From NCBI GenBank assembly GCA_965223505.1, contig CBDCWP010000041.1, forward strand, positions 64,001 to 128,000: DNA of 64,000 nt, given 5' to 3'. This document shows, one piece after another, positions 1 to 64,000 of the stretch (position 1 is its first letter; the number at the start of each line of letters is the position of its first letter). The notes under the pieces are model-generated. The model saw only the letters and a program-made list of their open reading frames with translations. It had not been told where the DNA came from and did no database searches. Source of the stretch: Planctomycetota bacterium. Lineage in GTDB: Bacteria; Planctomycetota; PLA2; JAEUHO01. Position numbers and translations under genes: made by a program.

Positions 1-646
1 GCGCCGCGGAGAGACGACGAAACGACGCTCGCCATGTTGCGTGAGGCCGTCGGCGACAGCGAGACCGGCGTCGCCGGCGTCGACGGGCTCGAGCGCGTGC
101 GCGCGCTCGTCGAGGCGGCGGGCAAGCCGCTCTCGTCGCTGCGGGTCGATCCGAGTATCGCGCGCGGGCTGGACTACTACACGGGCGTCGTGCTCGAAGC
201 ACAGCTCGACGACCTGCCCGACATCGGCAGCGTCGGATCGGGGCGGGCGGTACGACGACCTTGCGGGGCTCTACACCAAGAGCAACTTGCCGGGCGTCGG
301 GTGTTCGATCGGCATCGATCGCCTCCTGACGGCGCTGGAAGAGCTCGGTCGGGCGAACGCGGCGGTCGACGAGAGCGTCATGGTCGCCAACGCCGGTCCG
401 GACACGATCGAGGCCGCGTTCGCATTCGCCGCGACGCTGCGCGCCGGGGGGCTCGCGGCGGACGTGTATCCGGAGGCGCGCAAACACGGCGCGCAGATGA
501 AGTTCGCGGACCGGCGCGGCATCGCGTTCGTCTTCACACCCGACGCGGACGGGTCCTTCTACGGGAAGCGACTCGCCGACGGAGCGTCCGAGCGGTGCGC
601 CGACGCCGACGCGGCGTTGGCCTGGATCCGGAGCCCGGCCCGTTGA
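1..646 (+). CDS. hisS: Histidine--tRNA ligase, 5'-truncated by window edge; apparent +1 frameshift at ~240-243
   Basis: Frame 1 has DPSIARGLDYYTG..GSVGS; frame 2 continues GGRYDDL..PGVGCSIGIDRL plus anticodon-binding domain; one extra G in GGGG at 240-243 joins them. Confidence 0.9.
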   Translation, partial: RRGETTKRRSPCCVRPSATARPASPASTGSSACARSSRRRASRSRRCGSIRVSRAGWTTTRASCSKHSSTTCPTSAASDRGGRYDDLAGLYTKSNLPGVGCSIGIDRLLTALEELGRANAAVDESVMVANAGPDTIEAAFAFAATLRAGGLAADVYPEARKHGAQMKFADRRGIAFVFTPDADGSFYGKRLADGASERCADADAALAWIRSPAR

Positions 647-915
647 CGGACTGGCGCAACCAGGAGCCGCGTCCGATCCTCTGCCAGCTCCAAGCCGGCA
701 AACACGCCATCTGCGCGTGCGGGAAGACCGGCAACAAGCCCTTCTGCGACGGGAGCCACAAAGGGACCGGCAACTCGCCGCACATTCTGGACGTCGACCC
801 CATGGGGCAAACCGTCGCCTGGTGTACGTGTCGTACGAGCGGCAGGATGCCGTTCTGCGACGGCAGCCACAAGAAGCTCTGGCCCATTCAGCCCCCGCCC
901 AAGGATCCGAAATAG
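643..915 (+). CDS. CDGSH iron-sulfur domain protein with two CDGSH motifs
   Basis: CACGKTGNKPFCDGSH and CTCRTSGRMPFCDGSH; TTG start at 643 overlaps hisS TGA. Confidence 0.88.
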   Translation: MTDWRNQEPRPILCQLQAGKHAICACGKTGNKPFCDGSHKGTGNSPHILDVDPMGQTVAWCTCRTSGRMPFCDGSHKKLWPIQPPPKDPK

Positions 916-943
916 GATCTAGCGTGTCGCACGGAGACCCGTC

Positions 944-1435
944 ATGAAGACCCGCGTTCACGTGAACCTCAACGTGCGCGACCTCGATCGGAGCGTCGCG
1001 TTCTACAGAACGCTGTTCGGCGCCGAGCCGAGCAAGACGCGCGCGGACTACGCGAACTTCCGGCTCGACTCGCCGGCGCTGCACCTCGCACTCGTGCACA
1101 AGCCGGATCACCAGCCGATCGCGTCCGAGCAGCACTTCGGCGTCGAGCTCTTCGAGGACGGCGAGCTCGAAGGCTGGCGCGAGCGTGTCGAAGCGGCCGG
1201 CGTGAGCACGCGGATCGAGGAAGCGGTCACCTGCTGCTACGCGGTCGCCAACAAGTTCTGGGCGCAGGATCCCGACGGCAACGAGTGGGAGTTCTGGGTG
1301 CGGCATGCCGACGCCGAGGCCATGAGCGACAAGCCGGCCGGCAGCAGCGAATGCTGCGCGCCCGCCGCGTCGATGCCTCTCTCGACGATCGCGGGGCTCG
1401 AGCCGAAGCAGAGCGACGGCGGCTGCTGTGGATAG
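944..1435 (+). CDS. ArsI/CadI-family VOC (glyoxalase-fold) metalloenzyme
   Basis: RVHVNLNVRDLDRSVAFY, HFGV, TCCYA..KFWAQDPDGNEWE; extra C-terminal CC pairs. Confidence 0.85.
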   Translation: MKTRVHVNLNVRDLDRSVAFYRTLFGAEPSKTRADYANFRLDSPALHLALVHKPDHQPIASEQHFGVELFEDGELEGWRERVEAAGVSTRIEEAVTCCYAVANKFWAQDPDGNEWEFWVRHADAEAMSDKPAGSSECCAPAASMPLSTIAGLEPKQSDGGCCG

Positions 1436-1652
1436 CGACGACGGCCAGGAGCCGTCCGTGCGAGGCCGCATCGACGACCTCGAGTTTCGTTTCCTGCACC
1501 AGGAGAAGCTGCTCGAGCAGCTCAACGAGGTCGTCATCGAGCAGCGCAACGTGATCGCGCGGCTCGAGGTGCGCGTGGAGGGTCTGAAGGACCAGCTCAG
1601 CGGACTCTCTGCGAACGAGGACGGCGAGGACCCGCCTCCGCCGCACTACTGA
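1428..1652 (+). CDS. slyX: SlyX family protein
   Basis: RIDDLEFRFLHQEKLLEQLNEVV coiled coil and C-terminal PPHY signature. Confidence 0.85.
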   Translation: MDSDDGQEPSVRGRIDDLEFRFLHQEKLLEQLNEVVIEQRNVIARLEVRVEGLKDQLSGLSANEDGEDPPPPHY

Positions 1653-1680
1653 TTCGGCGCGACGAGAACCTGCGACGCGG

Positions 1681-3438
<1,758 letters not shown>

Positions 3439-3524
3439 CGGCGGAATGGTAACGGGGCGCGCAGAGGAGGCACCCGTACGGCACGGGGCCGGGGCGCCGC
3501 GGACGCCCGCGCGCCGACCGAGCC

Positions 3525-3628
3525 TCCCGGGACACGGGATGCGGGAACCGGGAAACGGGAGGCGGTACTTCGCTCCCTGCTCGGAAGTCCCGATTGCCGT
3601 TGCCCGTATCCCGTCTCCGGGGTTCCGT
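3525..3628. repeat. Intergenic palindromic element built of CGGGANN heptamers (copy 1)
   Basis: CGGGACA CGGGATG CGGGAAC CGGGAAA CGGGAGG..ACTTCGCTCC..inverted TCCCG-type heptamers; related copy at 30205-30294. Confidence 0.75.
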
Positions 3629-3651
3629 GAGCACTCGACGCGGCGAAGCCG

Positions 3652-4473
3652 CTAGGTCTTCTTCCGGGTGGGCAGCGGCCTCCCCCCCATCAGGCGCCGC
3701 GAGACGCCGGCGATGAAGGTGCGCGGGAAGAAGCGCTGGAAGAAGACCAGCGACTTGTTCTTGAAGCCCGGGACGACCTCCATCTTGCCCTTCTGCAAAG
3801 CGCGCAGTCCCGCGCGCGCTACCTTGTCGGCGGGCATACGGTTCTTCAGGAAGCCGGTGAGGTTGCGGTAGCCCGCGGCCTCGAAGAACTCGGTGTCGGT
3901 CACGCCGGGGCACAGCGCCGTGATCGCGACGTTCGTGTGCTTGTACTCCTGGTGAATGCTGTTGCTGAAGTTCAGCAGGAACGCCTTCGTGCCGGCATAG
4001 CCGGCTTGATAGGGCGCGGCCTGGAAGCCGGCGACGCTGGCGACGTTCAGGATCCCGCCGCTGTCGCGCGAGACCATGCCGGGCAGCGTGAGGCGCGCGA
4101 GCGCGACGGCAGCGCTGACGTTGACGTGGATCATGTCCAGGGTGCGGTGCAGGTCGCAGGCGCCGTACATGCCGGGGACCGCGAAGCCGGCGTTGTTGAT
4201 CAGGACGTCGACGTGCTCGAGCGACTCGTCCGCGCGCTTGACGATGAACTCGGCGCTCTCGGGCTTGGAGAGGTCGGCGACGATCGCCACCGCTTCGGGC
4301 GACCCCAGCGATTCGAGCTCGACACTGAGCTCGGCGAGGCGGTCTTCGCGCCTGGCCGTGACGACGATGCGCGCACCTTGCCGCGCCAGCTCACGGGCGA
4401 TCTCACGTCCGATGCCCGCACTCGCGCCGGTGACGAGGCAACGCATGTCGCGAAACGTGTCGATGCGTCCCAT
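3652..4473 (-). CDS. SDR family NAD(P)-dependent oxidoreductase
   Basis: TGASAGIG, NNAG, NVASVAG, YAGTK motifs. Confidence 0.93.
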   Translation of the reverse strand: MGRIDTFRDMRCLVTGASAGIGREIARELARQGARIVVTARREDRLAELSVELESLGSPEAVAIVADLSKPESAEFIVKRADESLEHVDVLINNAGFAVPGMYGACDLHRTLDMIHVNVSAAVALARLTLPGMVSRDSGGILNVASVAGFQAAPYQAGYAGTKAFLLNFSNSIHQEYKHTNVAITALCPGVTDTEFFEAAGYRNLTGFLKNRMPADKVARAGLRALQKGKMEVVPGFKNKSLVFFQRFFPRTFIAGVSRRLMGGRPLPTRKKT

Positions 4474-4496
4474 GTTTTCCCGCTCCGTCGCCGCCT

Positions 4497-7400
4497 CTAG
4501 TGCAACAGGTCTCGCCAGTCGGACGGGTAGCGTCCTTCCAGCTCCGCGCGCGCGAAAGCCTCACACAACCGGCGCGTTTCTTCCAGTCGCGTTCCCGAGA
4601 CGTCGATGGGAACTTCGAGCACGTCATCGCCCCAGCTGTCGTCGAGGAGCAACAGCGACGCACCCGCGACGTCTTCGCCCAGGAGCCGCTCGGCCGCGAG
4701 CGCGTAGAGCCGAAGCTGCCATGCGTAGTAGTCCGCGAGCGACTCCGGCGTCGGGAACCGCTTGCTCTTGCGATTGGTCTTGTAGTCGACGACCCAAACG
4801 CCGTCCTCGCGCACGTGCCAGAGATCGAGCGTGCCCTTGACCAGGAGCGAGTCGAAGGTCGCGACACGCACGTCGCCGGGGAATCGGATCCGTGTGTGGA
4901 ACGCGACCTCGCGCCGGACCCGGCCTTTCCGGTCGAGCGAGGCCGCGACGGCGCGACCCACGTCGGCGTCGAGGTAGCGCCGGATCATCCCGCGCGCCTG
5001 CGCCTCGACGCCGTCAGGCGTCCCGGCGGGATACTCCTCGCGAAGCGCGCCGCGCAGGACATCGTCGACGGTCGCGCCGGGGACGTGCTCCAGTACGGCG
5101 TGGACGACACGGCCGAGCGCGGCGCGGTCGACGGTCTCGCCGGGTTCGTCCCAGCGGTCGAGGCGCTCGACGCGTTCGTGGCCGCGCGTTTCCGCGCCGG
5201 CCTCCCCCATCGCATCGAGATCGGGCAGCGCGTCTTCGTACACGTGCTCTTCGAGCAGAACGTTCTCGGCGTAGTAGCGCGACGGATCCGCGGCGAAGGC
5301 GAGCAGCTCGGAGACGCTCACGACGTATCGGGTGTCACCGAGCGGACACGTCTCGACCTCGGCCTCCGCCAGCTTCGTCGCGGCCCACGCACGGTCTTCG
5401 TCCGTGGGCAAGAGGTCACTGCGAGGCTCCACTTGACCCGCGCCCGGTTCGACAGTCGCCGCGGGGACGATCCGCAGGCGTACGGTGGCCTCGCCGAGGC
5501 GGGCGAGCCTCTCACCGGGCGCGAAGTCGCTCTGCAGCAACCGCCAAATCTGTTTCGCCCAGCCGACGGCCGATGACGGCCGGGGCGGCTTGCCGGTGGC
5601 CCCCTTGCACCACGCGCTGATGACGAGCCGCTCTTCGGCTCGCGTGGTAGCGACGTACAGCACGCGCTGCTGCTCGCGATCGTCGAGCCGGCTCTCCTCT
5701 TGCTCGAGAAGCTGGTAGCCGCCCGATCTGCGCCCGGCACCCTCGACGGGATCCTGCATGCGTGCGGCGATCCGCCCGTCCCCGTCGTGCAGCAACGGCG
5801 GTCTTCGATTGCTGCCGATTGCTCGACCGGCGTCCGCGAGGATCACGAGCGGAAACTCGAGTCCCTTCGCCCCATGCACCGTCGTCAGTCGCACGACGTC
5901 GGCATCGCGCGCACCAATGGCCGCCTCGGGCTCAGCCATCTCCCGCTCCCGCAATGCGAAGAGGTGGCGCAACAGGTCGCCGAGACCGCGTCGACCGCTC
6001 GCATCCAAGCGCCGCGCAATGCCGACGGACTTGCGTAGGTTCGCCGCGCGCCGCTCGCCGCCACGTTCGACGAGCGCGACTTCGAGAAGGCCGAGACTGC
6101 GCAACGCGCCTTCGACGGTGTTCGCGAGCGAGCCTGCGACCGCGTCTGCACGGAGCCGATCGAGCGCCGTGATGTTCGCGGCGTACCGGCCGCCCCGGCT
6201 CGCGTCCGCCAGCATGCGATCCCAGGCACGTTCTCCTTCGTGGCCGAACCATCGCAGCAGGTCGTCGTCCTCGGCACCCAGGGCGGGCCCGGTAGCGACG
6301 CACGCCAGCGCATGTTCGTCGGATGGATCGTGAACGACCCGCAAGACGTGCAGGAGGTCGCCGATCTCGTCCGTATCGAGATACCCCGCGCCCTGCATCG
6401 TCACGTACGGGATGCCCCTGCGCGAGAGGGCCGCTTCGTAGATGTCGATCTGCGTGCGCGCACGAAAGAGGACCGCGATGTCACCGTAGCCGAACGGTCG
6501 CTCCACATCCGCTTTCGTGCGCGGCACGCCCCTGGCAACGAACTCCTCGATGTGCTGAGCGATCCACTCGGCCTCCGCCATGCGCGCCTGCTCGGCGCTC
6601 CCCCCCTTCCCGATATCGATGAACGTGACCTCCAGCGGCACCTCGTCGGTGTCCCGGAACGTGCCCATCGCAACCAGCGGCTCGTAGGGAACACCTGCCG
6701 CGCCGTCGCGAAAGAGGGCCTCGTTCAGCGCATTGACGCCCTGGACGAGCATCGGGTGCGCCCGATAGGAGGCGTCGAGTCCATGGCATCCCTCGTCGCC
6801 CACGCGCTCGCGCTCGTCGAGGATCACGCCGACGTCGGCACGCCGGAATCGGTAGATGCTCTGCTTGGGATCGCCGACGGAAAACTGGGACGCGGTGGCG
6901 CGCAGGCGTTCGAGAATCCGCGCCTGTAGCGGATTGGTGTCCTGGTACTCGTCGACGAGCAGCGCTCCGGGCGCCAGATCGAGCGCACGCCCGTCTTGCG
7001 CGAGTCGATCGAGCAGCCGAACGGTCTCCAGCTCCAGATCGGTGAAGTCCAATGCCGAACGCTCACGCTTGAGCTCCGCATAGGTTCGATCGATGGTCGC
7101 CAACATTTCGCGCAGGGCCGGGAGCACGGACGCGCGCCCCCAAACGTCGAGATGTACGCCACCGAGCACCTCGAGCGCGTCCTTCAGCGCGTTGCGGGCC
7201 TTCGTGAAGCCGCCGCCCGGCTTGAACATCTTCGTGAGATCGCCGACGACGTCGTGCAGCTGCCACGTCGCGAAGGCGGCTACGTCGACGCCCTCGTCGA
7301 TGTCGAGCGTCTCCAAGCTCCGACATCGGTCGAGCACATCGCGAAATCGCGCAACGTGTTCTCGATGGACCTCGTTCTCACACGCCGCGAATTCCTCGAT

Positions 7401-7991
7401 GGCTGAGAGTGTGGCGGCTTTCGCCGTCTCGACGTCGATGTCCGCGGGACGCCACTCGATGCGTTCGGGTTCGATGCCGGAACCGCGCAGGAGCCCGAGC
7501 AGCTTGATGCACTCGTCGCGCTGCTTGTAGCGGGGTAGCGCGTGGTATCCGAGCAACGCGTCGGGATTGCGCTCTTCGAGCTCGTTCTCCGCGAGCGCGG
7601 CGGCATCGTCGATCAGCAACGCCGACTCGCCGGCGTCCAGAACCTGGAACGACGGATCCACGCCGGCCTCGACGGCATGTAGCCGCAGGAGCTTGGCGCA
7701 GAACGCGTGGATCGTCGAGATCGACGCGAACTCGACCTCGGCTCGCGCCGCTTCCTCTCCTGCGTCTTCGAAGTACTCGGCGATGCGGCCGCGCATTTCC
7801 TCGGCCGCTTTCTCGGTGAACGTCAGCGCGGCGAGGTCGCGAACACCGAAGCCGTTCTCCCGAACCATGTGCACGAATCGTTCGGCGAGCACACGCGTCT
7901 TGCCGGATCCGGCACCCGCGGTGACGCACGCGTCGGTCGGCGGCCTGAGAACGGCAGCGGCCTGTTTCTCGGATAGCGGCGGCCGGCTCAT
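4497..7991 (-). CDS. addA: AddA-like UvrD-family helicase/nuclease
   Basis: AGAGSGKT Walker A, TFTEKAA, VDEYQDTN, VGDPKQSIYRFR, HGAKGLEF, C-terminal GTLDL..VDYKT nuclease; ATG at 7991 overlaps upstream TGA (ATGA). Confidence 0.9.
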   Translation of the reverse strand: MSRPPLSEKQAAAVLRPPTDACVTAGAGSGKTRVLAERFVHMVRENGFGVRDLAALTFTEKAAEEMRGRIAEYFEDAGEEAARAEVEFASISTIHAFCAKLLRLHAVEAGVDPSFQVLDAGESALLIDDAAALAENELEERNPDALLGYHALPRYKQRDECIKLLGLLRGSGIEPERIEWRPADIDVETAKAATLSAIEEFAACENEVHREHVARFRDVLDRCRSLETLDIDEGVDVAAFATWQLHDVVGDLTKMFKPGGGFTKARNALKDALEVLGGVHLDVWGRASVLPALREMLATIDRTYAELKRERSALDFTDLELETVRLLDRLAQDGRALDLAPGALLVDEYQDTNPLQARILERLRATASQFSVGDPKQSIYRFRRADVGVILDERERVGDEGCHGLDASYRAHPMLVQGVNALNEALFRDGAAGVPYEPLVAMGTFRDTDEVPLEVTFIDIGKGGSAEQARMAEAEWIAQHIEEFVARGVPRTKADVERPFGYGDIAVLFRARTQIDIYEAALSRRGIPYVTMQGAGYLDTDEIGDLLHVLRVVHDPSDEHALACVATGPALGAEDDDLLRWFGHEGERAWDRMLADASRGGRYAANITALDRLRADAVAGSLANTVEGALRSLGLLEVALVERGGERRAANLRKSVGIARRLDASGRRGLGDLLRHLFALREREMAEPEAAIGARDADVVRLTTVHGAKGLEFPLVILADAGRAIGSNRRPPLLHDGDGRIAARMQDPVEGAGRRSGGYQLLEQEESRLDDREQQRVLYVATTRAEERLVISAWCKGATGKPPRPSSAVGWAKQIWRLLQSDFAPGERLARLGEATVRLRIVPAATVEPGAGQVEPRSDLLPTDEDRAWAATKLAEAEVETCPLGDTRYVVSVSELLAFAADPSRYYAENVLLEEHVYEDALPDLDAMGEAGAETRGHERVERLDRWDEPGETVDRAALGRVVHAVLEHVPGATVDDVLRGALREEYPAGTPDGVEAQARGMIRRYLDADVGRAVAASLDRKGRVRREVAFHTRIRFPGDVRVATFDSLLVKGTLDLWHVREDGVWVVDYKTNRKSKRFPTPESLADYYAWQLRLYALAAERLLGEDVAGASLLLLDDSWGDDVLEVPIDVSGTRLEETRRLCEAFARAELEGRYPSDWRDLLH

Positions 7992-10900
7992 GATCCGGCC
8001 TCTCTGGCGCGCAAGGACGCAAGGTCGGGACGGCAGATCGTCGCCCAACGACACGTCTCGCACTCCTTGGCGCGGCCTGGAGCCTTGGTGTGATCGGTCG
8101 CACGCACAGCCGCGACGGCATCGGAGGCGATTCGCTCGCAGGCGTCGAGATCACTCGCGAAGTCGGCGCGCGGCGACAGCGTCTGACCCTCACGCCGATC
8201 GACGAAGAGCGCTTCAACGGCTTCGTCGTACACGATGCGCCGCATGCGTGTGCGGATCGCGACCCACTCCATGCCGACGACGTGAACACCCCGAAGCTGC
8301 TCCACGGCCTTCGCATAGAGCGGGAGCTGGAGGTCGGTGCCGTCGAGCGCGCCCTTGTGGCCCCCGTTCGCCCCGGACACGGAGAGCTTGTAGTCGATGA
8401 CGGAAGCGAGTCCGTCTGCGGTGTCCAGCCGGTCGATCTTGCCGCGAAGGCGGAAGCGTCCTTCACCCTGGCCGAGCCAGACGTCGTTTTCGTAGCCGAA
8501 CGTGAACTCGACGTCGCGGCGATCGGTGCCCAATGCGCTCGTCAAGCTCTGTTGACGAATTCGGAACAGGTCGATCACGCGCCTGACCTCGAGGCCGAGC
8601 AGGACACGTTCCACGTTCGTGACGGGCGCATGGGCAATCGCGCGCCGCACGATCTCCTCGACGTCGAGCGTCGGTTCCGCCACGGCCAGGCGCAGTGCCT
8701 CGTGCATCACCGTGCCCTCGTGACGGGCCTCGAAGGTCGGGCCTTCGAACGACGCTTCGTCCTGGGGGATCCCCACGACGCCTGCCAGAAAGTAGCGGTA
8801 GCGGCATTGAAGAGCGTTGTTGAGGCGCGACGCCGAGACGCGGTCGACGGATGCGCCGAACCGCGCGCGTACGTCGTCGTCGAGCGAGAGTCGATCGGCC
8901 TCGGCCCGCCACCGACGACGGCCGCGCGCTTCGACGTCCGGCCCCAGCAGTTCCAGGAGCGCGCGCGCGCGCCGGCGAGCTTCGTCTGCCGAGCCGCGCG
9001 CTCCGATGACCGTTGCGGCACTGAGTGCCAGATCGGGCCGTGTGTGACAGCGCTCGAACGCAACCGACGCCTTCCCAGGCGGTCGTGGAGTCCCCAACGG
9101 CGTCGCCGTAACGACCCGGTGGAGATCACGCAGGAAGAACGAGGGAGAGATCGGGTCGCCGTTCGTGTCGTACCCACTTCGCACCAGTACGAGCCGGCGC
9201 TGCGCGCGCGTCATGGCGACGTAGAACAGCCGGCGCTCGAACGCCTCGCGTTCGCGCACGAGCGGCAGTCTCAGCGTGCCGTCGTCCTCCGCGAGCCGTT
9301 CACGGTCCCGATCGCGGAGCAGCACGTCCTCATCGGGATGAATCGGAAACTGTCCCTCCTCGAGCCCGGCTACGAAGACGACCGGCAGCTCCCAGAATCG
9401 CGCTTCCTCCGCGCTCATCAGGCTCACGGCGTCGAGCCGGCGGTCCGGCAGACGCGCCGACGAACGCTCGAACGCCTCCGTGAGCTCGTGCACCGCCTCG
9501 GGAAGTCGCACGTCCGCGCCGAAGCCGGTTCGTTGGCCCGCCATGCGCAACGCGTCGAGCACCGACAAGACCTTCTTCGCCACGGCGACCGCCCACGTAC
9601 GACGCAGGTCGTGCGCGCGGTCGCGCGGACGCCCCCGTTCGTCGAGCCCCGCGGGCTCCGGATGCACGATCCAGTCTTCGAGCGCGGCTCGCAGATCCGC
9701 GTAGACGTCGCCGTCGTCTCGCCCGCATGCCGCGCGCGTCGACTCGAGCTCGTCGACCCACGCGCGCAACGCGTCGGGCGCCGCGCTGCGGTACGCTTCC
9801 CAGGAGATGGGGAATCCCCTCGTGCGGTGCTCCATCTCCCAGTCGTCGACGGCACCCAGCTCGTCGGCGCGTCCACGCGTCAACGCGCGCCACCGCAGGT
9901 AGGCGGTGATCTCGCGTGCTTCGAACCGGCCCGCTTCCAGCGCCCCCGATAGCAGCTGCAACGGCCCGCGCAGGGCGCGCACCAGCGGATGCGACGCCAG
10001 CGGCCTGCCCGCCCCCACCACGCGCAGCGGCACCCCCAGACGCTCGAACGCGGACTCGTAGCGGGCGACGTCGTCCATGCGCCGCACCACGACCCCGACG
10101 TCGCGCCAGCCACGCACGAGCTCGAGCTCGTCCAGGCCGGGCTTCAGGACGATCCTGCGAATCTCCCGCGCGACGGCGTCGGCCTCGTCCTCGGCATCTC
10201 CCGCGACGATCTCCAGCACGTGCGCGCCGCCGGGCTCGGGTTCGCCGACCGCGCCGAAGAGGCGCTGACTGATCGCGTGCAGCGGCGTGCCCGGAGCGCG
10301 CGGGAACGCGGCGAGCCGCTGCTCCTCGAACCCGGCCGCCAGCAGCCGTTGCCGCACCCCGGCGGAGCTGTGAAAGAGAGCGCTGCGTTCCGGGTCGTAG
10401 CCCAGCGTGATGTGCGCCGAACCGCCTGCGGCCGTGACGGCCTCCACGAGAGCGGTCAGAATCCGCTCTTCGACCGGCGTGAAATCCTCGAACGCGTCCA
10501 CGACGAGCAGCTTCGGCGCTCGCTCGGGCGGCCGCGTTCGAAGCGCCTCGAGCATGCGGCGCAGCGAGTCCTCGTGATCCTCCAGCCGCGCCTCGCGAAG
10601 CAACGTCTCGTACGCGGCAAACACCTCGAGGAACGCCTCGAGGCGCGCGCGCGACGCCTCGTTCAGGTGCCGCGCGCCGGCGGCGAGCCGGCGGCTTGCC
10701 TCCTCGGGCGGCAGGCCGGTTTGCTTCACCTCCTTCACGAGACGTAGCAAGCGGGCGCGAAACCCGGGCCGCTCGGCGACGGGCTCGAACAGAAACGCGC
10801 CCGCGCGCGACAACGCCTCCTGCATCAAGCGGTCGCGCTCGTCGGCCGACGGGAGACTGCGCACGCGGAACGCCGCCAGGAAACGCTCGCCGGCGGACGT

Positions 10901-11152
10901 GAACGTCTTGAACGGCTCGTCCAGGATGCCGCGCACGTCCCAGCGCGACAGGGCCATGCGCTTGACGTGCAGCACCTGCGCATACGTCGGCAGGATGAGC
11001 AGCGCGTCTTCAGGCGGCGCCGCGCCGCGCCCGCGCTTGCCGGGGCGCGTGGCCGCCTCACGAATGCGCGCGAGCGCGCCGAACGTCTTGCCGCTGCCCG
11101 CCGGTCCGGTGACCAGGAGGCGCGTGGGCAGGGTCTGGGCGCCGGATTGCAT
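7988..11152 (-). CDS. addB: AddB-like helicase-nuclease subunit with PD-(D/E)XK nuclease and Fe-S staple
   Basis: GPAGSGKT, ERRLFYVAMTRA, ALQCRYRY..GKIDRLD..IDYK..CETCRWATIC; coupled to addA. Confidence 0.85.
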   Translation of the reverse strand: MQSGAQTLPTRLLVTGPAGSGKTFGALARIREAATRPGKRGRGAAPPEDALLILPTYAQVLHVKRMALSRWDVRGILDEPFKTFTSAGERFLAAFRVRSLPSADERDRLMQEALSRAGAFLFEPVAERPGFRARLLRLVKEVKQTGLPPEEASRRLAAGARHLNEASRARLEAFLEVFAAYETLLREARLEDHEDSLRRMLEALRTRPPERAPKLLVVDAFEDFTPVEERILTALVEAVTAAGGSAHITLGYDPERSALFHSSAGVRQRLLAAGFEEQRLAAFPRAPGTPLHAISQRLFGAVGEPEPGGAHVLEIVAGDAEDEADAVAREIRRIVLKPGLDELELVRGWRDVGVVVRRMDDVARYESAFERLGVPLRVVGAGRPLASHPLVRALRGPLQLLSGALEAGRFEAREITAYLRWRALTRGRADELGAVDDWEMEHRTRGFPISWEAYRSAAPDALRAWVDELESTRAACGRDDGDVYADLRAALEDWIVHPEPAGLDERGRPRDRAHDLRRTWAVAVAKKVLSVLDALRMAGQRTGFGADVRLPEAVHELTEAFERSSARLPDRRLDAVSLMSAEEARFWELPVVFVAGLEEGQFPIHPDEDVLLRDRDRERLAEDDGTLRLPLVREREAFERRLFYVAMTRAQRRLVLVRSGYDTNGDPISPSFFLRDLHRVVTATPLGTPRPPGKASVAFERCHTRPDLALSAATVIGARGSADEARRRARALLELLGPDVEARGRRRWRAEADRLSLDDDVRARFGASVDRVSASRLNNALQCRYRYFLAGVVGIPQDEASFEGPTFEARHEGTVMHEALRLAVAEPTLDVEEIVRRAIAHAPVTNVERVLLGLEVRRVIDLFRIRQQSLTSALGTDRRDVEFTFGYENDVWLGQGEGRFRLRGKIDRLDTADGLASVIDYKLSVSGANGGHKGALDGTDLQLPLYAKAVEQLRGVHVVGMEWVAIRTRMRRIVYDEAVEALFVDRREGQTLSPRADFASDLDACERIASDAVAAVRATDHTKAPGRAKECETCRWATICRPDLASLRAREAGS

Positions 11153-11238
11153 GAACCCCGCAGACTAGCGGGTTGCGGGGACGCCTCGCCAGGCCTCTGG
11201 TAGTCTGCCCCGACCCGGGGGCCGGGCAGGAGATGGTG

Positions 11239-12429
11239 ATGCGGACAGCGCTGAATCCTCGAGTCACCGTGACCGGAACCGGCTCGTATCTGCCGGAGGA
11301 GGTCATCGACAACGAGACCCTCTCCAAGATGGTGACCGGTTACGACGCCGAGAAGTCGGGCGACTTCGGCGAGTGGGTCGACCAGGTCACGCACATCCAC
11401 GAGCGCCGGTTTTGCAGCCACGCCACGCGGACGTCGGACCTCGGGCTCGAAGCATCGAAGCAGGCGCTGGCAACCGCCGGCATCGAGCCGAAGGACCTCG
11501 GCCTGATCATCTACGCGTCGTTCACGGTGAGTCAGGATCTGCCGGGCGACCACTGCATGATGGCGGAGGACATGGGCGCGCACGACGTGCCGGTGTTCCA
11601 TTTGAAGGCCGCGTGCGCCGGGTCGATCTACGGCATGGCGATGGCCTACGGCATGATCGCCTCGGGGGTGTACGAGCACGTCCTGGTCGTCGGCTCCGAG
11701 ACGGCGAGCAAGGCGCTCAACTTCCACGACCCGATCACCTCGATCATCTTCGGTGACGGCGCGGGCGCGGTCGTGATGTCGCGCAAGACCTCCGACGGCG
11801 GCGGCATGCTGCCGCCGAAGCTCGGGTTCGACTACAGCCCCCGCAACATCCAGCTCGCGAACAGCAACATCCCCGTCGACGTCGCGCGTTTCCCGGATCG
11901 CGCGTCGCAGCCGGGCGTACAGCTGGTCGAGCAGGCGCTGGTGGAGATGGAAAGCGGTCCGAACGTGCTGCGCAGCGCGATCAACGCGATGGCCGGCGAG
12001 GTCGCCGCCTGCCTTGGCTACGAGCGCCGCGACATTCGGCGCAAGGACGCGGGTCTGATGGAGACGCTCCAGAAGGCGTTCGTGATTCCCCACCAGGCCA
12101 ACGGACGCATCATCGACGGGCTTTGCGACAAGCTGAAGATGGAGCCGGACTACGTGACCCGGACGATCTACCGGTACGGCAACATCTCCGCGGCGAGCAA
12201 CCTGATCGCGCTCGACTACGCATTGCGGAGTGGCAACATGTCGCGGACGCTCGACGACGAGGGCCGGGTGCTCGAGATCCACGAGGGAACGGGCCGTCGG
12301 ATCGCGGAGGGCGACCTGGTGTTGTTGCCTTCGATCGGCGGCGGGTACCTGATGGGTTGCGCCGGGTTCGTGGCCGAGAAGGCGTTGGTCGAGGCGGTCG
12401 GCCGGACCGAGGCGGTCGCGACGGCGTAG
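11239..12429 (+). CDS. 3-oxoacyl-ACP synthase III (FabH-like)
   Basis: GTGSYLP, AACAG (Cys), IFGDGAGAVV, PHQAN (His), YGNISAAS (Asn); GGAG RBS before ATG 11239. Confidence 0.88.
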   Translation: MRTALNPRVTVTGTGSYLPEEVIDNETLSKMVTGYDAEKSGDFGEWVDQVTHIHERRFCSHATRTSDLGLEASKQALATAGIEPKDLGLIIYASFTVSQDLPGDHCMMAEDMGAHDVPVFHLKAACAGSIYGMAMAYGMIASGVYEHVLVVGSETASKALNFHDPITSIIFGDGAGAVVMSRKTSDGGGMLPPKLGFDYSPRNIQLANSNIPVDVARFPDRASQPGVQLVEQALVEMESGPNVLRSAINAMAGEVAACLGYERRDIRRKDAGLMETLQKAFVIPHQANGRIIDGLCDKLKMEPDYVTRTIYRYGNISAASNLIALDYALRSGNMSRTLDDEGRVLEIHEGTGRRIAEGDLVLLPSIGGGYLMGCAGFVAEKALVEAVGRTEAVATA

Positions 12430-12466
12430 GTCGCGCATACGTGCGCCGGCCCTTGTGCGCGGGCGC

Positions 12467-12546
12467 GTAGGGGCGACTGTTGTGGTCATCACGTAGGGGC
12501 AGCCCTTGTGGCTGCCCAATTGGGCGACCACAAGGGTCGCCCCTAC
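12467..12546. repeat. GTAG-family REP / REPIN cluster
   Basis: GTAGGGGCAGCCCTTGTGGCTGCCC (12493-12517), inverted copy reading GTAGGGGCGACCCTTGTGGTCGCCC on minus (12522-12546), degenerate copy from 12467; between convergent genes. Confidence 0.85.
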
Positions 12547-12561
12547 GACGGCACGCCGCCC

Positions 12562-13848
12562 CTAGCGGACGACCTTCGTGCGCTCTCCCCGGCGGACCAG
12601 CTCGATCTCGAGCGCGCCGTTGTCGTGCACCGGCCCGCGCAGCAGAGCGGGCAACATCTTCGTGCCCGTCACCGCCTGGCCGTTGACCGACAGCACGATG
12701 TCGTTGCGCTTCATGCCCATCTGCTCGGCCTGCGATCCCGGAATCACCGACTTCACCAGCACACCCTCGTCGCGCCCCAGCGAGAGGTGGTACGCGAGCA
12801 CACTGTCCACCGGTACCACCACGATGCCGAAGGTACGCGCGGTCCTCTCCGTACGGCTCGGCGTCGTCGGCCGGAACGGCTCCAACCGGAACCCGCGCTG
12901 ACCCGGCCGCACGAACTGCGTCGGTCCGAAGCTGAACGTGATACCGCTCTTGAGCTTGTCCAGGCGCTCCTTCAGGTGCGGGTGCTCCTTCTTGATCTCG
13001 TCGAGGCTCTCGCCCTTGTAGACCTTCTGGACCGGCTTGCCCTCCTCGTCCTGCTCGGTGACCGTGACGGTGGCTCCGGTGCCGTCCTCGCGCACGGTGA
13101 GCCCCTGCGACGAGAAGAACGTCGTTCCGCTCCCCCCGGGACCGATGCGAATGCTCGTTCCGCCCTGTCCCAAGAGGTCACGCCACTGCGCGAACGGATC
13201 GAGTTGCTTCTTCAGCTCGTCCATGCCCGCATGTCGCTTGAGATCGGGATTGCGCGCGAGGATCTCGTCGAGATCACGCCCGCGATACACCTGCTCGCGC
13301 TCGACTCCGTTGGCGTCTTTCGTCTTCGCGATCAGCTTGGCTCCGTCGATCTTCTGCTCGAGCACGAGGCCGGGCGCCTTGAACCGGCGTGCGCCGAAGA
13401 AGTCCCAGCCGGGACCGCCCAGGCCGCTGCGACCGCGGTGGAGACGCTTCATCATCTCGCGAATCGCTTCCATCTGCCGCTGCAGGTCGGACTGCGCAGA
13501 GGGTTCGTCCTCGTCGTCTTCGGGCTCGATCTCCGTGCCGTCGAGCGGCTGCGCCTCGCCGCCCTTCAGGCGCCGCAGGATCTGCTCCGCCCGCCATCGG
13601 GTCTCGGGGCTTTCGCCTTTCTTGGCGGCCTCTTCGAGCGCCGGACGGGCCGCTTCGCCGATCTTCGTGAGCTCCTCGCTGGCGGCCGTGCGGGTCTGGT
13701 AGTCGTCGGCGCCGAGGCGTCGGATCAGCTCTTGGATCCGCTCTGCGTCCGCGCCCGGCTCGGGGGCCGGCGGTTCGTCCGCCAGGACCCAGGCGGCGCC
13801 GAGCGGCAGCAGCAACAACACGGTCAGCGTGAAGGCGGTGGTGCGCAT
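12562..13848 (-). CDS. Secreted protein with N-terminal HEAT-like repeat and C-terminal PDZ domain
   Basis: Signal peptide; LIRRLGADDYQTRTAASEEL..PETRWRAEQIL; GVLVKSVIPGSQAEQMGMKRNDIVLSVNG PDZ. Confidence 0.78.
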   Translation of the reverse strand: MRTTAFTLTVLLLLPLGAAWVLADEPPAPEPGADAERIQELIRRLGADDYQTRTAASEELTKIGEAARPALEEAAKKGESPETRWRAEQILRRLKGGEAQPLDGTEIEPEDDEDEPSAQSDLQRQMEAIREMMKRLHRGRSGLGGPGWDFFGARRFKAPGLVLEQKIDGAKLIAKTKDANGVEREQVYRGRDLDEILARNPDLKRHAGMDELKKQLDPFAQWRDLLGQGGTSIRIGPGGSGTTFFSSQGLTVREDGTGATVTVTEQDEEGKPVQKVYKGESLDEIKKEHPHLKERLDKLKSGITFSFGPTQFVRPGQRGFRLEPFRPTTPSRTERTARTFGIVVVPVDSVLAYHLSLGRDEGVLVKSVIPGSQAEQMGMKRNDIVLSVNGQAVTGTKMLPALLRGPVHDNGALEIELVRRGERTKVVR

Positions 13849-14804
13849 CACTTTTCTCCCGAATTAGGGGTTCCGGGTGTCTCCTCGAACTCGAGGAGCT
13901 CCATCTTCCCATCCCTACGTCGGACGCGTACGCGGAGTTTGTCGCCGGCCCGAATCCGGGCCTCGGCCGCCGCCAGCCGCTCCGAGGTGGGGTAGTTCCC
14001 GTCGATCTCCAGGATCGCGTCGCCCTCCGCCAGGCCCATGCGGGCCGCCGGCGATCCCTCCTCGATGGCGCCGAGGCGGACGGCAACTGCATCCTCATGC
14101 AGTGAGATGCGGGCTACGAACGCGATCTCGGCACCCGCGAAATTCGGGGCCTGCGATTCGAACCAGCTGCCACGGAGTGGAGGGCCTACGGAGAGTAGGA
14201 CGCGCCAAATCTCGGCATAGACACGATCATTCCTGTGCCGAATCAGACGCGTCATCAGACGGGCGGCTGCCTCATGGGTCGTCCCGTAGCGGAGCATCCT
14301 CGCCAACTCTGCGAGCACCGACTCGTAGATGGGTGCTCGCCCCGCATCGTCCTTCACGTCGAGGTATGCGAGGAGCAGCGCACCCGTCATCTCCGCAATG
14401 CCCTCTGCGCCCCTCGAAAACGGCCCGCCCAGTCCCTCAAGCGCGGAGGTCTTGGACGCAGCCGGCTCGTAGTCCTCCGGAAACCGCCCGCCGTTGCGCA
14501 AGAGCACCCGGAGATCCTCACGCAAGCGCTTTCGCGAAGCGGCCTCGTCGTCGGCGTCCTCCGCGTCGTCCCCGGCGTCCATCGGCAGGTGCTCTTCGTG
14601 CAGCACGAGGTCGACCGCGACGCGCACGAAGCCGCGCTCCCCCATCTGCACGTGCAGCGCTTCTCTCGTCGCTTCGTCGAGCGCGGTGACGTCGAGATGG
14701 CGCGTGGCCCCGCCGTGCTCGTAGAGCCAGATCTCCTGCTCGACGTCTTTGGCGTGCGCGGCCACGGCGCACAGGAGAACGGAAGCAAGCCAGACGCACC
14801 GCAT
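13848..14804 (-). CDS. Secreted PDZ-domain protein
   Basis: Signal peptide ending AHA; C-terminal GSPAARMGLAEGDAILEIDG..VRVRRRDG PDZ. Confidence 0.72.
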   Translation of the reverse strand: MRCVWLASVLLCAVAAHAKDVEQEIWLYEHGGATRHLDVTALDEATREALHVQMGERGFVRVAVDLVLHEEHLPMDAGDDAEDADDEAASRKRLREDLRVLLRNGGRFPEDYEPAASKTSALEGLGGPFSRGAEGIAEMTGALLLAYLDVKDDAGRAPIYESVLAELARMLRYGTTHEAAARLMTRLIRHRNDRVYAEIWRVLLSVGPPLRGSWFESQAPNFAGAEIAFVARISLHEDAVAVRLGAIEEGSPAARMGLAEGDAILEIDGNYPTSERLAAAEARIRAGDKLRVRVRRRDGKMELLEFEETPGTPNSGEK

Positions 14805-14810
14805 GGGTGA

Positions 14811-15932
14811 CTACTTCTTCTTCTGCTGGTTTCTCGGGGGCTTCTTGGACTTCGAGCTCTTGGCCTTCGCCTTGGTCTTGCTCTTCGCCTCGGGCGCCTC
14901 GGCCTTCTGCTCGACCGGCGCCGGCTGCTCGGGCGGCGGCGCCAGCGGCTCGAGCCCGTTGCCCAGCGCGCGCAGGCGCGCATAGCGGGCTTCCATGCGC
15001 TCGTCGTCGTCCATCGCCGTCAGCTCGTCGAGGTGACGAACGATGACGTCCTTGACGTTGGCGATCATCTGCTTCGGGTCGCGATGGGCGCCGCCGAGCG
15101 GCTCCGGCACGACCTCGTCCACGACCTTGAGCTTCACCAGGTCGTCGCTCGTCAGGCGTAGCGCCGTCGCGGCGTCCGCCGCGCGTCCGCCGTCACGCCA
15201 CAGGATCGACGCACAACCCTCCGGCGAGATGACGGAGTAGTACGCGTACTGCTGCATGAGCACGCGGTCGCCGACGCCGATGCCCAACGCGCCACCGCTG
15301 CCGCCCTCGCCGATGACCATGCAGATCGTCGGAACCTTGAGCCGGCACATCTCGAGGATGTTCTCCGCGATCGCCCAAGCCTGGCCGCGCTCTTCCGCGC
15401 CGACGCCCGGGTAGGCGCCCGGCGTATTGATCATCGTGACGATCGGCAGGCCGAAGCGCTCGGCCAGACGCATCTTCAGCAGCGCCTTGCGGTAGCCCTC
15501 CGGATGCGCGCACCCGAAGTTGCACTTCAGCTTCTCCTTGGTGTCGCGTCCCTTGCGGTGCCCGATCATCAGGAACTTGCGGTGACCGATGCGCGCGAAG
15601 CCGGTGCTGATCGCGTGGTCGTCGCCGTACAGACGGTCGCCGTGCAGCTCGACGTACTCGTCGCACATGCCGTCGACGTATTCCATGAACTGCGGCCGGC
15701 GCGGATGCCGCGCCACCTGGACGGTCTGCCAAGGCGTGAGCTTGCCGAAGATCTCCTCGAGCAAGCGGTCGCGCTTGACCTCGAGCGGCTTCAGCTCGCC
15801 GTTGAGGTTGACGTCGGGGATCGCGCGCAGCTCGTCGATCTTCCGCTCGAGCTCGAGGATCGGGCGCTCGAAGGAGAGCACGGCGTGCTCGTCCCGTCGC
15901 TGGCCTCCGGTGCTCGACGGCGCCTCAGGCAT
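14811..15932 (-). CDS. accA: Acetyl-CoA carboxylase carboxyltransferase alpha subunit
   Basis: LSFERPI, VARHPRRP, LHGDR, NFGCAHPEGYRKA, TPGAYPG, EGGSGGALG, YSVISPEGCA; Lys-rich tail; start approximate. Confidence 0.95.
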   Translation of the reverse strand: MPEAPSSTGGQRRDEHAVLSFERPILELERKIDELRAIPDVNLNGELKPLEVKRDRLLEEIFGKLTPWQTVQVARHPRRPQFMEYVDGMCDEYVELHGDRLYGDDHAISTGFARIGHRKFLMIGHRKGRDTKEKLKCNFGCAHPEGYRKALLKMRLAERFGLPIVTMINTPGAYPGVGAEERGQAWAIAENILEMCRLKVPTICMVIGEGGSGGALGIGVGDRVLMQQYAYYSVISPEGCASILWRDGGRAADAATALRLTSDDLVKLKVVDEVVPEPLGGAHRDPKQMIANVKDVIVRHLDELTAMDDDERMEARYARLRALGNGLEPLAPPPEQPAPVEQKAEAPEAKSKTKAKAKSSKSKKPPRNQQKKK

Positions 15933-16131
15933 GCCTCTTCGATCCTCCGCGGTTTCGGCAGGGTCAGGGGTGCCTCCCACGGCCGCACGCGAGTGAATCG
16001 CGCCTGCCCGGCGCCCGAGGGGGCGAACAATGATATCCCAAGCCGCGGCACGGCCGCCGGATAAGGACGCCTGATTTCGGGATCACGGATCCCAACTCCA
16101 CGGGCGACCCCGGGGCGGGCACGATGCCACG

Positions 16132-19100
16132 ATGGACACCGTACCCCCCTCCGCCTCCCCCCGGAAGCCTTCCGGCCGGGGCCGACAGCGGAAACGCGCG
16201 CAGATCGTCTACCGCCTCGAGATCGGCGTACGCCCCGATCTGCTGGACCCTGCCGGGCTGGAGGCGGGCGCAAACCTCACCGACGCGGGTCTGCCCGACG
16301 TCGCCGATGTTAGGGTCGTTCGGACGTTCTTCCTCCGCGGCCCCAAGATCTACTTCAAGCCGCAGGACGCGCTCATCGCGGCGCGCGAGGTGCTGTGCGA
16401 CCCGGTGCAGGACGACTTCGTCGTGGACGGGAACCTGCGGCTCAGGCCCGACGCCGGTTCGGCGGCGACGGGCAAGCCGCGCATCGTGACGGTCATCCGC
16501 AAGGCGGGCGTGACCAACCCGGAGGCCCAGAGCGCCAACATCGCATTGCGCGGCGTGGGTCTGAACGTCGAAGAGGTGCAGACCGCGCGCACGTACGCGG
16601 TGTGGACCCGCGCCTCCACCGCGAAGGTGCTCGCGGCGGCGCGACGCGCGCTCGGCAACGACGTCATCGAGGACGTCGTCCCCGGCCGCATCGAGGACTA
16701 CCGCTTCCCCAGCCCCAAGCCGGCGCGCGCAAAGCGACGAACCGTAAAGCTTCGCGGGCTCGCCGGGCCGGCGCTCGAGATGCTCTCCGCGAAGATGGGG
16801 CTTTCGTTGACCCGCCTCGAGATGGAGACGATCCAGGCGCACTTCAAGCAGCTCCGACGCGAACCGACCGACGTGGAGCTCGAGACGTTGGCGCAAACCT
16901 GGTCCGAGCACTGCAAGCACAAGACGCTCGCGGGCGCCGTACGCATGCGCGACGAAGACGGCGAGCGCCGCTACGAGAACCTGCTCAAGCAAACCGTCTT
17001 CGAAGCGACGAAGCGGCTGAACAAGCCGTGGTGCTGGAGCGTGTTCGTCGACAACGCCGGCGTCATCGACTTCGACGGCGAAGACGGCGTCTGCATGAAG
17101 GTGGAGACGCACAACCACCCCAGCGCCATCGAACCGTACGGGGGCGCGGGCACGGGCATCGGCGGCGTCATCCGAGACATCCTCGGCACCGGGCTCGGGG
17201 CGCGCCCGGTGGCCAACACCGACATCTTCTGCTTCGGCGACCCGTCGCTCGACAACGCCGACGTGCCGAAGGGCGCCATGCATCCGCTGCGACTGCTCAA
17301 AGGCGTCGTCTCGGGCGTTCGCGACTACGGCAACCGCATGGGCATTCCGACGGTGAACGGCGCGATCCTGTTCGACCCGCGTTACGTCGGCAACCCGGTC
17401 GTGTACGCGGGCTGCGTCGGCTTGATCCCGCGCAAGGACGTGCACAAGGCCGCTCGGCCGGGCGACCTCGTGGTCGCGTTCGGCGGACGCACGGGGCGCG
17501 ACGGCATCCACGGCGCGACGTTCTCCAGCGTCGAGCTGCACGCGGAGAGCGAGACCGTCTCGTCGGGCGCGGTGCAGATCGGCGACCCCATCACCGAGAA
17601 GAAGGTGCTCGACGTGCTCCTGCAGGGCCGCGACATGGGCCTGTTCACCGCGGTGACCGACTGCGGCGCGGGCGGCTTCTCGAGCGCCGTCGGCGAGATG
17701 GGCGAAGAGACCGGCGCCGACGTGGACCTTTCCGCGGCGCCGCTCAAGTACGAGGGGCTCGACGCCTTCGAGGTGTGGATCAGCGAGGCGCAGGAGCGCA
17801 TGGTCGCGGCCATTCCGCCCAAGAAGTGGCCGAAGTTTCGGCTGCTCTGCGAGTCGGAGAACGTCGAGGCGGTCGTGCTCGGCTCGTTCACCAGCGATCG
17901 ACGCCTGAAGGTGCGCCACGGCAAGACGCTCCTGGCCGATCTCGACATGGGCTTCATGCACGACGGGCTGCCGCGCATCGAGCGCGAGGCGGTCTTCGTC
18001 GCGTCCACCGAGCGCGAGCCGAAGCTGCGCGCCCGCAAGCGCTACGACAAGGACCTGCTCGGCCTGCTTTCGATGCCGCAGATCGGCTCGAAGGAGTGGG
18101 TCATCCGCCAGTACGACCACGAGGTGCAGGCCGGCGCGGTGGTGCGGCCGCTGAGCGGTCCGAACCACGGTCCGGCCGACGCCGCGGTGTTGGCGCCTAA
18201 GCTCGGATCCAAGCGCGGCATCGTGCTCTCCAACGGCATCAATCCCGCGTACGGCGACATCGACCCGTACGCCATGGCCATGTGCGTCGTCGACGAAGCG
18301 ATGCGCAACGCGGTCGCCGTCGGGGCGGATCCAGCGCGCGTCGCGATCCTGGACAACTTCACGTGGGGCAACTGCAGCCGTCCGGAGACACTCGGAACGA
18401 TCGTGCGCGCGGCGGAAGGGTGCCGCGACGCGGCGTTGCTCTTCAAGACGCCGTTCATCTCGGGCAAGGACTCGCTCAACAACGAGTTCCGAACGTCGGA
18501 CGGGACGTTGATCGTCGTACCGCCCACGCTGCTCGTCTCGGCGGTGGGCGTCATCGCGGACGTGCGCAAGACGTGCACGCTGGACCTCAAGCGCGCCGGC
18601 AACCGCATCTACGTCATCGGCGAGACGCACGACGAGTGCGGCGGCGGCCACTGGTACCGGATGCGTGGCAAGCTCGGCCGAAACGTGCCGGCGGTTCGCA
18701 AGGACGCGCTGAAGACCATGAAGTGCGTGTCGCAGCTCGTGCGGCGCGGCTGGGTGCGGGCCGCGCACGACCCGTCGGAAGGCGGCCTCGCGGTGGCGGC
18801 GGCGGAGATGGCGTTCGCATCGAATTTCGGCATGCACCTCGACCTCTCGCGCGTGCCGGCGACCACGAAGGACAACGCCAAGCTGCTGTTCAGCGAGAGC
18901 GCGTCGCGCTTCCTGCTGGAGGTGGCGCCGGAGCAGCGGGAGCACGTCGAGGCGGCGCTTCGAAAGGCGGGCGTCGCGTTCGCGAACGCGGGGCGCGTCA
19001 CGCGTGACCCGGTGATTCGCATCACGGGACGCGCCGACGTCGACGGTCGCTCCCGCAAGGTCGATCTCGTCGACGTGAAGACCGAGAAGGCCCGCACGGC

Positions 19101-19140
19101 TTGGCAGCACGCCCTGCCGATTCGCGAGGAGACGCACTGA
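16132..19140 (+). CDS. purL: Phosphoribosylformylglycinamidine synthase PurL with N-terminal PurS-like extension
   Basis: WSEHCKHK, KVETHNHPSAIEPYGGAGTG, GRDGIHGATFSS, DCGAGG, ISEAQERM, QYDHEV, FISGKDSLNN. Confidence 0.95.
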   Translation: MDTVPPSASPRKPSGRGRQRKRAQIVYRLEIGVRPDLLDPAGLEAGANLTDAGLPDVADVRVVRTFFLRGPKIYFKPQDALIAAREVLCDPVQDDFVVDGNLRLRPDAGSAATGKPRIVTVIRKAGVTNPEAQSANIALRGVGLNVEEVQTARTYAVWTRASTAKVLAAARRALGNDVIEDVVPGRIEDYRFPSPKPARAKRRTVKLRGLAGPALEMLSAKMGLSLTRLEMETIQAHFKQLRREPTDVELETLAQTWSEHCKHKTLAGAVRMRDEDGERRYENLLKQTVFEATKRLNKPWCWSVFVDNAGVIDFDGEDGVCMKVETHNHPSAIEPYGGAGTGIGGVIRDILGTGLGARPVANTDIFCFGDPSLDNADVPKGAMHPLRLLKGVVSGVRDYGNRMGIPTVNGAILFDPRYVGNPVVYAGCVGLIPRKDVHKAARPGDLVVAFGGRTGRDGIHGATFSSVELHAESETVSSGAVQIGDPITEKKVLDVLLQGRDMGLFTAVTDCGAGGFSSAVGEMGEETGADVDLSAAPLKYEGLDAFEVWISEAQERMVAAIPPKKWPKFRLLCESENVEAVVLGSFTSDRRLKVRHGKTLLADLDMGFMHDGLPRIEREAVFVASTEREPKLRARKRYDKDLLGLLSMPQIGSKEWVIRQYDHEVQAGAVVRPLSGPNHGPADAAVLAPKLGSKRGIVLSNGINPAYGDIDPYAMAMCVVDEAMRNAVAVGADPARVAILDNFTWGNCSRPETLGTIVRAAEGCRDAALLFKTPFISGKDSLNNEFRTSDGTLIVVPPTLLVSAVGVIADVRKTCTLDLKRAGNRIYVIGETHDECGGGHWYRMRGKLGRNVPAVRKDALKTMKCVSQLVRRGWVRAAHDPSEGGLAVAAAEMAFASNFGMHLDLSRVPATTKDNAKLLFSESASRFLLEVAPEQREHVEAALRKAGVAFANAGRVTRDPVIRITGRADVDGRSRKVDLVDVKTEKARTAWQHALPIREETH

Positions 19141-20033
19141 TGCCCAGGACCGCCGTGAAGAAGCGCTCGACGAAGAAGAGACAGACGGCGCCGAAGAAGC
19201 GCGCGCGGAAGCCGAGGAAGACCGCGACAAAGACGCCGCGCATCCTGGTGCTGCGCGCGCCCGGTACGAACTGCGACCGCGAGACCGCGTTCGCCTTCGA
19301 GGCCGCGGGCGCCGAGGCGCAGGGGCTTCACGTCAACGCGCTGTTGTCGCGACCGAAGCTGCTTCGCGACGCGCACGGCCTGGCGATTCCGGGCGGGTTC
19401 TCGTACGGCGACGACCTGGGGGCCGGAACGGTGCTCGGCACGACGCTGCGCGTGCGACTGCGCGACGCGATTCGCGAGCTCGTGGATCGCGGCGGCATCG
19501 TGCTCGGCATCTGCAACGGGTTCCAGGTGCTGGTGAAGACGGGACTGCTGCCCGGCCTGGACGGCGACGCGCTCGCGGCGGGAGAGAGCCCGCGGCGAAC
19601 GGCGTCGCTCGCATCGAACGTCCAGAACCGCTACGAGGACCGCTGGGTCACGCTCGAAGCCGTGAGCGGCAAGAGCGTGTTCTTCCGGAAGGGCGACGTG
19701 ATCCAGTGCCCGATCGCGCACGCCGAGGGGCGCTTCCTGCCGAAGGACGAGGCGGAGCTCGAGCGGATCAGGGCCGAGGACCAGATCGCCTTGCGGTACG
19801 TCGCGCCCGACGGGACGCGGCCGGCGCCGTTTCCGTACAACCCCAACGGCTCGACGGACGACATCGCGGGGATCTGCGACTGGACGGGCCGCATCCTGGG
19901 GTTGATGCCGCATCCCGAGCGCAATCAATTCCCGTGGCAGTCGCCGAAGTTCCACGCGGGCAACGCGCCGAAGCGGCCCGAAGGCATGATTCCGTTCCGG
20001 AATGCGGTGAGGTACCTCAAGCGGCTGGTCTAG
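19140..20033 (+). CDS. purQ: Phosphoribosylformylglycinamidine synthase glutaminase subunit PurQ
   Basis: PGTNCDRET, PGGFSYGD, GICNGFQ, NPNGS, GLMPHPER; ATG overlaps purL TGA. Confidence 0.95.
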   Translation: MPRTAVKKRSTKKRQTAPKKRARKPRKTATKTPRILVLRAPGTNCDRETAFAFEAAGAEAQGLHVNALLSRPKLLRDAHGLAIPGGFSYGDDLGAGTVLGTTLRVRLRDAIRELVDRGGIVLGICNGFQVLVKTGLLPGLDGDALAAGESPRRTASLASNVQNRYEDRWVTLEAVSGKSVFFRKGDVIQCPIAHAEGRFLPKDEAELERIRAEDQIALRYVAPDGTRPAPFPYNPNGSTDDIAGICDWTGRILGLMPHPERNQFPWQSPKFHAGNAPKRPEGMIPFRNAVRYLKRLV

Positions 20034-20257
20034 GGAGTGCGCTCCGCTCCTGTTCCCGATGTGCCGGTGGGAGCAGCGCGGCCCCTCAACCTCGTGACGT
20101 GCCAGTGGGCAGCCGCTCCGTATCGGCCCTGGTACACGTCCTCGGTTCAAAGTCCGACCGTGCAGCGTTAGCAAGCACCGGTACGATGATCCGGGTCCTC
20201 GACGGTGCGATTACCGGCGCTTTGAAGACCGGCGAGGACGAGCGCGGGGGTGCGGCG

Positions 20258-21841
20258 ATGATTCGCAAGTCGATTTCGATCCTGGCATTGGTTCTGTTGG
20301 GCGCAGCGACGACGGTCGAAGCCAACGACCGGCTGACACCGGGTGGAGGCCCCGGCGCACAACCAGGCGGCGCCGCGGGACGCGTCGCACCGGGTGCCGG
20401 ACGATCCGGCGCCGGCAAGACGCCTCAGGAGCTCTTGAAGGAACGCCGCGCGCGCGCCAAGTCCGAAAGCAAGCGCGGCGCTCGCACGGAAGAGGCCGGC
20501 GGCAACGAACCGATCGAGCGTCGCGCGCAGCCGCGCGACGGCAGCCTCGTCGGCCTCCAGGAGCAGCGCGTTCGCTTCGTCGCGGATCTCGCGCGCGTGG
20601 ACCTGACGCTCTCGATCGAGAACGTCGGCATGAGCCCGCTCGAGTGGCGACAGACGTACGCCATGGATCCGATGGCGGAGGTAGTGGGCGCCGTGCTCGT
20701 GCGCGCCGACATGCCGCCCGTCGAGTGCCGTACGTTGACCATCGAAGACGCGCGTCGCATCTACGACGAAGCGCGCATGCCGCGTCGTGATCGGCCGCGT
20801 CGCGCGCCCACCCGTCCGCGCTCGCCCGCCGACGACGGAACGGAGCTGCGCGATCCCCTTCGGCTGGAGCGCGTGGCGCGCGGGCAGCTCGAGATCATCG
20901 TGTGGCCCGTCGCGCCGAAGGAGACGGTGCAGGTCGCGCTTACGTTCGTCGCGCCGCTTCGGGGCAAGGGCCAGCTGCGCACGTTCGTCGATCCGCTCGG
21001 CGGTGACGGACCGCGCCGTCTCGCGCAGCCGAGCCGACCGCAGCCTCCGCGCTCGTCGGACGAGCTGCTCGTCACCGACAGCGCGGTTTGGAACGTCGAC
21101 CCGCGCGGCTTGATTCTCGACGCGGACCCGCACGGCATGTCGCTCGAGGGCGAAGGCGACGACGGCGTCCTGCGCTTCGTGGGCGTCAAGGGCACGAACG
21201 AGCAGTCGGAGCGTCCCAGCGCCGCTTTCCTCATCCCGGGCGAGCTGCCGGGCGCGATCGCCGTGAAGAGCGGGACCTTCGGCGGCCGACTGGCCACGTG
21301 GCGATTCGATCCGGCGGCGTTTCGGCGGGACCACGACATCCGGAGCGGCGCCGCGCTGCGCCTCGTCGATCGCAAGGGCACATCACGCCTCGCGCCGAAC
21401 GTGTTCGCGATGGACGGCGACGCCCTTCCGGTGACGGCACGCGTGAAGAGCGCCGCCAAGCGGTTCGCATACGCCGTCCAGGTGCTGGACGCGTCCGGTC
21501 GAGTCCTGAGTGAGCACGAGACGTCGATGGCGATCCTGCGCCACAAGTACGACCGCGAGCTCGAGGGCACGATCAGCGGATGGCACCGCGCCGCGATGGT
21601 GCAGCGTGTCTTCGGCTGGGCCGGCGAAGACGAGGCGAAGCAGGCGCGGGCGGTTCGCTACGCGGTGGACGTGGGCGTGCTCGTGCCGGGCACGGCGGCG
21701 CTTGCGGTGCCGCCGAAGGAGCGGCGTCGCTTGAGCGCGGTGTCGCGCCGCCTGTACTTCCAGGACGGCGCGCCGTTGGGTGCGCAGCGGCGCGAGGCCG
21801 ACATGACGGCGCCCCCCGAAGGCGCGATGACGATCAAGTAG
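20258..21841 (+). CDS. Secreted VIT (vault inter-alpha-trypsin) domain-like protein
   Basis: Signal peptide; ARVDLTLSIEN..EDARRIYDE..DPLRLE..IIVWPVAPKETVQVALTF pattern typical of VIT domains. Confidence 0.6.
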   Translation: MIRKSISILALVLLGAATTVEANDRLTPGGGPGAQPGGAAGRVAPGAGRSGAGKTPQELLKERRARAKSESKRGARTEEAGGNEPIERRAQPRDGSLVGLQEQRVRFVADLARVDLTLSIENVGMSPLEWRQTYAMDPMAEVVGAVLVRADMPPVECRTLTIEDARRIYDEARMPRRDRPRRAPTRPRSPADDGTELRDPLRLERVARGQLEIIVWPVAPKETVQVALTFVAPLRGKGQLRTFVDPLGGDGPRRLAQPSRPQPPRSSDELLVTDSAVWNVDPRGLILDADPHGMSLEGEGDDGVLRFVGVKGTNEQSERPSAAFLIPGELPGAIAVKSGTFGGRLATWRFDPAAFRRDHDIRSGAALRLVDRKGTSRLAPNVFAMDGDALPVTARVKSAAKRFAYAVQVLDASGRVLSEHETSMAILRHKYDRELEGTISGWHRAAMVQRVFGWAGEDEAKQARAVRYAVDVGVLVPGTAALAVPPKERRRLSAVSRRLYFQDGAPLGAQRREADMTAPPEGAMTIK

Positions 21842-21905
21842 GGAGCGCTGCTCGAGAGAGATGGCGTCCGAGCACGCGTTCCCCCACAGTCGGCCGCCTC
21901 CCTGC

Positions 21906-22286
21906 CTACCTGTCCTCTTCGACAGGCACGGGATCGCCCACCGGTGTCCACCCGACCTCGGGCCGTCGCGGCGGCCACGAGAACGGCGGGCGCTTCGCCG
22001 ACGCGACCGGCTGCGCCTGCGGCGCGGGCACCACGCTCTCCGGCATGCTGCTCGGATGCGGTGACACGGTCACCGGGTACGTGGCCGGCCGAACCCAGTA
22101 GCCGTCGGCGTTGGTCGCGTACGGCGTCGACAGTGCCGGCCCCGGCTGTGTCGGCGCGGTCGCCGCGCCGAGCGGCTCCGGTCCCTGGCTCGTTCGCGCG
22201 TCGCGCTGCGCGCTCGTCGTTCGACACCCGCCCGAAACCGCCATCACACAGACGACGGCGACTGCGGCCCACCAACACTGTTTCAT
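21906..22286 (-). CDS. Hypothetical Pro-rich lipoprotein
   Basis: MKQCWWAAVAVVCVMAVSGGC signal/lipobox-like; follows prmC. Confidence 0.55.
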   Translation of the reverse strand: MKQCWWAAVAVVCVMAVSGGCRTTSAQRDARTSQGPEPLGAATAPTQPGPALSTPYATNADGYWVRPATYPVTVSPHPSSMPESVVPAPQAQPVASAKRPPFSWPPRRPEVGWTPVGDPVPVEEDR

Positions 22287-22366
22287 CACGATCTGCGCTC
22301 CCGCCGACACGGCTGCAGCATAGGACTCAGCCGAGTCGCTGGCAAACGGACCCGTGCGCGGACGCC

Positions 22367-23230
22367 TTACGCAGGTTTGCGCGCCGTGACGATGCGCTCG
22401 ATGCCGCCGAGGTCCGTGACGGTCTCGATCGACGCGTAGCCGACCTGCGAGAGCGCCTCCCGTAGCGACGGTGCGGCGCCCGCCCCGACCTCGAGCGCCA
22501 GGAATCCGCCCGGCGCCAGTGCCTCCAGCGCCTGGGTCGCGATGCGCAGGGCGGTCTCGATCGGGTCGTCGCCCCAAACGTACAGCGCCTGATCCGGCTC
22601 GTGCTCGCGCACGCCGCGCTCGACGGTGGGATCGCCTCTCACGATGTACGGCGGGTTCGAGACCACGGCATCGAAGACCCCGAACGCCCCATCACCCCGA
22701 AGGGGCGCCAGCAGGTCGCCGGCGTGAAGGGCCAGCCGGTCCGCGACCTGGTGCCGCTCGGCGTTCGCGCGGGCGACCTCGAGGGCGGCCGCCGACACGT
22801 CCACCGCGTGGCCGCGCGCGTCCTCGCACGCGTGGAGGACGGCCACGGCCACGCAGCCGGACCCCGTACCGACGTCCACGAACGTGGGCGCGTCCGACAC
22901 GGCCGCAAGCGCCTCGATCGCGACCTCGACCAGGTGCTCCGTCTCCGGCCGCGGGACGAGCACGCGCTCGTCCACCTCGAACGTCAGCGAGTAGAACTCG
23001 CGCTCCCCCACCAGGTACGCGACCGGCCGGTGATCCCCCCGCCCGCGAACCAGCTCGCGGATCGCCGACAGCTCCTCGTCGTCGAGCGGGCGGTCGAACT
23101 GCAGATAGAGGTCGAGCCGGCCAACACCGAGGGCGTGCGCCATCAACAGCTCCGCGTCCAGACGCGGCGAGTCGACGTCACGCTTGGTCAGCCACTCCGT
23201 CGAGCGCTTCAGGACGTCGAGGACGGTCAG
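22367..23230 (-). CDS. prmC: Release factor glutamine methyltransferase PrmC/HemK
   Basis: SPRLDAELL, PVAYLVGEREFY, VLVPRPETE, DVGTGSG, VSNPPY; start uncertain (CTG at 23230 overlapping upstream TGA). Confidence 0.93.
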   Translation of the reverse strand: MTVLDVLKRSTEWLTKRDVDSPRLDAELLMAHALGVGRLDLYLQFDRPLDDEELSAIRELVRGRGDHRPVAYLVGEREFYSLTFEVDERVLVPRPETEHLVEVAIEALAAVSDAPTFVDVGTGSGCVAVAVLHACEDARGHAVDVSAAALEVARANAERHQVADRLALHAGDLLAPLRGDGAFGVFDAVVSNPPYIVRGDPTVERGVREHEPDQALYVWGDDPIETALRIATQALEALAPGGFLALEVGAGAAPSLREALSQVGYASIETVTDLGGIERIVTARKPA

Positions 23231-23925
23231 CGCCGGCGACGTCCGCCACCACCCTGCTCGGCCTTCACGGCCTTCGCTTGCTGGTGTCCGCTCATCAAGC
23301 CCTTGAGGATCAGGATGACGACGAGCGCGCCGCCGATGGTCAACAGCCAGTAGCCCGGCCCGATGGTCGACATGGGCACCATCGCGTCGTCGAGCGCGGT
23401 CTTCTCCAGGCCCTCGGTGTTCTCGAGGTAGTCCTTGGCCGCTTCCCATTGCGCGGAGCCGATGCCCTTGGTGATCCCGCCGATGCCGACCCACAGCGCG
23501 ATCAACGCGTTGAGGACGTACGGCCAGACCTTCATCTGTCGGCCGATGAGGTAGAAGACGAAGTTCCAGAAGCCGTACAGCGCGAGCGCGAAGATGAACG
23601 CGCCGCGCGTCGAGTCCAGGCCGTTCATGACGCCCGGACCGCCGTGCTCCATCCAGGAAGCGCCGCGGGTCCACGCGACGAGCGCCCCGGTGAAGAACAG
23701 GCAGTTCGCGAACAGGAACGCGAAAATCTCCTTGTGCAGCAGGTGCCAGGACGCGCGCGCGCGCATCTGGTCCTCTTCCGCTTCGGCCAGCAGGGCGCCG
23801 GCGTCGATCTCGGCGCCTTCGCCGAACTCTTCTTCGAACGCGGCTTCCTCAGCGTGGTCGTCGGCCATCGCCCCGTCGTCGCCGCTCTCGTCCACCAGGT
23901 CGTCGCCGTTGGGTTCGTCGGTCAT
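23227..23925 (-). CDS. Hypothetical integral membrane protein (about 4 TM, acidic N-terminus)
   Basis: GGAG-type RBS, four hydrophobic segments, located between prfA and prmC. Confidence 0.75.
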   Translation of the reverse strand: MTDEPNGDDLVDESGDDGAMADDHAEEAAFEEEFGEGAEIDAGALLAEAEEDQMRARASWHLLHKEIFAFLFANCLFFTGALVAWTRGASWMEHGGPGVMNGLDSTRGAFIFALALYGFWNFVFYLIGRQMKVWPYVLNALIALWVGIGGITKGIGSAQWEAAKDYLENTEGLEKTALDDAMVPMSTIGPGYWLLTIGGALVVILILKGLMSGHQQAKAVKAEQGGGGRRRR

Positions 23926-24134
23926 GGCGCTGGAGTCCTCCCTGTCTGCATCGGTCGCGGAATCCTACGGGAATCCGGGAGCAACCGCCAATCCGGGAAC
24001 GGTCCGGCGCCATGGAGGTTCAACCCGACTTCGGGGCCCCCGGACAGCCGCGTCCGGGGCCGGCTCGCAGGGGTTCGATTGCGCGTGCGCGGTCGTCCGT
24101 TCCCCTACCGGGGTCCTCCCGAGAGACCGCGCCC

Positions 24135-25217
<1,083 letters not shown>

Positions 25218-25290
25218 GGCTTCGTGTCCTCGGTTCAGCGTTCGGCGAACCGTCTGAAGCTACGCTGCGATTCGCGCGACGCGGCGACTT

Positions 25291-25626
25291 CTATTCGGCG
25301 TCGTCCTTCGCGGGCTCGTCGGCGCTCTGCTCGGCCGCGGCCGGCGCCGGTGCGGGCTCCGCCTTCTTCTTCTGCTTCCGGCCGTAGTTGCTGCCGTACT
25401 TGCTGCGGAACTTGTCGATGCGGCCGGCGGTGTCCACGAAGCGCTGCTTGCCCGTGTAGAAGGGGTGCGACGCCGAGGAAATGTCGAGGCGGATGACGTA
25501 GTGCTCCACGCCGCCGATCTCGCGCGTCTCCTTGCTCGTCATGGTCGAGCGCGAGACGAACTCGAACTCCGCGCCGATGTCCACGAACACGACGGGGTGG
25601 TACTTGGGATGGATGCCGTCCTGCAT
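25291..25626 (-). CDS. rpmE2: 50S ribosomal protein L31 type B (Zn-independent)
   Basis: [35 protein letters not shown]; no Cys. Confidence 0.93.
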
Positions 25627-25762
25627 GACTGCGCCTCGAATGGCCCTTTGGGTCTGAAATCCGGGCCGAAGGCGGCGACTGTATACCGGCCTCGCCGGGA
25701 GGCAAAGCTGAGCCCTAGGTGCGGATCGTGCAGTCCCGGCGCGGCCGGCTTGCAGGGCTGGA

Positions 25763-26317
25763 TCACTTCCCGGAGGGCGCGCCCTCGGCGGGGGCCTCGA
25801 CTGGGGCCTTCGCGGGCGCCGCCGAGGAGGTTCTCGCCGGGCTCTTCGGGGGCGCGTACTGCTCCGGCAGAGCCGGCTCGGGGGTGCTCCAGCGGCCGCG
25901 GCCGTCCAGGCTCATGAGAACCCGAAACGTCTCGTCGCCGCCGACGATGATCGCCAGCTCCAGCCAGTCGAGGCGCGTCGCGCTCACCAGCTGCTGCACC
26001 TCCGTGGCGATCGCGAGGGCCATGGCGCGCAGACCGCCGCGCTTCGTCAGTACCTCCCGGGTGGGCTCGACCTCCACCACGACGCCGCTGGTGTCCTTGT
26101 CGCGGTTCAAACGGATCTCGTTGGCCCCTCCGCGGGACGAGCGTGTGAAGACCTTGCTGTCCGGCTCGATCAGCCGGCGCACCGTCAAGGCCGCCGCCAG
26201 CTCTTTGCCGACTCTGAGGTCTCGCTCCATCGGCCCGAGCAGCGTGTTCGCGGCCATCAGCATGGCGCTGAAGGCGATCAGTAGGACGAACAGCACGACG
26301 ACGCTGGACTTGCGCAT
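25763..26317 (-). CDS. Hypothetical exported or membrane-anchored protein
   Basis: N-terminal hydrophobic segment, GC-rich third codon positions, fills intergenic space. Confidence 0.65.
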
Positions 26318-26400
26318 GGGGACCCAACCAAAGCCTAACTGAAGACGTCAGCCGGCTTACCCCACCTATCGGCCCGTTCCGGGGGCTCTCCTGAGCGCCG

Positions 26401-26979
26401 TCAGACGCTGCCGTGCTCGTCGAGCAGATAACGGACGAGACGGATCGGCAGGCCTACGACGTTGTCCCGGTCGCCCTCGATCGCGGCCACGAAGCCCGAT
26501 GCGCCGCCCTGGATGGCGTACGCGCCGGCCTTGTCGAGCGGCTCCCCCGTGGCGACGTACGCATCGATCTCTTCGTCCGACAGCTCTCGAAACGTCACCC
26601 ACGTCGTGTCGGCTACGACGGTTCGAGAGCTGCGCCCTTCGGTCTTGCTGACGAGCGCGACGCCGGTGCAAACGCCGTGGGTGCGGCCCGACAAGGAGCG
26701 CAGCATGCGCACTGCGTGGGCGGAATCCGAAGGCTTGCCCAACACATCCGCTTCGCGAAACACGAGGGTGTCCGCCGCGAGGACGACGTCCCCCGGGCAC
26801 TGATCGATCACGGCGTCGGCCTTGCGCCTTGCGAGCAACCTGACCGCGTCCTCGGGCGTGGTCCAGGCCGGGAAGGACTCGTCGACATCGGGGAACGGGC
26901 CGAGCTCGAACTCGATGCCCGCCGCGTGCAGCAGGTCCGCGCGTCGCGGGCTGCGGCTCGCAAGTCGAAGACGAGGCAA
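26401..26979 (-). CDS. maf: Maf family nucleotide pyrophosphatase
   Basis: LASRSPRR, AADT, GKP, LSGRTH, DKAGAYAIQG, NVVGLP. Confidence 0.93.
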   Translation of the reverse strand: MPRLRLASRSPRRADLLHAAGIEFELGPFPDVDESFPAWTTPEDAVRLLARRKADAVIDQCPGDVVLAADTLVFREADVLGKPSDSAHAVRMLRSLSGRTHGVCTGVALVSKTEGRSSRTVVADTTWVTFRELSDEEIDAYVATGEPLDKAGAYAIQGGASGFVAAIEGDRDNVVGLPIRLVRYLLDEHGSV

Positions 26980-26982
26980 GCG

Positions 26983-28221
26983 CTACTTCCGGCGCTTCTT
27001 CTTCGCCGCCTTCTTCTTGGCCTTCTTCTTCGCCGCCTTCTTCTTCGCCTTCTTCTTGGCCGGCGCGCGCTTCTTGGTCGCGGCCTTGCGCTTGGCGGGC
27101 TTCTTCTTGGCCGACTTCTTGCGCGCGGCCATTGCCTTCTTCTTGGCGGCGGCCTTCTTCTTCGCGAGCGCAGCCTTCTTCTTGGCGGCGGCCTTCTTCT
27201 TCGCGATGGCCTTCTTCTTGGCGGCGGCCTTCTTCTTTGCCATCGCCTTCTTCTTGGCGGCGGCCTTCTTCTTCTTGATGGCCATGGCCTTCTTCTTCGC
27301 GATGGCGGCGGCCTTGCGCTTCTTCGCCATCTCGACCCGCTTCTTCGCGGCCTCGGCCTTCTTGCGGGCCGCCTCTTCGCGGCGGCGCTTCATCTCTTCC
27401 TGGCGGCGGGCCTTCTCCTCCGCGCGCTCGCGCTTGATGCGCTCGCGCTCCTCGGCCTTGCGCCGGCGCTCCTCTTCGAGCTTGCGCTCGCGCTCTTCGG
27501 CCTTGCGGCGCGCTTCCTCGCGCTTGCGCTCTGCCTCGCGAATCGCGATCTCCTTGGCCTTGACGCGGATCAGGAGCTTGCCGAACGGGTGGTTCGGATC
27601 GAGGTCGTCCTCCATGAACTTGGAGGTCATCCCCATGAGCCACGTGAACCGCATTCGGTCGGCGGGCTTCACCTTCTTCTCGACGGCGATGCGAACGCGC
27701 TCGGGCGTCTTGCTGCGCGGCAGCATACCGAGCCGATCGAGCAGGTGTTCCTCCTGCGGACCGAACGCCAGGCGCTTTTCGCCGAGCGCGAGCTGGAAGA
27801 CGACGGCGGCGGGACCGCCGGGGATGTTCGGCAGGTCCTTCAAGAACGCGCGCTGATCTTCCGGTGTACGGCCGCGCAGCGGCTCGAGATCGAGTCCGTG
27901 CGAACCGTCCCAGACGTCCTGCAACGACATGCGCAGCTTGTCGGCCGCTTCACGGCGCTTCGCCGCGGGAACGAAGCGCTCGAGCAGCTTCTCGATTTCG
28001 CTGAGGGGGCTGACCCGCACCTCGTTGAAGTCGAGAACCTGCCCGGAGATGTACCGGATCGCGCCGCGCGCCTTGTCGGCCGACGTGTAGAGCCCGAGCA
28101 CACAGACCATCAGGTGGTCGATCAGGGGATCGTCGATGCGCTCGGCGAAGACGGGCTCGCCGTGCATCTTGTCGAGGATCTTGAGCACCTCGTCGATCGA
28201 GGGCTTCTTCACAGCGGCCAT
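26983..28221 (-). CDS. Degenerate HhH-GPD/endonuclease III-fold protein with coiled coil and histone H1-like Lys/Ala tail
   Basis: N-terminal about 220 aa aligns by eye to Nth-type helical pattern (DFNEVRVSPLSEI, LDLEPLR, LKDLPNI, LLDRLG); C-terminal KKKAAAKKKA repeats. Confidence 0.6.
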   Translation of the reverse strand: MAAVKKPSIDEVLKILDKMHGEPVFAERIDDPLIDHLMVCVLGLYTSADKARGAIRYISGQVLDFNEVRVSPLSEIEKLLERFVPAAKRREAADKLRMSLQDVWDGSHGLDLEPLRGRTPEDQRAFLKDLPNIPGGPAAVVFQLALGEKRLAFGPQEEHLLDRLGMLPRSKTPERVRIAVEKKVKPADRMRFTWLMGMTSKFMEDDLDPNHPFGKLLIRVKAKEIAIREAERKREEARRKAEERERKLEEERRRKAEERERIKRERAEEKARRQEEMKRRREEAARKKAEAAKKRVEMAKKRKAAAIAKKKAMAIKKKKAAAKKKAMAKKKAAAKKKAIAKKKAAAKKKAALAKKKAAAKKKAMAARKKSAKKKPAKRKAATKKRAPAKKKAKKKAAKKKAKKKAAKKKRRK

Positions 28222-28243
28222 GCAGCAGCTCCGGTAGCGTTCG

Positions 28244-28540
28244 CTAGGTCGACTTCTTTTCGCGACCCGTACGGCGGCGCTTGGGCTTCGCGACGACGAC
28301 ACCGCGCTTGCGCAGGAAGCTGCGGACGGTGTCCGAGACCTGCGCGCCCTGGCCGATCCAGTGCTGGATCCGGTCGACGTCGAGCGTGACCTTCTGCTCT
28401 TCATCCTCGATCAACGGGTCGTAGTGACCCAGGTACTCGATCGGCGTCCCGTCGCGCCGGGTGCGCTGGTCGAAGACCCCCACGCGGAAGTGCGCGCGGT
28501 TGCGGCGCCCCTGGCGGGACAAGCGAATCACTGTTGCCAT
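28244..28540 (-). CDS. rpsP: 30S ribosomal protein S16
   Basis: VIRLSRQG..RRDG..IEYLGHYDP..WIGQGAQVSDTV. Confidence 0.95.
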   Translation of the reverse strand: MATVIRLSRQGRRNRAHFRVGVFDQRTRRDGTPIEYLGHYDPLIEDEEQKVTLDVDRIQHWIGQGAQVSDTVRSFLRKRGVVVAKPKRRRTGREKKST

Positions 28541-28616
28541 CGATGCGTTCCCTTCATTCGGGGCCGTGCGCCCCAAAGAATCGCGAGCCCGGAAGTGTAG
28601 GCCGGGCTCGGAAAAC

Positions 28617-30048
28617 CTACCTCTTCTTGCCCTTGCGGTTGTCTTTCGGGGTGAACCAGCCCTTGATGTCGGCCCCGTCCTTCTTGAGCTGCTTGAGCCG
28701 CTTGGACTTCTGGCGCCTCATGGCCTTGTCGGCCATGCGGCCCATCAGGCCTTGCTTCTTCAGGTCCTTCATCTGGCGCCGCATCTGCTTGTGCATCTTG
28801 AGCACCTCGTTGACGGTCGCCACGGAGGTGCCGGAGCCCCGGGCCGCCCCGGTGGCGGCGCTGCATGTGGATGATCGTGGGATCCGCTCGCTCCTGCGGG
28901 GTCAGGGAGGAGATCACCGCGACCCAGCGCCGCATCTCGTCGTTCTGGGGCATGTCCCCCATCTGCGACTCGTCGATCTGGGCCATGCCGGGGATCTTCT
29001 TCATGAGATCCCGCATGTTGCCCATCTTCGTGATCTGCTCGAACTGGGTGCGCATGTCGTCGAGCGTGAAGCGGTCCATGAAGAGCCGCTCGGCGGCTTC
29101 CTGGGCCTTCTCCTGGTCCACGACCTCCTGGGCCTGCTCGACGAGGCCGACCACGTCGCCCATGCCGAGGATGCGCGACGCCATGCGGTCCGGAACGAAC
29201 GACTCCAGCGCGTCGAGCTTCTCGCCGACACCGACGTAGCGGATCGGCTTGGTGGTGACCTCGCGGATCGCCAGCGCGGCGCCGCCGCGCGCGTCGCCGT
29301 CGGCCTTGGTCAGCACGACGCCGGACAGCTCCAGGCGCTGATTGAACTCGTACGCGCTCGTGACGGCGTCCTGGCCCTGCATCGCGTCCACAGCGAGCCA
29401 GATCTCCTCCGGATCGATCGCGTCGCGGATGTCCTCGAGCTCGTCCATGAGGTCGTCGTCGATGTGCAGCCGGCCGGCCGTGTCGAGCAGCACCACGTCA
29501 CAGCCGAGCTCGATCGCTTTCTTGACACCGCGCTTGCAGATCTTGGGCGGCCGACCGCCGTCCTCGAAGTAGACGGGCACGTCGATCTGTTGCCCGAGCA
29601 CCTTGAGCTGTTCGATGGCGGCGGGACGCTGGACGTCGGCGGCGACCATCAGCGGCTTCTTCGATTCGCGCTTCTTGAGACGGCGCGCCAGCTTCGCGGT
29701 CGTGGTCGTCTTGCCCGTACCTTGCAGACCCACCATCATGATGACGGTCGGGCCCTTGCTGCTCCAGGCGATGCGGGTCTCTTCGCCGCCGAGCAGCGCT
29801 ACCATCTCGTCCTGGACGATCTTGATGAACTGGTCGGAGGGCTTGACGCCCTTGAGCGTCTCGATGCCGAGCGCCTGCTCGCGCACGCGCGCGACGAACT
29901 CCTTGACGACGCGCAGGTTCACGTCGGCTTCGAGCAGCGCCTTGCGGACGGCGGCGATGCCCTCGTCGATGTTCTTCTCGGTCAGGCGGCCGGTGCGGCT
30001 CAGGCCGGAGAAGATCTGCGAGAAGCGATTGGCGAGGGTGTCGAACAA
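28617..30048 (-). CDS. ffh: Signal recognition particle protein Ffh; apparent +1 frameshift at ~28847-28850
   Basis: ALLEADV, GLQGTGKTT, DTAGR, TKADGDARGG, RILGMGD; M-domain RRHR..ARGSGTSVATVN continues in another frame after a G-run. Confidence 0.93.
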
Positions 30049-30204
30049 GGGCGCTAGATCCCGTCAAATGGGGTTTGGGGCCCAATCCGGGGGCCGAACG
30101 GGACATTGAACCATTGGGGGGCGGGGGACGAAGGGAAGGAGGGGGTGCCTGGAGATCAGGGGCGCGGGTCGCGAGGCGCTCGGTTCCGGGCTGTCGCCCA
30201 TGCT

Positions 30205-30294
30205 TCCCGGGAGACGGGATGCGGGAAGCGGGAGACGGGACTTCGCTCCGAGGTACCGGTTCCCGTGTCCCGTTTGCCGTCTTCCGGTTCCCGG
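30205..30294. repeat. Intergenic palindromic element built of CGGGANN heptamers (copy 2)
   Basis: CGGGAGA CGGGATG CGGGAAG CGGGAGA CGGGACT TCGCTCC..inverted TCCCG-type heptamers; related to 3525-3628. Confidence 0.75.
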
Positions 30295-30350
30295 CAGGCG
30301 TGCCACGCAAGCGACGCTCGGTCGAGGTGTCGCTCTCGTCCCACGCTTTC

Positions 30351-31643
30351 CTACGCGGGAACCCCCTCATGCACGGGATTGGTCCGCCGGATCCGCGCCC
30401 CCAGCGCCTCGAGCTTCGCCTCGATGCGCTCGTACCCGCGGTCGATGTGATAGACGCGCTCCACCACCGTCGTGCCGCGCGCCGCGAGACCGGCCACCAC
30501 CAGCGCCGCCGACGCGCGCAGGTCCGACGCCATCACGTGACAGCCCGACACGTGATCCACCCCCTGCACCATCGCCGTCGCGCCCTCCTTGCGAATGTGC
30601 GCGCCCATGCGCTGCAGCTCCGCGATGTGGATGAATCGCTCCGGGTAGATTTTCTCCGTGACGAAGCTGTTCCCGTCCGCCACCGACAGCAACGCCATGA
30701 ACTGCGCCTGCAGATCGGTCGGGAAGCCCGGGTAGGGCAGCGTCACGACGTCCACGGGCCGCGGCCGCTCGCAACCGCGCACCCGCAGCGCGCCGTCGTC
30801 GCGGCGCTCGATGTCCACCCCCATCTGGCCCAGCAACGCCATCGGCGCCGTCAGGCTCGCCGCGTTCGCGCCGCGAATGACGACGTCGCCGTTCGTCATC
30901 GCCGCCGCGCACGCCAGCGTGCCCGCCTCGATGCGGTCCGGAATGATCCGGTACGTCGTCCCCGTCAGCCTGTCCACGCCCTCGACGTGGAGCGTCGGGC
31001 TGCCGATGCCCGCGATCTTCGCGCCCATCGCGACGAGGAACCGCGCCAGATCGACGACCTCCGGCTCGCACGCCGCGCTCTGGATCACCGTCGTGCCGGG
31101 CGTGAGCACGGCCGCGCACAGGACGTTCGAGGTGCCCGTCACGGTCGGGCCGAACGGCCCGCCCATGTAGATCTCGCGCGCGCCACGCAGCGGCCGCCCG
31201 ACGGCCCGGATGTAGCCGCCGTCGATCTCGACCTCCGCCCCCAGCGACACGAGCCCGGCGATGTGCAGATCGACCGGCCGCGGGCCGAGGACGCAGCCTC
31301 CGGGAAAGCTCACCTCCGCGCGCTTGCGCCGGCCCACGAGGGGCCCGAGAACGCAGATCGAGGCGCGCATCGTCTTGACCAGCTCGTAGGGCGCCCGGAT
31401 CCGGCCGGGATCCTCGACCTCCGTGACGATCGCGCCGTCTTCGATCCGCTCGGCGCGCACCCCCAACGTGCCGAGGATCTTCAGCATCGTGTCGATGTCG
31501 CGCAGCCGCGGCACGCCTTCGATCCGGCACGGGCCGTCCGCGAGCAGCGTCGCCGCCAGGATCGGCAGGGCCGCGTTCTTGGCGCCGCCGACCTCCACCT
31601 CGCCGCGAAGCGCCACTCCGCCGTCGATCTCGAACTGGTCCAT
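30351..31643 (-). CDS. murA: UDP-N-acetylglucosamine 1-carboxyvinyltransferase
   Basis: GAKNAALP, MRAS, PGGC.LG.RPVDLH, IPDRIEAGT, PYPGFPTDLQ, DLRA, HIDRGYE. Confidence 0.97.
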   Translation of the reverse strand: MDQFEIDGGVALRGEVEVGGAKNAALPILAATLLADGPCRIEGVPRLRDIDTMLKILGTLGVRAERIEDGAIVTEVEDPGRIRAPYELVKTMRASICVLGPLVGRRKRAEVSFPGGCVLGPRPVDLHIAGLVSLGAEVEIDGGYIRAVGRPLRGAREIYMGGPFGPTVTGTSNVLCAAVLTPGTTVIQSAACEPEVVDLARFLVAMGAKIAGIGSPTLHVEGVDRLTGTTYRIIPDRIEAGTLACAAAMTNGDVVIRGANAASLTAPMALLGQMGVDIERRDDGALRVRGCERPRPVDVVTLPYPGFPTDLQAQFMALLSVADGNSFVTEKIYPERFIHIAELQRMGAHIRKEGATAMVQGVDHVSGCHVMASDLRASAALVVAGLAARGTTVVERVYHIDRGYERIEAKLEALGARIRRTNPVHEGVPA

Positions 31644-31812
31644 GGGCCTCCTGAGGTCTCGCCGCACGCGGCCGGTCGCCTGCGCTCGGATGCTAATGGC
31701 GCCCTACCCCCTCTTCGATCGGCCCCGGGGCGGGCCGTCCTCAGCTTGGGCGGCGGTCGGTTTGCGAATATCGTGAGGGATTCGCGTGCCGAATCGGCCC
31801 CAGGAGTGCTGT

Positions 31813-33189
31813 ATGCCCTCGAGCGCCTCGATCCCCGACCTTCGGGAATTCCTCAGTTCGCTCTCGTACGACCGCGACGCCTTGCGTGACGCCAAGGCCG
31901 CGGTCTCCGAATCGCGGGACTTTCGCAGGGAAGTGACCGCCGCCCTCGGCGAGATCGCCGAAGACGCCGCCGGAAACGACGCCGTTCGCCGCACCACGCT
32001 GCTCTACATGCTGAGCCGGCCGGAAGACGCGCTGAACACGCTCGGCGACATCGACCACTCGCCGCAGGCCGGCCTGCTGCGCGGACTCTTGTCGCTCGAG
32101 GTCGGCGATCCGACCAGCGCCGCGGCCGCGTTCGGCTCGCTCGTCGGCACCGGCGTCGAAGGCCCGCGCATGTTGGCCGACCTCGCGACGGCCGCCGCGC
32201 TTTGCGGCGACACCGCGATGGCGCAGAAGGCCGCCGCGAAGTTGCCGCAGGGCGCCGACGCGCTCTACGCCGAAGGCATCGCCCTCGAGTCCGACGGCGA
32301 GTACGAAGAGGCGCAGCTCAAGTACGAAGAGGCCATCACGGTCGATCCGGAGCACGCGCGCGCCTTGTTCCGTCTCGCGCAGCGCTACGACATGCAGGGT
32401 GAGGACGAGCGCGCGCTCGAGACCTACCGCCGTCTCGCGAACCTGCAGCCCACCTACGTCAACGCGTTGGTCAACATGGCGCTGCTGTACGAAGACACCG
32501 GCCGTTTCGCGGACGCCGAAGCCTGCTATCGCCGCGTGCTCAAGGCCGACCCGATGCACGTGCGCGCGCGCATCGGTCTCAAGGACTGCCAGGCGTCGCA
32601 GAACATGTACTACGACGAGGATCACGAGCGTCGCGAGGACCGGCGCAACCAGATCCTGCGCACGCCCATCACCGAGTTCGAGCTTTCGGTTCGTTCGCGC
32701 AATTGCCTCGCGAAGATGAACATCGAGTCGCTCGGCGACCTCGTCCGCAAGACCGAGCCGGAGCTGCTCGCGTACAAGAACTTCGGCGAGACCTCGCTGC
32801 AGGAGATCAAGGACATCCTCGCGCAGAAGGGCCTTCGCCTCGGCATGCGGCAGGACGACGACGCGCCGCTCTACGCGGCGCCGTCCGCGTCCGACGACGC
32901 CGCGGTGTCCGCCGTCTTCGGCGCGCCCCCGTCGCTCTTCGACCCGCCCGCGTCGCCCGGCGTCGCGCCGGTGGCGTCCACGTCGGATCCCGCGAACCTG
33001 CCGATCGAGTCGCTCGATCTCTCGATCCGCGCGCGACGCTGCATGGACAACCTCGAGATCCGCACCGTCGGCGATCTCATCACGCGTTCGGAGCAGGAGC
33101 TGCTCGCCTCGAAGAACTTCGGCCAGACCTCGCTCAACGAGGTCCGTCGCAAGCTCGAGGCGCTCGGACTCACGCTGCGCCGCCGCTAG
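31813..33189 (+). CDS. TPR-repeat protein with two RNA polymerase alpha C-terminal-domain-like modules
   Basis: AGGAG RBS; TPRs; [21 protein letters not shown] and [21 protein letters not shown]. Confidence 0.88.
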
Positions 33190-33253
33190 GTCGGGCCGGC
33201 GCGAATGCGCGGGCCCGCCCTGCCGTTGGCCCTGCGCGTCGCCGGTCCACCCG

Positions 33254-33835
33254 TCACTTCCGAAGGGAGCGACGGACGAGCTCGGCGACGCCGGCGTCGG
33301 CGTCCTTGCGAAGCTGCGCGTCCACGCGCTTGCGCGCCTCCGCCGCGTCCAGGCCCAGCGCCTGCAACGCCCGCACGGCGTCGGATGCGGCCTCGCCGCC
33401 CGCCACGGGGGCGGGCGCCTGCCCCGGCCCGTGGTCCTTCCACAGATCGCGCAGCTCGATGACGATGCGCTCGGCAGTCTTCTTGCCGATGCCCTTCACC
33501 TTCGTGAGCGAGGCGACGTCGCCGCGGGCGACGGTCGAGGCCAGGTCCGCCGGCGGGAACCCCGAGAGCAGACTCAACGCCATCACGGGCCCGACGCCGT
33601 TGACCCGCACGAGCGCGCGGAAGACCTCGCGCTCCGAGCTCGTCGCGAAGCCGAACATCTTCCACTCGTCTTCGCGAACGGCGAGATGCACGAGCAATCG
33701 CGCGTCCTTGCCGACGGCCGGCAAGACCTCGTAGGTGGACAACGGAATGTGCACGCCGTATCCGAGGCCCGAGGTCTCGATGACGCAGCGCGCGGGCTCC
33801 CGACTCACTACCCTGCCTTGGATCGACTCGAACAC
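33254..33835 (-). CDS. ruvA: Holliday junction branch migration protein RuvA
   Basis: GLGYGV, VREDEWKMFGF, VNGVGP, KGIGKKTAERI..ELRD, ALQALG; GTG start. Confidence 0.95.
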   Translation of the reverse strand: MFESIQGRVVSREPARCVIETSGLGYGVHIPLSTYEVLPAVGKDARLLVHLAVREDEWKMFGFATSSEREVFRALVRVNGVGPVMALSLLSGFPPADLASTVARGDVASLTKVKGIGKKTAERIVIELRDLWKDHGPGQAPAPVAGGEAASDAVRALQALGLDAAEARKRVDAQLRKDADAGVAELVRRSLRK

Positions 33836-33888
33836 GGCGCGAGTATACTCACGCGCCACTCGTCGGAACCGTCGCAAGAGAGCATGAA

Positions 33889-35190
33889 ATGAGCAGTCAG
33901 ACGTACATCTCGGACCTCGCCGATCACGTCGGTGACGAGGTCACGATCGCAGGCTGGGTGCGGCACCGGCGTTCCTCGGGAGCCAAGCTGCACTTCCTCG
34001 AGATTCGCGACGGCACGGGTCTCGTCCAGGCGGTCGTGAAGAAGGGCAACGTGGACGACGAGTCGTTGGCGGCTGTCGGCGGGCTCGGTTTGGAGAGCAC
34101 GGTCCGGCTCACCGGCACCGTCCGCGAGGACGCGCGGCAGGTCGGCGGCGTCGAGCTGACCGTCACGAACGCGGAGCCGATGTACGCGGCGGTCGGCGAG
34201 TACCCGCTCGGCAAGAAGGACCACGGCGTCGGCTACCTGATGGACCAGCGCCATCTGTGGTTGCGCAGCTCGCGGCCGTGGGCGGTGATGCGCATTCGCG
34301 CGCAGGTCATTCGTGCATGCCGCGAACACCTCGACGATCAGGGCTTCATCGGCGTCGACGCGCCGATCATCAACTCATCGGCCGCCGAGGGCACAGCGAC
34401 GCTGTTTCCGGTCGAGTACTTCGGTTCGCAGGTCTACCTCTCGCAGACCGGACAGCTGCACATGGAGGCGGCCGCGCAGGCGCTCGGCAAGGTCTACTGC
34501 TTCGGCCCCACGTTCCGCGCCGAGAAGTCGAAGACACGGCGTCATCTGACCGAGTTCTGGATGCTCGAGCCCGAGATCGCGTTCGCGAAGCTCGAGGACG
34601 CCATGGATCTCATGGAGTCGCTCGTGGGCCACGTGATCACGCGCGTGCTCGAGCGCTGCCGGCCGGAGCTCGAGATCCTCGAGCGCGACGTCGCCAAGCT
34701 CGAGTCGGCGCTGCCGCCGTTCCCGCGGGTGAGCTACGACGACGCGCTGAAGTCGTTGGAAGGCACGGACGCGGCGATCGAGTGGGGCGAGGACTTCGGC
34801 GCGCCGCAGGAAGACGCGGTGTCCCTGCTCCACGCGAAGCCGGTGCTCGTGCACCGCTTCCCCATGCAGATCAAGGCCTTCTACATGCAGGCGGATCCGG
34901 AGCGTCCGGAGCTCGCGCTCGGGTGCGATCTGATCGCGCCGGAGGGCTACGGCGAGATCATCGGCGGCGGCGAGCGCTCCCCGGACCTGGCGTACCTCGA
35001 GCGCAAGATCGAGGAGGAGGGCCTGCCGAAAGAGGCCTACGAGTGGTACCTGGACCTCAGGCGATACGGCGCGTGCCCGAGCGCCGGGTTCGGCCTCGGG
35101 CTGGAGCGGGTCGTGGCCTGGATGGCGGGACTCGCGCACGTGCGCGAGGCGGCGCCGTTCGCGCGAACGATGGCACGAACCGCACCGTAG
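33889..35190 (+). CDS. asnS: Asparagine--tRNA ligase
   Basis: FLEIRDGTG, YLSQTGQL, FGPTFRAEKSKTRRHLTEFWMLEPE, WYLDLRRYG, GFGLGLER. Confidence 0.93.
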   Translation: MSSQTYISDLADHVGDEVTIAGWVRHRRSSGAKLHFLEIRDGTGLVQAVVKKGNVDDESLAAVGGLGLESTVRLTGTVREDARQVGGVELTVTNAEPMYAAVGEYPLGKKDHGVGYLMDQRHLWLRSSRPWAVMRIRAQVIRACREHLDDQGFIGVDAPIINSSAAEGTATLFPVEYFGSQVYLSQTGQLHMEAAAQALGKVYCFGPTFRAEKSKTRRHLTEFWMLEPEIAFAKLEDAMDLMESLVGHVITRVLERCRPELEILERDVAKLESALPPFPRVSYDDALKSLEGTDAAIEWGEDFGAPQEDAVSLLHAKPVLVHRFPMQIKAFYMQADPERPELALGCDLIAPEGYGEIIGGGERSPDLAYLERKIEEEGLPKEAYEWYLDLRRYGACPSAGFGLGLERVVAWMAGLAHVREAAPFARTMARTAP

Positions 35191-35271
35191 CGCGAAGGAA
35201 GGCCTGTAGAATCCCCGCGCAAACCTCGCGCGGCCGCGTCCGTTGGGATCAACGTGACGCAGAAAGGCACG

Positions 35272-36294
35272 ATGACCGAAAGCACGGCGACACGACCGGG
35301 TGCGGCCGACAAGATCCGGCGTCTGGAGGACGCCGTCGCCCGGACGGTGGTCGGTCAGAAGGACGTGATCCGCGAAGCCGTCGCCTGCTTGTTGGCGGGC
35401 GGACACGGCCTGCTCGAAGGCTCGCCCGGTGTCGCCAAGACACTGCTGGTCAAGGCGCTCGCCGCCGCGAGCGGGCTTCGGTTCTCGCGCATCCAGTTCA
35501 CGCCGGACCTGTTGCCGGCCGACATCACCGGCACCGAGGTGCTGACGGAGACCCCCGAAGGACGCGCGTTCGAGTTCCGCGAGGGCCCGCTGTTCGGCAA
35601 TCTCATCCTCGCGGACGAGGTGAACCGCGCGACGCCGCGCACGCAGTCCGCGCTCATCGAGGCGATGGCCGAGCAGACCGTCTCCTCGGGCACGCAGCAG
35701 ATGAAGCTGCCCGATCCGTTCACCGTGTTGGCGACGCAGAACCCGGTGGAGATGGAGGGCACGTTCCCGCTGCCGGAGGCGCAGCTCGATCGGTTCCTCA
35801 TGAAGATCCTCGTGCCGGCGCCCGACGAGGCGTCGCTGGTCGAGGTGTTCGGCCGCACCGACCAGGCACGGCCGCCGTTGCCTGACGCGGCGCTCGCCGG
35901 CGACGACGTGCGCACGTTGATCGACGACGTTCGCTCGGTGGCGATCGCCGAGCCGTTGCTGCGCCAGGTCGCGCGCGTCGTACGCGCGACGGACCCGCGC
36001 TCGGGCGCGGGCACGGACTCGTCCCGTCGCAACCTGCGGCTGGGCGCGAGCCCGCGGGCGGGCGAGTCCATGTGCCGCGTCGCGCGCGTGGCGGCGCTTC
36101 GCGACGGACGCGGCTACGTGACGACGGACGACCTGGCGTGGGCGCTCAAGCCCACGCTTCGTCACCGCCTGCTGCCGTCGTTCGAGGCGGAGGCGCGCGG
36201 CTTGACCGGCGACGCGCTGGTCGCCGACGTGCTGCACGATCTGCCGGAGCTGCCGGCCGAGGTCGAGGCCGTATTGGCTGCCATCGACCGGTAG
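35272..36294 (+). CDS. MoxR family AAA+ ATPase
   Basis: LLEGSPGVAKT, RIQFTPDLLPAD, LADEVNRA, ATQNPVE.EGTFPLPEAQLDRF, GASPR. Confidence 0.93.
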   Translation: MTESTATRPGAADKIRRLEDAVARTVVGQKDVIREAVACLLAGGHGLLEGSPGVAKTLLVKALAAASGLRFSRIQFTPDLLPADITGTEVLTETPEGRAFEFREGPLFGNLILADEVNRATPRTQSALIEAMAEQTVSSGTQQMKLPDPFTVLATQNPVEMEGTFPLPEAQLDRFLMKILVPAPDEASLVEVFGRTDQARPPLPDAALAGDDVRTLIDDVRSVAIAEPLLRQVARVVRATDPRSGAGTDSSRRNLRLGASPRAGESMCRVARVAALRDGRGYVTTDDLAWALKPTLRHRLLPSFEAEARGLTGDALVADVLHDLPELPAEVEAVLAAIDR

Positions 36295-37452
36295 TCAGCG
36301 CGACTTGCGAATGACGACGCTGTCGAAGGTCATGCTGCTTTCGGCCTTCACCGCCTCCAGCTCGAGCCGGTCGTCCACGATCTCGACGAAGACCGCGTGG
36401 TGAACGCTCTCCCCCGCCGCGCGCAGCGGCTGGTCCATGAGGGGATAGAGCTCGCCGCCCCCACCGCCGGTCGTGATGTAGACCGTTCCGCGATTGTCTT
36501 GCTTGCCGCCGCGAATCGGCACCGTGCGCTCGTAGAAGTGCGCGTCGCCACTGAAGACCATGTCGACCTCGTAGGCATCGAACAGACGCAACAGCGCCGA
36601 CAGATCCGGCGCACCGATGCTCTGACGCGATGCATACGGCGGGTTGTGGACCGCAACGAACTTCCAGCGGTCTTGCGACGCCTGCAACTCCTGCTCGAAC
36701 CAGCGCAGCTGCTCGCTGTCCTCACCGATCGGAAGAACCGAGTTCAGACAGACGAACAAACAACCGCGACGCCGGAACGCGTAGAAGTCCGGCGCTCGCA
36801 AGGCTCGCTTGATCAGCTCGTAGTAGCGTGGGCGCACGTCGTGGTTGCCCCACGCCGGATAGAGCGGCGTGCGATCGATCACGTTGCGAAACGGCCAGAA
36901 GTGTCGCGCGCGAATGCGGTCCGGTGTCGGGCGCGAGTACACCACGTCGCCGACGTGCAGCACGAAGTCCGGCGCCGATCGATGCAGCAGGCGTCCTACG
37001 TCGAACTGCGCCGGACATCCGGATCCGGAGTCCCCGATGATCGCGAATCGGAGCGGACGATCGGGATCGCTGCCGATCGGCGAGCACGGGTGGAAAGCAC
37101 CGACGGCGCGACCATCGTGCAGAATCTGGTACGCGCACCCTGCCTCGAGACCTCGGATGGTGATCTCGTGGTCGAGACGGGACCCGACTTCACGCAACTC
37201 TCGAGGTCGCTGACCCGGGGCGCCAACATAGCGAAGGCCGCCTCGCACCGGTTCCGTCGATCGCCAGAGGACGGTGATGCCGTCCCTCGTCGGATGCACC
37301 ACGTACGGGCCGTAGTGAATGCCCCTCGGGAACTTGACCACCGGCCAGTAGTTCTTGGAGCCGCTGCCGCAGGCCGTGAGCAGCGGCGGGATGCTGCCGG
37401 CGAGGGCCGTGCCGGCCATCCAACGCAGCAAGCGGCGCCGATCAAGCTCCAT
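36295..37452 (-). CDS. Tat-exported purple acid phosphatase-like metallophosphoesterase (lipoprotein)
   Basis: RRRLL signal and LTAC lipobox; GDSG, GDVVY, GNHD, HNPPY, SGDAHFYER (GHxH His replaced by Asp). Confidence 0.85.
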   Translation of the reverse strand: MELDRRRLLRWMAGTALAGSIPPLLTACGSGSKNYWPVVKFPRGIHYGPYVVHPTRDGITVLWRSTEPVRGGLRYVGAPGQRPRELREVGSRLDHEITIRGLEAGCAYQILHDGRAVGAFHPCSPIGSDPDRPLRFAIIGDSGSGCPAQFDVGRLLHRSAPDFVLHVGDVVYSRPTPDRIRARHFWPFRNVIDRTPLYPAWGNHDVRPRYYELIKRALRAPDFYAFRRRGCLFVCLNSVLPIGEDSEQLRWFEQELQASQDRWKFVAVHNPPYASRQSIGAPDLSALLRLFDAYEVDMVFSGDAHFYERTVPIRGGKQDNRGTVYITTGGGGGELYPLMDQPLRAAGESVHHAVFVEIVDDRLELEAVKAESSMTFDSVVIRKSR

Positions 37453-38083
37453 CGCGTGCCTCGGCCCGGTGGGCCACGCACCACTCGATCATGCCGATCA
37501 GGATGAGCATGTAGCCGAGCAGCTCGACCGACTCCTCCCCCATGCGCCGGGCGAGGAACGGCACCCCCTCACCGACGATGGGCTCCCAGATCGCTCGCTC
37601 GTCGAGCAGCGCCCCGAACCGGTGGGCGAGCGCGCCGGCAGCGCACCACGGGAGTCCGGAGCGCATGAAGACCATCAGACTGCTGCCGAGCGACCGGCGG
37701 TGCGGCCACGCGAGCGCGACGCTCCCGAGCGCGATGGCGGCCACGATGAACTTCCAGATGTCGTAGTACTCGAGCGGCGTGTTGAGCTCCCGAACCAGCA
37801 GCGCGAGGAAGGCCCCTGTGGCAAGGATCGACAGCGGCCGCGCGGCCGGACGGCGCAGGAGCAGGAGCACGCAGATCGAGAGCGACACGCCGAGCAGGCC
37901 GACCTGCGCGTTCTCGATCCGCCGGTGTTCGCCGAAGACCGCTTCCGCGTCGTCCATGGGCATCCAGACGAACAGCGTGTGGCTCACGACGAAGAAGGCG
38001 AGCGCGTACAGGCCCAGGCGCAAGAGCGGACCGTAGCGCCTGCGGAACGGCTCGTCGGGCAGCGGGTCGATCGGCGCGTTCAT
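37442..38083 (-). CDS. Hypothetical multi-pass membrane protein
   Basis: About 6 hydrophobic segments, IENAQ / EESVELLGY; lies between two phosphatase genes. Confidence 0.7.
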   Translation of the reverse strand: MNAPIDPLPDEPFRRRYGPLLRLGLYALAFFVVSHTLFVWMPMDDAEAVFGEHRRIENAQVGLLGVSLSICVLLLLRRPAARPLSILATGAFLALLVRELNTPLEYYDIWKFIVAAIALGSVALAWPHRRSLGSSLMVFMRSGLPWCAAGALAHRFGALLDERAIWEPIVGEGVPFLARRMGEESVELLGYMLILIGMIEWCVAHRAEARDGA

Positions 38084-38098
38084 CAACAGCGCGGAAGT

Positions 38099-39349
38099 CT
38101 ACTTGACCGCCGCCTCCGATGCCGTCATTCGCATCTGGGAGCAGCGGAAGGTGCGCTCGGCCTTGACGGACCCGTCGCGCAGGAACACGCGCACCTCGAC
38201 GGACGGGTCTTCGGCAGTCGTATCGAACGTCAGCGTCGCGAAGCTGCCCTCGTAGTCGCGCTGGATGCCCGACGAGATCACTTCCACCAGGTCGTAGAAG
38301 CCGGTCTCGGCCGCGGGATGCACGCGGATCTCGCTGCGATGCAGGTCGCCGGAGAGGTAGAGAACGCCTTCGATGCGACGATCGGCGATCGCCTTGAAGA
38401 GCCGGCGGCGCGAGAAGTCGTAGTGGGCCCAGCTGTCGTCGGGCTTGTCCTTCATGGTGCTGCCGGACGCGAGCACCTTGAACGTCGCCTTGGAGGCCGC
38501 GAGCCGTTGCAGGAGCCAGCGAAACTGCGCGTCGCCGAGCATGCGCTTGCGGTGGTCGTTGCGTGCCTTCACGGGGCTGCGGTGGTAGCGGCCGTCGAGC
38601 ACGAAGAAATCGACGTCACCCCAGGAGAAGTCGAAGAACGTGCCGGGGACACCGGGCGCCCCGAAGGACGGGTTGGCCCAGACCTCCTTGAACGTGCGTA
38701 GCGCCTCGGCCTTGCCCGGCTCGGTTCCGTCGGCGTTGTCGCCGGCGAAGTCGTGATCGTCCCAGACGGCGTAGGTCGCCGCGCGGCCGATGGCGACGCG
38801 GAAGGCTTCGACGTTGCGCATGTCGAGGTACGCCTTCCAGAGCCTGCTGCGCTTGGTCGTGTCGGCGTAGACGTTGTCGCCGAGCAGGAGCTGGAACACC
38901 GGCTTCTGCTCGAGCAGCACGTGCCAGGTGTGCGGCAACACCTTCGGCTTCATGCAGGACGCGGTGGCCATCGTGAAGCGCGACGGGGTGCCCTTGCGCG
39001 GCGGGGTCCGGAAGCTGCCACGGTGGCGGGGACTGCGGCCTTGTCCCACCGCGACGCGATACACGTAGTCGGTGTCGGGCTCGAGCCCGGTCAATCGAGC
39101 GCGCGCCATGCGCGGCCCGTTGGCGGCGGTGCTGGTGCGTGCGACGCGCGCTTCGCCGATCGGCGCGCCGGCCTCGCGGTAGAAGACGCGCAGGCCGCTC
39201 GCGCTCGGGTGATGTGCCCAGATGATCGCTTCGGTCGGCCCGACGTGTCCGACCATCGGACCGGAGAGGCTGGGTCCGCGTGCCGCAGGCGAATGACCGT
39301 CCGCGACGAGCAGCACGAGCAGGACACAGGCGGCGAGCCGAGTTCGCAT
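38099..39349 (-). CDS. PhoD-like alkaline phosphatase D family protein
   Basis: Signal peptide; ASC, LGDNVYAD, WDDHDF, LDGRYHRS, MLGDAQFRWL, LSGDLH. Confidence 0.88.
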   Translation of the reverse strand: MRTRLAACVLLVLLVADGHSPAARGPSLSGPMVGHVGPTEAIIWAHHPSASGLRVFYREAGAPIGEARVARTSTAANGPRMARARLTGLEPDTDYVYRVAVGQGRSPRHRGSFRTPPRKGTPSRFTMATASCMKPKVLPHTWHVLLEQKPVFQLLLGDNVYADTTKRSRLWKAYLDMRNVEAFRVAIGRAATYAVWDDHDFAGDNADGTEPGKAEALRTFKEVWANPSFGAPGVPGTFFDFSWGDVDFFVLDGRYHRSPVKARNDHRKRMLGDAQFRWLLQRLAASKATFKVLASGSTMKDKPDDSWAHYDFSRRRLFKAIADRRIEGVLYLSGDLHRSEIRVHPAAETGFYDLVEVISSGIQRDYEGSFATLTFDTTAEDPSVEVRVFLRDGSVKAERTFRCSQMRMTASEAAVK

Positions 39350-39416
39350 GCGCACGACGGTACTCGGGAGCGACGGCGCCGACCACGAACGGCAGCCACG
39401 GGGACAGGCTCGACTG

Positions 39417-39547
39417 CGCGCGCGGGCCGCGACCGTCTTCGCGGCCCGTCGCCTCCGGGCACACCTCGGGCCCCGACCGATCACGTGCTTCGCTCTCACA
39501 CGAGCAGCGCCGCGCGCGGGCCGCGACTGTCTTCGCGGCCCGTCGCC
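39417..39547. repeat. Pair of 37-bp palindromic direct repeats separated by 57 bp
   Basis: CGCGCGCGGGCCGCGAC(C/T)GTCTTCGCGGCCCGTCGCC at 39417-39453 and 39511-39547, one mismatch. Confidence 0.85.
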
Positions 39548-39550
39548 AGT

Positions 39551-39590
39551 AAACAAAAAAAGGGGCCGCGGCATGCGCCGCGGCCCCTTT
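39551..39590 (-). terminator. Rho-independent terminator
   Basis: On minus: AAAGGGGCCGCGGC-GCAT-GCCGCGGCCCC followed by TTTTTTTGTTT, just after the stop of 39615-42107. Confidence 0.9.
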
Positions 39591-39614
39591 GGATTGCTTG
39601 TCCTGTCGCTGCGA

Positions 39615-42107
39615 CTACTGCGACGCGGTGCTGGCCACGCGGCGCACGCCCGGAATCGGAACCGGGCTGTAGAAGCTCAGAGCGCCGGACACCTGCTCGA
39701 TGACCGTGACCTTGCCCTCGCCGGCCGCACAGATGTACAGCTCGCTGGCATTGTCCCAGGTCGCGTCGGTCGCGTTGACGCCGCGCTGGTTGGCGTTCTG
39801 CTGCGTGCCGCTGTACTGGTAGCCCAACGGCAGCGGGCCGTTACAGCCCAGCGAGCCGATCGGCGCGATGCACGGCGGGAAGTACGACGGACGGTGCGCG
39901 AGACTCGTCGGGTTGTTCCCGATCTCGTCGAAGCGGCTGATGATGGCCGGCACGTTGAACGTACCCGTCACGAAGCCGAGCGTGGAGATCGCGTCGGAGC
40001 CCGACTCGGCCACGGCCCAGAAGGCCTGGCTGGTGAGCGGAATGAACACGTTGTCCAGGCCCGCCGGTCCGTCGAAGCCCGTGAGGTCACCCACGATGCT
40101 GTCCGGACGCGCCGGGGTGCTGGCGCCGGTGACACAGCCCGGGCCGGCGATGTAGTACGCCACTTTGCCCTGGCCGGACAGGCCGCCCTGCGAGATCGAG
40201 GCGAACATGATGACCGGGTTGCCGAAGCACGGGCTCAGGGAGATGTCGTTCGGCGACGATCCCGCACCCAGTGCGAACTGCTTGACCGGCTCGTCCGACG
40301 CCAGCGTCGTCGTGTTGACCACGCCGTCCGTCTTGTCGATGTACATCACGACCTCGTTGCCGGGGCCCGTGAACGGACCTTCACGGTTCCAGTGATCCGG
40401 GATCAACGCCGGCGCCGGCGGCGCCGAGATCGTGATGCCGGTCGGCGTGTTGCCGGTCGGCGTGATCGAGTTGATGAAGATCGGACCGTTCAGGAACTGC
40501 GCACCCGGCGTCACGTTGCCCAGGCTGTAGGCCGTGAACGTGTTCGCGGACGAGTTCGTCACCAGGAGCACCTTCGCGCCCTGGTTCGCCGTCTGACAGG
40601 CGATGCCACCCGGGCTCGGCGTGTTGATCAGCGCCACCGGGATCATGTTCTTCGTCTGGATGATCGCGACCTGGCCGCTGTCGGCCGACTGCACGTAGGC
40701 CCAGCTGTGGTGCTCGGCGAACGACGTGCGGGTGTCGATCAGGATCTCGCCAGGCGAGAAGTTCGGGATGTTGGTGCTGTTCGCGATGGTGTCGTTGAAC
40801 GGCGGAAGCACGTTCTCCGGCACACCCAGCGGGAACTGCTGCGCACCCGTGAACTGATCCGCGAGCCCCTGCTGGTTGACGGTGTCGATGACGCCGACGC
40901 GGTCCGAAGCGGACCACCAGATCGCGTACTCGGGGAACGGGCAGTTCGGCAGGTCCGGCGGCGCCAGCGTCTGGAACTGGAAGGAGTCCGAGAACTCCAT
41001 CTTGTTGCCGGCCAGGTCCGCGATGGGCGCCTGGTTCGTCGGCATGCCGTTGCCGTCCGGGTCTTCACCGACGATCGTCACCTGGATCTGGGTGCCGAAC
41101 GGGAAGCCGCCGGTCGTCGGGTCCACGCGCCAGAGGATCTCGTGGCCGTTCGACGGCAGCGTCTCACGGTCGTTGTCGCTCTTCAGCTTCGGGAAGCCGG
41201 GCGCGGGCGCCAGCTGCGGCGGCGCACCACCACCGGGCACGAAGGCGCCGGCGTCGATGACGGTGATGTTGTTGGCGTTCACGGTCGTCGCCGTGATGCC
41301 CTCGGTGAAGCGGATCGTGATGTCCGGCGAGGTCGGGCCGAAGACGTTGGTCGTCACGTCGGCCACACCCTCGACGCCCGGGGGCACCGCAGGCGGCGGC
41401 GCGCCGGCGCCCACGTTCTGCTCGCCGTTGACCGGGTTCGTGGTCAGGACGCGCGGACGAATCGTGTCTTTCGCACCGACGGTGAAGGCGTGGAAGACAG
41501 GGCCCTTGACCATCTCCTTGTTCTCGGTGTTCTTGATGTTCTTGAACGCCGCGATCGTGTACTGGCCGTCGGGCATCGACGTCACCCAGCCCGAGGCGTT
41601 GTTGTTCGGGCCGGCGTTGGCGAACGGCGGCAGCGGCTGACAACGGATGATGTGGTCGAGCGGCTGGATCGGAACCACCGGAAGACCGGTGACCGGGTCC
41701 GTGTACGGAGCGGTCGGCTCGAGGATCTCGATCGCGATCTGGATGTTGCCGACGCCCGGAATCTCCTGCGTGACCTGCAGGGCCGACGGGTCGACGCCCA
41801 GCGCAGGACTCCCACCGAGGAAGAGCGAGCTGAACAAGATCGCCGTGTCTTCCTGGAAGTTGATCACGATCTCACCCGGGAAGCGGGGATCCGTCGACAC
41901 GGTGAGAGCGTTGTTCGTGAACGTGGGGTTCTGCTGCAGATTCGCGAAGTCAATGGGCGAAAGGAACGGCGAGAAACTGCGCACCACGGGTCGATCCACG
42001 TGGTCCGAGGCCGGACTGCCCCCAATACCGCCGCAACCCGTAACCAGCAGCGAAGTGGCTGCGATCACGACCAATGCGGCCGGCACGATTCGAGTGCTTC
42101 GAAGCAT
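39615..42107 (-). CDS. Large lipoprotein with SbsA/Big_5-type Ig-like domain and YVTN-like beta-propeller
   Basis: Lipobox LVTGC; DTIRPRVLTTNPVNG..ITIRFTEGI..IADLAGN..FQFQT; repeated LLVTNSSANT / GNTPTGITI / GNNPTSLA blades. Confidence 0.75.
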   Translation of the reverse strand: MLRSTRIVPAALVVIAATSLLVTGCGGIGGSPASDHVDRPVVRSFSPFLSPIDFANLQQNPTFTNNALTVSTDPRFPGEIVINFQEDTAILFSSLFLGGSPALGVDPSALQVTQEIPGVGNIQIAIEILEPTAPYTDPVTGLPVVPIQPLDHIIRCQPLPPFANAGPNNNASGWVTSMPDGQYTIAAFKNIKNTENKEMVKGPVFHAFTVGAKDTIRPRVLTTNPVNGEQNVGAGAPPPAVPPGVEGVADVTTNVFGPTSPDITIRFTEGITATTVNANNITVIDAGAFVPGGGAPPQLAPAPGFPKLKSDNDRETLPSNGHEILWRVDPTTGGFPFGTQIQVTIVGEDPDGNGMPTNQAPIADLAGNKMEFSDSFQFQTLAPPDLPNCPFPEYAIWWSASDRVGVIDTVNQQGLADQFTGAQQFPLGVPENVLPPFNDTIANSTNIPNFSPGEILIDTRTSFAEHHSWAYVQSADSGQVAIIQTKNMIPVALINTPSPGGIACQTANQGAKVLLVTNSSANTFTAYSLGNVTPGAQFLNGPIFINSITPTGNTPTGITISAPPAPALIPDHWNREGPFTGPGNEVVMYIDKTDGVVNTTTLASDEPVKQFALGAGSSPNDISLSPCFGNPVIMFASISQGGLSGQGKVAYYIAGPGCVTGASTPARPDSIVGDLTGFDGPAGLDNVFIPLTSQAFWAVAESGSDAISTLGFVTGTFNVPAIISRFDEIGNNPTSLAHRPSYFPPCIAPIGSLGCNGPLPLGYQYSGTQQNANQRGVNATDATWDNASELYICAAGEGKVTVIEQVSGALSFYSPVPIPGVRRVASTASQ

Positions 42108-42384
42108 CTAGGAAACTCCCATCTTGGCCGTGTGCCCCCCGACAGACGCGCGCGGCCTGGGTTATAGGAAGGTGCCGGAAAGGCCGCAAGCATCCGAGGC
42201 TGCCTCGCCTACCGACTCCTTCTCTCGATCTGGCTTGTATTCCTGCTCTTTCGCCCGCCCGCATGCCCCCTCGCAGGGGCCCCACCCGGCCGTTCCAGCA
42301 ACCCCACGGGCCCCCGGGGAGGCGCGCAGAGCCGAACCTGCGGGGCTGGATTGGCCGTCACAGACGAGGTCCGGCCCCTGTTCC

Positions 42385-42399
42385 GCAAGCCTCATGCCA
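42385..42399 (-). promoter_or_regulatory. Sigma-54 (-24/-12) promoter candidate
   Basis: Minus strand TGGCATGAGGCTTGC = GG-N10-GC, near-consensus TGGCACG-N4-TTGC, pointing at the 39615-42107 gene. Confidence 0.7.
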
Positions 42400-42609
42400 C
42401 GGCCGAACCTGAATCTGGGTCTCTAACTCATTTCAGAAACGCATCTTACAGTCTCCGGGTATCGCGCGCGCGGCACGCCCGACGTGCATCGTGCGCTTTT
42501 GCAACAACACGAACCGCGCCCTTTGGCTCCTGTGCGCCGGACAGCCGCACCACGGCCGCGCTTCTCGTAGGATCGCTGCGGACCCCCTCCCGGCCGCCGG
42601 AGCCTCGCC

Positions 42610-43293
42610 ATGATTCGACCCCGATTCGTTTGTCTCGCGTTTGTCATGGCGGTGTTTTCGGCCTCTCCGGCGCTTGCAGACGAGCCGGCTGCGGACGCCG
42701 TGGTCCTGGACACCGGCGAGCGCATCGCGTGCGAGATCCTGGCGGCGAGCGAGGAGACCGTGCGTGTGCGGATCGGCGCCCAGACGTACGACTTCGAGCG
42801 CTCGACGCTCACCTCGATCGAGCGCGCCGGCAAGCCCGAGCTCGACCCGGCGCACTTGCGTTTCGTGCGTGATCTGGCGCCGCGACTGGTGCACGCCGAC
42901 GCGCGGCTCGCCAAGGCGGCGCAGGCCGGCCTGGCCGCGCTCGGCGAAGAGGGCCGGCCGTATCTCGAGGCCGTCGCCAACACGTCGAAGGACGCGAACG
43001 TGAGCGCCGCGCTGCGCGCGGTGCTGAGGCCGGACCGCGCCGAGCGGCAGCCGGCGCCGTCTCCGACGGCGATGATCGACGCCTGGATCGAGCGGTCCAA
43101 GACCACGCTCGCGCTCGAGGCGGCGCAGGAGCCGGGATTTCGCAAGGCGCTCGAGTCGTTCTTCCAGGAAGGCCGCTCGTCCGGAGACTGGCAAGCTGCG
43201 TGGAAGAGTCTGCGCGAGGCATTGGCGAAGTTCCTGACCGATGCGCAGATGAAGAAGTTCGACGCCATGCGCACCCAGCGGGGCGGCGGCTAA
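42610..43293 (+). CDS. Hypothetical secreted protein
   Basis: Signal peptide ending PALA; DAVVLDTGERIACEI N-terminal strand motif; HEAT-like helix pair. Confidence 0.7.
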   Translation: MIRPRFVCLAFVMAVFSASPALADEPAADAVVLDTGERIACEILAASEETVRVRIGAQTYDFERSTLTSIERAGKPELDPAHLRFVRDLAPRLVHADARLAKAAQAGLAALGEEGRPYLEAVANTSKDANVSAALRAVLRPDRAERQPAPSPTAMIDAWIERSKTTLALEAAQEPGFRKALESFFQEGRSSGDWQAAWKSLREALAKFLTDAQMKKFDAMRTQRGGG

Positions 43294-43302
43294 GAGGAGC
43301 TC

Positions 43303-44574
43303 ATGATCCAGCGCACGCTGTTTTCGGTCGCCCTGTTCGTCGCCCTGATGGCGGGGACGGACGACGCGCGTGCGGACGTGTACGCGAACCAGATCAAGAA
43401 GGGGATCGAGTATCTCACGCAATCCGAGAAGGCGTACCAGCAAGGCAACACGGCGCGCCAGAAGCAGCTCGCCTACAAGGCCGAGAAGCTCTTTCGCGAC
43501 GCGACGACGATCCGCCCGCGCGACACGCGCGCGTACTTCCTCGGATGTCTCGCGGCCGGGCTCGCCGAGGATCTCGAACGCGGCAACGCGTGGTTGAACA
43601 ACTACATCCAACGGTCCGCGTACGGCAAGCGCGACCCGGACGTCTACTTCCTGCGCGCGTATCTGGCCTACTACGCCGGCAAGCACCCGGACGCCGCCAT
43701 TCGCTACCTCGAGACCATGTACGGGTTGAACGCGCGGGCGCGGGGCCGTGAACGCGACACGATCTGGTACGCCGCGCTCGTGCTGAGCGCCGAGCAGTTC
43801 GCGCAGAAGTCCGAGTGGAACAAGTCGCTTCACCGTCTGAGGGAGGCCGAGCGGATCGCGGGCAAGCGCGGATGGCGCAACAAGGTCATCGCGGCGCGCG
43901 GCAACTACGGGATCATCCTGCGCCGCGCCAATCGCCTGAAGGAGGCGATCCCGATCCTGACCGACATGATCAAGGCGGATCCCAACAGTCCCATCTGGTA
44001 CATGCAGCGCGGGCGCGCACTCGCGGGCGAGCTGCGCTGGAACGACGCGATCAAGGACTACCGCAAGGTGATCGAGCTGCTCCAGACCCGCGAGCACGCG
44101 CTCGCGATGTCGGATCACAAGGAGGTCTACCTGCGGCTCGGCAACTGCCTGCGGCACACCGTCAAGGAGTCGACGCCGGACGCCGAGAAGATCGCGACCC
44201 GCGCGGAGGCGCTGAAGCACCTGCGCAAGTACGTCGAGCTCGCGCCCAAGGACGCGCGCGGGCACAAGTGGATCGGCGCGTTCTACTACGAGGATCTCGA
44301 GCAGCCGTACAAGGCGATTCCGTACTACCAGAAGGCGCTCGAGCTCGACTGGGCCTGCTTGTCGAACCTGCGCGACCTGATCCAGATCTACCGCGTGTTC
44401 CCGCCGCCTCCGGACCAGATGCCCAAGGACGACCCCGCCGCGTCCGAGCGGGTGCGGGCGGCGTGGAAGAAGCAGCTGGCCGCCTACGAGAAGGACCTGG
44501 CCGACAACGCCGAGAAGCGGGACGCGGAGATCAAGCGCCGGGGCGAGACCGCCGGCGGCGACACCTGCGAGTAG
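43303..44574 (+). CDS. Secreted tetratricopeptide repeat protein
   Basis: GAGGAG RBS, signal peptide, repeated A...Y.KA.EL.P TPR patterns. Confidence 0.82.
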   Translation: MIQRTLFSVALFVALMAGTDDARADVYANQIKKGIEYLTQSEKAYQQGNTARQKQLAYKAEKLFRDATTIRPRDTRAYFLGCLAAGLAEDLERGNAWLNNYIQRSAYGKRDPDVYFLRAYLAYYAGKHPDAAIRYLETMYGLNARARGRERDTIWYAALVLSAEQFAQKSEWNKSLHRLREAERIAGKRGWRNKVIAARGNYGIILRRANRLKEAIPILTDMIKADPNSPIWYMQRGRALAGELRWNDAIKDYRKVIELLQTREHALAMSDHKEVYLRLGNCLRHTVKESTPDAEKIATRAEALKHLRKYVELAPKDARGHKWIGAFYYEDLEQPYKAIPYYQKALELDWACLSNLRDLIQIYRVFPPPPDQMPKDDPAASERVRAAWKKQLAAYEKDLADNAEKRDAEIKRRGETAGGDTCE

Positions 44575-44639
44575 CCGGCAATCGTTCGCCGTCCGGACCG
44601 CCACTGGAACCCGTCCCTCGCAGTCGCTACCTTGCCGCC

Positions 44640-45017
44640 ATGCGCGCCGAAGTGATCCCCAGCTCGGACACCACCACGCTCTACCTGCGCTGGGAGGTCA
44701 TCCCGGAAGGCGGAGAGCTCGACCAGATGCGTGAGCTGGGCGGTCCGGTCACGCTCGAGCTCGAGGCGACCGACTACGTGGACGTCGGGGGCAAGTACCA
44801 CGAGACGGCGGCCGTCGAGGTCCCGATCTTCCCCTTCGACGGCCCGCGCAACTTCGGGCAGGCGAAGTTCACCGATCACGAGTCGCGCCGCTCGTTCATG
44901 GAGCGGCTGCAGGGCGCCGTCGTCGGGGACGTCGCCAACTTCGTCGCCGACACGGAGCCGGGCTCCCTGGACGTCGAAGGGCACGTGATCCGCGTCGCGG
45001 AGACGCGCGCGCGTTGA
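44640..45017 (+). CDS. Hypothetical protein
   Basis: ATG 44640, GC-rich third codon positions, MRAEVIPSSDTTTLYLRWEV.. Confidence 0.6.
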   Translation: MRAEVIPSSDTTTLYLRWEVIPEGGELDQMRELGGPVTLELEATDYVDVGGKYHETAAVEVPIFPFDGPRNFGQAKFTDHESRRSFMERLQGAVVGDVANFVADTEPGSLDVEGHVIRVAETRAR

Positions 45018-45053
45018 GGCGGCGGGTGCGGCGGTGTCGTCGCCCGCGGGTTG

Positions 45054-45141
45054 GTACGGGCGACCCTCGTGGTCGCCCGAGCGCTCGTCGATCGGTCGCC
45101 CACGAATGCGCGGTTCAGACAACCACAAGGGCTGCCCCTAC
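45054..45141. repeat. GTAG-family REPIN (second locus)
   Basis: GTACGGGCGACCCTCGTGGTCGCCC (45054-45078) and inverted GTAGGGGCAGCCCTTGTGGTTGTCT (45117-45141); between convergent genes. Confidence 0.8.
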
Positions 45142-45686
45142 CGTGCTCGCCTGCGGCTCGCGCGCTTCTGCTTCGCGCTCATCGAGTACAGCGCCCACCC
45201 CATGAAGCCCACCTGCAACACGTAGGCGAGCAAGAGCCCGGTGTTCACCAGACGTCGCTCCTTGCGCGCGTCTTCGTAGGCGATCGACGCGGTCCAGAGC
45301 TCGCGCTCGTGGGTCCAATCCGCGAACGCCTCACTGCCGGCGACCGGCGCCTTGCCGGGGTCCTTGGCGCCGTGCAGCGCGCCCGCGCCGTGCCGCGCCT
45401 CGTGCTCTTCGATCTCCGCCCGCGCGGTCGCGGTGATGAGCAGGTAGAGACCGTAGTGCGCGACGGCGAGGACGGCCAGGACGACGGTGACCATCATCCA
45501 CGGAAGCTGCGGGGCCGGCGTGGGCTCCGGCGCGTCGACCTGCGGGGTCGAGGCACGTTTCTCGGGACGCGCGTCCGCGGTGCTCGTCTCGGGCACGACG
45601 ACGGGGTTCCCGCACCCGGGGCACGGGACCGTCGCGCCGGGCTTGGCCCGGAACCCGGCTCGGCACTCCGGGCAGGTGGTGTTCAT
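45138..45686 (-). CDS. Zinc-ribbon membrane protein
   Basis: CPEC..CPGC at N-terminus, two TM helices. Confidence 0.72.
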   Translation of the reverse strand: MNTTCPECRAGFRAKPGATVPCPGCGNPVVVPETSTADARPEKRASTPQVDAPEPTPAPQLPWMMVTVVLAVLAVAHYGLYLLITATARAEIEEHEARHGAGALHGAKDPGKAPVAGSEAFADWTHERELWTASIAYEDARKERRLVNTGLLLAYVLQVGFMGWALYSMSAKQKRASRRRAR

Positions 45687-45771
45687 GCGGGCGACCACGG
45701 GGGCAGAGGAAACCACACGCGCGCCCTCGGTGCACGCTCGTCCCGGGGACGCCGGGAGCCGTGCCGAGCGG

Positions 45772-46005
45772 TCAGACCTTCGCGGAGACCTCGTCGAGGA
45801 TTTGGCGTTCGTCCGGGAACTCACCGGTTTCGAGCTTCGAGTAGATCTGCTCGTCATCGACGAACACCTCGAAACAGCCACCCCCGCGGGGTTCGAGCTC
45901 GAGGGACGTGATGTTGCGCTTCAGGCTTTCCAGGAGCAGCGACGTCAAACTGACGGCTTGCGGCTCATAGTTTCAGACCGAGCAGAATTGAATCCGGATC
46001 TTCAT
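45772..46005 (-). CDS. SelW/SelT/SelH (Rdx) family selenoprotein, 77 aa, Sec at codon 11
   Basis: MKIRIQFCSV-UGA-NYEPQAVSL..GGGCFEVFVDDEQIYSKLETGEFPDERQI; GGAGA RBS 5 nt before ATG; TGA at 45973-45975; absent from ORF track. Confidence 0.92.
45941..45957 (-). promoter_or_regulatory. Bacterial SECIS element candidate of the Rdx selenoprotein
   Basis: CGTCA-GTT-TGACG stem-loop, loop starting with G 22 nt after the UGA. Confidence 0.7.
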
Positions 46006-46201
46006 CGTCGTCTCCGAGACCGCGACTTGAGGTAGGCCCTTGACCGGGGCCGAAACCGCCTCGACGGCCGCTAGGGACCGGTCTACTCGCAACCGGGACC
46101 CCGCGCAAAAGCCGTCAGGGGCGCAATCGGCTCCTGTTCACATCCGCCGGCGGGTGAAATCCCCTATGTGACGGCGGTTTGCCTCGCTAGGTTTCGGACC
46201 T

Positions 46202-47287
46202 ATGGAGGCAGGCCAGATCGCCGTCACTGCATCGCGGCCGCGGACGCTCACCACGACCGAGCGCAACTGGCTCTGGGCGCTCGCCATCGTCGTCGGCAGC
46301 GCGCTGTTCTTCTGGCTGCTCTACGCCGCGGAGCAGCGCTGGGGGCACACGGTGCGCGAAGAGCGCCTGGTGTGGCACGCGGTCGAGACGTCGATGCGCT
46401 ATCTGGCGCTTTCGCACTTCCTCGTCGCGATCCTCTTCATGACGACGTCGCGCTCGATGCGCAAGGCCAGCTCGTGGGCGTGGTTCGCCGGGCTCGCGAT
46501 GTTCGGCACCGGACTGTCGATGGCGTTCGCATCGGCCGGCGGGCTCGAGATGCACGTCGCGGCCGCGCTCTTCTACACGTACTTCCTCGTGCACGAGTTC
46601 CGCGACCAGGCGTTCTTCTACCGCGTGAACGGCGACGCGCCCAAGGACGCGGACCCCGACGAGCTGCGCAAGACGCTCTGGACCGTGCCCGCGGTCGTGA
46701 TGGGATTGATCGGCACGATCTTCTTCGCCGGCGCCGCGTTCGAGATCGGCGGCGCGCGCCGCTACACCGAAGCCGTCTTCGGCGACCTGCCGCAGACGGC
46801 GCGCTACGTGATCGGCGCGCTGCCGATCGCCGCGATGATCGTCGTGACGCACCTCTTGCGGCGGTCGTACGCCAGGAAACACCCGGGCGGGATCAGCGGG
46901 TTCGCGCGCGCGAACCGCCCGATCCTCTTCGTCTTCGGCGGCATCCTCGCCGTGCTGATCGCGGACATCATCATCACGGGTCGCGTCTACGCGATCGTGA
47001 CGCTGCACGTGACCGCCTGGTACGTGTTCGTCGTGCGCGGCTTCGCGAAGCGGCCGCCACCGGAACCGCGGCCGCGCGCCTTCACGTGGACGTGGATGCG
47101 CTCGACGCTGGCGGGGTTCAACTTCCTCCACATCGGCATGCTCGTGCTCGTCATGGCCGCCGGCGCCGTCTGGGCATACGGGTTCGACAACAGCGCGTCG
47201 CAGTCGTTCTTTTGGGTGCTGCTCTCGCGCGAGGCCTTCCCGTTCTGGACGATCATGCACGTGTCCGTCTCGTTCCTGCCCCGGTAG
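46202..47287 (+). CDS. Multi-pass membrane protein with intramembrane His residues
   Basis: About 9-10 TM; ALSHF, LVHEFRDQ, LHVTAWY, WTIMHV. Confidence 0.75.
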   Translation: MEAGQIAVTASRPRTLTTTERNWLWALAIVVGSALFFWLLYAAEQRWGHTVREERLVWHAVETSMRYLALSHFLVAILFMTTSRSMRKASSWAWFAGLAMFGTGLSMAFASAGGLEMHVAAALFYTYFLVHEFRDQAFFYRVNGDAPKDADPDELRKTLWTVPAVVMGLIGTIFFAGAAFEIGGARRYTEAVFGDLPQTARYVIGALPIAAMIVVTHLLRRSYARKHPGGISGFARANRPILFVFGGILAVLIADIIITGRVYAIVTLHVTAWYVFVVRGFAKRPPPEPRPRAFTWTWMRSTLAGFNFLHIGMLVLVMAAGAVWAYGFDNSASQSFFWVLLSREAFPFWTIMHVSVSFLPR

Positions 47288-47396
47288 CGGGGCTGCACGC
47301 GCCGCGCGCGACGTTCGCCATCGGTTTCGATGGCTGAAATCCACGCACATTCGAACGGGTTTACGCCGGATCCCCGGGTGCGGATATCGTCGCGGC

Positions 47397-48743
47397 ATGG
47401 ACGCCAACCTGCCGGTCCACTTCGGACGACGCGTCATCGCGAGCATCGTGTTGATCGCGGTGGTGCTGTTCGCCGGGTTCACGGGCTACAAGAAGCTCGC
47501 GGGCATGCGCGAGGATAGCGCGCGCTCGGCCGGCGACGTCCCGCCCCCGCTGGTCAGGCAGGGCGTGGCGGCGCGCGGGGACTACAAGGAGACGCTGCGC
47601 GGCTACGGGCGCGCCCGGGCGATTCGCCGCACGAGCGTTTCCGCCGAGGTCGCCGGAACGATCACCTGGGTTGCGCCCGCGCTGGAGGCGGGCGCTGCGA
47701 TCGAGTTCGATCCGCCGGCGCGCACCAACGGGGACGCGCCGAAGAACGGAGACCGGCCGCCCGCGGGGCCCGAGGTCGTGCGCATCGACGACGAGGACTT
47801 GCAGGACCTGCACGCCCGCGCGCTCGCCGAACAGGCGGCCGCCGCGTCCGACATTCGCCGGCTCGAGACGCTGCACACGAGCGTCGAAGCGCGTCTGAAG
47901 GTCGCGCAGGAGGAGTACGACGTCGCGACGCGCGAGTACGAGCGCGTCGCGGGACTCGTCGCGCGAGGGCGGCTTGGCAAGAGCGACGCCGATCGCGAGC
48001 GACTGAAGGTCACGCTGCGTGAGCGGGCGCTGCTGGAGCTGCAGTGGTCGGACGACGAGACCGAGGAGTCGCTGAGGGCCGCGAAGGAGCGGCTGAAGGC
48101 GCGCGAGAAGGACGTCGCGCTGGCCGCGCGAAACATCGAGCGTGCCAAGATCTTCGTTCCGTTCCCGGGCCGCGTCGAGATGCGGCACGTCAACCGCGAC
48201 GACCGCGTCAACATCGGCAGCCCCATGTTCGACATCGTGGACCTGTCCAAGGTCGAGGTGCCGGTGGCGTTGCCCGCCGGGCGCTATGACGACGTCGACG
48301 TCGGCTCGCCCGTCGTGCTTCATCGCGCGCAAACCGGCGAGGAGCTCTGGAAGGGGTCGGTCGCGCGCAAGTCGCCGCGCATCAACGACGAAGACCGCAC
48401 CTTCTTCGTCTACGTCGAGATCGGCGGCGACGCGACGTCCAATCCGGTGCCGCCCGGCACCTACGTGTTGGCCGAGGTCGACGGGAAGACGCACACCGGC
48501 GTGGTTGCGGTTCCGCGCGAGGCCTTCGTGGGCAAGTACCTGTTCGTCGTGGACGAGCAGGACGACACGTTCGTCGCGCGGCGGGTCGAGCCGGAGGTGG
48601 AACGTCTGCTCGCCGGCGTCGCGCTGGTGCGCGGCGGCATCGACGACGGCGCGCGCTACGTGCTGACCAACCTCGAGTCGATCGCCGACGGCTCGGTCAT
48701 TCGCGTCGCGGAAGACGAGGAGGCGCGCACGGCGTCGAAATGA
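47397..48743 (+). CDS. RND efflux periplasmic adaptor (membrane fusion protein)
   Basis: N-terminal TM, VSAEVAGTI, long coiled-coil hairpin, IFVPFPGRV, VAVPREA. Confidence 0.9.
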   Translation: MDANLPVHFGRRVIASIVLIAVVLFAGFTGYKKLAGMREDSARSAGDVPPPLVRQGVAARGDYKETLRGYGRARAIRRTSVSAEVAGTITWVAPALEAGAAIEFDPPARTNGDAPKNGDRPPAGPEVVRIDDEDLQDLHARALAEQAAAASDIRRLETLHTSVEARLKVAQEEYDVATREYERVAGLVARGRLGKSDADRERLKVTLRERALLELQWSDDETEESLRAAKERLKAREKDVALAARNIERAKIFVPFPGRVEMRHVNRDDRVNIGSPMFDIVDLSKVEVPVALPAGRYDDVDVGSPVVLHRAQTGEELWKGSVARKSPRINDEDRTFFVYVEIGGDATSNPVPPGTYVLAEVDGKTHTGVVAVPREAFVGKYLFVVDEQDDTFVARRVEPEVERLLAGVALVRGGIDDGARYVLTNLESIADGSVIRVAEDEEARTASK

Positions 48744-51700
48744 ACCTCCCGCGCTTCTCCGTACGCAATCCCGTACCGGTCAACCTGCTGATGATCGTCG
48801 TGATCTTCGGCGGTCTCGTCGCGGGTAGCGCGATCATCCGCGAGTTCTTCCCGAACATCGAGCCGGAGCTGGTGACGATCACCGTGCCGTATCCGGGCGC
48901 CACGCCCGAGGAGATCGAGCGCTCGGTCACGCGTCTGGTCGAGCGCGAGATCGAGGACGTCGACGGCGTGAAGGAGATTCGCTCGAGCGTCTTCGAGGGT
49001 CTCACGGTGATCGCAATCGAGCTCGACGACGGGGTCGATCGCAACCGCGTCGTCAACGACCTGCGCGGCGAGGTCGACAAGGTCATCCCGGACCTGCCGG
49101 ACGACGCGGAGGAGCCGGAGATCTCCGAGGCGCGGCCGTTCATCCCCGTGATCGCGGTCGTCGTGTCCGGGGACGTGACCGAAGACAAGCTCCACACCGT
49201 GGTCGAGCAGGTCCAGGACGAGTTGCTGGACCTCGAGGAGGTCACCGAGTCGCTGGTGACCGGCTTCCGGAAGCGCGAGTTCCTAGTGGAGATCCAGCCG
49301 GACCGCCTCGAGGAGTACGGCATCACTTTCGAGCAGGTGGGACGCGCGGTCGGCGCGCTCAACGTCGACGTCCCGGGCGGACAGCTCAAGGGTGACCGCA
49401 CGAACATCCGCGTGCGCACGGTCGGCGAGGAGCGCGTGACCCACGAGCTCGAGAATCGCGTGGTGCTCGCGAGTCCCGACGGCACCGCGGTTCGGCTGGG
49501 CGACGTCGCGCGCGTGATGCCGGGCTTCGAGGACAAGACGGAGCGCGGCAGCTTCCTGCGGATTCGCGAGACCGACTCGACGACGGCGACGCGAAAAGAC
49601 GAGCGCGCGCCGACGACCGGTCAGTCCGCCGCGTCGATCACGGTGTTCAAGACGCCCGAGCAGGACGCGATCAAGATCGCAGAGCGCGTGCGCGCCTTCG
49701 TCGCCGACGCGCCGACGCGCATGGGCGGCGCGGTCAAGCTCGAGACGACGACGGACCTGTCGCGCCTGATCCAGCAGCGCATCGACCTGATGACGCGCAA
49801 CGCGATCGCCGGGCTGATCCTGGTGCTGATCTGCCTGGCCGTGTTCCTGGAGCTGCGCATCGCGATCTGGGTCGCGCTCGGCCTGGGCTTCGCCTTCATG
49901 GGCACGTTCATCGTGATGTACTTCACGGGCCAGACGATCAACCTCATCAGCCTGTTCGGCTTGATCGTCGTGCTGGGCCTGATCGTCGACGACGCCATCG
50001 TCATCGCGGAGAACATCTTCCGCAGGCGGCGGGAGGGAATGCCGCCGCTCGAAGCCGCGGAGAAGGGCACGAACGAGGTCGCCGTGCCGGTGATCACGGC
50101 GGTGCTCACGACGTGCGCGGCATTCGGTCCCCTGGCGTTCATCGAAGGCCGGATGGGCGACTTCCTGGGTGTCTTGCCGGGCGTCGTCATCTGCGCGCTG
50201 GGCGTCTCGCTCATCGAGGCGTTCCTGATCCTGCCGCGGCACCTCGCGCACGGACGCCACGGCCCGCCCTCCGACAACGCGTTCTCGCGGTTCTTCGCCA
50301 AGTGGCGCACGGTGCGACATCGGTTCTTCGAGGAGACGTTGCCAGGCATCCTGGGGCGGTCGCTGCGCTTCCTCATTCGCTGGCGGTACGTGTCGGTCGC
50401 CACGATGTTCGTCACGGTCATTCTGATGGCCGGGCTGGTCGTCGGCGGCATCGTTCCGTTCGTCCTGCTGCAGGACACCGATGCCGAGACGATCACGTCG
50501 AAGCTGGAAATGGCGGCCGGTACGCCGGAGGCGCGCACGATCGAGACGCTGTCGAGGATCGAGCAGATCGTCGCGGCGCAGCCCGAGGTCGGCACGGTCT
50601 TCACCGTCGTCGGCACGTCCTTCGGCGATCGCGGCAGACAGGTCGCTTCGGACCCCGCGGTCGTCGGACAGATCACGATCGAGCTCTTGTCCGCCGAGAG
50701 CCGCGAGCTGGACGGTCTGCGCACGTCGACCGACCTGTTGACGGCACTTCGGCGCGAGACGGCGCAGCTCCCCGGCGTGCGTCGGATTTCGTTCACCTCC
50801 CAGGGCGGCGGTCCGCAGGGCGCCGACCTCGAGGTGCGCGTGCGCAGCACGAACCTCGAGGACCTGCGGAAGGGCGTCGCGTACGTGCGCGACAAGATGG
50901 CTGCGTTCTCCGGCGTCTCGGAGATCTACGACGACCTCGAGCTGGGAAAGCTCGAAGCCCGGCTGCGCCTGCGGCCCGAGGCCCGGCTGATGGGGCTGAG
51001 CACCGTCGATGTCGCCGTGCAGGTGCGGCACGCGCTGTTCGGGTTCGAGGCGCAGGACCTGCAGATCGGCAACGAAGAGGTGACGGTGCGCGTGATGCTG
51101 CCGGAGCAGCGACGACGCAACCTGGAGGACCTCGGGACGCTTCGCATCGCGCTGCCGAACGGGCGCCGAGTTCCCATCGAAGAGCTCGTCACGTTCACGA
51201 CGGACCGCGGGTACGCGTCGCTCTCGCGCGTCGACGGCAAGCGCGCGGCGACGATCAAGGCCGAGGTCGATCAGCGCACGGCGAACACGGCGCAGATCAC
51301 GGCGGAGCTGCAGCGGGACATCGCGGACATCGGCGAGCGCTTTCCGGGCGTATCGGTGACGTTCGAAGGCGCGCGCAAGGAGACGCGCGAGTCGGTCGGC
51401 TCGCTCTTCTACCTGTTCCCGGCCGCCCTGCTGTTCATCTTCGCGATCATCGCCGTGCTCTTCCGATCGTATCTGCAGCCGATCGTGGTGATGGCGGCGA
51501 TCCCGTTCGCGATGGTGGGCGCGATCGTCGGGCACTTCCTCATGGGGTACCCGTTCACCATCCTCTCGATGATCGGGTTGGTGGCGCTGGCGGGCATCGT
51601 GGTGAACGACGGGCTGATCCTGGTCGACTTCATCAATCGCCGGCGGCGCAAGGGCCAGCAGCTCGAAGCGGCGGTGGTGGACGCGGCGAAGGGGCGCATG

Positions 51701-51985
51701 CGTCCGATCCTGCTCACGTCGATCACGACGTGCGCGGGCCTGGCGCCGCTGATGCTCGAGACCAGCTTCCAGGCGCAGTTCCTGATCCCGATGGCGGTGT
51801 CGATCGTCTTCGGGCTCGCGTTCGCGACCGGCATCATCCTCGTGCTGATCCCGTTGCTCGTGATCATCCTCGAGGACGTGCGGGCGTGTCTGCGCTGGTT
51901 GTTCGGCGGTCCGTGGAGCCGGCAGCTCGGCTACGACCCCGCGGCGGGGGTGGGCGCGTCGAGCAGCGAGCTATCGGACGGCTAG
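48740..51985 (+). CDS. RND efflux permease (AcrB/AcrD/AcrF family)
   Basis: YPGATPEEIE, GLIVDDAIVIAENI, GIVVNDGLILVDF, RMRPILLTSITT. Confidence 0.95.
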   Translation: MNLPRFSVRNPVPVNLLMIVVIFGGLVAGSAIIREFFPNIEPELVTITVPYPGATPEEIERSVTRLVEREIEDVDGVKEIRSSVFEGLTVIAIELDDGVDRNRVVNDLRGEVDKVIPDLPDDAEEPEISEARPFIPVIAVVVSGDVTEDKLHTVVEQVQDELLDLEEVTESLVTGFRKREFLVEIQPDRLEEYGITFEQVGRAVGALNVDVPGGQLKGDRTNIRVRTVGEERVTHELENRVVLASPDGTAVRLGDVARVMPGFEDKTERGSFLRIRETDSTTATRKDERAPTTGQSAASITVFKTPEQDAIKIAERVRAFVADAPTRMGGAVKLETTTDLSRLIQQRIDLMTRNAIAGLILVLICLAVFLELRIAIWVALGLGFAFMGTFIVMYFTGQTINLISLFGLIVVLGLIVDDAIVIAENIFRRRREGMPPLEAAEKGTNEVAVPVITAVLTTCAAFGPLAFIEGRMGDFLGVLPGVVICALGVSLIEAFLILPRHLAHGRHGPPSDNAFSRFFAKWRTVRHRFFEETLPGILGRSLRFLIRWRYVSVATMFVTVILMAGLVVGGIVPFVLLQDTDAETITSKLEMAAGTPEARTIETLSRIEQIVAAQPEVGTVFTVVGTSFGDRGRQVASDPAVVGQITIELLSAESRELDGLRTSTDLLTALRRETAQLPGVRRISFTSQGGGPQGADLEVRVRSTNLEDLRKGVAYVRDKMAAFSGVSEIYDDLELGKLEARLRLRPEARLMGLSTVDVAVQVRHALFGFEAQDLQIGNEEVTVRVMLPEQRRRNLEDLGTLRIALPNGRRVPIEELVTFTTDRGYASLSRVDGKRAATIKAEVDQRTANTAQITAELQRDIADIGERFPGVSVTFEGARKETRESVGSLFYLFPAALLFIFAIIAVLFRSYLQPIVVMAAIPFAMVGAIVGHFLMGYPFTILSMIGLVALAGIVVNDGLILVDFINRRRRKGQQLEAAVVDAAKGRMRPILLTSITTCAGLAPLMLETSFQAQFLIPMAVSIVFGLAFATGIILVLIPLLVIILEDVRACLRWLFGGPWSRQLGYDPAAGVGASSSELSDG

Positions 51986-52020
51986 GCGACGCGGCTCAGC
52001 GCGGCGCCGCGCGGGAGGAC

Positions 52021-52137
52021 TTAGCGCCAGATGTCCGCCGACGGCGGACAGTTCGGTCCCGTTCACCCGCCGGAGGTGCAGCCGGCAAGAAACGCGGCCG
52101 CAGTGGTGACGACGAGTAGGGCAAGAAGCTTGCGCAT
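52021..52137 (-). CDS. Candidate 38-aa selenocysteine-containing lipopeptide (24-aa peptide if UGA is a stop)
   Basis: GAGGGAGA RBS; MRKLLALLVVTTAAAFLAGC-TSGG-UGA-TGPNCPPSADIWR-TAA; LAGC lipobox; TGA at 52063-52065; hairpin 12 nt downstream. Confidence 0.65.
52032..52050 (-). promoter_or_regulatory. SECIS-like hairpin of the candidate lipopeptide
   Basis: TGTCCGCC-GTC-GGCGGACA, perfect 8-bp stem, loop starting with G 20 nt after the UGA. Confidence 0.6.
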
Positions 52138-52235
52138 GAATGTCTCCCTCGAGGCGGCGCAAGGGTGGGCTGCCGCGTCGATTCCGTATGCCTTGCTTCC
52201 CGTACGTCCCGCGCAACAGGAAGTTGGTCAGGAAA

Positions 52236-53795
52236 TCAATCGGCTTCGAAGAGCGCCTTCGCCACCGCGGTGTCGATCTTGGCACCGACGTCGGTCTCGG
52301 CGGTGAGGAGGGTCGCGTTGTCGTAGGCGGCCGCGGCGGCCTGGGCGAGCGCGTGCGCGTCACCGAATCCGACGAACGCGAGCTTGTGCGACGCCACGAG
52401 TCGTGCCGGCGCGGCGTCGATGTAGCGCTCGGGGTCCTTCACGCCGGCAGGCAGGATCAGCACCCCCATGCCGCGGTCTACGGCGACGTTCACGAGGCCG
52501 TGGAAAGCGCCGAACGAGCGCTCGGAGCGGAACACGACGAGCAGGCCCTTGAACAAGCCGCGCGCGCCGGGCGCGACCATGGCCTCCTTGCCCCCGACGC
52601 GGATGCGCGTGGGCAGCGCCTGGTTGCCGAGATCGGCCGGTAGGCGGGTGCCTTCGCCGGCGATGCCGAGGATGGCGTCCGTGGCCGCGCGGGAGAGCAC
52701 GGCGCACTCGAGTCGATCTTCGAGCTTCTTCAGGTCCTCGAGCAGATCGTCGGCGCCGTTGGCTTGCATGAGGCGTAGGCAGCCGAGCACGACGTAGCCT
52801 TGCTCGCTCTCGACGCGCAATGCCTCGACGTCCCCCATCAGGATCCCGCGCAGCAGATCACGGCAGGCCTGATGCGGTTCGGCCGAGACCAGCGCCTCGG
52901 CGCTGGCACTGCGCGCTTCGGGATGCTTGTCGAGCGCCATGACGAGCCGGCGCAGCAGATCACCGGTGTCCTTGACGCCGTAGCGGCCGAGGAAGCGCGC
53001 GGTGACCTCCGCGTTGTGACGAAGCCCGTCGCTGGAGACGCTCTCGAAGGTGTCGTCGGAGTCGAGGAACGACTCGAGGTCGCTGCTCGCGCTCGTGAGC
53101 GAGCGAAACTCGTTGCTGCGACGAACGAGCTCCATCGACTCTTCGGCGGTGCGGTCGGCGCCGTCCCACGGCTGGACACCGTCCAGATGCACGATGCCGA
53201 AGTGGTCGCCGTGCTCAACGACGCGGATGTAGCGCTCGCCGTCGTAGCGCCCGAACAGCGCGACGCGCTGGCCCGGTTGGATGCTGGCGGGAAAGCGGCA
53301 GGAGCGCCCTTTGGCGTCGCCGAAGATCGTCTCCTCGACGCGCAGACGCAGCACGCCGTTGAAGCGCTCAGTGGTGCCGATCAGCAACACGTCGCTCGAG
53401 CGGGCGAGGTCCTTCGCCGAGATCTGCTGTGCGGCGTAGGCCGTCGGCAGGAACAGGTCGTCGTCGGCCTGGTTGAAAAACGCGACCGACGCGCCGACGG
53501 CGACGAGCACGCAGGCGGCGACGGCGAGGCGGGGCAGCGTGAGTGCTCGCTTGCGGCGCGCGACTCGCTCCGGCTGGCCGGTGACGGCGCGCAGGATGTT
53601 GTCCTTGACGTGGCACGGCGCGGGCTTGGGATCGACGGCCTTGCGTACGAGGCGCACCATCTCTTCGGCTTCGCGGTACTGACGCGCCCAATCGGGCGAG
53701 GTGCGGATCAGGTGTTCGAGCCGCGCCTCTTCTTCGGGCGTGAGGACGCCGGCCAGGTGTCGATCGATCAGTTGCTTGTCATCCGAGGTGTTCAT
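52236..53795 (-). CDS. Putative transmembrane anti-sigma factor
   Basis: N-terminal IDRHLAGVLTPEEEARLEHLI anti-sigma-like domain (no ZAS Cys), single TM, large HEAT-like extracytoplasmic region; coupled to ECF sigma. Confidence 0.72.
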   Translation of the reverse strand: MNTSDDKQLIDRHLAGVLTPEEEARLEHLIRTSPDWARQYREAEEMVRLVRKAVDPKPAPCHVKDNILRAVTGQPERVARRKRALTLPRLAVAACVLVAVGASVAFFNQADDDLFLPTAYAAQQISAKDLARSSDVLLIGTTERFNGVLRLRVEETIFGDAKGRSCRFPASIQPGQRVALFGRYDGERYIRVVEHGDHFGIVHLDGVQPWDGADRTAEESMELVRRSNEFRSLTSASSDLESFLDSDDTFESVSSDGLRHNAEVTARFLGRYGVKDTGDLLRRLVMALDKHPEARSASAEALVSAEPHQACRDLLRGILMGDVEALRVESEQGYVVLGCLRLMQANGADDLLEDLKKLEDRLECAVLSRAATDAILGIAGEGTRLPADLGNQALPTRIRVGGKEAMVAPGARGLFKGLLVVFRSERSFGAFHGLVNVAVDRGMGVLILPAGVKDPERYIDAAPARLVASHKLAFVGFGDAHALAQAAAAAYDNATLLTAETDVGAKIDTAVAKALFEAD

Positions 53796-54358
53796 CACTC
53801 GCTCACCAGGTGTTTGAGCTGCGACCGCAGTACGCGGTTCGCGCGGAAGATCTGACTGACGACCGTGCCGACGGGGACCCCCAGCATGCGGCTGATCGTC
53901 TTGACCGGCAGTCCCTGCCCGTAGCGCAGGAGGACGACCGGTCGAAAGTGTTCGGGAAGAGAGGCGATGGCGGCGTGGATCTGCGTGCGCGTCGACGCGC
54001 GATCGTTGAAGCGGCTGTCGTCGTCCGCGCCTTCGTCGGGCAGGACGGAGGCGAGGTCGTCGCTGAGCGCGGGGCGCCGGGGTCGGCGGCGAGCGATCTC
54101 GACGCAGCTTCGAACGACGATGGTGAACAGCCACCCGCCGAAGCGAGCGGGGTCGCGCAGGTGATCGAGCTTGCGAAACGCTAGGATGAACGCGTCCTGT
54201 GCTGCGTCTTCGGCGTCGCCCCAGTTGCGGGTGCGTTGGTAGGCGAGGGCGAGCGCTTGACTCCAGTGCCGGTCGACGATCCGGTCGAAGGCCTCGCGCC
54301 GTCCGGCGCGGGCTTCTTCGACGAGCTGTGCGTCGGTCGGGACGTGGACTCCGGACAT
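53795..54358 (-). CDS. ECF-type RNA polymerase sigma factor
   Basis: DAQLVEEARAGRREAF, DAEDAAQDAF..FGGWLFTI (region 2), LP..VVLLRY..GVPVGTVVSQIFRA (region 4); GGAG RBS. Confidence 0.92.
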   Translation of the reverse strand: MSGVHVPTDAQLVEEARAGRREAFDRIVDRHWSQALALAYQRTRNWGDAEDAAQDAFILAFRKLDHLRDPARFGGWLFTIVVRSCVEIARRRPRRPALSDDLASVLPDEGADDDSRFNDRASTRTQIHAAIASLPEHFRPVVLLRYGQGLPVKTISRMLGVPVGTVVSQIFRANRVLRSQLKHLVSE

Positions 54359-54709
54359 GAACTCCCCTTCCCGCGCGGAGGCGGGAAACGAACCGCAAAG
54401 TACCGCTTCAAGGACGCAGGCCCGTGGGGCCCAATTGCTGCAATTGCACGCCACGGGCGCGCATCGCGGGGCTCGCGACGCCGACCGTCGGGACGAAAGG
54501 CCCTCCGGGGCCCCCCATACGTCACATCGCGCGAGCGCGGCGGGGGGATACGGACTCTCGAAACCGTGTGATGCCGGCGATCCAGGCGCGGTCGAGCGTC
54601 GCTCCTGCGAGTCGTGCGTCGGGAGGCCGCCCGGGCTCGGCGCGCGCAAGTCACGCAATGCGCCGTCGTCCAATGCTTGCAGTCGGCGTTGTTTCTGGAG
54701 GGCGTTGCG

Positions 54710-55105
54710 ATGGACCGCGAACGCGAAGGTGGCTTCACGTTGATCGAGATCATGGTGGTGCTCGTGATCCTGGGCGGCTTGGTGGCGGTGGTCTCGGTGA
54801 ACGTGATCGGCGTGCGGGACGAGGCGGACATCGAAACGGCGAAGACGCAGATGGCGAGCATGGGCCAGGCCATCGAGATCTACCGCATGCGGTACCGCAG
54901 CGTTCCGGACGCGCTGGAGATCCTGACGGAGGACGACGAGCGGTACGGTCGTGCGTTGCTGGCGCGGATTCCGCGCGACCCGTGGAACCAGGAGTACGAG
55001 TACCGGCGGCTCGGGCGGCAGACCTACGAGATCCGCTGCTACGGCGGGGACGGCGAGGCGGACACGGAGGACGACCTGGTGCATCCGTGGACGGAGGACC
55101 GCTAG
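54710..55105 (+). CDS. gspG: Type II secretion major pseudopilin GspG-like protein
   Basis: GFTLIEIMVV prepilin cleavage site, IPRDPWNQEYEY, CYGGDG..TEDD. Confidence 0.85.
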   Translation: MDREREGGFTLIEIMVVLVILGGLVAVVSVNVIGVRDEADIETAKTQMASMGQAIEIYRMRYRSVPDALEILTEDDERYGRALLARIPRDPWNQEYEYRRLGRQTYEIRCYGGDGEADTEDDLVHPWTEDR

Positions 55106-55113
55106 GGTCGAGC

Positions 55114-55200
55114 TGGTGGGCCCGCTGGGACTCGAACCCAGATGGGCTTGCGCCCCGCGGATTTTAAGTCCGCTGCGTATACCAATTCCGCCACAGGCCC
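55114..55200 (-). tRNA. tRNA-Leu (anticodon UAA)
   Basis: GGGCCTG..GGAATTGGTATAC..GCGGACTTAAAATCCGC..long variable arm..GGTTCGAGTCC..CCA. Confidence 0.95.
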
Positions 55201-55303
55201 GGGGAACCAGTCGTGCGGGGCGACTGTACCGCGGCGCCGTTCGGCCCGCACGGGCCCTGGCTTGCGTTCGCCGGATTCGGGGGTTTGCTGTGCATCTTGG
55301 CGG

Positions 55304-55377
55304 GGCACCGTGGCCGAGTGGTTAGGCAACGGATTGCAAATCCGTGTACTCCGGTTCGATTCCGGACGGTGCCTCCA
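55304..55377 (+). tRNA. tRNA-Cys (anticodon GCA)
   Basis: GGCACCG..ACGGATTGCAAATCCGT..CCGGTTCGATTCCGG..CGGTGCC-T-CCA. Confidence 0.95.
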
Positions 55378-55700
55378 TCTTCCGCGCTCGGCGCTGATTG
55401 TTCCGCCCTGTGCGAGTCAGTCGGCTTCGGTATCTGCTCGGTCGTAGCGCCTGGCGCCCACTGACAACGAGACGGCAAGCGCCCGCGCATACGATCCGCT
55501 TCGCGGAGATACGGAGCCCGTATCTGCGCAATATTCGTCGATCGCGGCCCGTTGAACATCGAACAGAAAATCCGGGCTCGGTATCACGCCGCGAGGCGAC
55601 GAAACACCGGTCGGCCTTCTCCGCCCTACCTTCCGAGAGAGACTCCGCCGCCGGCGAGTGGTCCCTCCCGCCCACTTGCTACAACGGCGGAGATGCTGTG

Positions 55701-58016
55701 ATGTTCCTGAAACGCGAGAAACTGTTCGTGAGCTACGCGAGCGACAACGACAGCTTCGTTCGAGACGAGGTGCTCCCGCAAGTCAAGCGCGGGAGGCGCG
55801 ACCCGTGGTTCGCGCCGAAGAACATGGACGGCGGCGTCAACTGGCGCATGGAGCTGCTCGACGGGTTGGAGACCTGCGATCGCCTCCTCGTCGTGGTGTC
55901 GAGAGAGTCTCAAGCCAGCGACTACGTCCGAGACGAGGTCGCCCATGCCGCCAGGCGGCTGCTGGAGAAGCGGGCTAGGCTCGACGCGCGACGGGTCCAC
56001 AGAGCCATCCTACCGGTGAAGCTCGATCCCCGTGACGAGTTCGGGCAGACGCCGGAAGACCGCGACCTGCGAGAGGGCAACCCGCAAGCCGACGTCAATC
56101 CCTATCAGATCCATCCATACCTGACACTCGTCAACTACATCGAGATGCCGCACAGCGCGGCGCTGAACAAGAAGCTCGACCCCGAGACGGGGCGCTATCT
56201 GCACGATCCCGGCGAACTGACGCGGGCGCAGCGCGAGTCGATCCGTGAGTACGTGGAACAGCGCACTGAAGCGCGGGAACGCCTGCTCAAGGCGATTCGA
56301 AACCCGGATGTCCTGCATTGGGGCTTCAAACGATTCGGCCGGATGCTCGCGACGTTCGCGAGTCCGACGTTCCAGCGCTTCGCGCTCGCGTTCGGCGTCG
56401 TCGTTGCGATCTTCGCACTGCTACAGCTGCCGACGAGTCTCTTCTGGAGCGACGAGGTCGTGGACGTCGCACGTGCACCGTCGCTTCGCATCACAGCCAA
56501 CGGAACGACCCTTCCGGTCGATCGGGTGGCCGCCGCGCAAGGCATCCCCCTCGATCTGCGCGACGGTCCGATGAACCTGCTCATCGAAGCGCGCACCCGC
56601 GACGGGGAACCGGCCCGAGCCAGCATCACGTTTCGTCCCGACGCGGAGGCTCTGGCGGCCGCGCAGCCGCACGTGCCGCCGGCCGATGATGGCGCAACGT
56701 CGGACGTGACCGAGGTCGAGCCCGCAGCGACGCTCGACCAACCTACGTACGAAGCGACGGCGCCGACGATCGAGTACCGACTCGAGCGGAGCGGCGCTTG
56801 GAAGCAGCTCGCCGAGGGAGCGGGCATTCCGGTCGGGCCCGGCGACACCCCGCTCTACATCCGGTCCAGCGCCGGCGGCGATCCCACCTCGACCCACGCG
56901 ATCCTGCAGCCGGAACCCAGCGCGCAAGCGCCCACGAAATCAGACCCGGCACAGGACCCGCGCAAGTCCACCGAGACCCATTCCACAGAGACGCCGACGC
57001 TGCCCGACGTCCGGATCGTCTTCGAGACGACGCCGAAGACCGCGTTGGTGGATTCCGAGAGCGGGTTGCGCATCGACGTGGGTGCGCAGATCCAGCTCAT
57101 GGCGCGGGCCGAGACGATGGACGGCACGGTGCTCGAGCGTGCCGCGGTGACGCTGAACCCGCTGGCGCCTTCGATCGAGTTCATCAAGATGACGCAAGGC
57201 GACGACGGCAAGTGGGACGAGGAGCCTTTGGTAGGCGCCGACGAACAGGCGCTTCGTTCGGGGCGCCCGATTCCGACGCTTTCCGTGGAAGCGGATGACG
57301 TCACGAGGCTCGGCATGCGCGTGACCGATGGCGCCGGCAAGCTCACCGCGCGTTACGTCACGCTCGACGCCGTACCTCCGCCGCTCAGCGACACCGAGAT
57401 CAAGGTCCAGTTCCTGGTGCCACTCTTGGACGGATTCCCTCGGACCCAGAAGGTGAAGACGGTCGATGGCTCGGTGGAGTGGAGCAAGATCCCGGACGTC
57501 GCCTTCCCGATCGGCGCGGACGACCCGGTGCTGCAGGTCGTCGCGCGCGCTCCCGGGGGCAAGTGGGCCACCCGGCGCGTTCGCATTCGACCGCCCGGCG
57601 TGACCAAGACATTGCCGCCGATCGAGACGGATCGCGTCGTCGAGGCGCCGCCCGCCGTGCCGGCTCCGGTGATCAAGATCTACAAGGCGGTGCAACGCGA
57701 GCGGGCGCCGGAGTGGATCGACGTGTGGGGCAGCTTCGATCGTCCGGCGACGGCGCTGTCGCTCAACCGCTTCGACATCAGCCGTTACATCCTGAATCCG
57801 GAACGCATGCGTTTCCGCCTGACGATTCGAACGGGCCAGGTCCTGAACCTGCGCCGCCCGATGGTCTTCGAGATGCTGGACGAGCACGGACTCACCGCCT
57901 GCGCGACGCTGGTGCCCGTCATCGTGCCGGTCACGGTCACTGTGCCCGTGCCGGTGCCGGTGCCCGGCGACGACGGCGGACTCGAACACGGCGACCTGTT
58001 CTTCGACGACGGCTAG
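55701..58016 (+). CDS. TIR-domain transmembrane protein with repeated beta-rich extracytoplasmic modules
   Basis: LFVSYAS, WF, G.NW, LLVVVSRESQASDYVRDEV (TIR with catalytic-position Glu); TM FALAFGVVVAIFALL; GGAG RBS. Confidence 0.8.
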   Translation: MFLKREKLFVSYASDNDSFVRDEVLPQVKRGRRDPWFAPKNMDGGVNWRMELLDGLETCDRLLVVVSRESQASDYVRDEVAHAARRLLEKRARLDARRVHRAILPVKLDPRDEFGQTPEDRDLREGNPQADVNPYQIHPYLTLVNYIEMPHSAALNKKLDPETGRYLHDPGELTRAQRESIREYVEQRTEARERLLKAIRNPDVLHWGFKRFGRMLATFASPTFQRFALAFGVVVAIFALLQLPTSLFWSDEVVDVARAPSLRITANGTTLPVDRVAAAQGIPLDLRDGPMNLLIEARTRDGEPARASITFRPDAEALAAAQPHVPPADDGATSDVTEVEPAATLDQPTYEATAPTIEYRLERSGAWKQLAEGAGIPVGPGDTPLYIRSSAGGDPTSTHAILQPEPSAQAPTKSDPAQDPRKSTETHSTETPTLPDVRIVFETTPKTALVDSESGLRIDVGAQIQLMARAETMDGTVLERAAVTLNPLAPSIEFIKMTQGDDGKWDEEPLVGADEQALRSGRPIPTLSVEADDVTRLGMRVTDGAGKLTARYVTLDAVPPPLSDTEIKVQFLVPLLDGFPRTQKVKTVDGSVEWSKIPDVAFPIGADDPVLQVVARAPGGKWATRRVRIRPPGVTKTLPPIETDRVVEAPPAVPAPVIKIYKAVQRERAPEWIDVWGSFDRPATALSLNRFDISRYILNPERMRFRLTIRTGQVLNLRRPMVFEMLDEHGLTACATLVPVIVPVTVTVPVPVPVPGDDGGLEHGDLFFDDG
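57972..58014. repeat. 43-bp direct repeat, copy 1
   Basis: GACGGCGGACTCGAACACGGCGACCTGTTCTTCGACGACGGCT; 40/43 identical to 61390-61432. Confidence 0.85.
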
Positions 58017-58318
58017 CCCCGTTCTCGACGTAGGCGACGCGACGTTCGGGGGCCGTGTGGCCCCGGCGGTCATGCTGTTCGCCATCGCGCTCTTCGCCGC
58101 GTCGCTTCTATGCGTCAGCGACGCCAGCGTCCCCGATCCGCAGGGGCCGAAACGGACGACCAGCGTTGGCACTACCGACCGGCCGAATCCGTACTCGTGC
58201 GTGGCCGCATCGTCGCGCGCGAAACAGAGGGGCCGAAATGAGCCATGGGAACAGACGGGTGGCGACGGATGGACCTGCCGCCGGGGATCCGCACGTCCCC
58301 ACGAAGCAACCGGGCGAC

Positions 58319-61300
58319 ATGGGTGGGACGAGTGCGACCTCACCAGGCGGAAAGGTGTTCGTACGCCCCGCTGTCACGCGCGCTCTGCTGCGCAGCGCGG
58401 TCGTCGGCGGCTTGGTCGTATTGACCGCGCTGCCGGCGCGGGCGGACCGTGCGGAGAAAGAGGAAGTTGGCGGCGTTCTCCTGAGCTTGTTCATGGGCGG
58501 ATTCGGACACTCGGATCCGGACATGGAGCTGCCCGCCTCCGACGCGTGGCTCGCGCTCCGTAGCCAGCGCAACCTGGCGTTGGACGAGCCGATCGACGAG
58601 GTGATGAACCTGGCGTCACACAACGCCTTCAACGCCATGCGCCACGGATTCACCAGGGCGCCGCCGTGGGCGCCCAACCAGATCATGAGCATCGACGAAC
58701 AGTTGACCCTGGGGTCGCGGCTGATCGAGCTCGACATTCACGACAACGACTTCTCGGGCAACGGTGATACGCGGCTGCGCGTCTACCACTCGGATCCCCT
58801 GGCCGGCTCCATGCTCGTCGGGCAAGCCTTGGCCAGGGTCGGCCCCTGGATGCGCAAGCACCCCAACGCCGTCGTGTTCTTGGACTTCGAAGATGCGACC
58901 GGTGGACCGGAGGGCGCGGACCCCGATCGGTCGATCGATCTCGCGCTGCGGGCGCAGTTCGGCGATCCCGAGAAGGAGAACGCCAACTCGATGATATTCA
59001 CACCCGAGGACCGCCGTGCACTCGGACGGTGGCCGTCCCGCCGCGAGCTGATCGCGATGGGCAAGCGGTTGATCATCTTCTCGCACCGAAACGACGACAA
59101 GAACGGACGCTTCGGAACGCGCGCGGCGTGGGACGACGCGGATGGGCATCGATGGTGGCAAGCAGGATTGTCGTTCTGGTCGCCGGAGGGTCGCGGCAAC
59201 TTCCTGCAGGAGCCCGTGGACACTCTTCCCGCGCGAGTGATCGGCGAACCCTTGCTGCTACGAAAGCCGAAGGTTTTCACGTGCATGCAAAGCGACGGTC
59301 TGGACATCACCTTCTTGAGCTGGCACCTGATCCTCCCGAGCGTAGTCCTATATCCCTTCAGCACGGTGACACTTCTCGGCTTCCAAAAGGCCGTCGACTT
59401 GTACTTGGCAGGCATGGACGCCGAGCGCGCCAAGCCGGAACACGTGAGGTGGGCGGTCCGCAACAACGTCAACTTTCTGAAAATGGACTTCCTGTTCTGC
59501 CACGATGAAGATGCGGGGTTGGGCACGGACTTGACCTTCGATGACGCCTACGAGATGCAGTCGGAGTCACGGATCGGGCGCCTGCAGGCCATGGTTTGGA
59601 GCTGGTTTCCGGGCGACGCCGCGGTTCAACGTCAGCTCTTCCAGGACCTTCAACCGGGTGACGGTTCAGGCGCTCGACTGCGTGACGACTTCGCGCTCCG
59701 GTGGCCGGCCGTCAACATGTTGGACTTCGAGGTGCGCGGTGACGCGGCGCGCAACAGCGGCCACGACTACGCGATGATGCTGCCGCTGGGAACGTTCTCG
59801 AATCCTCAAGGACGCTGGTTCTCCGCGACGGCGGCCGGGCGGATCGTCATCGAGGGAACGCCGTTCGACTTCGGCCGGCGCCCGTTCGCCCTTCGATCGA
59901 CGGAGCCCGATACGAACACACGGCGTTATCGCTGGCGCATCAGCGAGTTCATGGGTGACGCCGACGAAGCCGGAGACATTCCCGTGAGCGAGCTCTTGGA
60001 CGAAGACGGGTACGTCTACGCGTACGGAGCGCCGGTGAACGGTCTGCAGAACGACGACCTCGCGCGCGCCCGGCTGGAGAGCACCGACGGCGTGGCCAAT
60101 CTGCCCGTGTGGATCAACGTCCACGACACCGATCGCGACGGCCACTGGAGCCCCAACGAGGGCATCGAGGCGCCCCCTCCCCCGATCATCGTCCATTGTC
60201 CGCCGGACATCACACTGGAGTGCGGCACGGCCCTGGGTCCCGTGGCCGCCGGTTGGGCTACGGTCACTGCCGACGTCGCGACGACGCTCGTGTACACCGA
60301 CACCGTCATCCAGGGGTACGGTTGCGCCGGCAACTACGAGATCGAGAGAGAATGGCGCGCAAGCGCGGCCGGCAGAGCGGACGGGACGTGTACCCAGCGC
60401 ATCTACGTGCGGGACACGACGCCTCCCGAGGTGGCACTCAATGGAGGGGCGTTCGTCGTCGTCGAATGCGGTACCGGTCCGTGGGACGACCCCGGCATCA
60501 CGGCCCAGGATTCATGCGACGAGGGCCCGCTTCAGGTTGTGGTCGGCGGCTCCACGGTGCTGTGGGACCGGGTCGGTACGTACGTGCGCACCTACTACGC
60601 GCTGGACGACTGCGGGAATGCTTCCGCGACGCTTCGACGCACGATCGTGATCGTCGACACACAGCCGCCGGTCGTGACCCTGAACGGCCCCGCGGAGATG
60701 TTCGTGGAGTGCGGCGTTCAGCTCTACGTGGAATTCGGCGCCGGCGCCTACGACCTCTGCGAGGGAGCGATCGCTAGCATCGAGATCGAGGGGCTCGTCG
60801 AGACGACCCGGGTCGGCACGTACTACATCGGCTACACCGCCAGCGACTCCAGGGGGAACAAGAGCGCGCAGGTGCTTCGGACGATCCATGTCCGCGACAC
60901 GCTCCCACCGCAGCTAGCGTGCAAGGTCGATGTCGACGTCATGTGGCCGCCTGACGGCAAGCTCCGAGAGGTCGGGCTCGTCGCGGCTGCCTCCGATGTG
61001 TGCGACGGGGCCGTTCCGTTGCACCTCTACGTGTACAGCCGAACGCCTCATGGTCCGGCACCGCGTGCGCCGGACGCCACCACGGGCCCGACCCTGCCCT
61101 CGCTCGCGCTGCGCGCCGAGGCCTCGAAGCCGGGACTGGGACGCATCTACCTGATTGCGCTGGTGGCGAGGGACGCCAGTGGAAACGAAACGGTCTGCTG
61201 TGAGTCGGTGGTCGTGCCGCTGCGCCGGTCACCGGGCTCGGTCATCCAGCTGAGGGAAGACGCGACGACAGCGTGCCTCGCTTGCATCGAAGCCGGCGGC

Positions 61301-61354
61301 GTGCTCGACCCGAGCTCAGGCTGGATCCTGCTGCGAGCGGACCAGTTCCAGTGA
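58319..61354 (+). CDS. Secreted PI-PLC-like phosphodiesterase with C-terminal Ig-like (HYR/DUF5011-type) repeats
   Basis: SHNAFN, NQIMSIDEQL..GSRLIELDIH, RVYH, LDFED; CPPDITLECG, DTTPPEVALNG, DTQPPVVTLNG, WPPDGK; start uncertain (58238/58319/58355). Confidence 0.78.
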   Translation: MGGTSATSPGGKVFVRPAVTRALLRSAVVGGLVVLTALPARADRAEKEEVGGVLLSLFMGGFGHSDPDMELPASDAWLALRSQRNLALDEPIDEVMNLASHNAFNAMRHGFTRAPPWAPNQIMSIDEQLTLGSRLIELDIHDNDFSGNGDTRLRVYHSDPLAGSMLVGQALARVGPWMRKHPNAVVFLDFEDATGGPEGADPDRSIDLALRAQFGDPEKENANSMIFTPEDRRALGRWPSRRELIAMGKRLIIFSHRNDDKNGRFGTRAAWDDADGHRWWQAGLSFWSPEGRGNFLQEPVDTLPARVIGEPLLLRKPKVFTCMQSDGLDITFLSWHLILPSVVLYPFSTVTLLGFQKAVDLYLAGMDAERAKPEHVRWAVRNNVNFLKMDFLFCHDEDAGLGTDLTFDDAYEMQSESRIGRLQAMVWSWFPGDAAVQRQLFQDLQPGDGSGARLRDDFALRWPAVNMLDFEVRGDAARNSGHDYAMMLPLGTFSNPQGRWFSATAAGRIVIEGTPFDFGRRPFALRSTEPDTNTRRYRWRISEFMGDADEAGDIPVSELLDEDGYVYAYGAPVNGLQNDDLARARLESTDGVANLPVWINVHDTDRDGHWSPNEGIEAPPPPIIVHCPPDITLECGTALGPVAAGWATVTADVATTLVYTDTVIQGYGCAGNYEIEREWRASAAGRADGTCTQRIYVRDTTPPEVALNGGAFVVVECGTGPWDDPGITAQDSCDEGPLQVVVGGSTVLWDRVGTYVRTYYALDDCGNASATLRRTIVIVDTQPPVVTLNGPAEMFVECGVQLYVEFGAGAYDLCEGAIASIEIEGLVETTRVGTYYIGYTASDSRGNKSAQVLRTIHVRDTLPPQLACKVDVDVMWPPDGKLREVGLVAAASDVCDGAVPLHLYVYSRTPHGPAPRAPDATTGPTLPSLALRAEASKPGLGRIYLIALVARDASGNETVCCESVVVPLRRSPGSVIQLREDATTACLACIEAGGVLDPSSGWILLRADQFQ

Positions 61355-61389
61355 GAGGCCCTGCGACGTCGCTCCGCGTGAACGCTACA

Positions 61390-61432
61390 GACGGCGGACT
61401 CGAACACGACGACCTGTTCCTCGACGGCGGCT
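61390..61432. repeat. 43-bp direct repeat, copy 2
   Basis: GACGGCGGACTCGAACACGACGACCTGTTCCTCGACGGCGGCT. Confidence 0.85.
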
Positions 61433-61481
61433 GACCGTTGTCTTCCGACCGCGACCGCTTCCCACCCTGTACCCTGAAGGG

Positions 61482-61901
61482 ATGGATGCGATGAAGCAGT
61501 TGATATCGAGTGACCTTCAGACCCAGTGGAACGATCACTTTCACATGCGCGACCAGACGTGGAAGGTCGTCCAGTACTCGATTCTGTTCTTCCTCGGTGC
61601 CGTCGGGCTCGAGATCAAGGGCGTGGATCGCACCGTCTTGATCGCCGCCTACGCCGCCGTCGTCGTGACGAGCACATTCGGCGTGTTCATCGCCATGCAC
61701 CACCGGCAGCGCCAGAAGGAGAAGTTCCAGATCATCGAGATCTACGAACGCGAGCTCGAGCTGGACACGCTGATCAAGCCCGTTCTCGACGCAGCCAACA
61801 AGACGTTCGTGGGCCGCGTGAACACGTCGGCGTACATCGTCGTCATGCAGCTCGCGATCGCCCTCGTCGCGGCCATGATGCTCGTGAGAGCGCTCCTCTA
61901 G
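61482..61901 (+). CDS. Small 3-TM membrane protein
   Basis: Three hydrophobic segments; HMRDQTW and KEKFQIIEIYEREL motifs. Confidence 0.72.
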   Translation: MDAMKQLISSDLQTQWNDHFHMRDQTWKVVQYSILFFLGAVGLEIKGVDRTVLIAAYAAVVVTSTFGVFIAMHHRQRQKEKFQIIEIYERELELDTLIKPVLDAANKTFVGRVNTSAYIVVMQLAIALVAAMMLVRALL

Positions 61902-61991
61902 CCGTCGACCTGACAGTCGACAGCCCCCACGGTGCGGTCGCGTGCGCCGGACGCCATGATCGACACCATACCGCCCCCCGAGGATGGAACG

Positions 61992-62675
61992 CTACGGCAG
62001 GAACTGAGCAACGAGACTCGCGACGTTGAAGAGCCCACCTCCGACCGAGGCAAAGACGCCGCTCGCCGTATTGCTGTCGCCGCCGCTTACCGACGAGGCG
62101 AAGCCGCTTGCCTCGTTGTCCTCGCCGCCGCTCACCGACGACGAGAAACCGCTCGCGACGTTCTTCGCGCCGCCGCTCACGGCGGCGAAGATCGCATTCG
62201 CGATGTTGTCCTCCCCTCCGCTCACCGAGGAGGCGAAACCGCTGGCCGTGTTGTTGCGCCCGCCGCTCACGCAAGCGTAGAGAGCGGATGTCTCGTTGGT
62301 CGTTCCGACCACGATCCCGCCGGCGCCGGAGTAGTTGTTCCTCTCGCCCACGACGAGCATGTGAGAGCCCGTGCGGTCGTTGTCCGAAGATCGAAGCTCT
62401 TGATACCCGATGATCACGTTGCCAAGCGCGTTCGTCGTTTCAGTTTCGCCCTCGCCGTTGACGACCTGGAGGTTGGCACCCGAGATCGTCATCGTGGTGC
62501 CGTTCGTCGTAACGAACTGCAGCTTCTCTGCGAGTGCCGCGTTCGCCGCTTCCAATGCCGCCACACGGCTCCCCAGGTCGGTGCCGGAACGGGTCCTTGC
62601 CTGCACCACCGACGGAACCACGAGAACGCCGATGACGGCGGCGATGAACACAGACAGGGGTACATTGGTTCGCAT
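61992..62675 (-). CDS. Secreted protein with short coiled coil and tandem 14-aa SVSGG.xN.ASG repeats
   Basis: AAGGAGGTG RBS, signal peptide, RVAALEAAN, about 6 repeats of (A/S)VSGGxxNxASGxx. Confidence 0.78.
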   Translation of the reverse strand: MRTNVPLSVFIAAVIGVLVVPSVVQARTRSGTDLGSRVAALEAANAALAEKLQFVTTNGTTMTISGANLQVVNGEGETETTNALGNVIIGYQELRSSDNDRTGSHMLVVGERNNYSGAGGIVVGTTNETSALYACVSGGRNNTASGFASSVSGGEDNIANAIFAAVSGGAKNVASGFSSSVSGGEDNEASGFASSVSGGDSNTASGVFASVGGGLFNVASLVAQFLP

Positions 62676-62820
62676 GACACCTCCTTGCAACCGAGTAGGG
62701 TCGCAATATTGATTCCGGAGCTCCGACACCGTCAAGAGGAAACGAGCCTTCAACGACGCAAGTGCGTGCGCGATGTCGTGGACAGCGGTGCAGGAACCTC
62801 TCCTTCGCCCACCCGCATGC

Positions 62821-63453
62821 TCACTCCGCTCCTAAGCGTCCGGGGGGGACGGGCGGCCGCCAGAGGCCGCAGAGGCGCCAGCATCCGTACGCGACGAAGG
62901 GGGCGACCAGCACGTCGACGACGTAGTGCGCATGCTGCCGGACCGTGAGGAGCGCAACCGCGGCGCCCGCGACGGCCAACAACGCGCGTTGACCTCGCCG
63001 AGGCGCGGCGAACGCGAGAAGCAGCACCGTCGCCGTGTGGCCGGAGAAGAACAGGTCGCGGGTCAGCGCCGCGCCGGACGTCGCGAGCTCCACGACCGGG
63101 TCGCGCAGCGGGATGATCTCGGGCGGCGGCTCGAGCGGCGTCACCGCCATCATCGCGATCCGAACCGCGACGATCACCACGTAGGCCTGAACCGCGCGCA
63201 ACACCAGCGGCGGCCGGCACATGAGCACCGCCAGTCCGAAGACCAGCGAGGCGTAGATGATCGCGAACGTGACGATGCTCAGGTCGCGGGGCGTGAACAG
63301 CTCGAGAACGGGGTCGTCCAGGACCGCGCCCGGCCGCACCTCGTTCCATGCCATGAACGCCGCCTGTGCCGTCATGACGCCGACCAACGCGACGCCGGTC
63401 AGCGCGAGCTCGACGCGGAACCGCGCTTCGGCCCATGACGCTCGCCACCCCAT
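62821..63453 (-). CDS. PAP2-related / sphingomyelin-synthase-like membrane phosphotransferase
   Basis: RDLFFSGHT and HAHYVVDVLVA motifs, multiple TMs. Confidence 0.8.
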   Translation of the reverse strand: MGWRASWAEARFRVELALTGVALVGVMTAQAAFMAWNEVRPGAVLDDPVLELFTPRDLSIVTFAIIYASLVFGLAVLMCRPPLVLRAVQAYVVIVAVRIAMMAVTPLEPPPEIIPLRDPVVELATSGAALTRDLFFSGHTATVLLLAFAAPRRGQRALLAVAGAAVALLTVRQHAHYVVDVLVAPFVAYGCWRLCGLWRPPVPPGRLGAE

Positions 63454-63604
63454 GTCCGCATCCTACGCGGCGCGGAAGAACGACCCCAGGGCGCCGCTCG
63501 CGTCCTCGGTGCGAACACGTGCCAAGACGATTTTCACGTCGCACGCGCTCCCGTCCGAACGGCTCGCCTGCGACACTGTCGGCAACGACGATGGGAGACC
63601 GACG

Positions 63605-64000
63605 ATGACCACCCGCCTAGCTCTCGCCCTGCTGATCACGACCGCTCTGTGCTTCGGCGCGTGCGGCGGCGACGATCCCTCTACGGCACCCTCGCCGGAA
63701 CCCGAGGGCGCCGGCGCGGCCGAGCCGACCAAGGCCGCGCTCGTGGCCGTTCTGCGCGACGTGCTCCAGGCCCTGGAGGCCGGCGACGCGGACGCGGCCG
63801 TCCCGCACTTCATCCTTCCGGAGGGCATGAGCGCGGAAAAGGCGCGCGCGGGCGTGGGCGGCTTCCTCGAGAAGCGCGAGATCTCCGGCGCCGGCATCGA
63901 CCGCCTGGAGAAGGACGGTCGCTACGGCACCCTGAAGGAGGTGTTCGCTGAGCGCGGGGAGAGCTGGGCCGAGCGCGCCGGCGCCGATCTCGGCAAGTGC
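63605..64000 (+). CDS. Hypothetical lipoprotein, 3'-truncated by window edge
   Basis: GGGAG RBS; MTTRLALALLITTALCFGAC lipobox; open to window end. Confidence 0.7.
   Translation, partial: MTTRLALALLITTALCFGACGGDDPSTAPSPEPEGAGAAEPTKAALVAVLRDVLQALEAGDADAAVPHFILPEGMSAEKARAGVGGFLEKREISGAGIDRLEKDGRYGTLKEVFAERGESWAERAGADLGKC

Follow-up and report, generated by a model that had tools for sequence, protein, structure and literature searches.

Sequence analysis of the window (the whole stretch of planctomycetotal DNA under study, 64,000 nt) suggests that positions 52137-52021 of the minus strand are, with good probability, a real gene for a 38-residue pre-prolipoprotein in which UGA25 is read as selenocysteine (Sec), yielding a 19-residue lipopeptide. 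This 38-codon gene is overlooked by gene callers; most likely its product is a lipid-anchored Sec peptide of 19 residues, and with its homologues it makes up a family of very small selenoproteins, not described before, in one Planctomycetota group. The original prediction of a lipobox mini-peptide that is decoded with Sec, contains U-x4-C and has a SECIS hairpin in its gene is thus supported, and none of the refutation tests that were run refuted it.

The mini-gene and its genomic setting

The features of the region are listed below by their positions in the window.

45772..46005, minus: SelW-like selenoprotein gene (FCSVU), 77 aa, SECIS comparator
48740..51985, plus: RND permease gene, convergent (ACR_tran, E = 5e-172); its stop lies 36 nt from the mini-gene stop
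52021..52137, minus: predicted mini-gene, 38 codons plus TAA, MRKLLALLVVTTAAAFLAGCTSGGUTGPNCPPSADIWR
52021..52023, minus: TAA, terminal stop behind the ...WR tail; TGG-CGC-stop ends 6 window-type members
52032..52050, minus: SECIS-like hairpin, 8-bp stem UGUCCGCC/GGCGGACA, GUC loop, of the same type as in the genome's accepted selenoprotein genes
52048..52050, minus: TGT for Cys30, partner in U-x4-C; these 3 nt also open the hairpin; invariant column of alignment A6
52063..52065, minus: in-frame TGA, putatively read as Sec25 (mature position 6); same column in 12/12 window-type members
52078..52089, minus: lipobox L-A-G-C; Cys20, invariant in A6, is the predicted lipidated first mature residue
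52081..52137, minus: signal peptide, residues 1-19, n-region MRK and hydrophobic core, defined by regular expression
52143..52150, minus: Shine-Dalgarno-like GAGGGAGA, then 5 nt, then the ATG at 52137
52236..53795, minus: anti-sigma factor gene, 519 aa, 98 nt upstream of the mini-gene (NCBIfam antisigma, E = 9.4e-12, below cut-off)
53795..54358, minus: ECF-type sigma factor gene, 187 aa, Sigma70_r2 and r4 domains; its stop overlaps the anti-sigma start

The ribosome-binding site, the ATG at 52137, the LAGC lipobox, the in-frame TGA and the TAA named in the original prediction were each found again on the minus strand, where the peptide reads MRKLLALLVVTTAAAFLAGC-TSGG-TGA(52065-52063)-TGPNCPPSADIWR-TAA(52023-52021). 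The layout of the signal sequence, MRK / LLALLVVTTAAAF / LAGC, fits the lipobox pattern [LVI][ASTVI][GAS]C by regular expression only, profile matches of the signal peptide are weak (LptM, E = 0.031, residues 1-20), and the NCBIfam scan of six read-through peptides gave weak matches at the level of the signal peptide alone (E of at least 0.01). Only two sites in the 5.15-Mb genome match the expression 'lipoprotein signal peptide, at most 12 residues, TGA, at most 40 residues, stop'. A base-call error at the TGA is contradicted by Logan contigs from two runs of one sample, possibly the source sample, in which the stretch carries the same letters (0 differences).

The Sec machinery that the prediction presupposed is present in the genome, with profile scores of 507.2 bits for selA, 335.7 bits for selB and 338.1 bits for selD, which itself carries an in-frame TGA, and with a tRNA-SeC detected by ARAGORN. 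The lipoprotein-processing genes lgt (136.1 bits) and lspA (80.9 bits) both exceed their cut-offs. A selA gene was found in 27 of the 29 family genomes, so that selA co-occurrence is uninformative; one genome of 92% completeness (G004) has a mini-gene of the CU-type described below and lacks a selA match.

An ECF sigma/anti-sigma pair precedes the mini-gene on the same strand, which makes its expression under envelope stress plausible. Orthologues of the anti-sigma factor (44% identity) are located upstream of CU-type mini-genes in the genomes G022 and G027. When the 1-kb region was used as a DNA query against 61 relatives, the 3' end of the RND gene alone was conserved and the mini-gene was not. 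Since neighbourhoods vary between family members, function is not constrained by context.

A family of related mini-genes

Six-frame searches of related genomes (29 genomes of the family with the peptide, 40 of the order with profile A6) gave 12 mini-genes of the form 'C-x3-5-U-x4-C', the window gene included, plus one degenerate copy. The 11 window-type genes added in this way come from six further genera (seven in total), and in all 11 a signal peptide and a lipobox Cys precede the TGA, which is followed by x4-C and by a hairpin, the loop of which begins 20-23 nt past the UGA. The nearest homologue, ...LQAC-ASGGG-U-GPRGC-PTPSASSWR-stop, was found in G008. The invariant columns of A6 are M1, R2, C20, U25, C30 and P32, and Q occupies lipobox position -2 in several homologues. 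No match at E <= 1e-5 was obtained with the A6 profile in 150 other genomes of the phylum.

A second set, the CU-type mini-genes, comprises nine distinct sequences of the form ...LTGC-U-xGGxCG-TAG, all with TGA; GGAG or GAGG stands 5-9 nt ahead of the ATG in all six aligned CU-type relatives. In five genomes of genus g5 these genes occupy the site of the window gene and converge on the orthologue of the RND gene, and the same convergence is retained in G001, whose positional counterpart has kept TGA and hairpin, is missing both Cys residues and looks degenerate. All members of both types have a lipoprotein signal peptide, a TGA in the same column and a G+C hairpin with its loop 19-23 nt past the TGA, and U-x4-C is retained in 21 of the 22 TGA-bearing members (window-type, degenerate and CU-type together). 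A metagenome pattern scan returned 11 stretches, two of them true members, one of which duplicates G017. From a pattern scan of genome contigs (17 stretches), 10 stretches without a signal peptide were discarded as chance matches or C-termini of unrelated proteins, and a metagenome scan with anti-sigma alignment gave 403 pattern-matched stretches, none of them confirmed.

No homologue has TAA or TAG in place of the UGA: the codon is TGA in 12/12 window-type and 9/9 distinct CU-type sequences, and protein-level conservation extends beyond it in the U-x4-C pair, in indels that keep the frame and in a WR-stop tail found in six members. Up to the terminal stop, the indels 3' of the TGA measure 9, 9 and 18 nt, and those that follow this stop measure 4, 17, 7, 3 and 19 nt. 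Third-position changes directly 3' of the TGA are synonymous (GGG/GGA/GGC, TGC/TGT). In 6/6 members with a WR tail its Arg is encoded by CGC, a possible nucleotide-level constraint. The tail PPSADIWR of the window gene is supported mainly by the one homologue in G008, because the compared genomes include none of the same genus, and at P-S-A constraints on protein and RNA are confounded, since the hairpin core CC-GUC-GG encodes part of it.

Counterparts with Cys in place of Sec were found in two forms. By BLASTP, U25 is aligned to the Cys of '...SSK-C-TGPNC-AP' in a 285-aa lipoprotein of G027, and C-ASGGG-U in G008 is paired by position with C-TSGGG-C on contig C26 of G000, the genome of the window itself, downstream of a conserved ~590-aa gene. 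A small homologue with Cys at the exact Sec column and the same tail was not found in the genomes searched, and no Cys variant of the CU-type was returned by a pattern search permitting TGN. The same bacteria also carry Cys-only mini-lipopeptides, C|T(S)GGGCSTCG(G)-stop and relatives, which stand in tandem with Sec members in four genomes and occupy the corresponding position on contig C26 of G000. They resemble the Sec members in the type of signal peptide, the G/S-rich linker and the Cys-rich head, and differ from them in having neither TGA nor SECIS-like hairpin and in a C-x-x-C that replaces U-x4-C. No annotated family matched the Cys-only mini-lipopeptides, and a 41-aa Cys-rich paralogue used as protein homology query returned only itself. 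For the conserved ~590-aa upstream protein, Pfam, NCBIfam, PDB and ESM-Atlas gave no lead; a relationship to the anti-sigma factor of the window was ruled out (hhalign probability 0.1).

The SECIS-like hairpin and alternative readings of the UGA

The perfect 8-bp stem with a GUC loop, claimed in the original prediction to start 12 nt past the TGA, was found again on the minus strand. Its arms are TGTCCGCC (52050-52043) and GGCGGACA (52039-52032) around the loop GTC (52042-52040), 12 nt separate the UGA from the stem and 20 nt separate it from the loop, and the folding energy is -15.5 kcal/mol within a 40-nt stretch. The SelW-type gene, to which the same geometry had been ascribed, proved to be real and to share it (5-bp stem, GUU loop 22 nt past its TGA). 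Together with thioredoxin-fold ORFs whose UxxC or CxxU motif contains an in-frame TGA, it served as comparator; the comparator hairpins have stems of 5-7 bp and GUC or GUU triloops 20-27 nt past the UGA. The bSECIS consensus, as stated in the legend of one figure, asks for a loop of 3-9 nt, a stem of 4-16 bp, G within the first two loop positions, a distance of 16-37 nt from the UGA and an MFE <= -7.5 kcal/mol (PMC13188914, Fig. 2 legend). The window hairpin lies within every one of these limits (PMC13188914, Fig. 2 legend), and the hairpins of the relatives conform to it in stem and loop as well as in their spacing of 19-23 nt.

This consensus is loose, and the hairpin was therefore compared with chance by stricter criteria. 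Perfect stems of 8 bp or more that enclose a 3-nt GU loop occur at 8-22 nt after 6 of 60,000 random TGA sites of the genome (17/60,000 with loops of 3-5 nt allowed), and likely real gene ends have a stem with a 3-nt GU loop in 0/2,436 cases and one with loops of 3-5 nt in 3/2,436. The whole 86-nt region is no more stably folded than its dinucleotide shuffles (z = 0.14), the local hairpin alone being exceptional, and Rfam gave no relevant match for the mini-gene region. Stem pairs covary among family members. In the CU-type hairpin a double change of C:G to G:C separates four sequences from four, with broken pairs in 0/8 (pairs were counted by script, the loop gap having been misplaced by MAFFT); half of this element is 3' of the ORF, because the terminal TAG sits within the hairpin.

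The simplest alternative, which we consider unlikely, takes UGA25 as an ordinary stop, so that the product would be the signal peptide plus C-TSGG and the hairpin a terminator or an RNA-stability element. The location of the hairpin between convergent genes agrees with this. The prediction had called a mature peptide of five residues implausible, an argument that is weak because Cys-only lipopeptides with mature parts of 6-11 residues are conserved in the same bacteria, and these rather lend the short product some credit. However, no U-tract follows the stem (the next bases are AUCUGGCGCUAA), the intrinsic-terminator pattern is thus absent, and a terminator scan of 51800-52400 does not list the hairpin; gene ends with comparable hairpins are as rare as given above (0-3/2,436). 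The paralogue on contig C7 also speaks against a role solely as terminator, since only ~30 nt separate its hairpin from a following gene of like orientation. Past the TGA come U-x4-C, the WR tail, synonymous changes and indels that keep the frame, and the stop would be TGA in 21/21 Cys-bearing members, whereas the Cys-only relatives in this comparison mostly end in TAG. An even less probable view is that the mini-ORF is a regulatory leader that responds to selenium supply through Sec-dependent read-through or through stalling at its UGA and so controls the neighbours, the peptide itself having no role. It draws on the C7 paralogue, which directly precedes the gene of a secreted thioredoxin-PDZ selenoprotein, and on the AVPSASP subfamily, members of which are followed in two genomes, after 32-48 nt, by a flavin-reductase-like gene. 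Against it, the window gene and the five genus-g5 genes are convergent on the RND gene and thus lack a same-strand gene behind them; a leader would need neither the conserved lipoprotein signal peptide nor the lipobox nor an invariant U-x4-C, and Cys-only and larger lipoprotein homologues are known in these genomes.

It is very unlikely that the mini-gene is what decay has left of a larger lipoprotein gene, one like that for the OmpA-like G027 protein with C-x6-C-TGPNC, and that its TGA arose by chance. The 285-aa homologue has CTGPNC in common with the peptide, and the G001 copy does look degenerate, but 12 window-type genes from seven genera show the same short architecture, TGA and hairpin at a fixed distance, with covarying stem pairs and indels in frame. 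Least of all do we expect a chance ORF lying over a terminator that serves the RND and anti-sigma genes in both directions, even though the G+C-rich genome has many spurious ORFs and the overall fold of the region is unexceptional. The scarcity of such ORFs (2 in 5.15 Mb), the Shine-Dalgarno-like site and the homologues in seven other genera, if the degenerate G001 copy is included, stand against it, and a compositional artefact would hardly leave the A6 profile silent in 150 other genomes of the phylum.

Possible function and relation to known systems

In the reading that we prefer, decoding of UGA25 as Sec, the hairpin would stand at the mouth of the mRNA channel when UGA25 is in the ribosomal A site and would recruit SelB with Sec-tRNA(Sec); Sec would be inserted and translation continue to the TAA. 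The precursor would then be exported, Lgt would add diacylglycerol to Cys20 and LspA would cut off residues 1-19, leaving the 19-residue lipopeptide C-TSGG-U-TGPN-C-PPSADIWR tethered to a membrane of the cell envelope. The invariant U-x4-C pair would be its working part, and we infer that this pair may undergo selenenyl-sulfide chemistry. As function we tentatively favour redox cycling between selenol/thiol and selenenyl-sulfide at the membrane surface over metal binding; that the peptide binds soft metals or metalloids is a possibility that we rate only slightly lower.

In-frame UGA, short hairpin and a loop starting with G(U) are reminiscent, in these respects, of selenoprotein genes with the SECIS inside the ORF that depend on SelB, such as fdhF of E. 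coli, whose SECIS has a spacing of 11 nt and a GGUC loop. Classical bacterial selenoproteins share with the mini-genes the existence of Cys homologues and the presence of selA, selB, selD and selC in the genome. The mini-gene family differs from them in its size (27-57 codons, 8-40 mature residues, compared with 77 aa for the SelW-like protein), in lacking a globular fold and in having no NCBIfam match beyond the signal peptide.

Among the systems described recently, the DAG-RiPPs are, in the published account, likewise short ribosomal lipobox peptides with a predicted N-terminal diacylglyceryl-Cys and Cys-based chemistry in the next residues (PNAS 2026, PMC13056109). They are defined there by an adjacent MNIO enzyme, and the article text contains no word beginning with 'selen' (PMC13056109). 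Unlike them, the mini-gene has no adjacent MNIO gene (PF05114, MbnB/TglH/ChrH): PF05114 had no match in G000 (92% complete) and none in the neighbourhoods scanned. The CU-motif/CU-COOH selenoproteins of the SAO system, as they are portrayed in the preprint, resemble the CU-type in the Cys-Sec dipeptide and in a UGA so near the true stop (UGA-UAG in SaoC) that the recoding signal has to be located past the ORF (10.1101/2022.07.06.499078). Most of their signal peptides are described as lipoprotein signal peptides, and it has been proposed that they bind metal (Haft 2022, 10.1101/2022.07.06.499078). SaoC averages 158 residues and belongs to a nine-gene system of anaerobes (10.1101/2022.07.06.499078). 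In the CU-type, unlike in SaoC as characterized there, the Cys of 'CU' is the predicted lipidated residue and the whole mature peptide has eight residues. Literature searches found no paper on Sec-containing mini-lipoproteins; the family list of BSepDB, with 111 families, was outside that scope, and the word 'lipoprotein' is absent from the main text of its description.

It seems somewhat probable that these diacylglycerol-anchored peptides of 8 to ~40 residues are the smallest ribosomal selenoproteins seen and that, together with the Cys-only paralogues, they form a membrane-tethered selenol/thiol system of low molecular weight in the planctomycete envelope. If so, the size range of selenoproteins would reach down to lipopeptides of 8-19 mature residues, encoded by ORFs so small that gene callers and selenoprotein pipelines leave them out, and the sole conserved feature of the family would be a U-x4-C warhead beside the lipid anchor. 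Such a system could serve redox buffering, the quenching of peroxides and electrophiles or the capture of soft metals, and it may be recycled by exported thioredoxin-fold selenoproteins that these genomes also encode. A lipid-anchored selenol that is natural and genetically encoded would be relevant to envelope redox biology, metal handling and peptide engineering. With a gene of 117 nt and an element of 19 nt, the mini-gene is also a compact system for the study of SECIS rules. In the CU-type, a SECIS straddling the stop codon would direct Sec insertion just seven codons ahead of termination, and a bacterial SECIS could thus function mostly beyond the stop of a 27-codon gene. The family further suggests that Planctomycetota have a larger range of Cys-rich mini-lipoproteins that annotation has missed.

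Architecture of the mini-gene and its hairpin

As originally predicted for the minus strand of 52150-52021, the ribosome-binding site GAGGGAGA is followed after 5 nt by the ATG at 52137, and the frame runs through MRKLLALLVVTTAAAFLAGC-TSGG, the TGA (52065-52063) and TGPNCPPSADIWR to the TAA (52023-52021), with a perfect 8-bp stem UGUCCGCC/GGCGGACA and GUC loop (52050-52032) starting 12 nt past the TGA. The TGA was confirmed by Logan contigs from two runs of one sample, possibly the source sample, in which the stretch is unchanged. The surrounding features are:

ending at 51985: RND permease gene, convergent with the mini-gene
52236-53795, minus strand: anti-sigma gene, 98 nt upstream of the mini-gene
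53795-54358: ECF sigma gene, its stop overlapped by the anti-sigma gene
55114-55200 and 55304-55377: genes for tRNA-Leu(taa) and tRNA-Cys(gca), shortly upstream of the ECF sigma gene
55398-58016: 872-aa ORF with a TIR_2 domain, beyond both tRNA genes

A regular expression for a lipoprotein signal peptide, at most 12 residues, TGA, at most 40 residues and a stop matched 2 ORFs in 5.15 Mb. A comparable hairpin (stem of at least 8 bp, 3-nt GU loop, start 8-22 nt after TGA) follows 6 of 60,000 TGA sites drawn at random from the genome, and 17 of 60,000 when loops are widened to 3-5 nt; at likely gene ends the counts are 0/2,436 and 3/2,436, respectively. The stability of the 86-nt region overall is not above that of shuffles (z = 0.14).

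Hairpins of the mini-gene and of comparator genes in the same genome, namely thioredoxin-fold ORFs with in-frame TGA (UxxC or CxxU) and the SelW-like gene
Gene; stem; loop; loop start after UGA
Contig C39; 7 bp; GUC; 27 nt
Contig C11; 6 bp; GUC; 27 nt
Contig C44; 7 bp; GUU; 20 nt
SelW-like, window 45772-46005; 5 bp; GUU; 22 nt
Mini-gene; 8 bp; GUC; 20 nt

The likeness to the SelW-type gene, part of the original prediction, was thus borne out, and in type the hairpin matches those of the comparators. It displays all four features of the bSECIS consensus as worded in the Fig. 2 legend of PMC13188914. The expected selenocysteine (Sec) machinery is present as well: selA, selB and selD score over the cut-offs, ARAGORN found a tRNA-SeC, and selD carries an in-frame TGA of its own. 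The genome also contains lgt, lspA and a TlpA-like ORF with U-G-P-C.

Homologues and probable reading past the TGA

A six-frame search of 29 family genomes with the read-through peptide and a profile search of 40 order genomes (alignment A6) revealed 11 further genes of the window type (C-x3-5-U-x4-C), all in genera other than that of the window; in 150 other phylum genomes the A6 profile had no match at E <= 1e-5.

Further window-type genes (genome:contig)
G008:C5; ...LQAC-ASGGG-U-GPRGC-PTPSASSWR-stop
G005:C64; ...LSGC-SGS-U-KGPDC-GPG...GSGWR-stop
G018:C104; ...LAGC-SGS-U-GPKGC-GPG...GHGWR-TGA
G026:C45; ...LAGC-SSG-U-GKGGC-...GHGWR-TGA
G013:C271; ...FQGC-RSG-U-AGGRC-AVPSASP...SSWR-TGA
G005:C27, G018:C297 and G023:C352; [R/T]xG-U-xxGRC-AVPSASP...
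G020:C10 and G009:C5; C-[TS]SGG-U-GxGRC-AVPSASP...
G003:C30; ...LSGC-AGG-U-AGGSC-F-stop

A6 is invariant at M1 and R2, at the lipobox Cys, at both residues of U-x4-C and at one Pro; some members have Q at lipobox position -2. Another copy, beside the RND gene on contig C116 of G001 (L128:6309-6422, minus strand; ...AAAFLVFFAGG-TGA-NSPRQAPSAPASSY-stop), keeps the TGA and a GGCGCC-GUC-GGCGCC hairpin but has neither of the two conserved Cys, that of the lipobox and that of U-x4-C, so that U-x4-C occurs in 21 of 22 TGA-bearing members; this copy might be decaying or might be a variant with Sec in place of the anchor residue. The hairpin is found in this copy and in all window-type members, its loop starting 20-23 nt after the UGA and reading GUC in 9/13 (otherwise GGUC, GGUCU, GGC or GGGC), and outer stem pairs compensate between subfamilies (C-G to U-A; C-G to A-U to G-C).

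Judged from these alignments, coding constraint extends beyond the TGA, the conservation 3' of it comprising in-frame indels, third-position changes and a shared WR tail. In four AVPSASP-type genes the first codons past the TGA vary at third positions (GGG/GGA/GGC, TGC/TGT), and indels measure 9, 9 and 18 nt before the terminal stop and 4, 17, 7, 3 and 19 nt behind it. WR-stop ends six members of widely unequal length. The hexamer TGGCGC (W-R) is identical before the stop in the window (52024-52029) and at L121, L122, L124, L125 and L137, at widely unequal distances from the hairpin; that the Arg codon is CGC in 6/6 weakens the case for coding constraint. The hairpin core encodes P-S-A, and RNA and protein constraint are therefore inseparable there. 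Moreover, Cys/Sec pairs were observed: in a BLASTP alignment the U stands opposite the first Cys in the N-terminal ...SSK-C-TGPNC-AP of an OmpA-like lipoprotein of 285 aa from G027, and G028 has the Cys counterpart C-SST-C-DGGPC-GPG. A conserved gene for a ~590-aa membrane protein is followed by C-ASGGG-U... in G008 and by Cys-only C-TSGGG-C-STCGG-stop in the window's genome.

CU-type and Cys-only relatives

In five genomes of the sister genus g5, a mini-gene encoding MRxxLSxAMLLATAAxLTGC-TGA-SGG[S/G]CG-TAG is found immediately 3' of the orthologous RND gene, in convergent orientation, and contig C7 of the window's genome has a paralogue (L033:7846-7929; ...ILTGC-TGA-NGGTCG-TAG). Using a degenerate pattern with the third position of the TGA left as any base, this CU type (C-U-xGGxCG-stop) was matched in 5/401 phylum genomes (reversed-pattern control, 0), in 17 stretches of all species-representative genomes (signal peptide in 7, all Planctomycetota MAGs) and in 11 metagenome stretches (2 true, 1 of them new). 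TGA is present in 9/9 distinct sequences. G004 carries a CU-type gene, yet no selA match was found in it. In G004 and G026 the mini-gene adjoins a tRNA-like sequence and an integrase fragment, not a sigma/anti-sigma pair. The 6-bp hairpin (GCGG[C/G]U-loop-A[G/C]CCGC) has its start 13 nt past the TGA and includes the TAG; conservation ends directly 3' of it, and at the fifth pair 4 sequences have C:G, 4 have G:C and 0 are broken. A terminator role for this hairpin is ruled out, because a separate T-run hairpin lies further downstream in G026 and the next gene on C7 begins ~30 nt past it. Unrelated proteobacterial ORFs without signal peptide (L047, L057, L053, L059) end in ...GCCSGG[NGK]CG-stop, a Cys version of the motif, by either chance or convergence.

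The original argument that stopping at the UGA would leave an implausible 5-residue mature peptide fails, since Cys-only lipopeptides with 6-11 mature residues are conserved across genera (C-TGGGCSTCG-stop, C-T(S)GGGCSTCG(G)-stop, C-RGGCTACGR-stop, C-RGGCCG-stop). They are encoded on contig C26 of the window's genome (L129:5756-5851) and at L081, L114, L115, L116, L080, L103, L104, L146 and L154, in four genomes directly ahead of a Sec-type mini-gene and in tandem with it; the family has no NCBIfam match. A radical SAM, SPASM and methyltransferase fusion with a weakly PqqD-like N-terminus (L129:5973-8453, minus strand), possibly a peptide-modifying enzyme, converges on the C26 gene; none was seen at other mini-lipopeptide loci. 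Contig C40 (~224205-225950, plus strand) carries four clustered small lipoprotein genes with Cys/Asp/Pro-rich, metallothionein-like mature parts and DPC repeats (e.g. C-CGWDPCCDPCDPCCNPDPCDPCDPCAK-stop), with a relative in G003 (L117).

Neighbourhoods, proposed maturation and known systems

Neighbourhoods vary among members, and context therefore fixes no single function: an ECF sigma/anti-sigma pair and RND pump in the window, a FecCD-type ABC transporter at G008:C4, elsewhere a flavin-reductase-like gene or the ~590-aa protein. On C7, a gene for a secreted Thioredoxin_7-like and PDZ protein (L033:6470-7819, minus strand) starts ~50 nt downstream of the mini-gene; it is probably a selenoprotein gene split by annotation, as suggested by the in-frame TGA within RCVPUVGC. 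The ~590-aa protein (alignment A5; L129:3806-5596, L121:6120-7895, L123:4045-5775, L125:2690-4420) combines a multi-TM N-terminal part with the motifs GSGFLFCPHxW and RHFVGLPRVRV, and gave no lead in Pfam, NCBIfam, PDB or Atlas; at every A5 locus its gene immediately precedes one for a mini-lipopeptide of the Cys or Sec type.

Gene architecture, conserved TGA, SECIS-type hairpin and machinery are direct observations. Sec would be inserted at the UGA in a SelB-dependent manner, and the precursor would be exported and processed by Lgt and LspA to a lipopeptide of 19 residues whose U-x4-C head adjoins its anchor. As to its role, we lean towards a redox couple tethered to the membrane and place soft-metal binding next.

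The comparisons give good support to a new family of predicted lipid-anchored selenoproteins of very small size. No NCBIfam family was found for six read-through peptides, nor any literature description of such genes; the word lipoprotein is absent from the main text of the 2026 review PMC13188914 and of the BSepDB paper PMC13326102. The nearest known small lipobox peptides, DAG-RiPPs (PMC13056109), require an MNIO enzyme (PF05114), for which the window's genome, 92% complete, has no match. The mode of recoding is that of the established bacterial scheme, from which the product class departs; for a UGA directly before a stop, Haft's CU and CU-COOH selenoproteins provide a precedent.
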